From Myxococcota bacterium (lineage in GTDB: Bacteria; Myxococcota_A; SURF-8; G963663525), in the NCBI GenBank assembly GCA_963676915.2, contig CAXXVK010000062.1, positions 64,001 to 128,000 of the forward strand: 64,000 nt of DNA, written 5' to 3'. Below the pieces are notes generated by a model that searched no databases, had not been told where the DNA came from, and worked only from the letters and a program-made list of their open reading frames with translations. A program made the translations under genes and the position numbers. Shown one piece after another: positions 1-64,000 of this stretch; the first letter of the stretch is position 1; every line of letters begins with the position of its first letter.

Positions 1-1
1 C

Positions 2-3000
2 GAAGGGCTTTCTGCCGAATCGAACCGTCCATACGAAGTAGAGGACTTGCTGATTCTCAACGATTTCATTACCGCATCGTACAAGTTTTTGCCGACTTTC
101 CCGGATCACGAGTGCGAACTTCCCATTTGTCTGGTACCCAAGGGAACACCGCGAACCTGCGCCATCAGTTTCGATCCTATCGCCCAAGGAGACATCGAAG
201 ATACTCTGCGCATGTCGGGTTCGGACCATTACCCCACGGGTGAAGCGCTGGAAGACCTTGAAATTACGTTGAAAGGGAAGGGCGTAACACCTTGTCTCGA
301 CGTGACTCCCTCTAATTATTCGCTGGGCGAAGTTTTTTCGAAGCCCGGCGTTCAGGTGGAGTTGCCGGTTACCATCGAAAACTGCGGTACCGTCAACGTG
401 CATATGGTCGATTTCGGATTTCGTAATGAAAGTGCATCGTTCACGTATCTGGATGATGACGGAATCGAAGGCGGTTATCTGGTGCCCGGTCAGACGGCAG
501 AAGTAAAAATCGTTTACATTCCGACCCAGGAAAATCTTCCCCAGGCTCAGACCGGCGCGTTCCGCATCGAGTTTTCTCCGATGATCGACGGTGTAAGCGT
601 CAAGACCGTTTCCGTGTATGCCGTGGCCATCGACACTTGTCCTCCCGCTACAACCGAGGTTAATGGCGAGTGCGTGCCGTATTGTGAAAACGGCCAACCA
701 TACTGCTGTCCGGGTGATGATCCTTTGTATGGCTACTACTGCATTTGCGGTACGGACAACACCTTGGGAGATCCGATCGCGTGCGACGAAGGTATGATAT
801 GCGACGAGGGGCAGTGTGTTACCGGGTGCAATATCAGTACGAAACGCTGCAACCCGGAAGATCCTCTTGAAGCTCAGCGATGCGGGACCGAGCAAACCTG
901 GGAGTCGCTGGAAATCTGCTCTACGAATTACGAACAGTGTTGGGAGCCTTACTGCGAATACGGCGATTGTTTCGAGCGAGCGCAAACGGGAACCTCCTGT
1001 TCGGACGGCGACCCTTGCACGGTCAACGATACCTGCAACAACGGTGTTTGCGAAGGCGAGCCGATGGATTGCGATGACGACGATATTTGTACTTCTGAGC
1101 AATGCCTTGCAGGGAATTGCGTATACGATCCCGCCAACAATGGCGCGACTTGCCGTAGTGACGATCCTTGCAACCAATGGGCTTGCGACCAGGGACAGTG
1201 CAAAATCGTAGGCGAGCCGACCATTTGCGACGATGGAGACCAGTGCACGGTAGGAACCTGCGACGCTGAAAACCCCGATGCGGATGAAAACGGCTGTATT
1301 TTCGAATTCCAAGACAATATGGAATGTGAAGACGGATTGTATTGTACCGTTGGAGAAACCTGCGATCCCGTATCGAAAGATTGTACGGGTGGTACTCAGA
1401 GAGATTGTTCCAACGACAACGTATGTACACGCGGAACCTGCGTAGAAAACCTCCAAGCGTGCCAGCAGATACCGATTTCCGGCATCTGTGACGATGGTGA
1501 TCCCTGCACGCTGGAAGACCGTTGCGACGATGGTCAATGTCGCCAGCGACCCGGTAGCGATCTCCGCGACTGCGACGATGGCAACCAGTGTACCAATGAC
1601 TCCTGTGACGCCTCTCATCCCGATTCGGACGAACTCGGCTGTGTGTATATCACATCCACCATGAACGGCCTGGATTGCAACGCCGACGATGACGATGTTT
1701 GCACGCCGAACGACTATTGCCAGGATGGCCAATGTATCGAAGATGATCCCATTCCCTGCAACGACGGCAACGACTGTACCGTGGATACCTGTGTCAGGGA
1801 TTCGGGTTGCGTATTCTCGGCACGACCGGCGGAACAAGATCAGTCTTGTGACGATGGCAACCCTTGCACGATCGAAGACGAATGCAGCAATAAAGTATGC
1901 CGAGGTGTCGCACGTACCTGTAACGACGACGATCCCTGTACGATGGATACCTGCAATCAAAACCGTTATTGCAGCAACGAAACCCCGGATTCAGAATGTG
2001 CGGCCTGTATTCATACGGAAACTCCGGGCGACCCTTGCGAGTATGACGATCCTTGTGTCGTTTCCGGTGTTTGCATTTCGAACAATGGCGTTTTGGAATG
2101 CCAGCCTGGTGCGGATGTGGTTTGCGAGAGCGACGATAATCCCTGTACCGATGAAATCTGTGTTCCGGTTGGCGACTCACGACGGCCCGAAGGCGGATGT
2201 GTGTCGATTCCCAATCCCAACAATGACTACGACGACGACAACGTTTGTACGGTCAATGATTATTGCGACGAAAACGGTGTAGGACATTCCGGTCCTGCAC
2301 GCGATTGCAGCGATGACGATCCCTGCACCGAAGATCTGTGCGGTATTGCGCAAAATGGTTGCTATCACAACCCGATGCCTTCCAACACCACCTGCGATGA
2401 TGGCTTGATTTGCACAACGAATGACACCTGTCAATCCGGTATTTGTGTGGGTGGACCTGCAAAGACCTGTGAGGATAACAACCCTTGCACACAAAATCTC
2501 TGCGACGAGGATGTTGTGGATGGATGTCATTTCGAACCTTTTGTCTGCGACCCGCACCATCCCGATTTTCCGGCAATTCCTGGATGTACGAGCTGTGTCA
2601 CCGATCTGGATTGTCAGAACAATGCATCAGCTTCCGGTAACATCTGCATTTCGGGACCGAATGGTGGAGCCAAAGCTTGCGTCTACTCTTGTAACGATGG
2701 CAGCGCCTGTACCGAAGACGATTATTGTGCTGAAAGTTCCTGTCAGGATGGTACTGAAATCGATTGCGACGATGGCAGACAATGCAGTGTCGACGGTTGC
2801 AATCCCAGCACCGGATGCACCCATGATTGGCCGAATGATCTGGAGTGCGACGACGGAAACGAGTGCACATACGACGACAAATGCACGAACGGCACTTGCG
2901 GTGGCACCGATGTCGATTGCTCCGATACAAACACCTGTACGCAGAACGAACAATGCAATACGTCTACGGGAGAATGCGAATTCACCATTCCCGTTGGAAT

Positions 3001-4534
3001 GTTCTGTGACGATGGGAATCCTTGCACACAAAGCGATAAGTGCAAAAATGTAGGTGGGGAAGGGGTATGCGAAGGCGCGGTTTCCAGTGTGGATGATGGA
3101 AATATCTGTACCCATGACTATTGCGATTCAAACGATTTAAACGATCCGATCAAGCACGACAATTTCCCGTGCCATCCCGACGATACTACACCGGTAAGCT
3201 CTTGTCTTTGCAACACTTCTGCCGATTGCATGACGAATCTTCCGCAGTTCTGTCCCGATGGAACCTGCCGGTGCGATACGGATTTCGGTATTTGTCTGAT
3301 TGACTGCTCGCCCGACCTTTATAACTGTACGTTGGATGTCTGTTCTCAGGATGATACTCCTGTTTGTGAACATCCGATCAAAGAGAATACCTGCCTGATC
3401 GGCACGGTATGTTACGATGACGAGGAGCAAAAGCCTTCTAACGAATGCCAAAAATGCGATCCGACGAGTACATACTATCAAACCCACTGGAAACCGCGAA
3501 CGGGTACGACGTGCACAGACGACGGAAATGGATGTACCGGAGATGTTTGCGACAGCAGCGGCGACTGCACTCATCCTGCTTATGAAGACTACACGGTAAC
3601 GTGTGATGATGGTCGTCCTTGTACGGGTTCGCCGGACGATGGAAAAAGCGACTGGTGTGTTGGCGGTAACTGTCAGGCAGGCGATGACAAATTCTGTGAG
3701 GATTTCGATCCGTGTACCGAAAATCAGTGTGTCAATGAGATGGGCGGTTGCTACTTCCCGGAACTCGACTGTTCAGGTCAGTGCTATACCGGTAGTTGCG
3801 GCAGTACCTGGGATGGCTGTGAGCCTCGATCCAACGGAACAACCTGCGATGACGGCAATTCCAGCAACTATGATGACCAATGCGTCGATGGAGAATGCGT
3901 AGGATATTCCACATTCCACGATCCCGGTCCGTGTCCTGGTTACCCGGAGATGGTCAAGGTTGTCGGCACCAAAACTTGCATCGATAAATACGAATCCGTT
4001 GCTTACAAACGTTCGGATTGTACAGGCGATATCCTTGGACAAGGCGAAAGCCGTGTCGATGGTGGCTCGGACTGGTTCTTTACACCGGCTGCGTATGCTT
4101 GCCAGTCTCCAGGAGAAAAGCCGTCCGGATGTGGGAAAAAGCACGAAGCGGAGGATGCCTGTAACAATATCGGAAAACGTCTATGCACTCGAACGGAGTG
4201 GACAACGGCTTGCAAAGCTTCAACTAGCAATTCTTACCCATATGGGAATGTATTCAACACGAGCAAATGCAACGAAAGTGTCGATGATTCGTCTTCGGCA
4301 AAAATTACTGGATACCAGAAGACCGATTGCGTGAACGACTGGGGTGTGATGCATATGTCCGGGAACGTCGAGGAATGGACCAGCACCAGGCTTAGTGGCG
4401 AAAGCATGTACTACATCATGGGAGGGCGTTACAACGACACCAGCAGCACAAGTCTACAATGCGACAGCTACCGTGTGGCGGAAAACGACGATTACCAGGT
4501 CTACCGAGGATTCCGTTGTTGTGTGCAACCTTGA
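2..4534 (+). CDS. Giant Cys-rich repeat surface protein (5'-truncated by window): Ig-like domain(s), many CDDGNPCTxDxC (Dictyostelium CTDC-like) repeats, C-terminal FGE-sulfatase/SUMF1-like domain
   Basis: Frame is open from base 2. Repeated CDDGxxCTxDxC motifs. C-terminus has IDKYE, KRLCTRTEW, YPYGN, HMSGNVEEW and YRGFRCC motifs typical of FGE-like domains. Confidence 0.85.
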   Translation, partial: EGLSAESNRPYEVEDLLILNDFITASYKFLPTFPDHECELPICLVPKGTPRTCAISFDPIAQGDIEDTLRMSGSDHYPTGEALEDLEITLKGKGVTPCLDVTPSNYSLGEVFSKPGVQVELPVTIENCGTVNVHMVDFGFRNESASFTYLDDDGIEGGYLVPGQTAEVKIVYIPTQENLPQAQTGAFRIEFSPMIDGVSVKTVSVYAVAIDTCPPATTEVNGECVPYCENGQPYCCPGDDPLYGYYCICGTDNTLGDPIACDEGMICDEGQCVTGCNISTKRCNPEDPLEAQRCGTEQTWESLEICSTNYEQCWEPYCEYGDCFERAQTGTSCSDGDPCTVNDTCNNGVCEGEPMDCDDDDICTSEQCLAGNCVYDPANNGATCRSDDPCNQWACDQGQCKIVGEPTICDDGDQCTVGTCDAENPDADENGCIFEFQDNMECEDGLYCTVGETCDPVSKDCTGGTQRDCSNDNVCTRGTCVENLQACQQIPISGICDDGDPCTLEDRCDDGQCRQRPGSDLRDCDDGNQCTNDSCDASHPDSDELGCVYITSTMNGLDCNADDDDVCTPNDYCQDGQCIEDDPIPCNDGNDCTVDTCVRDSGCVFSARPAEQDQSCDDGNPCTIEDECSNKVCRGVARTCNDDDPCTMDTCNQNRYCSNETPDSECAACIHTETPGDPCEYDDPCVVSGVCISNNGVLECQPGADVVCESDDNPCTDEICVPVGDSRRPEGGCVSIPNPNNDYDDDNVCTVNDYCDENGVGHSGPARDCSDDDPCTEDLCGIAQNGCYHNPMPSNTTCDDGLICTTNDTCQSGICVGGPAKTCEDNNPCTQNLCDEDVVDGCHFEPFVCDPHHPDFPAIPGCTSCVTDLDCQNNASASGNICISGPNGGAKACVYSCNDGSACTEDDYCAESSCQDGTEIDCDDGRQCSVDGCNPSTGCTHDWPNDLECDDGNECTYDDKCTNGTCGGTDVDCSDTNTCTQNEQCNTSTGECEFTIPVGMFCDDGNPCTQSDKCKNVGGEGVCEGAVSSVDDGNICTHDYCDSNDLNDPIKHDNFPCHPDDTTPVSSCLCNTSADCMTNLPQFCPDGTCRCDTDFGICLIDCSPDLYNCTLDVCSQDDTPVCEHPIKENTCLIGTVCYDDEEQKPSNECQKCDPTSTYYQTHWKPRTGTTCTDDGNGCTGDVCDSSGDCTHPAYEDYTVTCDDGRPCTGSPDDGKSDWCVGGNCQAGDDKFCEDFDPCTENQCVNEMGGCYFPELDCSGQCYTGSCGSTWDGCEPRSNGTTCDDGNSSNYDDQCVDGECVGYSTFHDPGPCPGYPEMVKVVGTKTCIDKYESVAYKRSDCTGDILGQGESRVDGGSDWFFTPAAYACQSPGEKPSGCGKKHEAEDACNNIGKRLCTRTEWTTACKASTSNSYPYGNVFNTSKCNESVDDSSSAKITGYQKTDCVNDWGVMHMSGNVEEWTSTRLSGESMYYIMGGRYNDTSSTSLQCDSYRVAENDDYQVYRGFRCCVQP

Positions 4535-4661
4535 CAGGTACTGGAATGAAAAGTAGAAAGTGCCTGAAAATACAGAAGAAAAGAGAAACTGCAAGTGGTA
4601 GAGAAGAATAGTTAAAGTTTCCGATAAGCAATATTATGTAAAGTAAGAAGTATTTATCTAC

Positions 4662-4690
4662 AACGCCCAGTTCTTTGGGCGTTTTTTTAT
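4662..4690 (+). terminator. Rho-independent terminator
   Basis: AACGCCCA-gttctt-TGGGCGTT hairpin followed by a T-run, between convergent genes. Confidence 0.75.
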
Positions 4691-4700
4691 TTTTGAAAAA

Positions 4701-4976
4701 TCAGTTTTCCGGTTCGAGCATTACCAGGTCTTCGGCGACGAGGATGTCGCTGACCTGCTTCGATTCCAGGTTGATACGTTCGAGTGCTTTTCGCAACTCT
4801 TCGCATTTGTCGTTATCGCCCTGCCTGCAATCGGTGATAAACGTAGTGGCCAAGGTGGTTTCGTTCATGATTTTCCGATTGCAATCGAGAAATTTCGAAC
4901 GATACTTGTTGCAACATCCGATCAGACTAAACGACACGAGCGTTATGGTGAAAATCAATGTGGCGCGCTTCCACAT
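4701..4976 (-). CDS. Small hypothetical lipoprotein
   Basis: ATG at 4976 with AGGAGGGA RBS; signal peptide ending in lipobox LIG-C. Confidence 0.7.
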   Translation of the reverse strand: MWKRATLIFTITLVSFSLIGCCNKYRSKFLDCNRKIMNETTLATTFITDCRQGDNDKCEELRKALERINLESKQVSDILVAEDLVMLEPEN

Positions 4977-5117
4977 ATTTTCCCTCCTGAGAACTTCATT
5001 TTTCAATAATTGGAACCTTGCGTTCTTCTCTTTTACACGATTTAACCAAAAGCGCAAGTTTCGACCAAAGCAATTCCAGCGTTGCGTTGAAAGAAAATCG
5101 CATGATCCAATGAATTA

Positions 5118-6218
5118 TCATCGATTTTTCAGCTTATAAAAAAGCTTCTCGTAGTGGTCTGCAATGGTTTCCCAACGATAGATTTTCTCGATTCGTTTGT
5201 GGGCTTTCTCAGAAAATCCCCATCGTTGGTCTGGATTTTTTTCCAATTTCAATAAAATTTCCGAAAGATTTCCGACATGATTTCTTCGGTAATATTGAAT
5301 TGAATTACCGCCAACCTCTCTGTGCTCCTCGACATCGTTGGCAACGACCATCGGTGCCCAGGCCATACCTTCCAACAAGGCCGGATGCGTACCGCCAACT
5401 TCTCCAGCTTGAATGTAAGCGAAGCAATTCGATTTTAACAAATGATAGTTTTCGCCGTAAATACTACCTAAAAACAATACGTTATCAGTACTTCTCTTTT
5501 TAAGCTTGTCTATATAAGCACTTGCATAAGGAGCGTCGCCAACAACAACCAACGGACGTTTGCATCCTGAATTTCTGTGGGCTTGAAGAACAACGTGGGC
5601 CATGTTTTCCGGCTCAAGTCGTGCCGTGTAAAGAAAATATCCATCCCGAGATAAGCCGTATTTCTCCAACAGATTCGACTCATTCAGCAGAGGCGAAAGC
5701 GGCTCGACACCGTAGGCGATGATCTCGGTCTTTTTTCCGTAGGTTTCCAAGTAATAGCGATGAATGACCTCCGCATCACTGACCACGGCATCCGCCACGC
5801 TCATCGTGAGTTTTTCGCAGTTTTTCAGGTAGAATCGAGCGATTTTTCCCCACTTCAGTCGCTCGCGCTCGATACCATCCACGTTCAATACTACTTTAAC
5901 GCCCTTCCGTTTCAGCCAAAGAAGCAACGGAGCGTTGGCGATATTGCAGACAAGAGCCACATCGAAAGGTTTGTTTGCGGCATCTCGAACGGCAAGAAAA
6001 CTGCTGCTGACCGTCTCGCCATGCTTGAAACGTAGCGAATCGGTCAGGATACTATGAACACCCTCGGGTAAATCTTCATCTCCGACCGTATGTTTTCGTC
6101 CATAGACCGTAACCTTATGTCCTCGTTTGGCAAGATGCTGTGACAAATGCCAGGCAAACGTTTCAAATCCACCGTAACGAGGTGGAATTCCACGGGTTCC
6201 GATAATCGCTAGTTTCAC
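5118..6218 (-). CDS. GT4 family glycosyltransferase (DUF1972-type)
   Basis: IIGTRGIPPRYGGFETF N-terminus, RLEPEN, and GGTHPALLEGM motifs. Confidence 0.9.
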   Translation of the reverse strand: MKLAIIGTRGIPPRYGGFETFAWHLSQHLAKRGHKVTVYGRKHTVGDEDLPEGVHSILTDSLRFKHGETVSSSFLAVRDAANKPFDVALVCNIANAPLLLWLKRKGVKVVLNVDGIERERLKWGKIARFYLKNCEKLTMSVADAVVSDAEVIHRYYLETYGKKTEIIAYGVEPLSPLLNESNLLEKYGLSRDGYFLYTARLEPENMAHVVLQAHRNSGCKRPLVVVGDAPYASAYIDKLKKRSTDNVLFLGSIYGENYHLLKSNCFAYIQAGEVGGTHPALLEGMAWAPMVVANDVEEHREVGGNSIQYYRRNHVGNLSEILLKLEKNPDQRWGFSEKAHKRIEKIYRWETIADHYEKLFYKLKNR

Positions 6219-7222
6219 GCGTCGATCTCCTCAACATAACCTTTGGCACACCGGAACCACTTTGCACAATCAACGTCTTTCTTGACAATTTTATCCATTT
6301 CCGCCCTTCTACGCATGGATTCACCCGCCATTCGAAACAATTCCCCAAACGCCGGAAAACTGGACCGCTCGACCGTGCAACACGCGAAAAATACAAGAAA
6401 ATCTCTAAAAACGCCCCTAAAACCCGTTTGTAGAAAGGTTTGTATATTTCCGTTGTTCCATCGCATCAAAAAGCGATTCCGAACGCTGTGCCGATTGAGA
6501 ACTTCCGGCAATGACCATCTTCTATCGGGCGTTACCTTTCGTCTATGCCAACCGATGGCGTCGGGGATATACAAGCATTCGTAACCCGCCAGACGCAATC
6601 GCCAGGATAAATCCGCATCCTCGCGATAAGCAAAGAACCGTTCGTCGAAAATAGACCCTCTCACCCGGACTCGTTCCAAAACATTTCTTCGATACAAAGC
6701 AGCGGCGCCGGTCGCGCCGAAAACGCGAGCAGGACGGTCGAACTGTCCGCAGTCCTCAATCTGCGAGCCACGATCGAGGTGGCGATATTCCGGAGTCATG
6801 ATCATCCCGGCGCTATCCAGAATGTTTCGTTGTCCTTCGGGAAATCGATAAAGTTTTCCGCAACCGAAATCCCCGTTGAAACGTTCCAGACCCTCGATAA
6901 GACGACAAAGAAAGTCGTTTTGCAGACGAAGATCCGGGTTGGCTAGAAACACCCATGGTGCGCTTCCTGCGTCAATTCCCTGATTGGCAGCACGAGCGAA
7001 TCCGAGGTTTTCCGTGTTGTGAATCAACGTCGTTTCGGGGTGACGTTCGATCACAGCCTCTGGGCCATGATCGTCGGAAGCATTATCCACGAGAAATAAC
7101 CGCCACCGGACGTTTTTCTGTTGTTTCAGCGAATCCAGCAAACCAATTAGATCCTGCCGGTGATTCCAGGAAACAACGATGATGTCCACATCCTGTGGAA
7201 CGATCTTCTTCAGTTTTTTCAT
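6215..7222 (-). CDS. GT2 family glycosyltransferase
   Basis: IIVVSWN, VDNASDD, NLGFARAANQG, NPD, and FFAYREDADL motifs. Confidence 0.9.
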   Translation of the reverse strand: MKKLKKIVPQDVDIIVVSWNHRQDLIGLLDSLKQQKNVRWRLFLVDNASDDHGPEAVIERHPETTLIHNTENLGFARAANQGIDAGSAPWVFLANPDLRLQNDFLCRLIEGLERFNGDFGCGKLYRFPEGQRNILDSAGMIMTPEYRHLDRGSQIEDCGQFDRPARVFGATGAAALYRRNVLERVRVRGSIFDERFFAYREDADLSWRLRLAGYECLYIPDAIGWHRRKVTPDRRWSLPEVLNRHSVRNRFLMRWNNGNIQTFLQTGFRGVFRDFLVFFACCTVERSSFPAFGELFRMAGESMRRRAEMDKIVKKDVDCAKWFRCAKGYVEEIDA

Positions 7223-8607
7223 GGCGTTGCGCGGTCATCCGTACCGATAACGATACGCAACAGAATCAATGAACCAACCACGAAAAACGGAAAAATCGAT
7301 GTTGCCAGCAAACCCGATTGCATGTTGGTGCCCAGATGAACCAGCAGGTACAGGTATCCCATCGTCCAATATGGACACCCGCTGTTTCGCTGACATCGGT
7401 AAAGCAACGACAACAGCGCGGCAATCATGGCGGGAACCAACACGAAGCCCAAAGCACCGAAATTTACCCAGGCTTCTCCAAGAACTCCGGGAACGAATCC
7501 ACCGCCTTTGAACTGCATTCCCAACGCCGATTTTAGCTGCATCGCCAGCGCAAATTGTTTTCCAGGAAGGATCGTTCGTAGCGGATCGATATAGCTTGCC
7601 CCATAACGATAGTTATACATTTCCGGAACGATATCATACACTTGCTGATAATTTTTTGCCGTGGTCAACAGGTAGTCGACAGGCAGTTTCAAGCCTAGCA
7701 AAAATTCGCTTCCATCTTCCGTATACGATTCGATTTCCGGGTAATGCCGCAAGGTTTCGTCCGACAACAACCGGTAGGCTCCAAGCATTCCGAACGCAAT
7801 CCACGCCGCTACAGCCAGAGCAATCACGACCGGCAAACGCCGCACAAAAGAGGCATTCATACCTCTTTTCTTGTTCCATACGAGACTCATCAAGGCTGGT
7901 ACGGCGAAAAAATGAACCACAGGGGCACGATTCGCCAAAGCGATCAGCATGCAAGCGACCCAAAGCATACCGAAGATTCGCGAAAAACGTCCGATTCTTT
8001 GCCCGGTAAGGCCATCGTACCAGACAAACCAGCCCCAGATGACAAGCGAATACACCGCCAGTCGCAGCCCCCCTCCCCCTTTGTCAGCCATCGCTACGCG
8101 ACTGCCTTCGATAGCTTTCGAGAAAAGCGGGACACCTCCCATTTTGTAAAGATACATTCCCCAGGCTACGGTTCCGGCAATGATCCACAGCGTCATGACG
8201 ATACGAAAACGTCGTTCGGGAAATGCCTTCAACGGCTTGTTTTCACATGATTTATTACGTTTTTCGAACCATGCGAACGTTCCCCAGGCAACCACCAGTG
8301 CAAACAAAATCCCCAGCCAGGGATTCAGGGAGCGTTCCGGGTCATGTGCGAGCAATGCGTCGAAAGCGAAACCGTACACACCGACGAACGCCACTCCTGG
8401 AACAAGCCAAGGTTCGAGCCATGCAACAGGTTGATTTCGCTTTATAATCTTGGAAACCATTCCCACGATCAAACCGGCAAACACCAGACCATGCAGCAAA
8501 ATCGGTCCGATGTCTCTTGTCCACGCTCCATTGGTCGCAAAAACGGCCAACAGGCCGAAAATCGCCCCTACGAAGAGATAGGAAATACCGGTGCGCAAAT
8601 GGGTCAT
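7219..8607 (-). CDS. Wzy-like O-antigen/oligosaccharide repeat-unit polymerase
   Basis: About 10-11 hydrophobic helices, periplasmic loop with YRYGASY and GEAWVNFG motif. Likely start MTHLRTG at 8607, just after the upstream stop. Confidence 0.75.
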   Translation of the reverse strand: MTHLRTGISYLFVGAIFGLLAVFATNGAWTRDIGPILLHGLVFAGLIVGMVSKIIKRNQPVAWLEPWLVPGVAFVGVYGFAFDALLAHDPERSLNPWLGILFALVVAWGTFAWFEKRNKSCENKPLKAFPERRFRIVMTLWIIAGTVAWGMYLYKMGGVPLFSKAIEGSRVAMADKGGGGLRLAVYSLVIWGWFVWYDGLTGQRIGRFSRIFGMLWVACMLIALANRAPVVHFFAVPALMSLVWNKKRGMNASFVRRLPVVIALAVAAWIAFGMLGAYRLLSDETLRHYPEIESYTEDGSEFLLGLKLPVDYLLTTAKNYQQVYDIVPEMYNYRYGASYIDPLRTILPGKQFALAMQLKSALGMQFKGGGFVPGVLGEAWVNFGALGFVLVPAMIAALLSLLYRCQRNSGCPYWTMGYLYLLVHLGTNMQSGLLATSIFPFFVVGSLILLRIVIGTDDRATP

Positions 8608-8611
8608 AAGA

Positions 8612-9766
8612 TTATTCTTCCAACCAACGCTTGATGTGACGGTATCGTTCGTTCCAATCATTTTGGGCTGACCATTGTCGACGGTCCGCTTTTCTATCAT
8701 CGGATGGCTTTTCGGATAGCGCGTTTTCGAGTTTCGTGCAATAGTCGGCTCGATTCTGCACAAGATACAACCGTTCAGCCGCACGATCCGCCGGTGGAAT
8801 CGGTGGACAGATCACCGGCAACCCAGCCCCGAGGTATTCGTAGAGCTTGATCATGTCTTGAGACAATGTATAAGGCGTGACCGGATGCGGAATCAACGCC
8901 GCGTCCACGTCGGCGAGCTTCGCCCTCAACGTGCTTACATGGACCTTACCGTGAAAATTAAAATTGCGGTGACTTTTGAGTGTCTTGAAAAGTTTTGGGC
9001 TATCAAGACTTCCGTAACAATCGAAAATTACACGAGGAAATGAATTCATCATTTCTTCCAGTGCATCGAGATCCAACCGTTCGGGATGGTAATATCCCGC
9101 CAGCAAAACACGCGCTGAACCGGTTTTTGCCTTGTACCTTTGCATCGGTGTCGGAATGGGACCGTGACCGGCGTTTGGAACATAGTGAAGATCCGTATGA
9201 CCGGGATATTTTTTCGCCAATATCGGATTGGTTACGAATACGGTATCCATTCGCGCCGCCGCTTCATATCCCTGTTGAATGCGTTTGAATCTCTTTTGCA
9301 TCAACGGCGATAGCAACCAGTCGTCGTTCGTATCGAACATTCGCTTTTTTGCCGGGAATTTCTCGGCAAACAGAGCTTCTTTGGGAGTGAACACCAACAA
9401 GCGCCCTCCCCACCCGAATTCGGGACATTCGCTCGCGATTCTTTGCAGCAAGCGGTTATCCAGCGCATACGGATAACAATGCTCCAATAAATACCTTCGT
9501 CTTGCGGCATGACCTTCGTGGCGCTCGATTTTCGTAAAAACTCCCCACGGACCGGAATGAAGAATTTTGCGTGAAAATCCGGGAGGTTGAAGCTTAACCC
9601 CCTGGTAAATCCACTTAGGATGTACCCGTGAAACGCTCAACAGGGACGAAATCGACGGATCGAGGATCAACCGATCCAGCAATGCCGCGCTTCGGTTGGT
9701 CGCTCCGTTGATCAACCGATGCGCATGGACATGGGCGGCAAGCACCGTCACAGGTCGCCGGATCAT
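8612..9766 (-). CDS. Glycosyltransferase (GT-B, TuaH-like)
   Basis: FDTNDDW, YVPNA, and IKLYEYLGAGLPVI motifs. Confidence 0.8.
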   Translation of the reverse strand: MIRRPVTVLAAHVHAHRLINGATNRSAALLDRLILDPSISSLLSVSRVHPKWIYQGVKLQPPGFSRKILHSGPWGVFTKIERHEGHAARRRYLLEHCYPYALDNRLLQRIASECPEFGWGGRLLVFTPKEALFAEKFPAKKRMFDTNDDWLLSPLMQKRFKRIQQGYEAAARMDTVFVTNPILAKKYPGHTDLHYVPNAGHGPIPTPMQRYKAKTGSARVLLAGYYHPERLDLDALEEMMNSFPRVIFDCYGSLDSPKLFKTLKSHRNFNFHGKVHVSTLRAKLADVDAALIPHPVTPYTLSQDMIKLYEYLGAGLPVICPPIPPADRAAERLYLVQNRADYCTKLENALSEKPSDDRKADRRQWSAQNDWNERYRHIKRWLEE

Positions 9767-11565
9767 CGGAAAACTCCTCGATAATACACGGGAAACACCA
9801 TGGCTTCGTGTAGGAAAAGGTTGCGATCTCCATCGCTTCCGGCTTCGTCGTTATCGAAACGAACGAGGATATCATTGACGCCTTCAGCGGCCTGAAATCG
9901 TACAGAGAACAGATGTGAGTCCGTTTCCGCCGAAACATCGCCCTCCCCTACTTCTTCTCCGTTGGCCAGAATCGTCAGATGAGGCATGACATCATGGTAA
10001 GCCTGCCCACTGACACGCAACCGTATCTCATACATACCCCGAACAAGTTCCAGTCTCCAGGTTGCATCCCCGTTGAAATACAGCTTGTTTCGCTGTTTTC
10101 CTCGCCAAACGGAAGGAGAGCCTTTTACAACCAGCCATTGCCGAAGCTGATTGACGATGCGCTGTTCGCCGATCCAGGCGTATAAACCAGCCAACTTGGC
10201 GATATATTTGCGGTTTCCCGGATCGGATTGCACGGCTTTTTCCCAGTTTTTCACCGCATCTTCGGGCTGAAAAGCCTCGTATTCGTGCAATCCCGAAAGA
10301 TATCGTTCGACGACGAGTCCGTAAGGATCACGTTTCAATCGGGTGGTAATGTTCTGCAAATGCTCGGTATCGTCGTTCTGAACGGCCAACTCGCCAGCCA
10401 GTTCAAGCAACTGTCCCAAAGGGGTAACTCGTGAATTCTGCCACCCTTTTTCAAGCGATTCCCGTTCTTTTGCCAATGCAGCGGGATCTTGCAGAACACG
10501 ATCGACCCAGGGTTGGAGTTTTGCACGAGCTTCGGCGGGTTGTCCGCGCCAGTGAAGTATTCGAGCCAGATGGATCGTTTCAAGTTCCGTAGCAGCCTCA
10601 CAGGCAAGCAGATCTTCCGTCGTTATCTGATCCTTCGCAAACAGTTGAAACGACACGAAAAGCTCTCCGGCATCGTACAACGCCGAAGCAAAAGCCAGAC
10701 GTGCCGAAGGTGTTCTTTCCACACGAAAAAGTCGGCTCAAAGCGGGTAAAGCCATTTCGGATTCGTTCGCTTCAACGAATTCTCTGGCCGCCAACCACAA
10801 AGCGTCCCGTTCTTTGGGCCACCAACCCAACTGTCTCCACGCAACGGCCCGGTGCATGGCGCGTTCTGCGGAACGGATAGACTCATCAGCCGATTCCGTC
10901 GGATCGGATGAAGAAGCAACCAGCGTCGCTACTTTGATAGGGGCGAAAAGTCCGAGAATCACTAGGAAAATACGCAAGCACCAAATCCACCGTTTAGCAT
11001 TCAGCGGTAGTTTTCTGCTTAGTGGCGAAGCAAGCACCAACACCAATGTTACAGCCATAAATAACGGAATTTGCGGAAGGATCGGCGTTTCAAGCGAAAA
11101 CGGTCTTACGATACTCCAAAGCAGTCCATCGGAAGACCAGACGCTTCGAGGTGCAACCTCCCATAAGGCTCCAAATACCTCCAGAGGCGGAAAAGCTTGG
11201 AAAAACAACATCAATCCCACAACAGCCACGATCGCAACGCCGATCATCCAGGATGGAAGCCAGCGTTTGAAAGAAGTCCCAAAAGCGGCAAAAATGATGG
11301 AAAGCAACAGACTTAGCGAAAGGACAAGTGGCAGCGATGAAAAAGCCGACAGCCTCGGATCAAGCATTCTCCAGCTTTCCACACCGGAAAAAGCCGTAAC
11401 AAACAAGAGAAGCGCTGAAAGAAAAACGTTGGAATTCCTGGCTCGTGGATAAAACGTAATCAGTAACGCAACAATGGCGACAAACGAAGTAACCCACCGT
11501 TGAACCGGCAGTGTGAACAACAACAGAAGTTCCGCAAGAATCAGGAAAAACGCTGAAAATTTCAC
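9763..11565 (-). CDS. Membrane protein with TPR region and C-terminal CBM60-like carbohydrate-binding module
   Basis: N-terminal TM helices, a helical TPR-like middle, and C-terminal VRFDNDEAGSDGDRNLFL motif. Confidence 0.65.
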   Translation of the reverse strand: MKFSAFFLILAELLLLFTLPVQRWVTSFVAIVALLITFYPRARNSNVFLSALLLFVTAFSGVESWRMLDPRLSAFSSLPLVLSLSLLLSIIFAAFGTSFKRWLPSWMIGVAIVAVVGLMLFFQAFPPLEVFGALWEVAPRSVWSSDGLLWSIVRPFSLETPILPQIPLFMAVTLVLVLASPLSRKLPLNAKRWIWCLRIFLVILGLFAPIKVATLVASSSDPTESADESIRSAERAMHRAVAWRQLGWWPKERDALWLAAREFVEANESEMALPALSRLFRVERTPSARLAFASALYDAGELFVSFQLFAKDQITTEDLLACEAATELETIHLARILHWRGQPAEARAKLQPWVDRVLQDPAALAKERESLEKGWQNSRVTPLGQLLELAGELAVQNDDTEHLQNITTRLKRDPYGLVVERYLSGLHEYEAFQPEDAVKNWEKAVQSDPGNRKYIAKLAGLYAWIGEQRIVNQLRQWLVVKGSPSVWRGKQRNKLYFNGDATWRLELVRGMYEIRLRVSGQAYHDVMPHLTILANGEEVGEGDVSAETDSHLFSVRFQAAEGVNDILVRFDNDEAGSDGDRNLFLHEAMVFPVYYRGVFR

Positions 11566-12203
11566 GCTTTACCATCCTTTGACGGATCTCTTTCTTTGCG
11601 TCTCCATCTGCTCCAGGCCAGCGCTCCGAAAATTCCAAAGACGAATCCCCCCAACGCCGCCGATTGGTGCCGCCATCTTGCTTGTATCACCCAGGGTTTC
11701 CAGGGAAGTGGTTTATGCAACTGAAACATGTTGGCTTCAGCGCAGGATCGTCTCTCTTCCGGCAATTTTTGGATATGCCGCCGAAGGATTTCCTCGTAGC
11801 GCCTTACCCCGAGTTCCGCCCATTGAACGACGAGTTTCGAAGCTTCTTCTCGCGTGTCCGCCTCGACTTCGAAATGCAAGTGATGAGAATCCGTCCGATG
11901 CCGAATGTGAAAACTCGCCGTGGATGGTTCTTTTCGATCTTCCCTGAGTTGCGTGCTTTCGACTTCCTGAAGAAACGACGAATCCGTAAGAAGGTCGCGG
12001 ATCGTACCGAGATGGGCAAACGTCGCCCCACCGGTTTCTCCGACAAACGGGCAGTTGGGATCTGGAGTTTTCACCGCCGTAAGCGCCACTTCCGCACGAT
12101 AGCGGAGCGGAAGTGCCAAGGATAGAATCAAACCGGCCAGCAATCCGCCGAAACCGGCCAGAGCCAGCTTTCCGAAAGAGGTTCGGGACACGTCAGTTTT
12201 CAT
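11562..12203 (-). CDS. Short Wzz-like chain-length determinant
   Basis: Two terminal TM helices, PLRYRAEVAL motif after TM1, first gene of the polysaccharide operon. Confidence 0.55.
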   Translation of the reverse strand: MKTDVSRTSFGKLALAGFGGLLAGLILSLALPLRYRAEVALTAVKTPDPNCPFVGETGGATFAHLGTIRDLLTDSSFLQEVESTQLREDRKEPSTASFHIRHRTDSHHLHFEVEADTREEASKLVVQWAELGVRRYEEILRRHIQKLPEERRSCAEANMFQLHKPLPWKPWVIQARWRHQSAALGGFVFGIFGALAWSRWRRKERDPSKDGKA

Positions 12204-12218
12204 CCGAACCTCTCATGA

Positions 12219-14786
12219 TCATTCCCAGCTAACGCTTTTTTCACCGTTCAGAACGCGAATCCATAAGGTTTTCGCCTCTGAATCGTACCACCAACCTTCG
12301 GTTTCGGAATCCGTCACGCTTTCAAGATCCGACGCTTGCGCCAGAGGACCTCCATCCAACGAAACGCTTGTGGGTGCTGCGGTTACGGCCAAAAGTTCGA
12401 ATACCGCACCATAGGCGAATTCGTCACCGCCGGAGAACGCCAGACTGCTTCCTTCAAGCGAAATGCTTGTATCGTCGAACATGTTGAAAACACTGTCTTT
12501 TCCAGGAACTGCACGTACGAACAACACGCCGGGGGTCGTGTCGTAGGAGTCGATTTCTTCCGGGTGGATTGTCGGCGCCATCGTGTCGATAGTCGGCCTT
12601 AGCATCGGGACAATCGCGCCACGGGCGATATACAGTGGCAACGTACCCAATGGAGCATTGACAGTCGCCGTTTTCTCGCCTTCATACACTTCGCCGGTCC
12701 ACCAGTCGATCCATTCTCCCGGCGGGAAAAGCACGTCGCGGCTCACGGCTCCCCGTTCGAGAATCGGTGCTACATACAGATAATCGCCGAACAGGTAGCT
12801 GTCCCAAGGATGTTCTCCCATTTCGGGATACGCCAAACCCAAAGCACGTTGAATGGGACGGCCATCGCTTTTCAGGTTTTCAGCGTACGTCCATTCGTAG
12901 GGCCAGAGTCGCAGGTGTAAACGTGCGTATTTACGGTAGCTTTCCAGCAGGATTTCGTCGCGTTCACCCGATTCGTTTTTGAATTCCCACGGAACGTTAT
13001 TGGTGTTCGTACCAACTTGCATCACGGTGGACAACGCGGTCTGCTCGAACCAGCGCATGAACAGTTCATTATCCGGTGGCGCATGGATATATCCACCCGT
13101 GTCCGACCCGTAAAACGGGAAACCGGACGGTCCAAGCGAGAGTCCGTAAATCATTGAGGAAGGATATCCTCCCACGGATTTTTCGATTTTCCCATCGTCC
13201 TCGATTTCATCCCCTTCGAGCGTGAAATTGGCTCCTAGATCGCCCGGCCAGATGACGCTGACGTTGACCTGGTCGCCGATGGTGCCGCCACGGCAGATCA
13301 GGAATCCTCCATCTTCCGGTAGAAGCTCGGCATATACTTGATGGTAGAAAAGCTGATAGCGAGCATGCATCGTCTGTTCGTTGGAGCCGTCGTAAAACTC
13401 CCAGACGTTACGGAAGTTCGGCAGGCCGGGAAGAACGTCCTCGGCGTAATCCATCTTGAATCCTTCAATTCCCATGTCGGTGTAGAACCTCATGTTCGTC
13501 TGCCACCAGTCAAAGCAGTCGGGATTCGTAAAATCGAGCAGCGTTCCCCAGGTGTTCAACGGAATTCCGGTTGTGGGCGGTAAAAATCCGTTTTCTTGTA
13601 CGTAGGCAAGGTTCTCTTGGGTGGTTTCGTGACTGGCATCGACGTAAGGAGCCTGCCAGATCGCCATCCGAAGTCCCATATCGTGGGCGTAGTCGATCAT
13701 CTCCTGTGCATTGGTCCACTGGTCGGGATTCCAGTTGAACGCCCCGACTTGCGTTGCATAGGGGCGATCCACCCAGTAACCGGAGGTCGCCAGATCGAGA
13801 TCCCGGATGGTGTCGATGTCGTTGACGACCTGCGCTTGGTTGTCGTTTTCATCGCGCCAGATCCACGGCCCCAACGCCCAGCGTGCAGGCAGCAACGGAT
13901 AACCAGTAATCTCGTAGTAATGTTGTGTAATGTCCAGCGGATGTTCCTCGGCAAAGAGGTAGAATTCCAATCCATCAGCGGTATCAAGACCGGTTCCGAA
14001 GGTCGTTTCCACCAGATCGTCGGCCTCGGTCGCTACTTTGAATTCAGCCGGGTGGAAGTCGTTGACGAACAAACCCCAGCCAGTCGAGCCGATCAGCAAA
14101 GGAATCGGAACGTGGCGCTCGTTGTACTGGCTTTCCGAATCGATCGCTTCAAGCTGCATTGCCCGCCGTTTGCCTCGGTGGTTGACGTGATCGTGAGCGT
14201 TACCCAAACCATAAAAGCCCTCTTGAGAATCGGCAGTGGCTTGCAGCCGATAGAATCCTACCCCCTCGGCATCTCCGGCAGGTTTGAGCAGGAACTTAAA
14301 CGATCCTATGGCAATTTCCTCGATATCCAGTGAAAACACCAGACCGCCCGTATAAGTCAACGTGTAACTTGCGGTATTCTCTGAAGATTCCGCTTGTACG
14401 ATGCTTTGCGGCTTCAGCCACGACAACTCATCCTGATAGGGAGGCGGAAGGTCCGGGTCATCGATCCAGTACGGATCGAAATTGATATCTGCGAACGCAA
14501 TGTTACTGGATAACGTGGTGGGAACGCGCCCGATCATCAAACCGTCTTTTGGAATCGACAGCAGTTTTTGATCTCCGCGAAACAGTGAAATCGTTTCGGT
14601 TTCCAGCGAGACTTCCAGAATATAGCCCGAAGCATCCGCTTCCTGTTCGACTTCCGTATCCCCACCGTCGATCGTGTTGTTGTCGGAGTCCGACGAACAG
14701 CCGATAAAAAACAGCGAAACGAAAAACAGTAAAAAAATCAAACTGTTCCACCTAGTCGTACGTGTGCTTTGCTTGCTTATCACCAC
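12219..14786 (-). CDS. Glycoside hydrolase family 31 lipoprotein
   Basis: Lipobox FIG-C; GFKMDYAE nucleophile, WPGD acid/base, GSDTGGY and YLFGD..VAP motifs. Confidence 0.9.
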   Translation of the reverse strand: MVISKQSTRTTRWNSLIFLLFFVSLFFIGCSSDSDNNTIDGGDTEVEQEADASGYILEVSLETETISLFRGDQKLLSIPKDGLMIGRVPTTLSSNIAFADINFDPYWIDDPDLPPPYQDELSWLKPQSIVQAESSENTASYTLTYTGGLVFSLDIEEIAIGSFKFLLKPAGDAEGVGFYRLQATADSQEGFYGLGNAHDHVNHRGKRRAMQLEAIDSESQYNERHVPIPLLIGSTGWGLFVNDFHPAEFKVATEADDLVETTFGTGLDTADGLEFYLFAEEHPLDITQHYYEITGYPLLPARWALGPWIWRDENDNQAQVVNDIDTIRDLDLATSGYWVDRPYATQVGAFNWNPDQWTNAQEMIDYAHDMGLRMAIWQAPYVDASHETTQENLAYVQENGFLPPTTGIPLNTWGTLLDFTNPDCFDWWQTNMRFYTDMGIEGFKMDYAEDVLPGLPNFRNVWEFYDGSNEQTMHARYQLFYHQVYAELLPEDGGFLICRGGTIGDQVNVSVIWPGDLGANFTLEGDEIEDDGKIEKSVGGYPSSMIYGLSLGPSGFPFYGSDTGGYIHAPPDNELFMRWFEQTALSTVMQVGTNTNNVPWEFKNESGERDEILLESYRKYARLHLRLWPYEWTYAENLKSDGRPIQRALGLAYPEMGEHPWDSYLFGDYLYVAPILERGAVSRDVLFPPGEWIDWWTGEVYEGEKTATVNAPLGTLPLYIARGAIVPMLRPTIDTMAPTIHPEEIDSYDTTPGVLFVRAVPGKDSVFNMFDDTSISLEGSSLAFSGGDEFAYGAVFELLAVTAAPTSVSLDGGPLAQASDLESVTDSETEGWWYDSEAKTLWIRVLNGEKSVSWE

Positions 14787-14828
14787 GATAATCCTCGCTT
14801 GATTTTCAAAAACTTTCAGACGTATTGT

Positions 14829-15677
14829 TTATTTCCAGTCCAATTCCAGGTTGTCGATCAATCTGACACCACCGATAAATGCCGCAACCAATGCAACCGC
14901 AGGTTCCGAAATCGTATCCAGCAACGTCAGGTTTTCCCGGCTGCGGATTTCCAAGTAATCTAACGAAAAATCACCAGCGCTTTCAATCGTTTTTCGCGCT
15001 TTGGACGTTAGACGTTTGCAATCTTTCTCACCATGCTTTACAGCGTCATTGATTTTTTGAAGCATCTGATACAACAGAATGGCTTTTTCTCTGCTTTTTG
15101 CATCAAGGTTGGCATTTCTGCTGGACATTGCCAGTCCATCCGGCTCACGAAACGTTTCGCCGCCCACTATTTCAATCGGGAAGTCCAGGTCTTTCACCAT
15201 GCGGCGGATCATCCGCCACTGCTGATAATCCTTTTTCCCGAAGGCGGTGATGTCGGGCTGAGTCAAATTGAAAAGCTTGGTGACGACGGTCGAAACGCCT
15301 TGCATATGACCCGGCCTCGTCGCTCCACACAATCCTTTGGATACTTCTTTGACCTGGACTTCGCTTTGAAATCCTTCAGGATACATTTGTGGAACTTCGG
15401 GCGAAAAAATGATATCCGCGCCGTTTTCACGACATTTCGCGAAATCTCCCTCTTCGTCGCGGGGATAGCAATCAAGATCCGTAGCCTGATTGAACTGAAT
15501 AGGATTGACGAAGATCGTCACGACCAACAGATCGCAGCGCGACCGAATAAGCTGCATCAGAGACAGATGTCCATCGTGCAGATAACCCATGGTAGGCACC
15601 ACACCGATACGCTGCCCTGCCCTCTTCGCCTGCAACGCCCGTTGTTGCATCTCTTGGGGAGTTCGGATGACTTCCAT
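14829..15677 (-). CDS. panC: Pantoate--beta-alanine ligase
   Basis: VPTMGYLHDGH, FVNPIQF, FGKKDYQQ, GLAMSSRN and RLIDN motifs. Confidence 0.97.
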   Translation of the reverse strand: MEVIRTPQEMQQRALQAKRAGQRIGVVPTMGYLHDGHLSLMQLIRSRCDLLVVTIFVNPIQFNQATDLDCYPRDEEGDFAKCRENGADIIFSPEVPQMYPEGFQSEVQVKEVSKGLCGATRPGHMQGVSTVVTKLFNLTQPDITAFGKKDYQQWRMIRRMVKDLDFPIEIVGGETFREPDGLAMSSRNANLDAKSREKAILLYQMLQKINDAVKHGEKDCKRLTSKARKTIESAGDFSLDYLEIRSRENLTLLDTISEPAVALVAAFIGGVRLIDNLELDWK

Positions 15678-15697
15678 GACGACCTCGTCTTACCCTA

Positions 15698-16889
15698 TTA
15701 GATAACCAAATTCTTACGGATACGTTCCGCTGCTTCTTTCACTTGATCCAGCGTCGGAACCAGCGCGAACCTCACGTAGCCTTCTCCCGGGTTGACACCG
15801 CCCGAACACTCATCCGTGATCCACGCGCCCGGGTGTGACGACCAAAGCCAGTTCGTCCGCCAATAGCTTCTTCGCGAATTCGAGCGAAGACAGCCCGTTC
15901 GGCGTTTTCAACCAAATGTAAAATGTAGCAGGTGGAACGTTGACTTCCAATCCTACGGATTGCAAAGCCTCTACGAGAATATCGCGCTTTTCACGATACA
16001 GCAAGCGCATCGATTCGGCATGAGATTCGTCTTCGAGTGCAGCGATGGCAGCATCCTGAATGAAATCCGGCGTACCGGAATCGATGTTGGTTTTCAGCTT
16101 TTTAAACGCTGTCACGATGCGCTCGTCACCCGCAACGAAACCGATACGGTAACCGGTCATGTTGTTGCGTTTGCTCATGGAATAGAAGGTCAAAACGCCT
16201 TCCCGTTCCACTTCCAGAATCGACATCGGTTTTTCGTCGAAATAAATATCAATGTAGCAGCCCTCATCGGCCGCGATAAGGATGTTCCTCTCGTGCGCCC
16301 AGTCAATCAAACGCTTGTAATATTCACGAGTTGCCGTAGCTCCCGTCGGAGAGTTGGGGTAGTTGATCCACAGAATCTTCGCCTTTTCGGCTATGTCGTC
16401 CGGGATGGCTTCGACATCCAGCATGAAACCGTTCGATTCGAGCAAAGGCACGAAATATGGCGTTCCTTCGGCAAACAACGTTCCGGTTTTCATCGGTGGA
16501 TAACCGGGGGACGGAATAATCGCCACATCTCCGGGATTTAAAAACGCTTCAGGAAAATGGAATACCGCTTCCTTGCTGCCTATTGTGGAGGCAATTTCTT
16601 TTTCGGGATCGAGTTCCACACCGAAACGGCGTTTCATCCACGCTGCTGCGGCTTCACGGTAGGTTTTCGATCCGATATAGCTGGGATATCCCGAGGTGGC
16701 GTGACGATCCACGGCGTTTTTTACGGTTTCCCGTACCAATTCAGGAGTCGGATCGAGCGGATCTCCCACTCCGAAATCGATTGGCGTGATGCCTCGGGCT
16801 TTCAGATCCTCGACAATACGACCTACTTCGGCGAAGGCGTACCCACCCAAGCTATTGATTCTCTTCGAATATTCAATCGTTATACTCAT
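15698..16889 (-). CDS. dapL: LL-diaminopimelate aminotransferase (class I/II), one apparent frameshift near 15830
   Basis: INYPNSPTG and SMSKRNNMTGYRIG motifs. C-terminus continues in another frame (AWITDECSGGVNPGEGYVRFALVP) to TAA at 15698. Lies in an operon with lysC and lysA. Confidence 0.8.
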
Positions 16890-16905
16890 CGTGACCTCTC
16901 CTGAT

Positions 16906-18144
16906 TCAATCAAAGGTTACGGTGCTGAACAAATCATCGAGCGTTTCGGCGCGGCGGATTTGGCGTAATTCGCCATCCAGTGTCAAAAGATACTCCGCAT
17001 GGCGCGTTTGTCCATTGTAATTGTGGCCCATCGCAAAGGCATGGGCGCCACAATGGTGAATCGCGACGACATCCCCGACGTTGCACAAGGGAAGTTCGCG
17101 ATCTTTGGCAAACTGGTCGCTGTTTTCGCAAATACGTCCAACGACCGAGACGGTTTCCTTTTTCGTCTCTCCATTGAGCACGGAAACATAGTGGTAAGCG
17201 TCGTAAATCGATGGCCGGGGCATGTCGTTGGAGCAAGCATCTACACCAACATACTTTTTGTAACTGTCTTTGATGGCATTGACATGGGTTACCAACCACC
17301 CGGCAGTAGCTCCGATGAAGCGCCCCGGCTCTACCATGATCGTCGGTTCGTTCAGCCCGAAGCGTTCAATCTGTCGGTCGAATACTTCACGAATCCCCTG
17401 GGCAAGCGGAACGAGGTCGAGGCTTTCTTCTTCAGGACGATACGGTACACCGAAACCACCACCGAGGTTAAGAAATTCAATCTCGATTCCGGTGGTATCA
17501 CGGATTTCCGCTGCGATTTCAAGCTGTTTCTCTACGACTTTATAAAAATACCGATCGTCCAGCACGTTGGAACCGGTCATGATGTGCATACCGAAATGCT
17601 TGACACCAAGCGCTTTGGCTTGACGAAACGCTTCGGTAGCTTTTTCGCGAGCCACGCCGAATTTTGCATCGGGACCAGCCAACACGATGTTTTCCTTGCC
17701 CCCCTTGCCGATTCCCGGATTGATACGGAAAGACAACGTTTCCGGCATACCTAGCGATTCCATCATGGGAAGAAGGCTGATGTCGTCGAGGTTGATGATC
17801 AACCCGGCTTCCATCGCCATGACGAATTCATCTCGGAGTGTGTAGTTCCCCGTATACATTCCACGTGCTCCAAGTTTTTGAGCAAGCCAGGCTTCCGAAG
17901 TACTGGACGCGTCGAACCCAAAACCCTCGTCCATGATAATTTTAAGAAGTTGGGGGTTGGGATTCGCTTTGACCGCGAACAGGGGTTTGAAAGAAGAAAA
18001 GACCTTTTCGAACGCCTGTTTCAACGTGCGGCAATTGGCGCGCAGTTTTTTCTCTTCGTACAGAAAAAACGGGGTCTCAAAACGGTCGGCGGCTTCAAGA
18101 ATCGCCGACTCGGGCAAATACGTAACTTCTGGATTGACAGACAT
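16906..18144 (-). CDS. lysA: Diaminopimelate decarboxylase
   Basis: FAVKANPN, KFG, NLGGG, EPGR, GRICE and HNYN motifs. Confidence 0.95.
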   Translation of the reverse strand: MSVNPEVTYLPESAILEAADRFETPFFLYEEKKLRANCRTLKQAFEKVFSSFKPLFAVKANPNPQLLKIIMDEGFGFDASSTSEAWLAQKLGARGMYTGNYTLRDEFVMAMEAGLIINLDDISLLPMMESLGMPETLSFRINPGIGKGGKENIVLAGPDAKFGVAREKATEAFRQAKALGVKHFGMHIMTGSNVLDDRYFYKVVEKQLEIAAEIRDTTGIEIEFLNLGGGFGVPYRPEEESLDLVPLAQGIREVFDRQIERFGLNEPTIMVEPGRFIGATAGWLVTHVNAIKDSYKKYVGVDACSNDMPRPSIYDAYHYVSVLNGETKKETVSVVGRICENSDQFAKDRELPLCNVGDVVAIHHCGAHAFAMGHNYNGQTRHAEYLLTLDGELRQIRRAETLDDLFSTVTFD

Positions 18145-18167
18145 AATTCCTTTTTATTCTTTGTTTT

Positions 18168-19535
18168 TTAGACACCGAAAAACGTTCGGTGGAGCAATTG
18201 AACGGTTTTGTCTCGATGCTCGTTGTCGATAACAATGCTGAGATTGATGCGCAAGTCACCCATCGAAATCATGTTGACTCCGATGCCTTCCTGACGCAAT
18301 CCCTCGAAAACTTTTTCATAAATCGAAGCGTTGTGCTGAATTTCAGCGCCAACCAGACACATGATGGCCTGATCCGGCGTCACAACCACCCTACCGAGTT
18401 TTTTGAGATCATTGACCAAAGGCTCGATCTCTTTCGGGGATTGATCCACGCTTAGCGAAACACTTACCTCGGAGGTGGAAACCAAGTCGATGCTGATCCC
18501 GTGACGTGCGAAACATTCCGTGATTTTCGCCATGAATCCGGCAGCCATCAACATACCGTACGAACTGATGCGGATGATCGTCACATCTTTTTTGTAAGCG
18601 ATGGACTTAAACGGCTGATCCGCTTCCACCGTTTCATCGACGATCAACGTACCTTGTGCCTCGGGATGAAACGTGTTGAGAATACGAATGGGGATATTCT
18701 CTTTCAACGCAGGCCATACGCTATGCGGATGCAGCACTTTCGCTCCGAAATGCGCCAACTCGGCCATTTCATCGAAAGAAATGCGCTCCAGTATTTTTGC
18801 ATTGGGAACTTTTGTTGGGTTGGCTGTGGCCACACCGTCCACGTCGGTCCAGATCTGGATTTCTTCCGCATTCTTGACCGTTCCAGCCAGAGAAGCGCAG
18901 AAGTCCGAGTATCCCCTGCCGACACAGTTCAAAATGCCTTTGGTAGTTGGACCGAAAAAGCCCGTCAGCACCGGAACCGCGCCTTCTCGAACGTTTTCGA
19001 GGCTGGCTCGGAAGAAATCCTGAACCTTTGGCCAATAGTCTTCGCTATCGGTCGGCATATTCCCATGAATCAGGCGATCCAACGAGGTGAATTCCGCCGG
19101 ACAATCCCTGTCTTCAAGTACGGAAGTCAGAATTCGGGCGCTCAACTTTTCACCAACAGCCAGTACGATGTCGTAGGAACGCGGTGTCAACTCTCCTACA
19201 ACACCGATGGCATCGAGGAAAACCTGCAAGTCTTTGAGAGTTTTTGTTATGTACTCGCTCGCATCGAGCGCAAATTTTGTCTGTTTCACCGCTTTTCCGA
19301 GCACGTCAAGGTGGCGGTGCAGAATATCGTCTACGATGGTTCGAGCTTTCTCGGGTTGTCGCTGAATGGCGGCCTCGGTAGCCGACAGCAGCAGGTTGGT
19401 GATCCCACCGATGGCGGAAACGACGACTACCGGCTGCTTGCCGTTTTCGACCGCTCCCAAAACGATGTTCGCAACTTTGTTACGAATACAATCGGCATCG
19501 CCCATCGACGTTCCACCGAATTTCATCACAATCAT
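18168..19535 (-). CDS. lysC: Aspartate kinase
   Basis: MKFGGTS, GRGYSD, IWTDVDG, FGAKVLHP motifs and C-terminal ACT domains. Confidence 0.95.
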   Translation of the reverse strand: MIVMKFGGTSMGDADCIRNKVANIVLGAVENGKQPVVVVSAIGGITNLLLSATEAAIQRQPEKARTIVDDILHRHLDVLGKAVKQTKFALDASEYITKTLKDLQVFLDAIGVVGELTPRSYDIVLAVGEKLSARILTSVLEDRDCPAEFTSLDRLIHGNMPTDSEDYWPKVQDFFRASLENVREGAVPVLTGFFGPTTKGILNCVGRGYSDFCASLAGTVKNAEEIQIWTDVDGVATANPTKVPNAKILERISFDEMAELAHFGAKVLHPHSVWPALKENIPIRILNTFHPEAQGTLIVDETVEADQPFKSIAYKKDVTIIRISSYGMLMAAGFMAKITECFARHGISIDLVSTSEVSVSLSVDQSPKEIEPLVNDLKKLGRVVVTPDQAIMCLVGAEIQHNASIYEKVFEGLRQEGIGVNMISMGDLRINLSIVIDNEHRDKTVQLLHRTFFGV

Positions 19536-19560
19536 GCAAATCTACTCCTTTCCACTAGTG

Positions 19561-19668
19561 AAAAAACAATGAAAACGGGCATTGGATATAACTCGTTTTC
19601 ATCCGACGTATAACTCCAACACGTCCAACGAAGGAACCCGAGTGTAACGGAATCGTATAAATTGTCAA
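19561..19668 (-). promoter_or_regulatory. Sigma70-like promoter and structured, attenuator-like leader of lysC
   Basis: TTGACA(19668-19663)-16 bp-TACACT(19646-19641). Leader contains two hairpins, the second followed by a U-tract. Confidence 0.55.
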
Positions 19669-19719
19669 TTTTAGGGAACTAACGGAAAAAACGGGACTTT
19701 TTAGCGACAAACGAAGCCA

Positions 19720-21204
19720 TCAGGGCTGCATATCGATCAACTTTTCAGGATCGACCAGAATCAGTTCGCCGACCGTCAATTTCAAACGATACAGTGCCAC
19801 ATAACGTATATTCCGTATACGCGCCAGTTCCTGTTGTCGATGCAACAGAGCCGTCCAGCCACGTACAAATGAATCGAAGGAAAGATCTCCTTCGAGAAAG
19901 GCGTTTTTTTTAGCGAAGAAGTTGGCCGTTGCTCGCTCGTATCCGCTTTCGACGAGTTCCAGAGTCTCTTTTGCCCGAACCGCTTCAGCACGAGCTTTGG
20001 CAATATCGACCTGCACGCCATCTTTTTGCGCATCTAGTTCCGCCTGTTGTCGTTCCAATTCCGCGTTGACGGCAGCGAGCTGGTAATACGTAGATCCCCA
20101 CTCCCAGATACTCCAGTCGAGAGCCACCCCTCCATAGTACAGATTATTAGGCAAGAGTTGCCCTTGACCTACACGATATTCATAGCTTCCAAACAAGGAA
20201 AATTTCGGGATGAATTCTCCCAACGCCACGTTTCGTAAGGCACGATGGGCAGAAATACGTTTACGAAGTCCGACAAAATCGGGACGTTGAGCAATACAAC
20301 GCTCGACGAGTTCGTTTTCTTCGGAGGACAATAGATTTTCGTCCGGAAGATCCGGCATGACAGGCACAATATCTTCCAGGCTATTGTCGTCCATTAAAGC
20401 ATGTAACGCCGCTGTGGCTACCTGTTTTTCGTATTCGGCGCGAATCGCGAAACGCTGGTAGCTTTCTTTCAGGTTTTCAAGCTCGAATCGTTCCTGTTCT
20501 GAAAACCATGGAACGGAAGGTGCTTTTTTCTGGAATTTTTCCGTTCTTTCTTCACCAAGCCACGTTTCCAGTTCTTGCAGTGCCCAACGGGAATATTCCT
20601 TGATTTCAGCCGCATAGATCAATCCAAAATACGCGGAAATGACTTTCTCGGCCAGTTCATCCCGTTTCAAGGACGCTTCCAGTTTGCTGGCATCACGTAA
20701 CCTGTTATAGGCTTTGTACTGAAAATAAGTACCAAACAAATCGGTAATGGGCTGTTCGGCCGTAACATTCATTTCCAAAGTGAACTGATTGCGTAACTTG
20801 ATGGAATGATTGAAATTTCCCTCATCATGATAGGTATTTAACGCTGTGACCAGAGTCTGGGGTTGACCCAGTTCCGAGGAGATTTCATCCAACACTGGAT
20901 CAAGCGGTTGAAACGAGCGCGCCGCATTGATCTTCGCGCGTAGAGGACTATCCCAGGCAGTGAGCCGGGATTGAGTGTAAACACGTGGAAAAAGTTTGGC
21001 GAACGTAGAAAGTGCCAGATTTTCTTTGATTTCCGCCTCGTAGCGTTCGACCGTCAACGATCTGTTTTCCGTGTACGTTTTGTGCAGGCATTCGTCCAAT
21101 GACATTTCTCGGGACATTGCCTGAGAAGCAAATAGCCATACCATTGAAATCATTACATAAAATGAAATTAGATTCAATCTGACTTCGAACATCGTCCGTT
21201 TCAT
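19720..21204 (-). CDS. TolC family outer-membrane efflux protein
   Basis: Signal peptide, two OEP-like helical repeats, GVALDWSIWEWG motif. ATG at 21204 has a GAGG RBS. Confidence 0.8.
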   Translation of the reverse strand: MKRTMFEVRLNLISFYVMISMVWLFASQAMSREMSLDECLHKTYTENRSLTVERYEAEIKENLALSTFAKLFPRVYTQSRLTAWDSPLRAKINAARSFQPLDPVLDEISSELGQPQTLVTALNTYHDEGNFNHSIKLRNQFTLEMNVTAEQPITDLFGTYFQYKAYNRLRDASKLEASLKRDELAEKVISAYFGLIYAAEIKEYSRWALQELETWLGEERTEKFQKKAPSVPWFSEQERFELENLKESYQRFAIRAEYEKQVATAALHALMDDNSLEDIVPVMPDLPDENLLSSEENELVERCIAQRPDFVGLRKRISAHRALRNVALGEFIPKFSLFGSYEYRVGQGQLLPNNLYYGGVALDWSIWEWGSTYYQLAAVNAELERQQAELDAQKDGVQVDIAKARAEAVRAKETLELVESGYERATANFFAKKNAFLEGDLSFDSFVRGWTALLHRQQELARIRNIRYVALYRLKLTVGELILVDPEKLIDMQP

Positions 21205-21278
21205 TAGATTCCTCGGCTTTGTGCGTCGAAAATTCCGGTTGTCTGTTGGAACAAAGATTCCAAATAGAGAAGGAGATG

Positions 21279-22964
21279 TCAATCTTCCAGGAAGTAATTG
21301 AAATCTTCCGCTTCTTCTGCGTGGAGAATTTCGTGTACGTGGGCCGGACTTTTGGCCGTGAAAACCTGCTTCTGGATGTTTCGGTCGGCACCGATCGCTC
21401 GGGCCAGTGCGGCTAGTACTTCGAGGTGCCGGTCACGCTGGCTCGGTGGTGTGGCTAGGAGCACCATACAATGGACAGGCTTGCCGTCCGGTGTGGAAAT
21501 TCGTAGCCCTTCCCTGCTGATTCCCATAGTCGCAATGATTTTGTCGCCTTTTTCGAGGATTCCATGGGGAATCGCCAGACCGGAACCGATGCACGTGGAC
21601 ATCTCTTCTTCTCGTTCAAGAATGGACTTTAACAGATGTTCCCGGTTGATTCGGGTATTGTGAGATTGAATCATCAGATCCAGCAATTGGCGGATGGCAT
21701 CTTCTTTGTCTTTAGCTTTCATATCCACGACAATGTTCTCTTCGTGGATAAAATCGATCAGTCGGGCACGGTTTTTTCCGTAATCCCCTGATCGCACCAA
21801 AGAAAAGCGCGTCAGCACCGGACCGATGATTTCGTTGAAAAGCACCGATGTCAGTCCCACGGCGAGAAATAAATCTTTGATCGCAGCGAACTGCGGTTCC
21901 TCGTTAACGAGAATCAACAGACCTACGGCTACACCGGCTTGGGGAATCAATGCCGAGCCAAGGTATTGCCTTACCCGGTCGGTGGTTCCGGCGAGTTTCA
22001 TGGCGAAATAACCTGAGGCGAGCTTTCCACCCATTCGTACAACGACGATCACAAGGGCGATCAATCCTCCCGAAATGGCGTAATCCAGATTCAGTTTCAT
22101 TCCCGCAAGGGTAAAGAAAATCGTAAAAATGGCATTTTCGAGATTGGCGAAGACCTTGTGGCCGATGTTGTCTTTTCCCGGTGAAAGATTCGACAGTGTC
22201 AGCCCCAGGAACATACTGGCTAACATCGTGGAAATATTCATGTAATCGGCCAAACCAGTTACGATGAGAATTGCGGTTAGAGAAGCGGTGGTCAACTTTT
22301 CGGGACGAACGATTTTTCGCGTGCCGATAACGAGAATGATTCCGACGCTACCTCCGAGTAGAATTGAAGCTCCCAGTTGTTTCAAAGGAGATATCAGCAC
22401 CAGCCACTCTGAATGCTGCCCGTTGATATCCAAACCGACTTTCGCCGCCGCATGGGCTATTTCGAAAAGCAGGATGCAGGCAAGGTTGTTCAACGCCACT
22501 GCGCCAACAAGCGTTTTGACGAACACACCTTTCGAACGGGTTTCGGCGATCAGTGCTACGATGGTAGCCGGAGCGGTCGAGACGGCCAACGCTCCCAGCA
22601 TGACGCTCATCGTCCAATCCATCGAAGGAAACAGCAGCATCGCCAGGATGATCAATAGCGGCGTTAGAATTGATTCGAAGGCCAGAAGAATCAGCAACCG
22701 TTTGTAAGCGTTGCGAAGCTTTCGAAAATTCAGATGATTTCCGACGGCTACCGAAACAAGTCCCAAAGCGAAGTTGGTGATGGGTTGCAGGTCATCCACA
22801 TGGCCGTATTGGAACAAGCCCAGGACAGACGGCCCGATCAGAAAACCCGCCACGATCTGCCCCGTAACCGAAGGCATACGAAAGCGTTTCACGATCGAAC
22901 CCAAAAGGGTTCCGGCGATCAGGACAATGGAAACGACCAGGAGTGGATTCGCCGACTCAAGCAT
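21279..22964 (-). CDS. Cation:proton antiporter fused to a PTS EIIA(Ntr/Fru)-like domain
   Basis: About 12 TM helices with STAPAT and PQAGVAVGL motifs; C-terminal REEEMSTCIGSGLAIPHG with the phospho-His. Confidence 0.9.
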   Translation of the reverse strand: MLESANPLLVVSIVLIAGTLLGSIVKRFRMPSVTGQIVAGFLIGPSVLGLFQYGHVDDLQPITNFALGLVSVAVGNHLNFRKLRNAYKRLLILLAFESILTPLLIILAMLLFPSMDWTMSVMLGALAVSTAPATIVALIAETRSKGVFVKTLVGAVALNNLACILLFEIAHAAAKVGLDINGQHSEWLVLISPLKQLGASILLGGSVGIILVIGTRKIVRPEKLTTASLTAILIVTGLADYMNISTMLASMFLGLTLSNLSPGKDNIGHKVFANLENAIFTIFFTLAGMKLNLDYAISGGLIALVIVVVRMGGKLASGYFAMKLAGTTDRVRQYLGSALIPQAGVAVGLLILVNEEPQFAAIKDLFLAVGLTSVLFNEIIGPVLTRFSLVRSGDYGKNRARLIDFIHEENIVVDMKAKDKEDAIRQLLDLMIQSHNTRINREHLLKSILEREEEMSTCIGSGLAIPHGILEKGDKIIATMGISREGLRISTPDGKPVHCMVLLATPPSQRDRHLEVLAALARAIGADRNIQKQVFTAKSPAHVHEILHAEEAEDFNYFLED

Positions 22965-23057
22965 ACACGGTAGACCTTTTTCTTCGAAACATGGGAGACA
23001 TTTCGAGAGTATACCTGAAATTTTACGGTTGTGTTCGAAAAACAGACAGGAAAGGCG

Positions 23058-23600
23058 TCAATCGAGATTCACTCCCTGGGTAACGAAAGAGATCCCCTGT
23101 TGACCGCCAGTGGAAATCACCACGCATTCGATCACGGGTTTCGTAACCTTGCGGTCGCTCATCCACTCCACCACGAAATTGGCTCCCGAACCTCCAACTT
23201 TGTCTCTGGCGCCTACGATATATTCCAAGGTAGACATGGGAGGCAGACGCACGGGAGATTCGAGGTATTCCCTCAATAACTTCCCGGAAGTATTGTAGTA
23301 TTGGACGGACCGAATATAAATGGACTCGTTGATATCCGTGTTGCGAAGACTCAACGTGTTGGTCAGGTAAAAAATATCACCGTCGCGGTGGTAAATATGG
23401 GAATACACTGGAACGTATACCCTGTGACCGTCCACTCTGTTCATTTTTTGAAAGTTTTCCGAGGCTACCGCTTCTGCGCCCGCTCTCTCTAGGGCTGTTG
23501 CATTCGCCGGATGTCGCGAATCGCTTTTCTTGCACCCAAACGATCCCAAAAGAACGATAATCAGTACTGCCAACAAGTAAAAGCGTTGTTTTCCGAGCAT
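23058..23600 (-). CDS. DUF3124 family lipoprotein
   Basis: Lipobox SFG-C; VYVPVYSHIY, LSLRNTD and GGSGANFVVEW motifs. Confidence 0.85.
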   Translation of the reverse strand: MLGKQRFYLLAVLIIVLLGSFGCKKSDSRHPANATALERAGAEAVASENFQKMNRVDGHRVYVPVYSHIYHRDGDIFYLTNTLSLRNTDINESIYIRSVQYYNTSGKLLREYLESPVRLPPMSTLEYIVGARDKVGGSGANFVVEWMSDRKVTKPVIECVVISTGGQQGISFVTQGVNLD

Positions 23601-23683
23601 TGGTTTATTACCTTTGCGCTTTGGTTTCTCGAATGAAATCAAGTTTCCGCTTTCAAACAGCTTTCGTTGGCGTGAAAACCGAT

Positions 23684-25372
23684 TCATTCGCTTTCGTTTT
23701 CTTCCGACTCTTCATCAACAGGTTCCTCGGAAGTTTGTTCCATCAGGAAACGAACGTTCGACAAGGAAATAGGTCCGTGTTTCAAGACGTTTTCGTGGAA
23801 CGTCATGGGATCGAAATCGTCCCCGGCTTTTTTCTTTTCATCTTCGGCCAGTTGAATGAAATCGAGGTATCCAAGAACCGGTCCTAAAGCCTTTGCCGGA
23901 TTCAAGCAGGCAAGCCGTACTTCCTTTTCGGCGTGAGTTTCTTTCAATCCGCATTGATCGACCAGCATTGCGGTGGCTTCCTTGAATGAAAGCGTATGAC
24001 AATGCAGTCCGATATCGATTTTCGCCAGACAGGCTCTCCAATAGCGATGATGAAGTTGCAAGAGGCGGGTTTCCGGTTTAACGAAAAGCCCTTCATTTTT
24101 CATCACTTCTTCGCAATACAGCGCCCAGCCGCCGTTAAAAGATGGATTTTCGGCAAGAAAACGTATCGGTCGTTGTACTTTGGCGTGAAACTCGTTTCTC
24201 AGGTGGTCACCAGGGAAAATATGCCGACTGACAACGAGGTTCAGAGCATCGCGGGGATGGCCGCGCAACAGTTTTTCGGCTTTGGCACGAGCAAGGTTTT
24301 TCGGAACCGTCACCCATACCGTTCCTTTGCGGTTCTCGCTCAGGATATCGAGTTCGCCGTATTGACTGAACGTGATTTCCGGCTCCAGAATCCCGATGCT
24401 GGGCTGCAACAGCGGAGCATCCAAATCCTCCGCCAGAGGGAACATTTTTAGTTTATCGAGAAAGCGACGTACCCTCTTGATTTCATTGGTATACGACGAA
24501 ACCAGGTAGCGAGCGGTGGGGTGATCTTTTTCGATCTTCTCGAAAAGATCCTTCCATTTGGCATCTTTTTTGATCTCTCCGGCAGTCGCCTGCATTTCTT
24601 TTTCGGTGGAAGCAATCAGATCATCGACTGCTTTTTCCGCGACATCATATTTGTTTCCGTATTGTAGTTGCGCATGAAGCAAGGTGTTGTACAGAGTTTT
24701 TCCAACGCAATAAGCTTTGTTGTCATCCGGAAGGGATTCATCTTTCAACCAGGTTTCGAACTCCTGGAGTTGGAAAAACAACGAGGTGGCTTCTTCCATG
24801 AATGTTTCACGAAGCGTGCCCGTGAGACGCTCTCCGAACTCGATAACGTCAAGCCGGAAGAAATCGAGAGCGCCCGAGACAGACTCCAACGTCATATCGA
24901 TAAAAGGCTGAGGTGGTTTATTGACATTGCGCATGGCCTGTCGAAGGAGCGTTGGTGCCTGAACCATTCGACGAAGGGCCGAAATTCCACGTTCTTTGGT
25001 CGTTCCGTAATTGTTGGCAATGATGGAATATACACCAAGCACCACCTGGTCGAGATATACCCCCGGATGGCAGGAATAGAGTTTACACTTCTGCAAATCC
25101 AGCAATTCGACATCGATAGCTGCGATGGACAATTCGTGATCCACCTGGTTGTCCGGTTGCAGGAAACGGCGGTTGATCTTCTTGAGCTTGTTTTTCAGAT
25201 CGATCAGTCGTTTTTCTCGCCGTTGCATGGCTTTGGGAGCGAAATCCGTCAGGTCTTCATCCTGGGCACTGTGCAGCCCCAGCATCGTTGCACGAACCGG
25301 ATTTTGTCGAATGAGAACCTGAAGGAGTTGATCGAGCAGTTTTTCAAATTCGATTTCTCTTGCATTGGTCAT
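23684..25372 (-). CDS. DUF885 family protein (putative metallopeptidase-like)
   Basis: NPVRATMLG, degenerate HExxPGHH (RHIFPGDH), GWALYCE and FHENVLKHG motifs. Confidence 0.75.
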   Translation of the reverse strand: MTNAREIEFEKLLDQLLQVLIRQNPVRATMLGLHSAQDEDLTDFAPKAMQRREKRLIDLKNKLKKINRRFLQPDNQVDHELSIAAIDVELLDLQKCKLYSCHPGVYLDQVVLGVYSIIANNYGTTKERGISALRRMVQAPTLLRQAMRNVNKPPQPFIDMTLESVSGALDFFRLDVIEFGERLTGTLRETFMEEATSLFFQLQEFETWLKDESLPDDNKAYCVGKTLYNTLLHAQLQYGNKYDVAEKAVDDLIASTEKEMQATAGEIKKDAKWKDLFEKIEKDHPTARYLVSSYTNEIKRVRRFLDKLKMFPLAEDLDAPLLQPSIGILEPEITFSQYGELDILSENRKGTVWVTVPKNLARAKAEKLLRGHPRDALNLVVSRHIFPGDHLRNEFHAKVQRPIRFLAENPSFNGGWALYCEEVMKNEGLFVKPETRLLQLHHRYWRACLAKIDIGLHCHTLSFKEATAMLVDQCGLKETHAEKEVRLACLNPAKALGPVLGYLDFIQLAEDEKKKAGDDFDPMTFHENVLKHGPISLSNVRFLMEQTSEEPVDEESEENESE

Positions 25373-25687
25373 CGTGAACCTTCTCCTTGCAGATTCTAGA
25401 GCGTTTTTCCATCAAATTCGACCGGGATAGCGGGTAATCCCAATGGAAGTTCATCCGATTTAAACCGTACTTCGGTTTTCCTCCCCAACTATAATTGAAC
25501 CCAGTCGAGCCGTGTCAAGATATCGCACGAAAGAAACGCTAGAAGCAAGACGTATTTCTATCGTTTTTTGCAAATTCCCGTCTTTCATGACATTTTCTCG
25601 TCAGGTGACGGAAAACGGTTGGGCAAACCACCGATTCAAAGTACACTATTTATCAATTGAAACTCGTCCGTACTTTCTCCAGGGAGA

Positions 25688-26518
25688 ATGCCTGTGAGTA
25701 TCTCGAACGAAATTACGCTCGCCAAAGAGGCTATTCAGGAAAAAATGGGAGAAATCCCTTCCATCGCCGTGACATTGGGGTCCGGGTTGGGAGCATTGAC
25801 GGAACACATGGAAGATACCCGCGAACTTCCGTATTCCGACATCCCTGGGTTCGTCCAGTCCTCCGTGGCCGGTCATCTTGGAAGCCTGATTACAGGCCGG
25901 ATCGATGAAACGGAAATCGTATGTCTTTCCGGTAGGATACACCTTTACGAAGGCTATTCTCCCCAGCAAGTTGTTTTTGCCACGCGAGTATTGGGAGCTT
26001 GCGGCGTCAAAACGCTTCTACTGACCAACGCCGCCGGGGGGATCAATCCGTCGTTTCGTGCCGGTGACGTGATGGAGATCGTCGATCATCTCAATTTTTC
26101 CGGGAAGAACCCACTAACCGGACCGAATGACGACACCCTCGGTCCGCGTTTCCCGGATCTTGGTAACATCTACAATGGGAATCTTCGCGAAAAACTGCGT
26201 CAAAGCGCTTCCGATACCGGCTTGCAACTGCGATCGGGTGTATACGCCTGCATGCTCGGTCCGTCGTACGAAACACCGGCAGAAATCCGTATGTTGGCAC
26301 GATTGGGGGCGGATGCCGTCGGGATGAGCACCGTTCCCGAAGCGATTGCCGCTCACCACATGGGAATCGAAGTGGCCGGGTTGTCGTTGATTACCAACCT
26401 GGCCGCCGGAATTTCCTCAACGGCTTTGTCGCACGAAGAAGTTACCCTCGCCGCTCGGGACGCTTCTCGGAAAATGATTGCTCTCGTAACCTCATTCCTT
26501 GGAAAGTTGCACCCGTGA
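25688..26518 (+). CDS. punA: Purine-nucleoside phosphorylase (trimeric PNP family)
   Basis: LGSGLG, GRIHLYEG, TNAAGG, GPSYETPAE and VGMSTVPE motifs. Confidence 0.93.
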   Translation: MPVSISNEITLAKEAIQEKMGEIPSIAVTLGSGLGALTEHMEDTRELPYSDIPGFVQSSVAGHLGSLITGRIDETEIVCLSGRIHLYEGYSPQQVVFATRVLGACGVKTLLLTNAAGGINPSFRAGDVMEIVDHLNFSGKNPLTGPNDDTLGPRFPDLGNIYNGNLREKLRQSASDTGLQLRSGVYACMLGPSYETPAEIRMLARLGADAVGMSTVPEAIAAHHMGIEVAGLSLITNLAAGISSTALSHEEVTLAARDASRKMIALVTSFLGKLHP

Positions 26519-27789
26519 CCGGACCGATGTTTATTGGCGGAAGAACTCCGCAAGTCCTTGATTACGAACAGATTGCCGAGCTGGAAGAAGCCCGGCGTTT
26601 CCTTCATTTTCTCAAACGACCACCACATATTACTTACGGGTTGTTGGGATTGATGGTGGTGTATTTCATCACGACGTTGTTCATGACTCCTTCGATGTTC
26701 GATGCTCTGACACAACCTGAAATGATGACTCCTGCCCTCTTGCGCCTGGGAGCGAAATTTCCTCCACTGATGGAGCAAGGGCAATGGTGGCGAACGATTA
26801 CCGCGTTATTTTTGCACGGTGGTCTGGTGCATCTTCTGCTGAATGGTTTTTCCCTTTACTCCGTGGGAATGATTGCGGAAAACCTGTACGGAAAACCTCG
26901 CTATATTCTGCTTTTTTTTCTAACGGGAGTTTTGAGTATTCTGGCCAGCTACTGGACTTCGGCCAGCATTTCCGTGGGAGCCAGCGGCGCGATTTTCGGA
27001 ATTGTCGGAGCCTTGGCTACCATCGGCCAGATTCGTAAAAAGGTGATTCCCGTTCGCTTTCGAGTGGCTTTCGGACGAAATCTGCTGTTTTTGATCGGAT
27101 TGAACCTCGTGGTGTTGATGGGAGTTCCACGCATCGACCACGCCGCTCACATCGCCGGTTTGCTTGGTGGCGTAGGATTTGCCTTTCTCTTCAAAGACAA
27201 ACTTCTGCCTCCTGTGAAATCGCGCCGCCACATTCTGCGCATTCAGATTTTTTCCGCCACGACAGCCTTGGTCGCAGTCATCGCTTTGTTGTTTGGAGGA
27301 TTGCACGCCGCAGGAAATCAGGCGATGCCATTTCCTGATAATACCGAATACCGGGAGTTGGACGACCTTGGGATTTCCATCGAAGTTCTACCCGGCATGG
27401 AAGAACTTCGCGACACTGCGTTTCCCAACCTCGTCAGTTTCATCGAACCGGGGACGCTTTTTGCCGTCGAAGTCGGCTTGCTGGCACCCCGCTTCGAGGA
27501 TCGACACGAAGCCATGCGCTGGATGCTTGCGACCATGCGTAATCTATATGGAGACAGGTTGCTGAAAATCACGATCGATCCCGTCTCTGACGGCAACCTG
27601 GACGGTCGAAGAGCGTGGGGCTACATTATGGATTATTCCATCAAAGGGCTAGGAGAACGAAAAGAGCAACAGTGGATCGCAACGACAAGCGACAAAACCC
27701 TGTTGTTGACCTGTAGTAGCCCCAACGTTTTGTTTCCTTCAATGGGAACATGGTGCGATTCTATACGACGAAGCGTGACGTATCGGTAA
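26515..27789 (+). CDS. Rhomboid family intramembrane serine protease with soluble C-terminal domain
   Basis: WWR, FLHGGLVHLLLN, GASG catalytic Ser and HAAHIAG motifs. Confidence 0.9.
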   Translation: MTGPMFIGGRTPQVLDYEQIAELEEARRFLHFLKRPPHITYGLLGLMVVYFITTLFMTPSMFDALTQPEMMTPALLRLGAKFPPLMEQGQWWRTITALFLHGGLVHLLLNGFSLYSVGMIAENLYGKPRYILLFFLTGVLSILASYWTSASISVGASGAIFGIVGALATIGQIRKKVIPVRFRVAFGRNLLFLIGLNLVVLMGVPRIDHAAHIAGLLGGVGFAFLFKDKLLPPVKSRRHILRIQIFSATTALVAVIALLFGGLHAAGNQAMPFPDNTEYRELDDLGISIEVLPGMEELRDTAFPNLVSFIEPGTLFAVEVGLLAPRFEDRHEAMRWMLATMRNLYGDRLLKITIDPVSDGNLDGRRAWGYIMDYSIKGLGERKEQQWIATTSDKTLLLTCSSPNVLFPSMGTWCDSIRRSVTYR

Positions 27790-27910
27790 AAGTCCCGAAA
27801 AATCGTCCCTTTTCGCGAACGAATGTGCTACTTTTTTTTGACAGATTTACGCCCGTTCGCCTGTCGGCGTGAGATAATTTTCCTTCGAACCTACGAAAGC
27901 GAACGTTCCA

Positions 27911-28747
27911 ATGCCCCAACCCACCGTCATGGATATTTTGAAAGCGTTGCCGAGAACCAACTGCCGGGAGTGCGGTCAGGCCAGTTGTCTTGCTTTTGCC
28001 GCCATGCTTCAAAAAAGCGAGATTGGTGCGGCGAAATGTCCGTATCTTCCGAAGGGTCAGTTCGATGACATTCAAAAAGAGGAAATTTCTTCCGCTGCCG
28101 AAGAAATGATCGCCCGCCGTGACGAAATCGTGGACGACATGAAAAACAGGATTCGCGCTCTCGATTTCAAGGAAATCGCTCCGAAGCTGGGCGCGGATAT
28201 TTCTGCTGATGGAAATCTCGTGCTTCGTTGTCTGGGACGCAATTTCGAATTGGACTCGCAAGGCGAGTTGCATTCCGAATGTCACGTCAACAACTGGGTC
28301 CATCTGCCGTTGATCAACTACACCGTACGAGGAAAAGGTAAAGATCCGACCGGCAAGTGGGTCAGGTTCGCCCAATTGAAAAACTCCGCCGATTGGATTC
28401 GTTTTTTCGAGCATCGCTGCGAGCGAGGAATGCGAACGTTGGCCGAGAAAACACCGGATCTATTTTTCGATAGTCTGCTCTTGTTTTCCGCACGTCCGGC
28501 GGTTGCAAATTCAGGCGAGGCGTTCGCCCACGCCGATTACGCCGTGGTGCTCGATCCGCTTCCCAAACTTCCCGTGCTGTTGGCTTATTGGAAAGCCGAG
28601 GGAGAGTTCGACTCGACGTTTTCCCTGTTTTTCGACCGTTCTGCTGAGGAAAATCTTGGAGCGGAAGCGATATATATGCTCGTGACCGGTTGGCTGGAAA
28701 TGATGAAGCGCATCATGGCCCGGCACTCGTTCATGGATCGTTCGTAA
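27911..28747 (+). CDS. Fe-S binding protein plus DUF3786 domain
   Basis: LPRTNCRECGQASCLAFA...CP Fe-S motif; PLPKLP..FD C-terminal pattern. Confidence 0.8.
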   Translation: MPQPTVMDILKALPRTNCRECGQASCLAFAAMLQKSEIGAAKCPYLPKGQFDDIQKEEISSAAEEMIARRDEIVDDMKNRIRALDFKEIAPKLGADISADGNLVLRCLGRNFELDSQGELHSECHVNNWVHLPLINYTVRGKGKDPTGKWVRFAQLKNSADWIRFFEHRCERGMRTLAEKTPDLFFDSLLLFSARPAVANSGEAFAHADYAVVLDPLPKLPVLLAYWKAEGEFDSTFSLFFDRSAEENLGAEAIYMLVTGWLEMMKRIMARHSFMDRS

Positions 28748-28785
28748 TCAGGCAACCTATTGGAATTCAAGGATAAAACGCTCCA

Positions 28786-29709
28786 TCAGCGATTGATCAA
28801 GACCTCAAATCCCGCCTTTTCGAAATAGCGACACACGGTTGCCAATTGATCAGGGGATAAATCGCCGAAATCTCGGTATCGGTTCCCTCGACCGGTTTTT
28901 TGCCACTTGGATTTTGCAAGACGATTGTAAGGCATCAAGTGAACCGGAGCGCTGTATTTGGTGTCTTTGAGAAAAGTGACAAAGTTTTCAAGGACATCCG
29001 AATCGGTTTGCACACCGGGAATCACGGGGATTCTGGCCAAAACCTTTTCTTTTTCACCTTGAGCGATCAGAAAGCGAAAATTTTCCAGAATTCTTTCGTT
29101 TCCAACTCCCGTCCAGTGTTTATGACCTTCAAAATCGACCCGTTTGAGATCGAACAGAAACAAGTCCACGAGATCGAGGAGTTTTCCCCGTAGTTTTTCG
29201 GAAAAGATACCGCTGGTTTCCAAGGCCGTATGAATTCCCTCATTCCGGCACGCCTGCAAACATGCGATGAGAAAATCCGCCTGTTGAGTGGCTTCTCCGC
29301 CGGAAAACGTCACGCCGCCCCCGGATGTTTCGTAAAACGGCTTATCCTTGAGCACTTCAAGCACGACATCTTCAACAGACAATCGTTTCCCCACGATTTC
29401 CACGGCTTCGTTGGGGCAGTTTTCAGCACAAGTTCCGCAAACGGTACAAAGGTTCGGATGATGTTGAATCCTGCCGGATTCCAAGGAAATCGCGGAATTC
29501 GGACAGGATTCGATGCATATCCCGCAGGATTGACACCGTTCCTCCAGCCATGTGCGTTCGAGGTTCGGCTTCCAGGATTCAGGGTTGTGGCACCAGGCGC
29601 AGGAGAGAGGGCAGCCTTTGAAAAAAACGGTCGTTCGAATTCCCGGACCGTCGAAGGTCGAGTAATTCTGGATATCGAAGACGATCCCCTGCACCTCGCG
29701 GGAGTCCAT
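28786..29709 (-). CDS. Glycyl-radical enzyme activating enzyme (radical SAM with ferredoxin insert)
   Basis: DGPGIRTTVFFKGCPLSCAWCHNPE, two CxxCxxCxxxCP motifs, GGVTFSGGE. Confidence 0.92.
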   Translation of the reverse strand: MDSREVQGIVFDIQNYSTFDGPGIRTTVFFKGCPLSCAWCHNPESWKPNLERTWLEERCQSCGICIESCPNSAISLESGRIQHHPNLCTVCGTCAENCPNEAVEIVGKRLSVEDVVLEVLKDKPFYETSGGGVTFSGGEATQQADFLIACLQACRNEGIHTALETSGIFSEKLRGKLLDLVDLFLFDLKRVDFEGHKHWTGVGNERILENFRFLIAQGEKEKVLARIPVIPGVQTDSDVLENFVTFLKDTKYSAPVHLMPYNRLAKSKWQKTGRGNRYRDFGDLSPDQLATVCRYFEKAGFEVLINR

Positions 29710-30097
29710 GGAAATTCCTTTGTTTCATCGTGAAAACGCTTGGTGTATATCATAAAAGATCTTGAAAATTCAAGCGTTTCTGAGTTGTAACGCTTTTTAC
29801 CATGGAAAATTCGCATGTCGGATGATTCTTTACCCGAACATCAGAACGACACTACGGAACAGGAAACGGCTCGTTCGATAGAAAGCCATATTTTGTAAAA
29901 TATCCGTCGTCTAACAAGCAATTCTGCCGGGATATCCGAACGACATCCTGGAAGATACCGACGACAGACCAACCCCGTGATTTTTCACAGGGTTTGACAT
30001 CCACCGTCGAATGGGCGAAAGTGAATGATCTGGTTCGGTACTCCGAAGATTTTTTTTCGGACCCCGGTAAGCAGGACACTACAAACGGAGGAATTCC

Positions 30098-31543
30098 TTG
30101 CGAGACGTACTTTTCATCTTCACATCCGTTTTACTGCTCGTTGTCTGGACAGCCTGTTCGAGTTCGACTTCGTACGCACCGGATTATCTCTTCGATGGGG
30201 ATAACGACACCACGGAATCCGTTGCAGAGGTCGAATGGAACATTGACAACGAACCGCCGGACAATTCATCCATCCCCATCGTCGAACAAGGCGACGAACT
30301 GTTCGTTCATACCTGCAGCGCCGATGCTTCGGACAGTGTACGGGCACCCGCCTGCACGTCCGTAGAAGATTGCGAACGCTGGTGCGAAACTCCCGACAGC
30401 CGCTGGCTTTGTCAGCAAAACCGCTGCTTTTGGCAATGTAGCGGAGACGACTGCGATATGTGCGGCGTCGGCGATGACGAGAAGACGCTCCCCGCCGAAA
30501 CGAAAGCGGCGCGAGATGCCGAACCGAGGATCTATTACGGCTCGGAATCTCCTACGTTGTATAACCTGTCCGCTGGCCAGCAAGACGCCGTGGTTGCGCT
30601 GATGACCCACGGAGGCAATTTCTGCACGGGAACACTCATTCACCCGCAGGTGGTGCTCAGCGCGGCGCATTGCTTCTCGGAAGCCTATTACAAAGCCGTT
30701 GATCCCGAGGACTATTACGTGGGGGTCGGTTCGGACGTGCAAAACCCCACCTACCTGCTCTCTGTGGCAGAAATCATTCCTCACGAAGACTACGACGTCT
30801 ACGGCTCGGGTGCGGGTCACGACATGAGCCTGCTCGTTCTGCAAGATCCGGTGTGGACCGTCTACCCCGAGTTGGAGCCGATTCCCGTCAACGATCGTCC
30901 CTTGGATAACGAGATGATCGGCGACGAGGTACAAACCGTGGGTTACGGCGAAACCCACGACGACAAGTACAACACCCAGCGCTGGTGGACCACCGAATTG
31001 TTTAATGATTTCACCACTTATGCGCTATCGGTCAACGGACAGGGCGAGTCGAGCGTCTGTTACGGCGACTCCGGCGGTCCGGTGATTTACGATTTCGGTT
31101 CCGGTCCTGCCGTGTTGGGAACGGTGTCCTACGGCGATCCGTCCTGCGTGGGAATCGACCATTTTTCCCGCACGGATAACGACATGGAGTGGATCAACCA
31201 AACGCTCGACCGCTTCCCGCTGGGGTGTGGTGACCTGACCGAAACCGGTATCTGCGACGATGGTGTAGCCCGTTGGTGTGAAGATGACCGAGCCATGAGC
31301 GAAGTCTGCACCACGGATCAAGGCACCTGCGGACTCACCGATGACGATCTCAACCGCTGCCTGCCTCCCACCGAATGCGATCTGCTTGGCTACCGTGGCG
31401 AATGCCTGGACGGAGACATCGCCCGCTGGTGCGAGGATGGCGTGATCCGCCAGCGTCGTTGCCTGCCCTGCGATCAGATTTGCGGCTTTTACGACCGCGA
31501 CGTCGGGTTCTACTGCATCGATCCGGCTTATCCAGGGGACTGA
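30098..31543 (+). CDS. S1 (trypsin-like) serine protease lipoprotein with Cys-rich flanks
   Basis: Lipobox WTA-C; catalytic triad motifs AAHC, HDMSLL and GDSGGP. Confidence 0.9.
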   Translation: MRDVLFIFTSVLLLVVWTACSSSTSYAPDYLFDGDNDTTESVAEVEWNIDNEPPDNSSIPIVEQGDELFVHTCSADASDSVRAPACTSVEDCERWCETPDSRWLCQQNRCFWQCSGDDCDMCGVGDDEKTLPAETKAARDAEPRIYYGSESPTLYNLSAGQQDAVVALMTHGGNFCTGTLIHPQVVLSAAHCFSEAYYKAVDPEDYYVGVGSDVQNPTYLLSVAEIIPHEDYDVYGSGAGHDMSLLVLQDPVWTVYPELEPIPVNDRPLDNEMIGDEVQTVGYGETHDDKYNTQRWWTTELFNDFTTYALSVNGQGESSVCYGDSGGPVIYDFGSGPAVLGTVSYGDPSCVGIDHFSRTDNDMEWINQTLDRFPLGCGDLTETGICDDGVARWCEDDRAMSEVCTTDQGTCGLTDDDLNRCLPPTECDLLGYRGECLDGDIARWCEDGVIRQRRCLPCDQICGFYDRDVGFYCIDPAYPGD

Positions 31544-31583
31544 CACAGTAACTTAATGAAATTTAAGAGAAAAATGCATCGAT

Positions 31584-31655
31584 GGACGGGGATTGCATCC
31601 CCGTCCTAACGTTTTCTTCAAGGCAAAACGCGAAGAACAGGATGCAATCCTGCTC
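31584..31655. repeat. Inverted palindrome doublet (REP-doublet family 2, copy 1)
   Basis: GGACGGGGAT-TGC-ATCCCCGTCC, 28-bp spacer, then GAACAGGAT-GCA-ATCCTGCTC. A similar doublet occurs at 46562-46631. Confidence 0.65.
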
Positions 31656-31667
31656 CGCTTGTGCCCC

Positions 31668-31979
31668 TTATTTCAGAAGTCCCCCCGAATTCTCCCAAGT
31701 TGTTTGCCCGCCTACATCGACTCGAACATCTACAAACTGGCAATCGCCATCTTTGCATCTTTCAATTTTTGTCTGTTTGCATTCCGAGCTGCCATCTTCA
31801 TGGGCGATACAGTAATACAGTTGTGCAATTTCCTTATCCTTACTGTTAGCCCCCTCATTTTGGTGGACAGTCATCCAGAAACTATTATTCTCTTTCATCG
31901 AATGATGAAAATCAATGTGTGTCCCTCCACAACCGGCTAAGAGAATCGTCAGCACAAAACAAACAATTAGCATCCTCAT
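31668..31979 (-). CDS. Small Cys-containing lipoprotein
   Basis: ATG at 31979 with AGGAG RBS; lipobox LAG-C. Confidence 0.75.
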   Translation of the reverse strand: MRMLIVCFVLTILLAGCGGTHIDFHHSMKENNSFWMTVHQNEGANSKDKEIAQLYYCIAHEDGSSECKQTKIERCKDGDCQFVDVRVDVGGQTTWENSGGLLK

Positions 31980-32155
31980 GGTACTCTCCTGTGACAATGA
32001 AACAAACAGACGCCCAAATTCTTGCAGATCTCCCAACCTGCTTCGCAAATTCATTCGGAAAAGTACAGTTTAGAACGAAAATATGAAATCCACAAGATGG
32101 AGGAATAAAAATCTGCCCACTGGGGGGATTGGCGCCGAGTGCCCGGAACAAACAA

Positions 32156-32320
32156 GTAGGTCGGACAGATTTTCTGTCCGACATTTCCCGGTTGGAGCAT
32201 TTTTTTGTCGGACAGAAAATCTGTCCGACCTACCCAACTACCCAACTTTGAAAACGGGTGCAGAGCAGGTGTCCAACGTTGATGCATCAAACATCACGGC
32301 TTGTCGGGGTCAGGTGTCGT
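32156..32320. repeat. REPIN (inverted GTAG-REP doublet, 32156-32233) plus conserved ~70-bp tail, copy 1
   Basis: GTAGGTCGGACAGATTTTCTGTCCGACA ... TGTCGGACAGAAAATCTGTCCGACCTAC; near-identical to 32867-33044. Confidence 0.9.
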
Positions 32321-32356
32321 TTGCAACTGTCTTGACGGGTACACAAACTACCAAAC

Positions 32357-32764
32357 TCAAGAATTGTATCCAGCTTTGCTTTTTCTTACCATATAAATTG
32401 CAACAGGTAATATAATAAAAGCACTAAAATACAGTATCCTTTCACAATTGTTCATTACCTTCAATTCATCTAAATAGAGGCTATAAACGATCCTGTCATA
32501 AAAATCCGCCCATACAGAGTAGGAAAAAAACAACCACATTATTATGAGTAGAATGTGGTGTATGTAGTACATTTTTTTTGCTGAAAAGATGAACAAAATC
32601 GCAACCGGCACTCCAGGGATGACATTAACAGCAATTCTTAGAATAGAGCAGTTACTTTGTGAATTGCAGAAACCTGTTAAACCGAAAAATAAACACAGAA
32701 GTACTACGGATAGCATCGACATAGTGTATTTAATAGAAAAGACACTTGAGAAAATAGTTTTCAA
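32357..32764 (-). CDS. AT-rich membrane protein, putative orphan immunity protein
   Basis: Low GC, about 4 hydrophobic segments, TTG start with AAGGA RBS, lies in the toxin-immunity array. Confidence 0.6.
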   Translation of the reverse strand: MKTIFSSVFSIKYTMSMLSVVLLCLFFGLTGFCNSQSNCSILRIAVNVIPGVPVAILFIFSAKKMYYIHHILLIIMWLFFSYSVWADFYDRIVYSLYLDELKVMNNCERILYFSAFIILPVAIYMVRKSKAGYNS

Positions 32765-32782
32765 ATGACCATCCTTTTCTAA

Positions 32783-32860
32783 TTATGGACCATCGATTCC
32801 ACAAGACATTTCATTTTTTTCACGTCGTTTGGTGCTTTTTATTAATCCATTTTCTTTCAA
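32783..32860 (-). pseudogene. Possible truncated toxin C-terminal remnant
   Basis: Open frame LKENGLIKSTKRREKNEMSCGIDGP* ends just before the immunity-like gene and is cut at the REPIN. Confidence 0.3.
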
Positions 32861-32866
32861 GTAGTA

Positions 32867-33044
32867 GTAGGTCGGACAGATTTTCTGTCCGACATTTCCC
32901 GGTTGGAGCATTTTTTGTCGGACAGAAAATCTGTCCGACCTACCCGGCTAAATCGAAACCCTCTTCGAAACCGGGTGCAGAGCAGGTGTCCAACGTTGAT
33001 TGCTGATGCATCAAACATCACGGCTTGTCGGGATCAGGTGTCGT
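32867..33044. repeat. REPIN (32867-32943) plus conserved tail, copy 2
   Basis: Direct repeat of 32156-32320 with a 7-bp insertion (TGCTGAT) in the tail; preceded by extra GTA triplets (GTAGTAGTAG). Confidence 0.9.
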
Positions 33045-33471
33045 CGTTGTTGTGAGGATCGTTTTTGAGATTGGGATTCGGTAAAGAAATAGATTCAACA
33101 GGAAAATCAATTGTTTTAAAAATAAAAATTAAAGCTATTACGACATTCATTAAGTAAATTACGATAAAGAAGCTGATGCCAGTTTTTCCAAACTCAATCA
33201 AGCCAACATAAAAAGATTGAGTTACTACACAATAAGCCACGAAAAAATACTTATACAATTGCTTGTCTTTTAACATGTTTCTCCACAGAAAGATTATAGC
33301 AGCTAATGAATGACCGATACCTAAAAATCTAGGAAATAACCAAATACTATTTGGAAATTTCAAAGCCACCATTAAAACAAAATACCCTGTGACCGTTATT
33401 ATATGGCATAAAAGTATTTTATCTGCGTTCAATTGCCTGACTTTATAAATTTTCTTAAGTGCTGTTAACAT
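33034..33471 (-). CDS. Four-TM membrane protein, putative cognate immunity protein of the RHS tip
   Basis: ATG overlaps the toxin stop (TAATG at 33473-33469); AT-rich; hydrophobic helices. Confidence 0.7.
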   Translation of the reverse strand: MLTALKKIYKVRQLNADKILLCHIITVTGYFVLMVALKFPNSIWLFPRFLGIGHSLAAIIFLWRNMLKDKQLYKYFFVAYCVVTQSFYVGLIEFGKTGISFFIVIYLMNVVIALIFIFKTIDFPVESISLPNPNLKNDPHNNDDT

Positions 33472-34004
33472 TACATAGCCCAATCTTGTAGCCACTCTAC
33501 AAACTTATTTAAGGCTTCAACTGGTTCTTCTGATGCCTTACTTGCAATTTCCTTGAAATGCTCCAACTTTTGCTTTGCCACTTCATCATGATAAGGCTCA
33601 CATGCATCGTCTACATATTGTCCGAGCGGTCCTAATCCTAATAGGTTTCTCCAATGACCAAAGCAAATTCCATCAGGACACTCAGCCAAAGCCTCATCAA
33701 ATTGCTGTACACCTCTTTTGCTTAAACCAGGAAAAGCAACGAGCAGTTGGTATCCAGTCACGGCAGTTCCAACTACACCAAGCGGTAATCCTACTCCAGA
33801 GCCAACGGCAACAGCAGTAATAATTGCTCCAGTTCCACCACTTATTCCAGCCTTTCCAGCCCTAATTAGGTTTATAATACCAACTGTCATTTTTGTAACA
33901 TTTAGCATACCCTCCGGGTCGATCCCATTCACCGGGTCATTCCCGACGTACACGTACAGGTTCACCTGCCCTCTCGATGGAACGGAGATTCCAGCCGGTT
34001 GCAA
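33471..34004 (-). CDS. Orphan RHS C-terminal toxin tip (core remnant plus Gly-rich hydrophobic domain)
   Basis: NLYVYVGNDPVNGIDPEG is the RHS core end motif (PxxxxDPxG). GC content drops sharply after DPEG (~33909). Confidence 0.85.
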   Translation of the reverse strand: MQPAGISVPSRGQVNLYVYVGNDPVNGIDPEGMLNVTKMTVGIINLIRAGKAGISGGTGAIITAVAVGSGVGLPLGVVGTAVTGYQLLVAFPGLSKRGVQQFDEALAECPDGICFGHWRNLLGLGPLGQYVDDACEPYHDEVAKQKLEHFKEIASKASEEPVEALNKFVEWLQDWAM

Positions 34005-34024
34005 TTTTCTGACATCCCGAAATT

Positions 34025-34750
34025 CTACGAGGATTTTTCGTCCTGATACTCCCGGTATCGTGCCAAAAAATCGCGGGTGACGCGGTTTTCGTCCAAGCGT
34101 AGATATTTGGCGTATTCCGATACGAAACCCCGTACGTATACCAATGCGGGCAAATGGGCGAAATCCTCTTCTTCGATCATCTTCAGCATTCCGGGAGAGA
34201 TTTTCGTGTACTCCGAAACATCTCGCAATCCGACACCGGCCTGCTCTCGAAAGCGGCGGATTTCCCCACCGGAAAACACGACATCCTCTTCGACCTCCGG
34301 GGCCGGGGGACGCGGTGGCAGCGCATTGGGATTGGGAGCCTGTTTGATTTCCTTGACAACGACAGGCTCGGGCGCTTCCACAACCGTTTCGCTTTCCACC
34401 TGAAGGAATTTCGGCTCGCGTTCTCCCTGCTCGGGCACTTTGATTTCAGGGCTGGAATCGTGAGTTCGCTGTCTGGCGGATACACGGACCACGGTTTCGT
34501 GCTCGGCAGCGGAAAAGAGCGTCTGATCGTACGTTTCGCGGCGCTCCGGGTCGGCCAGCGTGCGGAATGCTTCCTCTACCTGCTCAAGATAGTCGCGAAG
34601 TTCGTCGGGGCTGTACAATCCGTAGGCAGCGATGCTGTCCCCGCCGTAAATCCGCCGAATGCGGTGATACGCCTCGCGAATTTCTTCCTCGTCGGAGCGG
34701 GGATGGACTTCCAGTCGTTCGTAGTAATTTTTGCGCGTCGGATCGCTCAT
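34025..34750 (-). CDS. DnaJ-like domain plus RodZ-type helix-turn-helix protein
   Basis: NYYERLEV...AFRTLADPERRETYD J-like domain lacking HPD; C-terminal REQAGVGL...LPALVYVRGF HTH. Confidence 0.85.
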   Translation of the reverse strand: MSDPTRKNYYERLEVHPRSDEEEIREAYHRIRRIYGGDSIAAYGLYSPDELRDYLEQVEEAFRTLADPERRETYDQTLFSAAEHETVVRVSARQRTHDSSPEIKVPEQGEREPKFLQVESETVVEAPEPVVVKEIKQAPNPNALPPRPPAPEVEEDVVFSGGEIRRFREQAGVGLRDVSEYTKISPGMLKMIEEEDFAHLPALVYVRGFVSEYAKYLRLDENRVTRDFLARYREYQDEKSS

Positions 34751-35730
34751 GATTCCGCATCCTCCGACTCTGCGTCTTCCCAGGCATCGTGAAGTTGGTT
34801 GTGAAACAGCAAGTGGGCGATTTCTTCGATTTCTTTGGCTGCCGAGCAGTCCGGGCTATTCAGGTGTAGCGGTTTGCGGACCCGAATCGAAGAAGGCACC
34901 GCCCCATCATAGGAAACTGCCCCCAAAAACTCGATATCGAAACCGAAATATTTCCGGCAGACATCGACCATTCCGGGACCGATATCGGCTTCGCTGTCGT
35001 GTTGCATCATGTTGAGAATCAGTTTCAACTGAAAGCGGCTGATTTCCTCTTTGAAGGCATCGCCGATTTTCCGATCGAACATACCCAAGGCTTCGAGCAT
35101 GTCGTTGGGAGTTCGAATGCCCAGCTTGACTTTCTCGAACATCACCTTTTCGACCAATTCTTGGGCTTTCAATTTCGATTCGACATTTTTGAAGTAGCGG
35201 AAAAACAGGCTTTTTAGAAATTCGTAGGTGTTCTCCACGGCTGTCGGCTCGGGGGCTACCACGAGCACCGCATTGTCGGACTGGATAAAGTGCTCGAACA
35301 GCGTGTAAGAATGCTGGTTGCCGAGATCGACGAGAACGAGATCGAGATCGGGGGTTTTCTTCAGGTATTGGTACAAAAGCGGTTGTTCCATCGGCGTTTG
35401 CAGGCTGTGCGTATCGCTGATGCCGCTCATGATCTGCAAGTTCCGCATGGGAGTAGTGACCAGTAAGTCTTTGAAATGACTGACTTCGCCATCTACAAAG
35501 GATTGAAAACCGTACTGGGGTTTATTCAAATCGATGAACGTATGCAGGTTCTGCCCCCAACGAACGGCATCGGCCAATAACACCCGGTTGCCAATCCGTG
35601 ATAAATACACGCCGAGATTGGCAGCAAGCATGGACTTTCCCACACCACCTTTGCCGGAACTCAGCGCGTAGATGCGTGGCAGGTGCCCTTCCTTTTTCAC
35701 GCGATGAGGCGTTTTCGATTTTTCCGACAC
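34747..35730 (-). CDS. MinD/FlhG-like ParA family ATPase
   Basis: SSGKGGVGKS deviant Walker A; PEPTAVENTY. N-terminus may extend to ~35806 across an A7 run. Confidence 0.85.
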   Translation of the reverse strand: MSEKSKTPHRVKKEGHLPRIYALSSGKGGVGKSMLAANLGVYLSRIGNRVLLADAVRWGQNLHTFIDLNKPQYGFQSFVDGEVSHFKDLLVTTPMRNLQIMSGISDTHSLQTPMEQPLLYQYLKKTPDLDLVLVDLGNQHSYTLFEHFIQSDNAVLVVAPEPTAVENTYEFLKSLFFRYFKNVESKLKAQELVEKVMFEKVKLGIRTPNDMLEALGMFDRKIGDAFKEEISRFQLKLILNMMQHDSEADIGPGMVDVCRKYFGFDIEFLGAVSYDGAVPSSIRVRKPLHLNSPDCSAAKEIEEIAHLLFHNQLHDAWEDAESEDAES

Positions 35731-36122
35731 CGTTTTTTTCCTCGGACATTCCGGTTTCGCCGGAGTTTTCGTCCTTTTGGGGATCTTCGACCATCTTTTT
35801 ACTCAAACTTCCTCAAACATGGGAGAAAATCACGCATCGACCCTATGAGGCGCCTTTTTGAAAAAGGCTTGCCGTCCGGTATCGCATGGAATCGTAAAGC
35901 TTCGTTCGATCGTCTCGGACAGGGAAAGCATCCAGCAGAACGCCTGGCTCCTCCCCGCCGGTTCACCGAACAACCGCACACCTGTCCATTCAGAAGTTTA
36001 TGCTACTTCCCACCGTCGAGCAAATCAAGGCAATTCGTATGGGGGCGAGTGTAGAAATGACGCTCCTATCCCGAGCGATAAAATCCGTTCGTAAAAAATA
36101 CAAACGTTTTTCGGATCGATCG

Positions 36123-37901
36123 TTACTTGTGGGATGCCGCAAGAGCCAGTTTGGCTGCTGTATCGGCGCTGACAAGTTTAACGTGCGAAGGCAGGAGCTT
36201 GACCATCTCCATAAACGAGTTTTCGAGGCTGAGTCCACCATCGCTGGTCATGTAGACCCATGTGACGGTCCCTGCAGGGTAATTCCCCAATTCTTCAGCC
36301 ATATTCTGCGGGCTCAGGAAGAATTCGTCGCTGTCATCGATTCCCCGCCACTCACGAGGTCGAAACACGACGGCTTCTCCGCCGTCCTTTCCGGTCAGAA
36401 CATTGAAGAAACGATCCTCCGGCCACCAGGGGAAGGTTGGCAGCAAGTAGGGAACATTGACGGGAAAAATGCCGCGAATCACGCCATCGACTTTGGCGTA
36501 TTTGGGTAGAAAATGGTCTTCCGCATCGTCCCAGGTGCCGGACCAGTCCCAATGCACCGTGCTGTTCACGCCGAGGATGCGGGCGTCTTCCTCCGTCGCT
36601 GTGACGAAGCGGTTTTGATCGTTCTCATTCAAAGACGTTGGATAAGCGTAAAGGTGCCCGCTCGGCGGAAGAATAAAGTAGTCCTTGCCGGTTTGACGGG
36701 TCGTTTCATGGTACCATTCGAGGATGTCGGGCGCGATGGTGGCGAGATGCGGAGAAATGCTCCAGGTGATAGGTTCGCAGGAATTCTCGGTTTTCGAGCA
36801 ATCGTCGAGGCGCTGGCGGAGCCATACGTTTCTCGTGCTCATAATGAACCGGATGTTGTCTCCGTCGCCGATCACGAACGCCACGTAGGTTTTGCTTGGA
36901 TCATATTCGATCTCTTCCGGTTCGTTTCGTGCAAGTTCGCTGGATTCCGTAATGGCAGCCCTTCTCGTGGAGAAAAAGGACAGGTTGCCTGTCATGGTGG
37001 GAATTGCCCCCATGTTGTGGGATTCCAGACATAGGGTCTGCGCTTCGTACAGGTATCCACCCATCACCATCCAGGAATTGTTGTAGCCGTATACGCCTAT
37101 GGGAGTCGTCCAATACCCTGCATCCACAATATTCTGAAACAGTTCTTTTTCGGGGCTTTCATCTCGGCACCCATTGACGAGGAAAATGGTAAACAGTTTT
37201 TTGGAGAAGATGAAATCGACCAGTGACGAGCGTGGGGCACCCGTAAGTTCGGGATTGGCAACGTCGCTGGCGTTGGTATCGTATCCGGGATTGAGCATCG
37301 CCAGCCCGGTGGTTTGTTCGCCGTACTTTTCAAAAACAGTTTCCGTAGCGAGATACGGGGTGTTTTTCTCTGCAAATTCAAGGGTTGCGTCGAATACTAC
37401 GTTCGAGCAGACAACGTCCATTCCCGTGTCCAGCGGTACCGCATCGAGAACCGAAGCAACGGTCAAAATATTGGGAATCAGTTTTTGCTGATCTTCGTAA
37501 GCGTACCGTACACAGGATGGAAACTCGACCAGGCAGGATTCCAGAAAATCGGTTGCAGAAAGAGTCTGAGCCGGTTGTAGTCCGAGTTCGTCCAGCCATT
37601 CTCCATCATGTGTTTCCTTTTCAACGTAAATCGAACCGCCAAGTTTCCTGTTGTGCATACCAACGCAGGCTTGGACCGCCAATTGGAGCGTCGGCAATGC
37701 ATCCGAGTCGAGTTCGACGACCGTGAATTCATCGGCTACATTCAACTCATCACCCTCGGTAGCGTTATCGTCCGTATCTCCGTCATCGACATCTATATCT
37801 CCAACGTTGTCGATTTCATTTTGCGAATCATTCCCACCGCAACCGGCGGCAAACAGCCAGCAGATTCCTATCAAGCCAACGAAGATCGCTTGTTTCATCA
37901 T
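36123..37901 (-). CDS. Lipoprotein with GxGYxYP-like putative glycoside hydrolase domain
   Basis: Lipobox AAG-C, acidic linker; NLSFFS, YVAFVIGDGDN, ITWSISP and PSGHLYAYP motifs. Confidence 0.65.
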   Translation of the reverse strand: MMKQAIFVGLIGICWLFAAGCGGNDSQNEIDNVGDIDVDDGDTDDNATEGDELNVADEFTVVELDSDALPTLQLAVQACVGMHNRKLGGSIYVEKETHDGEWLDELGLQPAQTLSATDFLESCLVEFPSCVRYAYEDQQKLIPNILTVASVLDAVPLDTGMDVVCSNVVFDATLEFAEKNTPYLATETVFEKYGEQTTGLAMLNPGYDTNASDVANPELTGAPRSSLVDFIFSKKLFTIFLVNGCRDESPEKELFQNIVDAGYWTTPIGVYGYNNSWMVMGGYLYEAQTLCLESHNMGAIPTMTGNLSFFSTRRAAITESSELARNEPEEIEYDPSKTYVAFVIGDGDNIRFIMSTRNVWLRQRLDDCSKTENSCEPITWSISPHLATIAPDILEWYHETTRQTGKDYFILPPSGHLYAYPTSLNENDQNRFVTATEEDARILGVNSTVHWDWSGTWDDAEDHFLPKYAKVDGVIRGIFPVNVPYLLPTFPWWPEDRFFNVLTGKDGGEAVVFRPREWRGIDDSDEFFLSPQNMAEELGNYPAGTVTWVYMTSDGGLSLENSFMEMVKLLPSHVKLVSADTAAKLALAASHK

Positions 37902-38175
37902 GATTCCCTATGCTCGTGTAAATCCCCAATCACGCTTTCATATACTGCGGAGGAAAAAAGCTAACACAATCAATGCTATTTCTCAATAAGGGAGTTTTTA
38001 GTGAAGGTAGAATGACACTTGATTTCACCCTCAACGGGAGTTCAGATTTGACGAAATTGCGTTAAAAGTGATAATTATAGAGTTCATGATTTATCTGTTG
38101 TAATGCTTTTTCGCCAACAATTCCAAATAAGAGGAATTTAGGGATTTTACGATTCGTTCTTGAGGAATAAGATCC

Positions 38176-39870
38176 ATGTTGCTTAATGACGCTCGGACCA
38201 AGATTCTCATAATCTGCCTTGTGGTACTGTTTTTCTCCAGTTGTAACAGTCAAAACAGAGCAAGTCTCAACGTTGGCGATCCCGATTTACCCGATAACGA
38301 AGCCGAAGAGAATCCGCCTTCGGAAGAATCTGAAGGGGTTATACATAGCTGTCCGGAAGGCGAAAAGGTCGGAGATCCATGTTCCGAGGTGTCCGATTGT
38401 GCTGCTGAAGAATTCTGCGGTCCCACTCCAACGGATTTTCATTACGAATGTTCGTTTTCGGGTCTATGCCGAACCGTGGAAGATACGAATCCTTCCGACA
38501 ACGATTTTGATGACTCTGAAAATGTCTGTGATGAATCCCGGCTATGCACGGAAGATGTAAACCTCTGTAAATACGACGAGTTACAGAGATCTTGCCGTCA
38601 AGTACAATGCGTTGACGGGTGCCTTCAAACCGTTCGACAAACGGCTACAGGACAAGTCGGCTACTGCGAAGGTGGCGAGGGCGAGCAGGGAACTTGTGTC
38701 GTGTGCGATTCCTACCAAAACGGTTTGTATTACGGGTGCAAAAATCCTCACGATGACAAGGTGGACGCCGTAACTCCTTACGACAAGGAAGGTTTTGTTT
38801 CCTACGAAGGTCCTAGAGGAGAGCTTAATCCAGAGGATTCGTGGAGTAATCTCCTGAAACCGGGGGAACGAAGATTATCCTCCTTCGGGATGGCCGACGG
38901 TCTCGAACCTCACGATATGCATGGAGAACTCGTTACATGGTGCTATGGACAGCTTGGTTTTTTGTATGTTTACAATATTTCCACCAATTGGGTTCAGGAA
39001 ATCCGAATCGAGGCACTTCCCCATCTCTGCTGGTGGGTATCCACCGATGGGGAAAAAATCTATGCCGATACTAGCCGTCCCGACACTTCGTTGGAAACAG
39101 ATATTGTTGAAATTGATTTAAAGACAGGCATATGGCGTATTTTAGATGAGCATACCCAGGAGGCAACAAGTCTTAACCAAATTTTCGCTCGCAATGGGCG
39201 AGTGGTTTGGTCTCATTATACAGTTACGAAAGAAAGCCAAATCGCATCGCTTACTTTGCAAACCAATGAGTTTAAAGTAATTACTGATCGACCCTATGCA
39301 CAGCATAGCCCACGATTGTTCAACGATACTTTGGTTTGGGTGGAACACTCCGGAACCGGCAAATCAGGGATTCTTTCCTATGATTACATTTCCAATCAAC
39401 TAAGTGTTATCGATGGTACCGTTGAAGTTGATTATATCAATCGTTCGGCGCCGATGGCGTTTGAAGATCATATCGTCTGGTTTACATCGGATCCAATCTT
39501 GTACCATCAGGAAAAACAGTATGAAATCTATATGCATACACTTTCTACCCAGCAGACAGAGATGATACCGACGATAGGTATAGTTTCCGATCCTTATGGT
39601 GACGACGATCTACTTACTTGGTTCGAATCAACAGAAGAACACTATAACAGTATTCGGCTGATGAAGCTTGATACTGGCGATCAATTCTGGCTCGATGACC
39701 CCGCGTGGACGGGTCGGAGAAGTGATCCGCTTATTGCCGGTCGCTGGCTTGTATACCTCGAAGCAGGACGTTTCCCCAAGCTTGAAGGATTTCCTTTGGG
39801 ATATGACGTGATTTTGTACGACCTTTGCGAACATGAAGAGGTTCAAGGCATGGCTCGGTGTGATCAATAA
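38176..39870 (+). CDS. Lipoprotein with Cys-rich N-terminus and beta-propeller-like C-terminus
   Basis: Lipobox FSS-C; Cys-rich segment; repeated P....d.lVW blades. Confidence 0.7.
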   Translation: MLLNDARTKILIICLVVLFFSSCNSQNRASLNVGDPDLPDNEAEENPPSEESEGVIHSCPEGEKVGDPCSEVSDCAAEEFCGPTPTDFHYECSFSGLCRTVEDTNPSDNDFDDSENVCDESRLCTEDVNLCKYDELQRSCRQVQCVDGCLQTVRQTATGQVGYCEGGEGEQGTCVVCDSYQNGLYYGCKNPHDDKVDAVTPYDKEGFVSYEGPRGELNPEDSWSNLLKPGERRLSSFGMADGLEPHDMHGELVTWCYGQLGFLYVYNISTNWVQEIRIEALPHLCWWVSTDGEKIYADTSRPDTSLETDIVEIDLKTGIWRILDEHTQEATSLNQIFARNGRVVWSHYTVTKESQIASLTLQTNEFKVITDRPYAQHSPRLFNDTLVWVEHSGTGKSGILSYDYISNQLSVIDGTVEVDYINRSAPMAFEDHIVWFTSDPILYHQEKQYEIYMHTLSTQQTEMIPTIGIVSDPYGDDDLLTWFESTEEHYNSIRLMKLDTGDQFWLDDPAWTGRRSDPLIAGRWLVYLEAGRFPKLEGFPLGYDVILYDLCEHEEVQGMARCDQ

Positions 39871-40066
39871 AATCATAGAAGGAGTTTTCAAAAAGTTGTT
39901 GTCTTAAAAACCATCCTACCTAAGCAACAAATTCCTTTGGATGCTCCTTGCAACATCCTTCAGGAGACATCCCTCCTTGAAAAATTCGAAATAAGGCAAA
40001 TACTATAGGAATCATAGCGAGTTTCGTACAGTATAGGCCGTATTCCCTTTTCCTTGGAGTAGCTCG

Positions 40067-42785
40067 ATGGCAACACCGATCCAAGATTCCTTTCATACCC
40101 TGACGCCGCTTTCCACCTCGGAAGGCACGCACCACTTTTTCAACCTGCAACGCCTGACCGAAGAAGGTTTGGGCGATGTCGACCGCTTTCCGTACTCGAT
40201 CAAAGTCCTGGTCGAATCCGTTCTTCGTGGCGAAAACGGCAGAGAAATCACCCGTGAGGACGTTGTCCGTATCGCGGCTTACGATCCCGCCGACCCGGGA
40301 ACGAAGGAAATCCCCTTCAGTCCTGCCCGAGTGCTGTTGCAGGATTTTACGGGTGTTCCGGCTGTGGTCGATCTGGCCGCCATGCGAAATGCCATGTCTC
40401 GTGCCGGTGGCGATCCCCAGCGAATCAATCCCCTCGTACCGGTTGATCTGGTCATCGACCACTCGGTCCAGGTGGATGCCTTTCGCGACCCGTCGGCGAT
40501 TATCTTCAATCAAAACAAGGAGATGGAGCGCAATCAAGAGCGCTACCGCTTCCTTCGATGGGGGCAACAGGCATTCGATAATTTCGGCGTGGTGCCGCCG
40601 GGCAACGGCATTGTGCATCAGGTCAATCTCGAATATCTCGCCCGAGTGGTTCGAAAAGAGACGCGAGATACGCAAACGTTGCTGTTCTCGGATTCTCTTG
40701 TCGGGACCGACTCCCACACAACGATGATCAACGGTCTGGGCGTGCTGGGTTGGGGAGTGGGTGGTATCGAAGCCGAAGCGGTAATGCTGGGTCAACCCTA
40801 CTACATGACTCCGCCAAAAGTCGTCGGATTGCGCCTGTCGGGACAACTGCCCGAGGGGGCGACCGCTACAGACCTTGTGCTGGCTGTTACCCAGGTCTTG
40901 CGTCACCATGGCGTTGTGGGGCAATTCGTCGAATTCTTCGGACCGGGACTGAAAAACCTGTCTCTTCCGGATCGGGCAACGCTTGCCAACATGGCGCCGG
41001 AATATGGTGCGACGGTAGGCTTTTTCCCGGTGGATGACGAAACGCTTCGTTACCTGGAGTTGTCCGGGCGTTCGAAAGAACAGATCGAGATGATTGAAGC
41101 CTATACCAAAGCTCAGGGCTTGTTTGCCTCCGACGATCGCCCCGAACCTATCTACGGGAAACGCTGGACTTCGATCTCGGAAGCGTCGAGCCGTCGTTGG
41201 CCGGTCCCAAACGGCCACAGGATCGGATCCCGGTTTCTCGTCTGCAAAGCGACTGGAAAACGTTGCTGGAAGCGCCGCAAGGAAAACGGGGATTCGAGCT
41301 TGGCAAGGAAGATCTGGGACGAGAAGCGAATGTTGTGTGGGAGGATGGTCAGGAGGAGACGGTCCGCCACGGTTCGGTGGTGATTGCCGCGATTACGAGT
41401 TGCACGAACACAAGCAACCCTTCGGTGATGATCGCCGCCGGTCTTGTCGCGAAAAAGGCAGTGGAGCGCGGGTTGACGGTTCGTAAGCATGTCAAAACAA
41501 GTCTCGCGCCGGGTTCGAAAGTCGTGACCGAATACCTGAACCGAAGCGGCCTGACATCCTACCTCGACACGTTAGGGTTCAATCTCGTTGGATATGGCTG
41601 CACGACCTGTATCGGCAACAGCGGACCGCTGCCCGAACCGGTAACCAAAGCCATTCGGGACGGTGAACTTGTGGCGGCGAGCGTGCTTTCGGGCAATCGC
41701 AATTTCGAAGGTCGAGTGCATCAGCATGTCAAGGCCAACTTCCTGGCTTCTCCTCCGCTCGTGGTGGCTTATGCACTGGCGGGAACGGTGGATCTCGACC
41801 TCTCGACGCAGCCTATCGGCAAAGATCGCGACGGCTCGCCCGTGTACCTGAAAGACCTCTGGCCCTCCAATGAAGAGATCCGGGCTGTTGTTGCGGACGC
41901 GCTTCGTCCCGAGCTTTTCCTTAGTGAATACAAGAACATAGAAGAAGGAAACGCCGAGTGGAACGGCATTGCCGTCGAAAGCGGCAACCTCTACCCTTGG
42001 GATGTGGAGAGCACCTACATTCGGGAGCCTCCGTTTTTTGCGACCTTTCGAGCAAGGAACCGGGCTTGTCTTCCATCGAAAACGCCCGGTTGCTGGTGGC
42101 TGTCGGGGACAGCACGACGACCGACCACATCAGCCCGGCCGGTGCGATCAAGGCCGATAGCCCCGCTGGAAAATATCTGGTGGAGAAAGGGATTTTTCAA
42201 GAGAATTTCAACTCTTACGGAAGTCGTAGAGGGAATGATGAAGTCATGACGCGGGGGACGTTTGCCAACGTCCGTTTGAAAAACCGATTGGCTCCCGGCA
42301 CCGAAGGAGGATGGACCACACACTTCCCCACCGGTGAGGTGGTATCGATCTTCGAAGCGGCTCAACGTTATCGAAAAGAACGCACGTCGCTGCTCGTCAT
42401 TGCCGGAAAAGATTACGGCATGGGGTCCAGTCGCGATTGGGCGGCGAAGGGGACGTATCTTCTTGGAATCAAAGCGGTTATCGCGCAATCCTTCGAGAGA
42501 ATTCACCGCTCCAACCTGGTCGGAATGGGCGTTTTGCCGCTGGTGTTCGAGGCGGGCGATTCCTTCGAAAGTCTCGGTCTGAAGGGAGACGAACGTTTCC
42601 GGCTGGAGGTGCCCGAGACGCTGACGCCGGGGCAGTCTCTTACGGTGGAAGCTACGGGAGAGGATGGAATTCCTAAACGATTCCAGGTGGTTTGCCGTCT
42701 GGATACCGAAGTTGAAATCGACTATTACCGCAACGGCGGTATTCTTCATACGGTGCTGCGGCGAATGATTGCCGAAAGCTGCTGA
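40067..42785 (+). CDS. acnA: Aconitate hydratase A, split by two apparent frameshifts (~41158, ~42040)
   Basis: [51 protein letters not shown] and [10 protein letters not shown] motifs across three frames. Confidence 0.93.
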
Positions 42786-42800
42786 CGAGGATCGAAAAGC

Positions 42801-42905
42801 CGGGCACAATGTGACGAAACACGGGGATTTTGTGACGAAACACGGGCACAATGTTCCTCGTTTTCGTCACATTGTGACGATTTTCAGCCCATTGTGACGG
42901 TGTTT
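42801..42905. repeat. About five degenerate 21-bp-period repeats with TGTGACG core
   Basis: TGTGACG at 42810, 42831, 42873 and 42893, a degenerate unit at 42852, and an inverted CGTCACA at 42865. Confidence 0.8.
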
Positions 42906-42950
42906 TGCCGGTCTAAAAGCATTTTAAATGGAGAACCTGATTCTTTTCTT

Positions 42951-42979
42951 TTGACAGCCTCGTTTCGCATCCTTACACT
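42951..42979 (+). promoter_or_regulatory. Sigma70-like promoter of pfk
   Basis: TTGACA-17 bp-TACACT. Confidence 0.65.
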
Positions 42980-43066
42980 AAGACGGAAAATGATGCCGGG
43001 GGATAATTCACTTCAACAGGTGGAGAGGTGGGTTTTTTCTATATTTTATTGGAAGGTAATGAAATC

Positions 43067-44351
43067 ATGACCAACAAGAAAAAGACGACCGAACCGTCCG
43101 AGAAGAAAGATCTGCTCAGTGATATTCGAAAATTCCGCTCGATCGGACAAAAGCGTGTGGGAATGCTGTTTTCCGGTGGTCCCGCTCCGGGTGCCAATGC
43201 GGTGATCGCTACGGCGACGATCCAATTTCTCAACGACGGCTGGGAAGTCATCGGCTTTTATAAAGGATACGAAAACCTTGCCCAATTCGACCGCGAGAAA
43301 CCGCGTCTGTTCAAGGAAGGCGAGCACTTCGTACGGTTGAATTACGATCACGTCACGAAGATCCGCCAGTTGGGTGGCTGCCTGTTGAAGACGGCCCGCA
43401 CCAATCCTTCCAAAGTAAGCGGCAAGGAAATCAAGAAAATGGAGCACCTCGCCGATCCCGCCCACACCGGGGATCTGTACAAAGTGCTCGATGCCATGGA
43501 ATATCTGGGCATTCAGGCGCTGGTATCCATCGGTGGTGACGACACGCTGAAGACCGCGTACTATCTCAGCCTGCTGGGTGTTCCCACGGTGCACGTTCCA
43601 AAAACCATCGACAACGACTACTTCGGTATTCCGTGGACTTTCGGGTATTTTACAGCCATCGAGCGTGCCCGTCAGGAAATCAAGGTTTACAACCAGGAAG
43701 CCTACACCACCGACTGCTATTTCGTGCTCGAACTGATGGGTCGCAAGGCCGGTTGGTATACGCTGGGAGCGGGTATCGCGGGTGAGGCGGTGCGAATGAT
43801 CGGCCCGGAGGATTACGATTCCGGCTTCGATCTCGACGAGTTGGTCAACGATCTGCTGAATATGATCGAAACCCGCAAGAAAAACGGCAAGAACTATGGT
43901 GTCATTACGGTGTCCGAAGGTCTGGCCGACAAGCTGCCCGACGACATGAAGGCCGGAACGGTAGACGAGCACGGCAACCTGAAACTTTCGGAATCGAAGA
44001 TCGGCGAAATTTTGGGGAAAACGCCTCAAAGAAGGCTACCTGAAACGTTTTGGACACAAACTCACGGTCAAAAGCGAAACCATCGGGTACACCACCCGCT
44101 GCACCGAGCCGTCCGCCTTTGACGTGCTGTTGGGTTCCCAGTTGGGAATGGGCGCGTTCCGCTTCATCAAAGACGGCAAGAACGCCCACATGGTCAGTGT
44201 TGGGGATAACCTCGAAATCCACGACGTTCCGTTCCCGGAACTGATCGACCCCAAAACCTTCAAAACCAAACTACGCTTCGTCCCACGGGAAGGCGATTTC
44301 TACAAGCTGGCAAAATCCCTGGAGTATCGGGCGGTTTCTAGCGAAGGCTGA
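43067..44351 (+). CDS. pfkA: 6-phosphofructokinase (likely PPi-dependent), apparent frameshift near 44015-44021
   Basis: SGGPAPGAN, IGGDDT, PKTIDND and MGRKAG motifs. C-terminus (IGYTTRC..PSAFD) lies in a shifted frame after GGGGAAAA. Confidence 0.85.
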
Positions 44352-44374
44352 AAATAGGGTAGCCTGACATTTTC

Positions 44375-44414
44375 AACGCCTGAACCGGGAGGCTCCCGGT
44401 TCAGGCGTTTTTTT
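44375..44414 (+). terminator. Rho-independent terminator of pfk
   Basis: AACGCCTGAACCGGGA-ggc-TCCCGGTTCAGGCGTT perfect stem followed by a T-run. Confidence 0.9.
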
Positions 44415-44451
44415 ATTTTCTACTATTTTCAATGTTTTTAACAGAAGGAAG

Positions 44452-44512
44452 TTGAGTGATTTTACCTGATAATTTCCGAAAAGACCCCATCTTGCCAGGT
44501 AAAATCATTCAA
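44452..44512. repeat. 17-bp inverted repeat upstream of RAYT
   Basis: TTGAGTGATTTTACCTG ... CAGGTAAAATCATTCAA (16/17 match, 27-bp spacer). Confidence 0.6.
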
Positions 44513-44560
44513 TCTCCAAATTGACATCAATTCTTTTTCCCGGATTTATAAGAAGTAGAT

Positions 44561-45244
44561 GTAGGTCGGGTGATTTCACCCGACAAAACGCAATACGTTG
44601 TTTTCATATCGATAAAATGGTTTTCCCCATCGAAAATCTCTTGGATTTTTGACTGAAAAAAATGTACTCTATCTTGCATGAAAGATCTAAGTCGATTGTA
44701 TGTTAATGGTGTAACGCATTTCTTTACCGTTGTTACCGATCAACGACGCCCGATATTATGTGACGCCCCCTTGCGTAGCAATTTGCGAAATGCTTTGCAA
44801 AGAGTTCGAATGAATTACCCATTCGAGATTGTAGCTTGGGTTTTATTGCCGGATCATCTTCATACCATATGGTCTCTGCCTAAAAACGATCCCGACTATT
44901 CTACCCGATGGCGACTGGTGAAAGGAATTGTTTCTCATCAGATGAAGAGCCGTTTGGATTTGGACAGATGCCGCTCGCAAAGTCAAATTCGGAAAGGGGA
45001 AAGCGGGTTATGGCAGCATCGTTTTTTGGAGCACACCATAAGGGATGAAAATGATTTCTCCCGTCACTTTGATTACATTCATTTCAATCCAATAAAGCAT
45101 GGTTTGGATGAAAATCCTGATGAATGGAAATGGTCAACGTATCACAGATATTTGAAACATGGTTATTACGGAGAACACCGACAATTGTTTGATTCGAATG
45201 TTGATGCTGAATGAAAAGCAATGTCGAGTGAAATCACCCGACCT
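44561..45244 (+). mobile_element. REPtron: RAYT gene flanked by inverted REPs
   Basis: Left REP GTAGGTCGGGTGATTTCACCCGACA (44561-44585); right inverted REP TGTCGAGTGAAATCACCCGACCT (45222-45244). Confidence 0.85.
44678..45214 (+). CDS. rayT: REP-associated tyrosine transposase (RAYT/TnpA-REP, Y1 HUH)
   Basis: FFTVVT, LPDHLH (HUH), WQHRFLEHTIRDE and YIHFNPIKHGL (catalytic Tyr) motifs. Confidence 0.93.
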   Translation: MKDLSRLYVNGVTHFFTVVTDQRRPILCDAPLRSNLRNALQRVRMNYPFEIVAWVLLPDHLHTIWSLPKNDPDYSTRWRLVKGIVSHQMKSRLDLDRCRSQSQIRKGESGLWQHRFLEHTIRDENDFSRHFDYIHFNPIKHGLDENPDEWKWSTYHRYLKHGYYGEHRQLFDSNVDAE

Positions 45245-45266
45245 GATGTGAGGGAGGAAAGAAATT

Positions 45267-46517
45267 GTGAAAATAACGCGTAAGCACCTTAAAAAGAATC
45301 CCATTAAGGCCAGGAAAACAAACCAATGGTTACACACTTTAAATAGATCTCCCTTTGTAGGACGATTCGCTTCTGCATATCAAGAGCTAAACGACATGTC
45401 TAGCGAATGTTTTTGGTGTGGGATAGGAAAGCTGTTTGTCTTTTTGCTGATTATTGCAGTGTTTTGGGGTGGCTTGCTGTCTAGCAGCTTGAAGATACTT
45501 GATTTGTTTGATGTGAAATTACGAGTTGATGACGATATCAAAATTGTTGGTAACGCCACTAAATACGGAGATACGTATAGCTATTTTGTTCACGCTGCAA
45601 GTACGTGGACAAATACCGGAATAAAATTGAATAACGGCGAGAGTATCAAAGTTGAAAACATTCTAGGAAAAGTGACTACAGGCTTACCAATTCCCGCAGA
45701 GTTTTACGGGCAGCTAAATAGTGTATGTGAATATGAGGGGCTAATTGCGGATCTAGACGCTTGTGAAAAATTTAGAGAATGCAGGAATAAACAATTCAAA
45801 GAAAATTTAAAAGAGGCGTGTGATGATAAAAGAAAGCATTGCATGATTGCATATGACGTAGTTTGCAAAGGTTTTAGTTTGATCGAAATTCTTGAAAATT
45901 ACGACTATTCTATTTCTTCTCAGACCAATCAATATTGTGACGAAAAGAGATGTTACACATTAGAAAATCAACAACTTAGCAACGAGAAAAAACAAGAAAA
46001 ATGTGGCGAGGCGTACTATAAGAATTACTATCCTGATGATTACGAAAAAATCATTCAATTTCCTCTTAAGAGTCTAGGATTAAGTTGTTCTCAAATAAAC
46101 GTAGTATCTAGATTTTTTTCACGTTATGCACGGCATAACTTTGTAGACTGGCATGGTCAAAAAGAGGAAAGTTACGTAGATAAAGATCGAGAACGACCTT
46201 TGCCGCAGTTGCCAGACTCGAAGGAATACTATGGTAAATTCGGGAAAAAATTTCCTCATTACTCTATTGATACGAATATGGTGGAAAAGAGTTATCCACA
46301 TGGAGCTCTCCTTATAGGATATACTGAGGATAGAGAAGATGAGTGTTGCAAAAAAATGCTAAAGTCAAAAAGACTAAAACAAGTAAAAAATAATAAAATT
46401 TACGATCTGCCCAAGGAATTATCAACTGGAGGATATATTTGCTTTGTAGTAAACGATGTAGATCAATTTCGAGGGAGTAACATAGGATTTTTCCAAATTC
46501 TTTTTCGAAAAAAGTAG
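45267..46517 (+). CDS. AT-rich membrane-anchored protein with possible PA-IL/LecA-like lectin fold split by a Cys-rich insert
   Basis: TM helix; WTNTGIKL..G..I.V and, about 200 aa later, GALLIG...ICFVVND...SNIGFF. Start uncertain. Confidence 0.55.
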   Translation: MKITRKHLKKNPIKARKTNQWLHTLNRSPFVGRFASAYQELNDMSSECFWCGIGKLFVFLLIIAVFWGGLLSSSLKILDLFDVKLRVDDDIKIVGNATKYGDTYSYFVHAASTWTNTGIKLNNGESIKVENILGKVTTGLPIPAEFYGQLNSVCEYEGLIADLDACEKFRECRNKQFKENLKEACDDKRKHCMIAYDVVCKGFSLIEILENYDYSISSQTNQYCDEKRCYTLENQQLSNEKKQEKCGEAYYKNYYPDDYEKIIQFPLKSLGLSCSQINVVSRFFSRYARHNFVDWHGQKEESYVDKDRERPLPQLPDSKEYYGKFGKKFPHYSIDTNMVEKSYPHGALLIGYTEDREDECCKKMLKSKRLKQVKNNKIYDLPKELSTGGYICFVVNDVDQFRGSNIGFFQILFRKK

Positions 46518-46561
46518 ATTCTGGTTTGTGATTGCCTGAATAAATCAACATCATCTGAGAT

Positions 46562-46631
46562 GGAGTGCGATTGTATCGTGCTCCACATGTTTTGGATTGA
46601 AAACCCCTTCGAGCAGGATGCAATCCTGCTC
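46562..46631. repeat. Inverted palindrome doublet (REP-doublet family 2, copy 2)
   Basis: GGAGTGCGAT-TGT-ATCGTGCTCC, 26-bp spacer, then GAGCAGGAT-GCA-ATCCTGCTC. Confidence 0.65.
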
Positions 46632-46700
46632 GATCTCTTGCAAACGATGAGATAGCCCGACTCGTGGTATTTTTATTCTAAGGTTCCCTGCCCTACTCTC

Positions 46701-48167
46701 CTATTCGTAGAAGCATTGGTAGGTGTAATCCACGCAAGAATCCACGACTCCATCGCAATCGTTGTCGTTGGATTCTTTCAGCACGTTCCCCAGTTCGTCG
46801 AGGGTATATGTTTTGCAACTGTTCGGCGTTTCGTCGTCGCAATCGCTGTCGTTCTGTTCGGTCAACCGATTGCCCTTGTCGTCGTAGGTGTAGGACCGGC
46901 AACTCTCATCCGGTGTGCCATCGCAATCGGGGTCAAGGGAATAGCTCAACTCGTTGCCCTGAACATCGTATGCGTAGGACGCGCAATTTGCATCCGGCGT
47001 GCCATCGCAATCGTCGTCATTGGAATAACTCAGTGGGTTTCCTGAGTCATTGTACGCAGAATTATTGCAAGTTTCCGGCGTACCGTCGCAATCGCTGTCA
47101 TGGGAATAGCTCGTCCGGCATCCAAGATCATCGTAGGTGTAGGTCTTGCAATGGTCGTCCGGCGTGCCATCGCAGTCGCTATCCAACGTCTCCGTCAACT
47201 CATTCCCCTGGTCGTCGTACGTGTTGGTGTAACATGAATCCGGTGTACCGTCGCAATCGTCGTCAAGCTGTTTCGTCAACTCATTCCCCATGTCGTCATA
47301 GGTAAAGGTTTGGCAATTGTTCGGTGTCCCGTCGCAGTTGCTGTCCACCTTTCTCGTCAATTTATTCCCCATGTCGTCGTAGGTATTGGTCAGGCAATTA
47401 TCCGGTGAGCCGTCGCAGTCGAAATCATAGAAATCCGTCAGCATGTTCCCCTGATCGTCGAACGTTTTAGTATCGCACAAACGATCCGGGGTGCCGTCGC
47501 AATCGTTGTCTGTTTGTGTCGTCAATTGATTCCCCAAGGTGTTGTACGTATTGGTTACGCAACCTATATCGAAGGTGCCATCGCAATCGCTGTCCTGTTT
47601 AATTGTCAATTGGTTTCCTTGAGTGTCGTACGTATACGTGTAGCAATTTCTATCCGGCACGCCATCGCCATCGACATCCAATTGAACGGTCAGTATGTTC
47701 CCATTGTCATCGTAGGTAAAGGAATGACAAACATCCGTCACTCCGTCGCAATCGTTGTCAACTTCCGCGGTCAGTTTATTGCCATTTTCATCGTAGGAAA
47801 GACTTTGGCAAGTTTCCGGCGTTCCGTCGCATTCCACATCCGAACCGCTTGTCAGTATCAAACAGTACTGCTCCGGCACACTTTCCTCTTCTGCCTCGGC
47901 AACGTCTTCCTCGGTTTCTTCCTCATCGCCATCGGCAAGGTCTTCTTCGGCATCGACGAGATCTTCCTCTGCCTCCACGATGTCTTCCTCGGTTGTCGTA
48001 TCGCCATCAGCAAGAACTTCTTCCCATGCGTCATCCTCGACCTCATCGATATCGGCCTCTGGGTTCTCCTGCGTGTTGTTTTTGTCGTCGCTGCATCCGA
48101 TATTCAATCCCAGACACAGAACCAAGACGAGTACGAATGTACTACCAAGAATAACCTTCCGTTTCAT
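46701..48167 (-). CDS. Lipoprotein with acidic tether and about 14 YD-like/DxDCDG repeats
   Basis: Lipobox NIG-C; 27-28 aa repeats DxDCDGTPDxCxTxTYDDxGNxLT. Confidence 0.85.
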   Translation of the reverse strand: MKRKVILGSTFVLVLVLCLGLNIGCSDDKNNTQENPEADIDEVEDDAWEEVLADGDTTTEEDIVEAEEDLVDAEEDLADGDEEETEEDVAEAEEESVPEQYCLILTSGSDVECDGTPETCQSLSYDENGNKLTAEVDNDCDGVTDVCHSFTYDDNGNILTVQLDVDGDGVPDRNCYTYTYDTQGNQLTIKQDSDCDGTFDIGCVTNTYNTLGNQLTTQTDNDCDGTPDRLCDTKTFDDQGNMLTDFYDFDCDGSPDNCLTNTYDDMGNKLTRKVDSNCDGTPNNCQTFTYDDMGNELTKQLDDDCDGTPDSCYTNTYDDQGNELTETLDSDCDGTPDDHCKTYTYDDLGCRTSYSHDSDCDGTPETCNNSAYNDSGNPLSYSNDDDCDGTPDANCASYAYDVQGNELSYSLDPDCDGTPDESCRSYTYDDKGNRLTEQNDSDCDDETPNSCKTYTLDELGNVLKESNDNDCDGVVDSCVDYTYQCFYE

Positions 48168-48479
48168 GGCGCAACCTTTCTGGCTCCTACCGGTAGAAAA
48201 AGGGAAATATGATGATGATCTATGTGAAACGATATTAATTATATGCTATTTGGTCTATTACGTCAATTGCATGGGTGCAAGCAAGCACAGGATCGTTGTT
48301 GAAAAACGACGACAAAGCTCCGTACAGTGAGTCCAAGCCCACATTTCATTCTCAGAACGATTGATTTTTCCAGAATCGATACCAGTTTTAGTTGTAGCTA
48401 ACTTATGGTGAGTACCTGTCGTTCGACTGCTCATCAGTCTATCGTCAATGGCATGTACGAGAAGGAAGGCAGTGCAACT

Positions 48480-49577
48480 ATGAAGAGGATAACTCCGGCG
48501 AATCAGTTTCCATCGCCCCGGTCGATTCAAATAATTTTTACGATGATTGCGGTAATTTTGATGGTTACGGCTTGTGCGACCGATGGTTCGTTTCGTGGCT
48601 CTGACAGCGCTCAATCCCAAGCCAAGGCGCTCGGTCCGTCCGAAGGATACGATGCACGTCTTCGTAATTTTAGCTACCCGTATGAAACCAAGACCTTTGT
48701 CGTGACTTCCCAGGGACAGAGCCTGGACATAGTTTATATGGACGTTCGCCCAAAACCGGAATCTAGCAATGGTCAAGCGGTGCTGCTGCTCCACGGAAAA
48801 AATTTCTCCGGTGCTTATTGGGCCAACAGCGTTGCTCCGCTTGTCGATCTGGGCTATCGTGTGGTGGTGCCGGATCAGATCGGCTTTGGCAAATCCAGCA
48901 AGCCGGAGAACTTTCAGTACTCTTTCCATGGCATGGCTTCAAACACAGCCGATCTGCTCGCATCCCTGGGAATCGAAAACGTTCATGTGGTCGGTCATTC
49001 CATGGGGGGCATGGTTGCGGCTCGCTTTGCTCTGATGTTTCCCGAACGCACGGCTTCCTTGATCCTGGTCAATCCCATCGGACTCGAAGACTGGAAGCGG
49101 AAGGTTCCCTATCGTCCGGTAGACTGGTGGTTCGATCAGGAACTTAAAAAGACGCCGGACAAAGTACGAGCCTATATGACGGCCAGCTATTTCGATGGCG
49201 TGTGGAAACCTGAGTACGAGCCTCTGGTTGACTTGCAGATCGGTTGGATCAAGGGGCCGGACTATCGGCAAATCGCCAAAAACTCGGCACTGACTTACGA
49301 AATGATTTTCACCCAACCTGTGGTCTATGAATTCAATCTGATCCAGGTGCCGACACTGCTGATTATCGGTGATCGCGACCGTACCGCGCTTGGCAAGAAT
49401 CTCGTTTCGGACGAGGTCCGTGCCACTCTCGGGCTTTATGGCGACCTGGCGAAAAAGACACAAGCCGCCATTCCGGGAGCACGGCTTGTGTTGCTACCCG
49501 GCGTCGGTCACATTCCTCAGTATGAAGCTTATGAAAAATACATTCACGCATTGACCGGTTTTCTTGACGGGCAATAA
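48480..49577 (+). CDS. Alpha/beta hydrolase (probable lipoprotein)
   Basis: [22 protein letters not shown] nucleophile and GHIP motifs. Start could be 48480 or 48543. Confidence 0.88.
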
Positions 49578-49728
49578 AACTTGTCCGGTCGTGTAGAGTT
49601 TATCCGGAATTTTCTATACTAAAGCTTCACAATGATTGTTAGATTTGTGTTAAACTATGCATATGTTCGCTCTTGATGCGAACCCAATGAGATTTCGTTT
49701 GTTTCCCTCTACTAGAAACGGCAATCCC

Positions 49729-50205
49729 ATGAATGCAACCGTTATGAAGCAAGTCATTGAAATCCTTGAAAAACTGAAAAACATCGAGTTGGCTCTGGCT
49801 GAATTTTATGAAGCCTGTTCCGTGGCTTTTAGCGAACAGGAGACATTTTTTCATGCCCTGAAAAAAGAAGAAAATAAACACGCTGTACTGATATCAGAGT
49901 TGATCGATGTCGTGCGAAACGGCAAGCTCGAAGGCGTTCCGGGACGTTTCAAAATGCCCGCGCTGAACGTGTATCTCGATGGAATTCGAGCTTCCATTGA
50001 AAAAGTGAACTCAGGTAAACTTTCTCTTATACAGGTTTTGACATTGTCGATGAATTACGAGAAATCCATCGTCGAAAAGAAGTTTTTCGAAGCGATTCAA
50101 AGCACTTCCTCCCAATACGATTCGGTGAAAATGCTCCTTGGCATGGAAACCAAAGAGCACTGCCGACGAATCGCCGATTGTCTTGAAGAGTTGAAAAAAG
50201 CTTGA
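49729..50205 (+). CDS. Ferritin-like/rubrerythrin-like protein
   Basis: E...FY, EENKH, E, ETKEH di-iron-like spacing. Confidence 0.6.
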   Translation: MNATVMKQVIEILEKLKNIELALAEFYEACSVAFSEQETFFHALKKEENKHAVLISELIDVVRNGKLEGVPGRFKMPALNVYLDGIRASIEKVNSGKLSLIQVLTLSMNYEKSIVEKKFFEAIQSTSSQYDSVKMLLGMETKEHCRRIADCLEELKKA

Positions 50206-50451
50206 TGACAAAAAATCGTCAAGATACGTTGAAAACCACCTCTAAATCAAAACACCTGATCCGTTATCCTCTAATTCTGTTTTTCCTGCAATAATGTGAC
50301 AACCGAAGCTGTGGAAAAATAAACAAATCTTGCTTTCCCGCCACGCTGTGGATACATTGGTTCCAAAGGTTCTAACAGCGGAATTTGCCAACTGAATTCA
50401 CAGGACGAAGACGATCGAAATCTTCTCGAACAGTCCGAGGAAAGGTGGGTC

Positions 50452-51243
50452 ATGAAACTGAATCCGATGGTTTTAGCTCGCTTGAATCTGTTCGCCGTGG
50501 TTCCACGGTTGACGGAATTGGTGGAATTTGACGAAGAGGCCCGAAAAATCGCATCGAACTGCACCGGTTCGATCGAACTCTCGGCCATGCGCCTCGGAGC
50601 TGTCCGTCTGATGTTTCGCAACGGTAACCTCGACGTGGTACGCGATCCGGGGGGAAGCGCCGATACCGGTCTGTGGTTTCCCTCTCCCGAGTTGCTCAAT
50701 AAGCTGTTCGCCGGGGAAAAAGCCGTTCCCGTTCCTTACGTCTGGAAACCTTGGAATCTGCCCAAGCTGATGGCTTTTCAAAAACTTGCTGATCGACTCG
50801 GAGCCATGTTGGGCGATCCCGACAAAACGTTGAAAGATTCCGGCAACGATCCGAAAACCAAAGAATTTCTGGTACGTTGCATGCTTTATACGGCGCTGGC
50901 AGGTGTAAAGGAACTTGTCGAGTATGACGAAAAAATGGCATGGTTTTCCAAAAGCACACCGGATGGAACGTTTTTGATCAAAGTCCTCGACGATGGCCCG
51001 GAAGCGCATTTGTTCATCCGTCAAGGCGTTGTCACACCGGGTAAGGGACCGATTGCCAACCCCACCGTAACCCTCGAAATCAAAAACCTCGATATCGCCT
51101 GGGAATTGTTGCAGGGTCGTATCGACGCCATGGGTGCTTTAGGTGCCTGCGATATCCGCATGACGGGCTTTCTGCCTTTGGCGGATAACGTCAACGTCGT
51201 CATGGATCGCCTCGGTGTTTACCTCCAACCGTCCGAAAACTAG
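50452..51243 (+). CDS. SCP2 sterol/lipid-binding domain protein
   Basis: Two SCP2-like halves; C-terminal GRIDAMGALGACDIRMTG pattern. Confidence 0.6.
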   Translation: MKLNPMVLARLNLFAVVPRLTELVEFDEEARKIASNCTGSIELSAMRLGAVRLMFRNGNLDVVRDPGGSADTGLWFPSPELLNKLFAGEKAVPVPYVWKPWNLPKLMAFQKLADRLGAMLGDPDKTLKDSGNDPKTKEFLVRCMLYTALAGVKELVEYDEKMAWFSKSTPDGTFLIKVLDDGPEAHLFIRQGVVTPGKGPIANPTVTLEIKNLDIAWELLQGRIDAMGALGACDIRMTGFLPLADNVNVVMDRLGVYLQPSEN

Positions 51244-51252
51244 GAGGATCAG

Positions 51253-52488
51253 ATGGAAACCTATACGTTCGATGCCTCGCAAGAGCTGTTTTCTCGTGCC
51301 GTCAACGTCATTCCCAACGGCATTTATGGACATACCAGCCCTGCTCTGACCGTTCCCGGCTCCTATCCCTACTATGCTGTTCGTGCCGAAGGAGCGCATT
51401 ACTGGGATCTGGACGGCAACCGCTACATCGATTGGATGTGCGCCTACGGTCCTATGGCTTTGGGATACAATCACCCGAAAGTGGAAGAAGCCGCCAACCG
51501 TCAACGGGAATTGGGAGATACCCTCAATCATCCCGCGCCTGTGATGGTCAAACTTGCTGAAAAAATGGTGGAAATCAGCGATACCGCCGACTGGGCGGTT
51601 TTCGGTAAAAACGGTTCGGATATGACGAGCTGGTCGCTCCAGGTGGCTCGCGAACACACCGGACGCGATAAAGTCATCATGTGCAAAGGTGCATATCACG
51701 GTGCCCATGCCTGGTGTACGCCGGGACATGGCGGCTTGACCCAAGCGGATCGTGTAAACATTTTGTTGGGTGAATACAACAACGTACAGTCCATCAAGGC
51801 TCTTTTCGACGAAAACCCCGACGAGGTGGCCGCCATCATCCTCACTCCGTTCCATCATCCGGCATTCGGAGACATGGTACTGCCCGAGGACGATTGGTAC
51901 CCCGGCATTCGCAAACTCTGCGACGAACACGGTGCGCTGCTGATCATCGACGACGTTCGGGCAGGCTTTCGCCTGCATATGGGCGGATCGGTCGAATACT
52001 TCAATGGAAAAGCCGATTTGATCTGTTATTCCAAGGCGTTGGGCAACTGCTATCCCATCAGTGCCTGCACGGGACGACAAGCCTACATGAGCGCTGCAAG
52101 CAAAGTGTTCCTTACCGGAAGTTTCTGGGGAAGCGCCGTTTCCATGGCGGCTGCACTGGCGGCACTAACGGTGATGGAAGAAGAAGGTTCCATCGAGAAA
52201 ATGCTGCATATTGGAACGCTTTTGCAAAACGGTCTGAAAGAAGTCGGTGAGGCAAACGGCCTGAAGTTGAAGATCACCGGCCCGCCATCGATTCCCTTCG
52301 TTTCGTTCGAGGATGAAACGGATTTCCGCCGCAACCAGCTTTTCTGTGCGGAAGTCACCAAGAGGGGTGCGTTTTTCCATCCCCACCACAACTGGTTTAT
52401 TTCCTCCGCCCATACCGAGGAAGATGTCAAACAAACCTTGGAAATGGCCAACGAAGCCATGAAAGAAGTAAAAAAACAGTTTGGTTGA
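51253..52488 (+). CDS. Class III PLP aminotransferase (glutamate-1-semialdehyde aminomutase-like)
   Basis: WDLDGNRYID, GAYHG, DDVRAGFR and YSKALGN (PLP lysine) motifs. Confidence 0.85.
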   Translation: METYTFDASQELFSRAVNVIPNGIYGHTSPALTVPGSYPYYAVRAEGAHYWDLDGNRYIDWMCAYGPMALGYNHPKVEEAANRQRELGDTLNHPAPVMVKLAEKMVEISDTADWAVFGKNGSDMTSWSLQVAREHTGRDKVIMCKGAYHGAHAWCTPGHGGLTQADRVNILLGEYNNVQSIKALFDENPDEVAAIILTPFHHPAFGDMVLPEDDWYPGIRKLCDEHGALLIIDDVRAGFRLHMGGSVEYFNGKADLICYSKALGNCYPISACTGRQAYMSAASKVFLTGSFWGSAVSMAAALAALTVMEEEGSIEKMLHIGTLLQNGLKEVGEANGLKLKITGPPSIPFVSFEDETDFRRNQLFCAEVTKRGAFFHPHHNWFISSAHTEEDVKQTLEMANEAMKEVKKQFG

Positions 52489-52555
52489 TCTTTCTGGCCA
52501 GGGAAAGTAAACTGCACGTTCGACAGTTTTCATCACGGGCACACACGAGGTAAAC

Positions 52556-55450
52556 GTGGCCAAAAAGGAAAAAATCTCTGCCGTCGCTATGCGCTATTTA
52601 CAGCGCGGACAACTGGATCGTGCCATCAAGGAATACATGCGTATCCTCGCCGACGATCCTTCGGACGAACGCACGATTCAAAAAGTAGGCGATTTGCATT
52701 CCCGCATGGGGAACACGGCGGAAGCCTTGACGATGTACAAGCAGGTTTCCGAACTATACATCAAGCAAGGCTATTATCTGAAGGCCATTGCCGTTTACAA
52801 ACAGATCCTCAATCTCGATCCCGACGACGCCAAGTTGCACGGAAAGCTTGGCGAAATGTACGAGCAAATGGGCCTGATGCCGGAGGCAATCCAGCAATAT
52901 TCCAAAATGGGCCTGTATTATCGGGAGAAAAAACTCTACAAAGACGCTCTGGATATTTACATCAAGATCCGTGCGCTTGATCCGGGGAATCTGCCCAACA
53001 AGATCATGCTCGCCGAAACCTACTTCAAGTTGCATCGGCGCGATCAGGGAATCATGGAGTTCGAAGCGATTCTGAGCGAACTCAAAGATTCCGGGCGGGT
53101 TAACGATTATTCCAAGGTTCTCGACCGTTTCCTTAAACACAATCCGGGCGATGTCGCCCGAGGACGCGATCTGGCCAGGTATTACCTTCGTAAGGGAAAT
53201 TTCAAGAAAGCTCTCGTACGTCTGCAAATCGCTCTGAAAGGCGAACCGGAAAACCTCGAAACTCTCGAACTGCTGGCCAATGCCTTTGTTTCTATCAAGC
53301 AGATTCCCAAAGGATTGACGGTCTACCGTGAAATCATCCGGGTTCTCAAGAAGAAAAACGATCGTGAAAATCTGATCAAAGTCTACGAGGCCATGCTTCG
53401 CCTCGACCCCAGCGATCAAAAAATCCAAAGCGATCTCGCCGCGTTACGAGGTCCGCAAAAAAGCGCTCCAGCGAATTATGGAGACACATCGGCTCTGTTG
53501 CAAACCTTGGAGCCTCTCGCAACCGATCTTCCACCCGATCCCGTGCATCATGCACCGGAACCCGTTTCAGAGCCGACAGCACCCAAACAACCCTCGTTGG
53601 AGAAAACCATCCACGGTTTTCCACCCATGCACGAAGATCCGGGTCCGCAATATAACGAGCCGCCCCGACCGGTTGTTTCGGAATTGCCACAGCAGATTCA
53701 AGCAACGAATCCCCACTTTACGCAGGTTCCTCTTCCTCCCTCCGCCACGGCAGAAGCCCAAGAGGCGATGGAACAGCCCTCGGAAGATCAGATCCCGAAC
53801 GAAAACGACATCCGAAATCTACTTCTGGAGTCGGACGTTTTCGCCAGCTACGGCTTGCATTCCCAATCGGAGGACGCGCTTCAGACCATTCTGGACTACT
53901 TCCCCGATCATGAAGAAGCCCTGCTGAAGCTGAAAGATTTGTATACTGCAACGTATAGTGAACCGGACATCAACCGGGTAGCCTTGCATCTGGGCGCGAT
54001 TTATCTCGAACAAAATCGCCTCAAAGAAGCCAAAAGCGTATTGGGGCAAGCGGCTGAACTTACTTACGATCAGGCCCAATCGGCCATGTTCCGCGATAAA
54101 GTGGGGCATGCCGACTCGACGAAACTTGCAGGACAACTTCGCGAGTTGGTGCAAAGCGATTTGAATGTCGATTGGGACGATGCCAACGTCGATCTGAATC
54201 AAAACCAAAAAGAAGCGCCCGATATCAAAATTCAACCCATGTACGCCTCGGATGAGATGGGAGATGACGAAACCTTCCCTCCGCCGTTCGAAGGTGAACT
54301 GGCTCCGCCGTCCGGGGATATCGATCAGGAGTTGTTGCTCGATTTCGACGATGAAGAGGAAGATTTATCTATCGAAGATCAACCTGTACTTGGAAAAGCC
54401 GTTCCAGGTCAGGATCCGATGGAAGAGAAAACTCCCGCTCCACCAACCCCGAAACAAATGTATCGGGAAGCCAAATTTTTTGCCGCGCAGGGATTGTTCG
54501 AAGAGGCGATCAACATCATCCACGAAGTGCTTGAGCTAGAGCCGGGGATGCGAAAAGCCCAACGTGCTTCCGAAAACTGGGCCGGATCGTTGGCGATGTC
54601 GTTCAATCTGCCACTCTATGACCCCCCTGCCAAGAAAGAACCGAAGGAAGTTCCTCCCCCCTCGCAGTCACAAAGTGTCGTTTTGCAGATCAGTGAAGCC
54701 GACATGGACCCCGAATTGCTGGCAAAACTTTCTATGGGCGAGGAACCAGATAAAATCCTGGAGGAAGAGCGATCGAAACGTGATTCTTCCGAAGGAAAAA
54801 AACCTACTCCTACCAAGGAATATGACGCACCGGAAGATCAAGCCAAACCTTCCGGCAAAGAAGGAGAGTCGGAGTATTTCAATCTAGCCGAGGAAATCTG
54901 GGACGATCTGGAAGAGTCGGATTTCGATTCTCTGCTTACTTCCCCCGAACCGGCACCGGAACTCAACGAAACCGGTGAAGAAGACCACGTAACACACTAC
55001 AATCTGGGTCTGGCGTATCGTGAAATGGAAATGCTGGATGATGCCATTTCCGAGTTCCTTCAGGTCTGGAACGTCAAGCCTTCCGTGGATAGCGGAATGC
55101 AACTTGCACTGTGTTACGTGCAAAAAGGCAACATTCAACGCGCCGCTCATTTTCTCAGTCAGACGCTTGCTTGTGAGGATATCGCTCAGGAAGACATCAA
55201 AAAAGTTCGATACGAGTTGGGTGAAATATATATTGCAATGGGCAATTCAGCACGAGCTTACTATTACTTCCAATCCATCATTACTCTCGATCCCACATTT
55301 CAAGATGTACAGGATCGCATCAGCGTGCTGATGTCCGAGGGTATCACCCCCGATGTCAAGCCGGATCAGATCTCTAACCTATTGAAAACGTTTAGCTATC
55401 ACGACGCTTCGTCCAATCGACAGCGTCCTACGGATTACAACGCCAACTGA
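52556..55450 (+). CDS. Large TPR protein, SgmX-like (type IV pilus polar activator family)
   Basis: N-terminal TPR array, Pro/acidic linker, a middle ExDVFxxYGL module, and C-terminal THYNLGLAYREMEMLDDA TPRs ending FQDVQDRI. Confidence 0.7.
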   Translation: MAKKEKISAVAMRYLQRGQLDRAIKEYMRILADDPSDERTIQKVGDLHSRMGNTAEALTMYKQVSELYIKQGYYLKAIAVYKQILNLDPDDAKLHGKLGEMYEQMGLMPEAIQQYSKMGLYYREKKLYKDALDIYIKIRALDPGNLPNKIMLAETYFKLHRRDQGIMEFEAILSELKDSGRVNDYSKVLDRFLKHNPGDVARGRDLARYYLRKGNFKKALVRLQIALKGEPENLETLELLANAFVSIKQIPKGLTVYREIIRVLKKKNDRENLIKVYEAMLRLDPSDQKIQSDLAALRGPQKSAPANYGDTSALLQTLEPLATDLPPDPVHHAPEPVSEPTAPKQPSLEKTIHGFPPMHEDPGPQYNEPPRPVVSELPQQIQATNPHFTQVPLPPSATAEAQEAMEQPSEDQIPNENDIRNLLLESDVFASYGLHSQSEDALQTILDYFPDHEEALLKLKDLYTATYSEPDINRVALHLGAIYLEQNRLKEAKSVLGQAAELTYDQAQSAMFRDKVGHADSTKLAGQLRELVQSDLNVDWDDANVDLNQNQKEAPDIKIQPMYASDEMGDDETFPPPFEGELAPPSGDIDQELLLDFDDEEEDLSIEDQPVLGKAVPGQDPMEEKTPAPPTPKQMYREAKFFAAQGLFEEAINIIHEVLELEPGMRKAQRASENWAGSLAMSFNLPLYDPPAKKEPKEVPPPSQSQSVVLQISEADMDPELLAKLSMGEEPDKILEEERSKRDSSEGKKPTPTKEYDAPEDQAKPSGKEGESEYFNLAEEIWDDLEESDFDSLLTSPEPAPELNETGEEDHVTHYNLGLAYREMEMLDDAISEFLQVWNVKPSVDSGMQLALCYVQKGNIQRAAHFLSQTLACEDIAQEDIKKVRYELGEIYIAMGNSARAYYYFQSIITLDPTFQDVQDRISVLMSEGITPDVKPDQISNLLKTFSYHDASSNRQRPTDYNAN

Positions 55451-57294
55451 TGGCTCCCTCAAGGAGCCAGGAGATGGGGACTTCCGCAGACGGCGGTTGG
55501 CGAACTTCGTTCGTTCGTCGAAATATCCCTTATTTTATTGCCTTTATTGTCGTTTTTATCGTTCATTTTCCACAGCTTACCGGCTGGTTCCAAATGGACG
55601 ATTTTTTCCACTACCATCACCTCGAAAGACAACAGTCCGCCTGGGAATTCTGGACAACCCCCGCCAAGGAACTGGATCGCTTCTGGTTCGCCGCGCCGGA
55701 CGCCGTCAATCGGCCTTCGATGGATTACGTACTCTATCTTCGTCCTTTGCCGACCCTATGGCACAAACTGGACTTGGCTTTATTTGGTGACTGGGCATTG
55801 GCTCCACATGCTGAAAATCTGTTGCTGCATCTGCTCAATGTGCTTTTGTTTTTGGGATTGCTGAGACGGCTGGCCTTTCCCGGTGCGCTCCCCATAGCTT
55901 TGGCTTTTGGAGTCAGTCCGCTGGCTGTAGAACCCGTGGGATGGATCAGTTCCCGTAACGACCTGCTGGTAACCTGTTGTATGATCGTTTCGGGCTGGGG
56001 ATTCTTCTTTTTCCACAGATCAGAGGAAAACAAAAATAAATTCAAAAAGATAGCGGTAGCGTTCGTTCTTGTTGTCGCCTTGTGGGCGGGATTGCTGTCC
56101 AAAGAATCGGCAGCCATGGGTATCGCCTCGGCATTGCTTCTCGGTTTGATTCAGAAAAAACGCGACTTCTTCAAACAGCTCTGGCCTTACTTGTTGGTGG
56201 CGGGAACTCTTTCCTGGGCGGCCTATTGGGCAAGCGTTCACCCGGACAATACCGTTTCCATGAGCAAAACCAATTGGTTCTTGTTTTGGCAAAAAGGCCC
56301 ATGTTGCGTTTTGAGCTTTCAGTTTGTTTCCTCTCTGTTTTCCATGATGACCGGTCTGGCACCTCCTTCTTTCATGCACGCCGATCTTTCATCATGCGCC
56401 GGAACGATTGCTCTGGCCGTCATTTTGTTTGTATTTTTAAGCCTTTGCGTTTTTCGTATTCGTTCTCGGTATATGATCTTCTCGGCCATCGTGCTGGGAT
56501 TGTTTCTTTTGCCGATGCTCGCCATACATTCCGCTCCACGCTACCTGTATTTCTGTTTACCCGCATTTTTCGCGTTTACGGGTTCCTGGGTATGGCAAAG
56601 ATACAAAAGGCGGAGACTGGCACAGACGCTGTTTGTGGTCATGATTGTGTTCTGGTGTTTCACAAGCCACATTTTGAGCCGCCACAATGCGCAAGGTTCT
56701 CGCTGGATTCACAACGACCTGAATTCGGTCCGGGAAGCCGTCGCCGGAGAAAATGTCGAGCGCCTGTACCTGATCGACTGGTGGCCGATTGCCATCAACA
56801 GCGAGCTATGGTTGAATAAAATCATCGGGCAACCCGAAGCCAAAATTCGCCTGCTAAGTACCTCGCCAAGCGTTCATCGTCCCGAGTTGGACACGTTTGG
56901 ATTGTGGGTGGCGTGGCTCTGGAGCTACCCTTTGGGGTTACCCTACGACGAAAAACGCTACAATTGCCTAACGATTCGAGATCGTTCGATTTTCGAAAGC
57001 CGAACTGTCCCGAAAAACGCATCGCTGGCGGCTCTTTTCGATGCCGAATCCCTCTGTGAATATTGGAAAAGCAACAAAGTCGTTCGCGCTCCCGATGTAA
57101 CTGTGGAGTTCCGTGGCGAAAGTTCCGGTTGTCCGAACCGAATGAATTTCATCCTGCCCACCAACATCGACGCTCCTGGCACCTTTGTTTTACGACGTAC
57201 GCCCGAAGGGTTCCGGAGAATTCAGCAGAATAAAGACGGTTCGTGGGAGATCTTCAACCCGCCGATTTGCTCGCAACCTTCGGACAAACCCTGA
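55450..57294 (+). CDS. Polytopic GT-C-like membrane glycosyltransferase
   Basis: N-terminal MDDF, YLRPL, NLLLHLLN, EPVGWISSRND, SKES and RYLY motifs. Confidence 0.7.
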   Translation: MAPSRSQEMGTSADGGWRTSFVRRNIPYFIAFIVVFIVHFPQLTGWFQMDDFFHYHHLERQQSAWEFWTTPAKELDRFWFAAPDAVNRPSMDYVLYLRPLPTLWHKLDLALFGDWALAPHAENLLLHLLNVLLFLGLLRRLAFPGALPIALAFGVSPLAVEPVGWISSRNDLLVTCCMIVSGWGFFFFHRSEENKNKFKKIAVAFVLVVALWAGLLSKESAAMGIASALLLGLIQKKRDFFKQLWPYLLVAGTLSWAAYWASVHPDNTVSMSKTNWFLFWQKGPCCVLSFQFVSSLFSMMTGLAPPSFMHADLSSCAGTIALAVILFVFLSLCVFRIRSRYMIFSAIVLGLFLLPMLAIHSAPRYLYFCLPAFFAFTGSWVWQRYKRRRLAQTLFVVMIVFWCFTSHILSRHNAQGSRWIHNDLNSVREAVAGENVERLYLIDWWPIAINSELWLNKIIGQPEAKIRLLSTSPSVHRPELDTFGLWVAWLWSYPLGLPYDEKRYNCLTIRDRSIFESRTVPKNASLAALFDAESLCEYWKSNKVVRAPDVTVEFRGESSGCPNRMNFILPTNIDAPGTFVLRRTPEGFRRIQQNKDGSWEIFNPPICSQPSDKP

Positions 57295-57545
57295 CCGTTA
57301 GCCCGCATACTTCATGAGGATCGTAGCGAGACGCCGAAAACCGAAGAACTTTAATGAAGTTGGAGTGATTTTTTAACGGAAGCATACTTTACAGTATGTT
57401 GAGTATAAAAAATCGGGAAACGAATGAAAGATCAAGAGTTTTCAAGTCGTAGGTGATTCTTCATGAATTATGCGGGTTAGGTATTCTTACAATGTAAACA
57501 ATTCAAACCTGTGGAAAGAATTCAGACCTGCATTCATTCAAGTGT

Positions 57546-57557
57546 GACAATATTGTC
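57546..57557. promoter_or_regulatory. Candidate enhancer (UAS) for a sigma54 activator
   Basis: Perfect palindrome GACAATATTGTC about 115 bp upstream of the -24 element. Confidence 0.4.
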
Positions 57558-57667
57558 CGGTTTTTACGATTTTATCCCGATTCCCTGGCAGTCCCAAACG
57601 GGTTCTAATTCTCCTAACCTATTGTTTTTCTATACGAATCTCCACAAAGGACAAAACTCAAAGAGTT

Positions 57668-57683
57668 TGGCACACCGTTTGCT
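57668..57683 (+). promoter_or_regulatory. Sigma54 (-24/-12) promoter
   Basis: TGGCAC-ACCGT-TTGCT matches the TGGCAC-N5-TTGC consensus. Confidence 0.85.
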
Positions 57684-57692
57684 TTATTTTAA

Positions 57693-57865
57693 GGGTGAAC
57701 CTGCTGAGCAACCGGCGGGAGCGGTTCTTTCCTTTGGGATCGTTTGCGACTACGGAGGTTCTTGGCCCTATCTCCGTAGTGTTTTGGCCTTTCCGGAATG
57801 CACCCTTCTTCACTTCCCTCCCCTGGTTCAAGCAGTTCAGCCCCGGCATAAGCCGGGGTTTTTTT
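57693..57865 (+). ncRNA. Putative sigma54-dependent small RNA (~170 nt)
   Basis: Bounded by a sigma54 promoter and an intrinsic terminator; ends pair; internal stem ACTACGGAG/CTCCGTAGT; CU-rich tract. Confidence 0.7.
57841..57865 (+). terminator. Rho-independent terminator
   Basis: CCCCGGC-ATAA-GCCGGGG followed by T7. Confidence 0.9.
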
Positions 57866-58030
57866 ATGGGTATCAATGTTTCGTTTTCGCAAAATGTGGG
57901 TTTATTACACAATTATTTCCAACCCATGCGCAAGAAATCCGATTTTTGCCTATCGGCTTTCTCCGAGGCATGCTATCTTTTAACTTGGATAATTTACATG
58001 TACCCTATCTCTGTTTGTCAGGTTCTATAT

Positions 58031-59845
58031 ATGCCGAATCTATTGAAATTTACTACACTTTTCCTGCTTCTTTCGTCGCTCTCCGTTGCGTGTTCCACGA
58101 AACCGACCTGGGTTCTCGATCGTCAGGTGCCGGTTGAAAACGATGCCCTCGACCAATCGCTCTGGCAGGAAATCGACAGCCTCTACAGCGAGTGGACGAA
58201 AAAAGAAGGACATCCCAAAAACGTTCCGACGCCTGACCCCGTTTTGAATCAAGCCGCCAAACAGCTTGCCGAGCTTGGGTTGGTCACCGATGGCGAAAGC
58301 CCCAACCGTTACGCCGCTCGTATTCTGGCCGATGCTGGAGAATATGCCCTGCCCTTCCACGCGGCATGGTTCAAAAGTTCGGATGAGCACGAGCTTGCTC
58401 AAAAAATCATGCCAAGGCTTTTGACCCTGGAGCAAAACGGTTACCGGTTTTGGGGGGTTGCAACCGCCCGAAACGACAAGGAAATCATCGTTGCTTTACT
58501 GACGATCCGACGGGATGTCGCGTTCGATCATCCCCTGCCGTCCTGGATTCAAGCGAATCAGCCGTTTCACCTTTCGGGAACCGTCACCGACGATATCGGC
58601 CGCCTTCAGTTCGTAGTTCTCGCTCCTGATGGAACGATTCGCAAACGTTTCGTTCCCTATCTCGGAGGTCGTTTTTCCCTCGATGTAACTCTTTCAAAGA
58701 AGGGTTGGTATTACCTGCAATTCGACATTGGCGAGGAAAATCACGGGCGGCGCAACGCTTCTATCGTGCCGTTGTACGTTGGGGATTCGAAGCCGGACGA
58801 CATTAAAATCGCTACTGCGATGTCGGTTCAATCCAAGGACTTCGCCAAAGCGATGCATGTCAATATTTCCATATGGAATCAATGGCTTCCGGAAGGTCCC
58901 CCCCGCCGACTACCCCAAGCGGAACGTTTTCTGGCCGAACAGGCTCAACGAGAAGCCCAACAGCTTTCCCCCGGACAAAGCGGCTTTTATCGTCATGTTT
59001 CCTATGGATCGAATCGTAACAGCCAGATTGACTGCTCGATCCTGTCCCAGTGGACCGATGACCTCGGCTTTCTGGTACAAGCCAATTCCGTAAGTCCAAC
59101 CTACCGATTTTGGAGTACGGGACGAACCGCCAATGCCTACGAAGCCTACAGTGTTCCGAGTCGGGGAGGCTATCGGGTGCTTGAAATCGTCTGTGGCGAG
59201 AAGCGACCCAACCTGTTCGATATCGGTCTACGTCTCCCCATGGACCGTCTTGGATCTTTGTTGGAACTGGAAGACGAGGAGTTCGAAGCGTCCGTAGGAG
59301 TCACTTGGAACGAACCCAAAGAACGCAAGCGAGAAGACTGGATCGTGCTGGCAGCGTTGGAAGTTTATGAAAAATCGGGGGATTTCATCGAATACCTGCA
59401 AAGCTTCGCCAAATTGGGAAAAGAAGATCAGGTAGAACTGGCCAAACGGCTGGAGTCTCCCGTTTCCCGTCAGGTGGATAATCTCTTGAGCGTCGCCTTG
59501 AAAAAGCACGGTACGAAGGAATCCGATGAAGGAGCCATTCGCTCGTTGTTGTTCAAAACGTTGTTGGTCGCCGGACGTTTGCCAGAGGCCAGAGAAGAAC
59601 TGGAGCGCTGGCAAAAAGATAACCTCGTCCAGACCGCGAACGGTTCTGCACGTTTGGAACTGGCACGTGGCTGGCTGGCGATTGCCTCGGGAAATTCCGA
59701 GGATGCCTTGATCCATTTACAACACGCTCGAATGAAATTCCGACAGCTTCGTTTCGATCTGACCGAAGAGCAAATCCGTCGCCAAATCCGGGATTTAGTG
59801 AAAGATCAAGGGTTTCCACCACCTCCCGCAACGGTTTGGGATTGA
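58031..59845 (+). CDS. Hypothetical lipoprotein (degenerate CAP-like/Ig-like and TPR segments)
   Basis: ATG at 58031 followed by a signal peptide with lipobox SVA-C; the upstream ORF extension overlaps the sRNA and is not credible. Confidence 0.7.
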   Translation: MPNLLKFTTLFLLLSSLSVACSTKPTWVLDRQVPVENDALDQSLWQEIDSLYSEWTKKEGHPKNVPTPDPVLNQAAKQLAELGLVTDGESPNRYAARILADAGEYALPFHAAWFKSSDEHELAQKIMPRLLTLEQNGYRFWGVATARNDKEIIVALLTIRRDVAFDHPLPSWIQANQPFHLSGTVTDDIGRLQFVVLAPDGTIRKRFVPYLGGRFSLDVTLSKKGWYYLQFDIGEENHGRRNASIVPLYVGDSKPDDIKIATAMSVQSKDFAKAMHVNISIWNQWLPEGPPRRLPQAERFLAEQAQREAQQLSPGQSGFYRHVSYGSNRNSQIDCSILSQWTDDLGFLVQANSVSPTYRFWSTGRTANAYEAYSVPSRGGYRVLEIVCGEKRPNLFDIGLRLPMDRLGSLLELEDEEFEASVGVTWNEPKERKREDWIVLAALEVYEKSGDFIEYLQSFAKLGKEDQVELAKRLESPVSRQVDNLLSVALKKHGTKESDEGAIRSLLFKTLLVAGRLPEAREELERWQKDNLVQTANGSARLELARGWLAIASGNSEDALIHLQHARMKFRQLRFDLTEEQIRRQIRDLVKDQGFPPPPATVWD

Positions 59846-60140
59846 TCCGACACGCGGTAAATATATTGATGCACAACCACAGCAAACATGACATATTTTC
59901 TTAAAATTTTCTGGCTTTCAACAAAATCTTTCTGCATAATTAGATATACTAAGTAATCTTAATCAGTATTTTGGTTTGTTTACTTGCAGCGTGCTAACCC
60001 ACCTTTGCCAATTTACTCTCGCTTTTAAAGATGTCGAATAAAATGGTGTATTTCTAGATATTAGCTTTTGTGTTCTTTTCATATGGAACATAAAAGTTTC
60101 AATTGGTGGTAAACAATATCTACGAAGAGGAGTTGAAACA

Positions 60141-60440
60141 ATGAGCGCAGACCAGAAGATAAGCACTGAAATGCTGGAAAATGCCGTAAGCCAATGCGGA
60201 AACAGTTTTGATACCCATGAAGTGATTCGTATCCTCATGAAAGATAATCCGCATGCTTACGTAAATCACCTTTCCAAACTAATGCATACGGAAGATCCCA
60301 TCCTGCAAGGTAACGCTCTGATCGGACGTAAGCTTAAAAATGATTGCGACGTTCTATCAATCATGAAGGACGAAAAAGTGAATAGCCCCAATCTTCGGAA
60401 TCAGGATGAGACGATGAATCAAGGTTGGAAAAAATTATAA
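60141..60440 (+). CDS. Hypothetical protein in an AT-rich islet
   Basis: GAGGAG RBS, 99-aa ORF with AT-rich flanks. Confidence 0.6.
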   Translation: MSADQKISTEMLENAVSQCGNSFDTHEVIRILMKDNPHAYVNHLSKLMHTEDPILQGNALIGRKLKNDCDVLSIMKDEKVNSPNLRNQDETMNQGWKKL

Positions 60441-60763
60441 ACGAAACACCACTAACATCTCGCTAACAAGTTAATAATATTCATTCTTTTTCGGCATTAC
60501 TCAAGACTGACCATGTGATTTTTCACCTGATTGGGAGGTGATTTTTTGTCATCAGTTAGTAAATAATCTCTCGACAACTATTTTTCTGATAGTGTCACGA
60601 ATTTCCTCCACAACGCCGAGAATCCGGGTGCTGAAAAAAATGTTTCCGCCATGCGTCAATTTTGGTTGCGAAGCATGAACCTTATATAGTAAGAATACGC
60701 AACGATTCTCGGACGTCGATCGAAGCGGCGACGTCAATACACAAGGAAAACGGGGTGGAGGTC

Positions 60764-61531
60764 ATGTTCGAATCGATCGTGCGTCAATTTCTCTACCATC
60801 CGACCCATTTGGAGCCGGAAGCCCCTCTTCCTTCCTACGCCAGAGATGCCAAAGAGTGCTTTTTCGACACCGAAGACGGCAACCGCGTCCATGCCCTGTA
60901 TTGGCCTGCCGCCTCCCAGCAACCCACCATCGTCTTTTTCCATGGAAACGCTCAATCGGTCTATGAATGGGCGCTTATACGGGAAGACTTTTTAACACTG
61001 AATTGCGGATTGCTGCTCGTCGATTATCCGGGTTATGGAAAAAGCACGGGAACTCCAAGCGAATCCTCTTTGTTTTCATGCGGTTATGCAACGCTGGACT
61101 ATGCCGAAAAAACGCTGAATCTCAACGAAAACGACATCGTGCTTTTCGGCAAATCGCTGGGAGGAGCCGTCGTCACGGAGATTGCACAGAACAAACGCTT
61201 TCGTACCGTGGTTCTCGAATCCACATTTACGTCCATTCCGTCTGTGGCACGTAACCTGATTCCGATTCTGCCCGCCGATGCGATATTCAAGTCGGAACGC
61301 TATGCTTCCATTGAAAAAATTCCGGCTTTGCAAAGTCCGCTTTTGGTGATCCACGGCGAAAAAGACGACCTGATTCCCGTCGAAGAGGGAAAAAAGCTGT
61401 TCGAACGCGCCGAAACGTCCAAAAAACTGTATCTTGCTCCCCAAGCGGGACACAACGATGTTTCCATGATGGAAGGACTTCGTTACGCAACCACCATTCG
61501 GGAATGGCTCGATGGCCTCGACGGAACATGA
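60764..61531 (+). CDS. Alpha/beta hydrolase (ABHD17/BEM46-like)
   Basis: FFHGNA, DYPGYGKSTGTPSE, GKSLGG, HGEKDD and AGHND motifs; GGAGG RBS. Confidence 0.9.
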   Translation: MFESIVRQFLYHPTHLEPEAPLPSYARDAKECFFDTEDGNRVHALYWPAASQQPTIVFFHGNAQSVYEWALIREDFLTLNCGLLLVDYPGYGKSTGTPSESSLFSCGYATLDYAEKTLNLNENDIVLFGKSLGGAVVTEIAQNKRFRTVVLESTFTSIPSVARNLIPILPADAIFKSERYASIEKIPALQSPLLVIHGEKDDLIPVEEGKKLFERAETSKKLYLAPQAGHNDVSMMEGLRYATTIREWLDGLDGT

Positions 61532-61588
61532 CACACCCGAAACGCAACCAAGAAACCGATCCGTTCATTATCCAAGGGAGATTTTCGC

Positions 61589-62680
61589 GTGAAACTGGTT
61601 CTCGAAGACAATAGCATCTGGGAAGGCCGATCTTTCGGCGCTTCTACGGGATTCGAAGGAGAAGTGGTGTTCAACACCGGGATGACCGGCTATGTCGAAA
61701 CCCTTACCGATCCCTCTTACAAAGGTCAAATTCTCGTCTGCACGTATCCGCTGCAAGGCAACTACGGCGTTCCCGAACCGGAAGAACGCGATGGCCTGCC
61801 CTGGCCGTTCGAATCCGATCGGATTCAGGTATCGGGGTTGATCGTCACCCGCCATAGCGAGCGTCACAGCCACCACGCAGCCGCCAAAACCCTGGGGCAA
61901 TGGTTGAGTGAGCAGGGAATTCCCGCTATCGAAGACGTGGATACCCGCGCATTGACCCGCCTTTTGCGTGAAAAAGGCACGATGCGAGGAAAAATTCTGC
62001 CGGAAAGTGATACGGCGCGCTTGGCCGAGCTGCCCCAAGTAAATATGCCGGAAGTGGTGGACCTCGTTTCCTGCAAATCCCCACAAAAATATGAACGAGG
62101 AAACATCCATATCGCGCTCGTGGATTGCGGCATGAAACGCAACATTCTACGTAGTCTTCTCAAACGCGATTTAAGCGTAACGGTCGTTCCCTGGGATTAC
62201 GATCTGGAAAGCATGTACGATGAAGTAGACGGCTACTTTATCAGCAACGGACCGGGCGACCCCAAAGACGCTGAAATCCTGATCGGCAACCTTCGCAAAT
62301 TGTTGAAGCGGGACAAGCCGGTTTTCGGCATCTGTCTGGGACATCAATTGCTTGCACTAGCCGCCGGAGCCGATACCTACAAGCTTCCCTACGGCCACCG
62401 TTCGCAAAATCAGCCGGTTCAGGACTTGCTTACCCGACGGTGCTTCATCACCAGCCAGAACCACGGCTACGCGGTCGATAACGACTCTCTACCCCACGAC
62501 TGGGACACCTGGTTCGTCAACGTCAACGATGAAACCAACGAGGGAATCCGCTGCGTTTCCGGGCCGTTCGCCTCGGTGCAATTCCACCCCGAAGCCAGTC
62601 CCGGCCCAACCGACACCGCCTATTTATTCGATGAATTTGTACGTATGATCGCACGTTCGAGGTTTGTCCATGTTCGGTAA
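61589..62680 (+). CDS. carA: Carbamoyl-phosphate synthase small subunit
   Basis: [26 protein letters not shown] and [10 protein letters not shown] motifs. Confidence 0.97.
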
Positions 62681-64000
62681 TTATCTTCCCTTAAAGCCTA
62701 AAAAAGTTCTGATTCTCGGTTCCGGCGCCTTGAAAATCGGCGAAGCGGGCGAGTTCGACTATTCAGGAAGCCAGGCGATCAAAGCGCTGAAAGAAGAAGG
62801 CATCCAAACGGTGCTCGTCAATCCGAACATCGCCACGATTCAGACCAGCGAAGGCATGGCGGACCGGACCTACTTCCTGCCTGTAACTGCGCAATTCGTC
62901 GAGCAGGTCATCCGTGAAGAACAGGTAGATAGCATCATCCTGGGATTCGGCGGACAAACGGCGCTCAACTGCGGCCTGGAACTCGAAGAAACCGGCGTGC
63001 TCGATCGCCTGGATGTGCGCGTCATCGGAACGCAGGTCGAATCGATCCGCAACACCGAGGACCGTAAGCTTTTCGTCGATAAACTCAACGAAATCCATGT
63101 CAAAACGGCCCGTGCCGTTGCCTGCGATTCTCAAGCGGAAGCCCGCAAGGCAGCGCTCGAAACCATCGGACTGCCAGTCATTTTGCGGGGTGCGTTCTCC
63201 CTGGGAGGCAAAGGCAGCGCCATCGTAAGCACCGAAGAAGAACTGGATAAAGTGCTGCCCGTCGCTTTTTCGGGTAGCCCGCAGGTGCTCGTCGAGGAAA
63301 GCCTCGCCGGATGGAAAGAGATCGAATACGAAGTGGTGCGCGACGGAAAGGACAACTGCCTGACCGTCTGCAACATGGAAAACATCGATCCGATGGGCAT
63401 CCACACCGGAGAGTCCATCGTCGTCGCTCCGTCACAGACCCTGAACAACCACGAATACCACATGCTTCGGGAACTGGCGATTCGCACGGTTCGGCATCTG
63501 GGAATCGTTGGGGAGTGCAACATCCAATACGCGCTCGACCCCTCTAGCGACGAATACCGCGTCATCGAAGTCAACGCCCGCCTGAGCCGTTCTTCGGCGC
63601 TGGCCAGCAAAGCCACCGGCTATCCTCTGGCGTACATCGCCGCAAAGCTCGCGCTTGGTTATACGTTGCACGAACTGACCAACCTGATCACCCGCCGTAC
63701 CAGCGCATTTTTCGAACCGGCGCTGGACTACTGCGTCATCAAATGCCCGCGCTGGGATCTGGAGAAATTCACCGGAGCGGAAGTCAAAATCGGCACCGAA
63801 ATGAAAAGCGTCGGCGAGGTGATGAGTATTGGCCGAAGCTTTACCGAAGCGCTGCAAAAAGCCTTGCGCATGGTCGGTCTGGGCGTCAACGGTCTGGAAC
63901 CGGATGCCTTCGAGTTCGAAAACCTCGAATACGAGTTACAGAATCCTTCTCCCAAACGGATTTTCGCGGTCGGCAAAGCGCTTGAAAGCGGCATGGATGT
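62670..64000 (+). CDS. carB: Carbamoyl-phosphate synthase large subunit (3'-truncated by window)
   Basis: Manually read from ATG 62670: [39 protein letters not shown] and [20 protein letters not shown]. Absent from the ORF track because there is no stop in the window. Confidence 0.96.

What the first reader, a model, noticed from the sequence alone, without database searches (positions are those of the whole stretch)
32153..34004. REPIN-delimited orphan RHS toxin/immunity cassette array
Seen, reading the minus strand: RHS tip, then a TAATG-coupled 4-TM gene, then a ~70-bp tail plus REP doublet, then a truncated ORF remnant and a second membrane gene, then the same tail plus REP doublet. Both copies have CAA next to the GTAG end, and no full RHS gene is in the window. 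Established: RHS orphan tips usually recombine through repeated core sequence, and RAYT (HUH Y1) enzymes cleave single-stranded REP hairpins next to GTAG. Inference: the cassettes may be captured, deleted or reshuffled through the REPIN-plus-tail element, making this an integron-like immunity library run by a RAYT rather than by IntI or RHS homology.
Basis: partly seen in the sequence, partly recalled or inferred. Interest (0 to 1): 0.85.

Follow-up and report, generated by a model that had tools for sequence, protein, structure and literature searches.

The report
Repeat-bounded orphan RHS toxin/immunity island
A leftover tip of an RHS toxin gene with its protective membrane gene, plus a second stray membrane gene, sits in a myxobacterial genome with each unit closed by the same mosaic of small mobile repeats, which most likely served as recombination handles rather than as an enzyme-run cassette system.

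Summary
On the minus strand lie an orphan RHS tip (34004-33471), a TAATG-coupled multi-pass membrane gene (33471-33034), a ~100-nt tail plus REP doublet, a second 4-TM gene (32764-32357), and the same tail plus doublet.

The REP is the cognate repeat of a RAYT gene on another contig. All 12 copies of this variant in the genome lie at three loci, and all three carry the tail.

The tail, not the REPIN, marks the cassette boundary.
- Two module pairs between this genome and its sister species keep the RHS core end and the tail. Their toxin/immunity content is unrelated.
- The sister's copy of the tail has no REPIN.
- The tail's first ~36 nt is the 5' arm of a second REP-type repeat ("X") that flanks a second RAYT class.
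- The REPINs are younger than the tails.
- In relatives the same REPIN also sits at ordinary intergenic sites.

Still, all 7 detached RHS orphan loci in four genomes carry REP-type repeats, against 0 of 4 loci attached to a full rhs gene. REP ends also abut truncated RHS cores and a truncated IS630 gene.

Verdict: a recombination-built orphan island using repeat mosaics as portable homology. RAYT catalysis is unproven, at about 0.13.

The parts
33471..34004 (-). Orphan RHS C-terminal tip. About 33 codons of RHS core end are followed by a 144-aa toxin domain, predicted as an all-helical hairpin with a Gly-rich hydrophobic stretch.
   Evidence: TIGR03696 positions 54-76 of 76. 126 homologue clusters at E<=1e-3. 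Of 9 scanned, 4 are RHS proteins of 1597-1936 aa that carry the domain at their C-terminus. Model pLDDT 79.4, with long helices 36-69 and 73-108. No solved fold match at E<=0.001.
33034..33471 (-). Candidate immunity gene, 145 aa, multi-pass membrane protein. Its start overlaps the tip's stop (TAATG). Its own stop codon lies inside the tail start.
   Evidence: GC 0.31 against 0.50 for the window. No Pfam or NCBIfam family. No atlas hit at 0.9 or above.
32944..33046 (-). Tail A. Its first ~36 nt (33010-33046) is homologous to the 5' arm of the X repeat and carries stop codons in all three frames. A conserved core at 32973-32994 follows.
   Evidence: 97% identical over 59 nt to the tail behind a different immunity gene in sister genome G001.
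32867..32943 (.). REPIN A: two inverted 28-nt REPs with outward-facing GTAG ends.
   Evidence: (pair I3).
32765..32866 (-). Spacer with a (GTA)n run and a 28-codon open stretch ending 15 nt before the next gene. It may be a toxin 3' remnant, but this is unverified.
   Evidence: ORF 32783-32911.
32357..32764 (-). Second membrane gene, 135 aa with 4 hydrophobic segments. Probably an orphan immunity gene. It has no toxin and no RHS core remnant of its own.
   Evidence: GC 0.33. No family. No similarity to the first immunity gene.
32234..32322 (-). Tail B: X-arm-like start at 32287-32320 and core at 32256-32277.
   Evidence: Against tail A it shows 7 mismatches and 3 indels (16 gap columns) in about 100 aligned columns.
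32156..32233 (.). REPIN B. It differs from REPIN A only by one homopolymer indel within the element.
   Evidence: pair I1; fold.

Best explanation
This is a detached orphan RHS toxin/immunity island in a Myxococcota genome. It holds one toxin tip with its cognate membrane immunity gene, plus one extra stray immunity-type gene.

The modules are bounded by two conserved arms. The 5' arm is the last codons of the RHS core. The 3' arm is a ~100-nt tail whose beginning is a decayed 5' arm of a REP-type repeat (X) belonging to a second RAYT class.

Toxin/immunity content is swapped, and modules are stacked, by recombination within these arms. This is most likely ordinary homologous or short-homology recombination. 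The second module has no RHS remnant, so it must have been added through the repeat mosaic itself.

The REPINs of the contig-C1 RAYT settled at the outer end of each tail later, or are kept uniform. They then add further portable homology and breakpoints.

Inferred function: the immunity genes protect against RHS toxins delivered by relatives. The tip cannot be delivered, because the assembly holds no RHS shell gene to fuse with.

Shown: the anatomy, the repeat families and their RAYT links, and the conserved ends around unrelated contents. Inferred: the recombination route, the immunity function, and a membrane-inserting action of the toxin.
For: - Conserved ends, unrelated contents. Window 33971-33910 matches G001 L024 at 95% over 62 nt. 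Window 33043-32985 matches it at 97% over 59 nt. No similarity lies between these matches. A second pair (C57 and G001 L029) gives 86% over 65 nt and 81% over 107 nt.
- The G001 tail has no REPIN. There it encodes the last codons of a different immunity gene.
- The tail start aligns with X copies. X flanks a RAYT-class gene in inverted orientation at two G001 loci (NF047646, 95 bits).
- In genus g5 (G005), X follows an immunity gene and precedes an RHS core fragment at two module junctions of each of two arrays (3 modules each). In the L025 array a truncated third copy lies downstream of the last module.
- 12 of 16 X 5' arms have stops in all three frames, against 2.5% of random 33-mers.
- REPIN A and B show 0 substitutions within the element. 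The adjoining tails show 7 mismatches and 3 indels. All 12 variant copies share an identical 24-nt core.
- Cassette GC is 0.31-0.33 against 0.50 for the window.
- Toxins and immunities of all modules compared are mutually unrelated, as in polymorphic toxin systems.
Against: - No strain-level gain or loss could be observed. Synteny with the only same-genus genome is broken at this site. Exact-match scans of public collections found no further tail copy.
- Homology of the tail to X rests on about 36-40 nt. An X profile did not score the window.
- Constant REP ends recur against truncated sequences. Examples are RHS cores in G001 and G007, a half REPIN fused to an RHS core remnant, and a truncated IS630 gene 99% identical to an intact copy. 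This pattern fits element-end-dependent events at least as well as plain homologous recombination.
- 7 of 7 detached orphan loci carry REP-type repeats against 0 of 4 attached loci. This suggests the repeats do more than sit there.
- The different contig depths on the two sides of REPIN A leave a chimeric or strain-variable join possible.
Confidence: 0.6

Rival explanations
1. One reading: RAYT enzymes acting on their REP-type repeats (REPIN variant 1, and X) cut and join DNA at repeat ends. In this way they detach RHS toxin/immunity modules from rhs genes, move them and stack them. The result would be a repeat-bounded cassette system analogous to an integron.
For: - All 12 copies of this REP variant lie at three loci that carry the tail. 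One of these is the RAYT locus itself, where a low-GC ORF lies between a REP and tail+REP.
- A constant REP end abuts five different truncated sequences. X ends abut RHS cores at different positions in G001 and G005.
- 7 of 7 detached orphan loci carry REP-type repeats, against 0 of 4 attached loci.
- In G005, 6 of 24 GTAG-REPs lie in two arrays totalling about 9 kb of 5.3 Mb.
- Two RAYT remnants flanked by X lie just downstream of an orphan module in G001.
- REPINs at both tails are identical although the tails have diverged.
- The E. coli enzyme performs strand transfer in vitro (passages of PMC3479197).
Against: - The variable region ends at the tail start, not at the REP.
- One homologous tail has no REPIN.
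- Within the G005 array, REPs lie before X, inside X and after an immunity gene, so not at one fixed point.
- The same REPIN sits between housekeeping genes in relatives.
- The [X + core fragment] junction is identical between modules of one array. It was therefore copied, not made anew each time.
- The sample is four related genomes, and the groups were defined after looking.
- There is no biochemical evidence.
Confidence: 0.13
2. The repeats are mere passengers. REP-type elements accumulate wherever insertions are tolerated, such as AT-rich, horizontally acquired, non-essential DNA, and are copied along when arrays duplicate. On this view the island was built by the usual RHS tip displacement, without any contribution from the repeats.
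For: - The genome is rich in small repeats: 168 REP-like sites in four subfamilies, about 51 places of a third 77-nt family, and X remnants.
- REPINs in relatives are ordinary intergenic elements.
- Flank similarity shows some array REPs are duplicates of each other.
Against: - The second module has no RHS core remnant and is bracketed by the mosaic on both sides. RHS-core homology cannot have placed it.
- No rhs gene is present in the assembly.
- The conserved 3' boundary of unrelated cassettes is the repeat-derived tail.
- The 7 of 7 against 0 of 4 contrast.
Confidence: 0.17
3. The two-module array is an assembly join of two separate REPIN-flanked loci, or of two strains, through the identical 77-78-nt REPIN.
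For: - Contigs of the one public run found break in every REP copy and none spans REPIN A.
- Depth is 3.94 for the contig covering 32979-34300 and beyond, against 7.0-7.1 for 31578-32889.
- The two flanks are not neighbours in any of the three relatives.
Against: - A 78-nt repeat is spanned by ordinary 150-nt reads.
- Contigs do bridge REP-to-gene-to-REP for the second module (32206-32889) and REP-to-tail A (32929-33002).
- Each half would still be a tail-plus-REPIN-bounded cassette.
Confidence: 0.1

Closest known systems
Orphan rhs toxin/immunity modules (abstract of PMC3967940, Salmonella; listing of PMC10539506, Serratia orphan immunity)
   Same: A gene fragment encodes the end of the RHS core plus a variable toxin. 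It lacks start and export signals and is linked to a specific immunity gene. Contents are polymorphic between relatives, and extra immunity genes are hoarded.
   Different: - Known orphans lie downstream of a main rhs gene and recombine with it through shared core sequence.
- Here no rhs gene is in the assembly, and the module sits 20 nt behind an unrelated DnaJ/HTH gene.
- There is a conserved 3' arm derived from a REP-type repeat.
- The second module has no core sequence at all.
REPIN/RAYT systems (abstracts of PMC3116915 and PMC3337134; passages of PMC3479197)
   Same: A 5' GTAG plus hairpin, an inverted doublet that forms a long hairpin, and the same REP flanking a RAYT gene in inverted orientation. 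Several REP subfamilies and two RAYT genes occur in one genome.
   Different: - This variant has only 12 copies, confined to three loci that share an unrelated tail sequence.
- REPINs are described as gene-free intergenic elements. An association with toxin/immunity modules or with truncated gene ends was not found in the papers searched.
Recombination and insertion at REP clusters (title and abstract of PMC1525189: REPs as IS targets; a title seen only in the reference list of PMC10210955: porA deletion by recombination between REP clusters in Neisseria)
   Same: Dispersed REP clusters act as portable homology or hot spots that create deletions and rearrangements.
   Different: Those cases are deletions or IS insertions. 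They are not the repeated bounding and stacking of toxin/immunity modules.
Integron gene cassettes (IntI, attI, attC; features recalled, no paper read)
   Same: Promoterless small genes are stacked in one orientation, each closed by a related repeat.
   Different: - No IntI is present.
- The boundary sequence (the tail) is unstructured.
- The structured part (the REPIN) is a perfect long palindrome lying outside the variable boundary.
- There are only two units.

Membership tests
RHS/YD polymorphic toxin, orphan C-terminal module | End of the RHS-associated core (DPxG motif) immediately before the variable domain | tested here: met
   TIGR03696 positions 54-76 of 76, E = 5.4e-5, 23.6 bits. The score is below the 32.5 cut-off because only the last 23 positions remain. 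The DNA is 95% identical over 62 nt to the core end of a 397-aa RHS fragment in G001.
RHS/YD polymorphic toxin, orphan C-terminal module | The variable C-terminal domain is found at the end of full-length RHS proteins elsewhere | tested here: met
   126 clusters at E<=1e-3. 9 of them were scanned: 4 proteins of 1597-1936 aa have RHS repeats and carry the domain at their extreme C-terminus, and 5 shorter ones have RHS or YD-shell pieces. A word-index search of longer proteins found none.
RHS/YD polymorphic toxin, orphan C-terminal module | Cognate immunity gene directly downstream that neutralises the toxin | not testable with these tools
   Position and TAATG overlap fit. The protein has no known family. 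Neutralisation needs an experiment.
RHS/YD polymorphic toxin, orphan C-terminal module | A main rhs gene in the genome sharing core sequence, the partner for reactivation | tested here: not met
   0 PF05593 hits. TIGR03696 hits only the two orphan tips. tblastn with G001 RHS fragments hits only this tip. The assembly is 90.8% complete and long repeats may be unassembled.
REPIN/RAYT system | REP: a short hairpin with a conserved 5' GTAG | tested here: met
   10 of the 12 variant copies have GTAG and 2 have CTGG. Across all 168 REP-like sites, 122 are preceded by GTA.
REPIN/RAYT system | Two REPs in inverted orientation forming one long hairpin | tested here: met
   -33.7 kcal/mol, z = -10.7, with 0 of 200 shuffles as good.
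REPIN/RAYT system | The same REP flanks a RAYT gene in inverted orientation | tested here: met
   Contig C1 (locus L001): REPs at 9129-9156 and 9254-9281 (+) and at 9873-9900 (-) surround ORF 9325-9861. That ORF scores 190.5 bits on NF047646 against a cut-off of 80.
REPIN/RAYT system | Many dispersed intergenic copies | tested here: inconclusive
   This variant has 12 copies at 3 loci only. The wider REP superfamily has 168 sites. In relatives the variant is dispersed: 16 sites in G005 and 24 in G007 at up to 2 mismatches.
REPIN/RAYT system | RAYT binds and cleaves its REP | not testable with these tools
   Needs biochemistry. Only the E. coli enzyme's properties were read.
Integron | IntI integrase next to the array | tested here: not met
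   The best TIGR02249 hit in the genome scores 73.3 bits against a cut-off of 265, and it lies on other contigs.
Integron | attC-type imperfect hairpin at each cassette end | tested here: not met
   The tails fold no better than shuffles (z +1.58 and +1.02). No Rfam family reaches its gathering score.

The most novel reading that the evidence does not exclude
Two REP/RAYT systems supply the portable ends by which RHS toxin/immunity modules are cut loose from rhs genes, carried to new sites and stacked. The systems are the GTAG REPIN and the X repeat, whose 5' arm carries stops in all three frames and closes whatever gene is joined to it. That would give REPIN/RAYT systems a concrete host-level role in shuffling toxin and immunity genes, and would define a repeat-bounded cassette system distinct from integrons.
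Probability: 0.13. Interest if true: 0.85.

Novelty: new variant of a known kind. Interest (0 to 1): 0.55.

Why it matters
Orphan RHS modules are thought to depend on core homology with a resident rhs gene. Here the modules are detached from any rhs gene and have a conserved 3' arm made from a REP-type repeat. One module has only repeat mosaics at both ends.

What REPIN/RAYT systems do for their hosts is still unknown (abstracts). A reproducible link between REP-type repeats, breakpoints of truncated genes and detached toxin/immunity modules gives a concrete place to test for RAYT activity. The link is seen in four genomes of three genera.

If the repeats are only passive homology, the case still shows how small dispersed repeats let immunity genes spread and pile up away from their parent locus.

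Tried and rejected
- attC-like reading of the tail: rejected. The tail is unstructured.
- Rfam: only four sub-threshold miRNA-type hairpin hits on the REPINs.
- Integron integrase: none over the cut-off.
- Empty-site comparison with the same-genus genome: not possible. The DnaJ/HTH and protease flanks lie on different contigs there, and neighbouring blocks are scattered.
- Public-collection scans:
  - tail core, 0 stretches in metagenome contigs;
  - tail start, 0 stretches in genome contigs;
  - REP 27-mer, 2 stretches of one Myxococcota genome (G007) in genome contigs;
  - REP 27-mer, one 2-kb metagenome contig beside an IS4-type transposase gene.
  The tool notes that own and near genomes may be left out of these scans.
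- Reads: one run found, kept as contigs only. It gave no joints and no cover across REPIN A.
- Promoter and terminator scan: not above shuffles.
- Longer homologues of the toxin by word index: none.
- Atlas look-up of the immunity protein: best score 0.89, no family.
- Fold search of the toxin model: no match at E<=0.001.
- Earlier-findings look-ups by place and by sequence: nothing.
- Complex prediction for toxin with immunity: not attempted.
- The 28-codon 'remnant' before the second gene: too short to search.
Full report
**1. What is there**

Reading the minus strand, the layout is as follows.
- The DnaJ/HTH_25 gene (34750-34025) stops 20 nt before a 177-aa ORF (34004-33471).
- Residues 11-33 of that ORF match the last 23 positions of the RHS-associated core model TIGR03696.
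- The ORF's TAA overlaps the ATG of a 145-aa membrane ORF (33471-33034).
- Next come a ~100-nt tail and a REP doublet (arms 32943-32916 and 32894-32867).
- A ~100-nt spacer follows.
- Then comes a 135-aa ORF with four hydrophobic segments (32764-32357).
- The region ends with the same tail and doublet (arms 32233-32206 and 32183-32156).

The duplicated unit is 88% identical over 180 nt. The doublet folds as one hairpin at -33.7 kcal/mol, z = -10.7. Cassette genes have GC 0.31-0.33 against 0.50 for the window.

**2. The tip is an RHS toxin tip, and it is orphaned**

An exhaustive HMMER search gave 126 representative clusters at E<=1e-3, of which 42 were at E<=1e-10. I scanned nine of them. Four proteins of 1597-1936 aa carry RHS repeats and bear the domain at their extreme C-terminus. 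The other five carry RHS-core or YD-shell pieces.

An alignment of 29 of the hits shows invariant N45, N120, G123, D132 and D133. The model (pLDDT 79.4) is all-helical, with a long hydrophobic, Gly-rich helical hairpin. It has no solved counterpart at E<=0.001. A membrane-inserting toxin matched by a membrane immunity protein is an inference.

The 90.8%-complete assembly has no RHS shell. There are 0 PF05593 hits. TIGR03696 hits only this tip and a second orphan on contig C57, and tblastn with G001 RHS fragments hits only this tip.

**3. The REP belongs to a RAYT**

The genome holds 168 REP-like sites in four stem variants: 74, 40, 22 and 12 copies. The 12-copy variant is the one seen here. 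It occurs only at C62 (4 copies), C57 (4) and C1 (4).

On C1 the copies flank, in inverted orientation, a 178-aa gene that scores 190.5 bits on the REP-associated tyrosine transposase model, whose cut-off is 80. Directly behind that gene lie a REP, a low-GC 152-aa ORF, a partial tail and another REP.

C57 holds a second orphan RHS tip with a 139-aa downstream ORF, a tail and REPs. The window itself has a second RAYT (44678-45214, 56% identical), flanked by the 40-copy variant.

**4. The tail is the cassette boundary, and it derives from a second repeat family**

In the only same-genus genome (G001), a 397-aa RHS fragment has the same core end, a different toxin and a different immunity gene. 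That immunity gene's last codons are the tail start. No REPIN follows.

At the DNA level, two module pairs share only their ends.
- Window and L024: 95% over 62 nt at the core end and 97% over 59 nt at the tail.
- C57 and L029: 86% over 65 nt and 81% over 107 nt.

Nothing alignable lies in between. This is cassette polymorphism bounded by the core end and the tail start, not by the REP.

The first ~36 nt of the tail align with the 5' arm of a ~80-nt repeat that I call X. Several observations characterise X.
- X flanks a second class of RAYT gene in inverted orientation at two G001 loci, and lies upstream of it in G007.
- X lies beside two RAYT remnants just downstream of the L029 module.
- In another genus (G005), X follows an immunity gene and precedes an RHS core fragment at two module junctions of each of two arrays (3 modules each). 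A truncated third copy lies downstream of the last module of the L025 array.
- 12 of 16 X 5' arms carry stops in all three frames, against 2.5% of random 33-mers. The copies are related, so this is a family trait.

An X profile did not score the window, so the homology rests on the short arm only. The tails have no structure of their own.

**5. The REPINs are secondary, but not innocent**

REPIN A and B have no substitution within the element, whereas the adjoining tails differ by 7 mismatches and 3 indels. The REPINs therefore arrived, or were homogenised, after the tails were duplicated.

In relatives the same REPIN sits between ordinary genes. I scanned 27 of the 45 ORFs listed at 8 distinct places. 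Neighbours include SpoVR and acetyl-CoA carboxyltransferase, DsbD and NhaA, and IS transposases. None matched an RHS family.

Yet a constant REP end abuts truncated sequences again and again.
- An RHS core in G001.
- An RHS core at another position in G007.
- A half REPIN fused to a frameshifted RHS core remnant on C57.
- An IS630 transposase gene on C57, cut at the REPIN end although 99% identical to an intact copy.
- X ends joined to RHS cores at different positions in G001 and G005.

All 7 RHS core-end loci not attached to a full-length rhs gene carry REP or X elements. These are G000 C62 and C57, G001 L024 and L029, G005 L025 and L028, and G007 L026. None of the 4 loci attached to a full-length gene does (L027, and 8-kb stretches L038-L040).

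In G005, 6 of 24 GTAG-REPs lie in the two arrays.

Caveats apply. The detectors were my own regex and a profile built from six X copies of L024 and L025. The groups were defined after looking. The genomes are related. Some array repeats are copies of one another.

**6. Reading**

The best-supported model is an orphan island whose modules are exchanged and stacked by recombination within conserved arms: the RHS core end and the repeat-derived tail. The second module has no RHS sequence at all, so it must have been added through the repeat mosaic itself. Confidence is 0.6.

The breakpoint pattern gives it some support, but it lacks any direct evidence and is contradicted at the one boundary that could be tested. 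I give it 0.13.

Pure passenger status of the repeats gets 0.17. An assembly join at REPIN A gets 0.1. That last rival rests: contigs break at every REP, and depth is 3.9 against about 7.

**7. Context**

The public record of a same-order relative (G007) is titled as a Myxococcota MAG. Searches of the paper library for REP, REPIN or RAYT together with Rhs or orphan found no work linking them. The one paper containing all the terms treats them separately.

From PMC3479197 I read passages. From PMC3967940 I read the abstract. For the other papers I saw only listings or abstracts.

Earlier AI notes from other genomes describe REP-like repeats and RAYT cassettes beside displaced gene ends. I treat these as leads only.

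Noticed in passing
window 44561-45245 and 45267-46517: A second RAYT gene (44678-45214, 178 aa, 56% identical to the C1 RAYT) is flanked by inverted copies of another REP stem variant (44561-44585 and 45222-45245). It is followed at once by a low-GC (0.36) 416-aa ORF of no Pfam family and then a hairpin of the third repeat family. The layout 'RAYT, REP, low-GC ORF, repeat' is the same as on contig C1.
   Followed up: partly
window 31580-31660: A third dispersed repeat family: about 77 nt with two hairpins, at roughly 51 places in the genome. It also lies beside the REP clusters on C1 (L001 10620-10670) and C57 (L002 9150-9210).
   Followed up: partly
L001 9095-9128 (contig C1), window 32861-32869, L002 10948-10959: Short tandem runs sit exactly at REP GTAG ends. 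An 8-mer beginning GTAG is repeated four times upstream of the RAYT's first REP. A (GTA)3-4 run lies at three REPIN ends. 12 of 168 REPs are preceded by GTAGTA. These may be footprints of repeated processing at the GTAG end.
   Followed up: partly
L002 10948-12021 (contig C57): Beside the second orphan RHS module lies an IS630-type transposase gene cut at the REPIN end, 99% identical over 218 nt to an intact copy on C17. It is followed by a 294-aa tyrosine-recombinase-like ORF. This suggests a genomic-island edge.
   Followed up: partly
L029 4380-5060 (G001 contig C3): Two tandem units, each holding a C-terminal remnant of a RAYT-like gene between inverted X hairpins, lie about 500 nt downstream of an orphan RHS toxin/immunity module.
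   Followed up: no
window 32979-33026: A 4.7-kb contig of the public run matches the tail core with 3 mismatches. It then continues into a canonical X 5' arm instead of the window's version. A further tail variant therefore exists in the sample and is not in this assembly.
   Followed up: no
L014 825-1535 and L023 987-1484 (G005): Two low-GC (0.33-0.35) ORFs of no Pfam family end directly at REPINs of the same variant in a relative. They may be further repeat-adjacent cassette genes.
   Followed up: no
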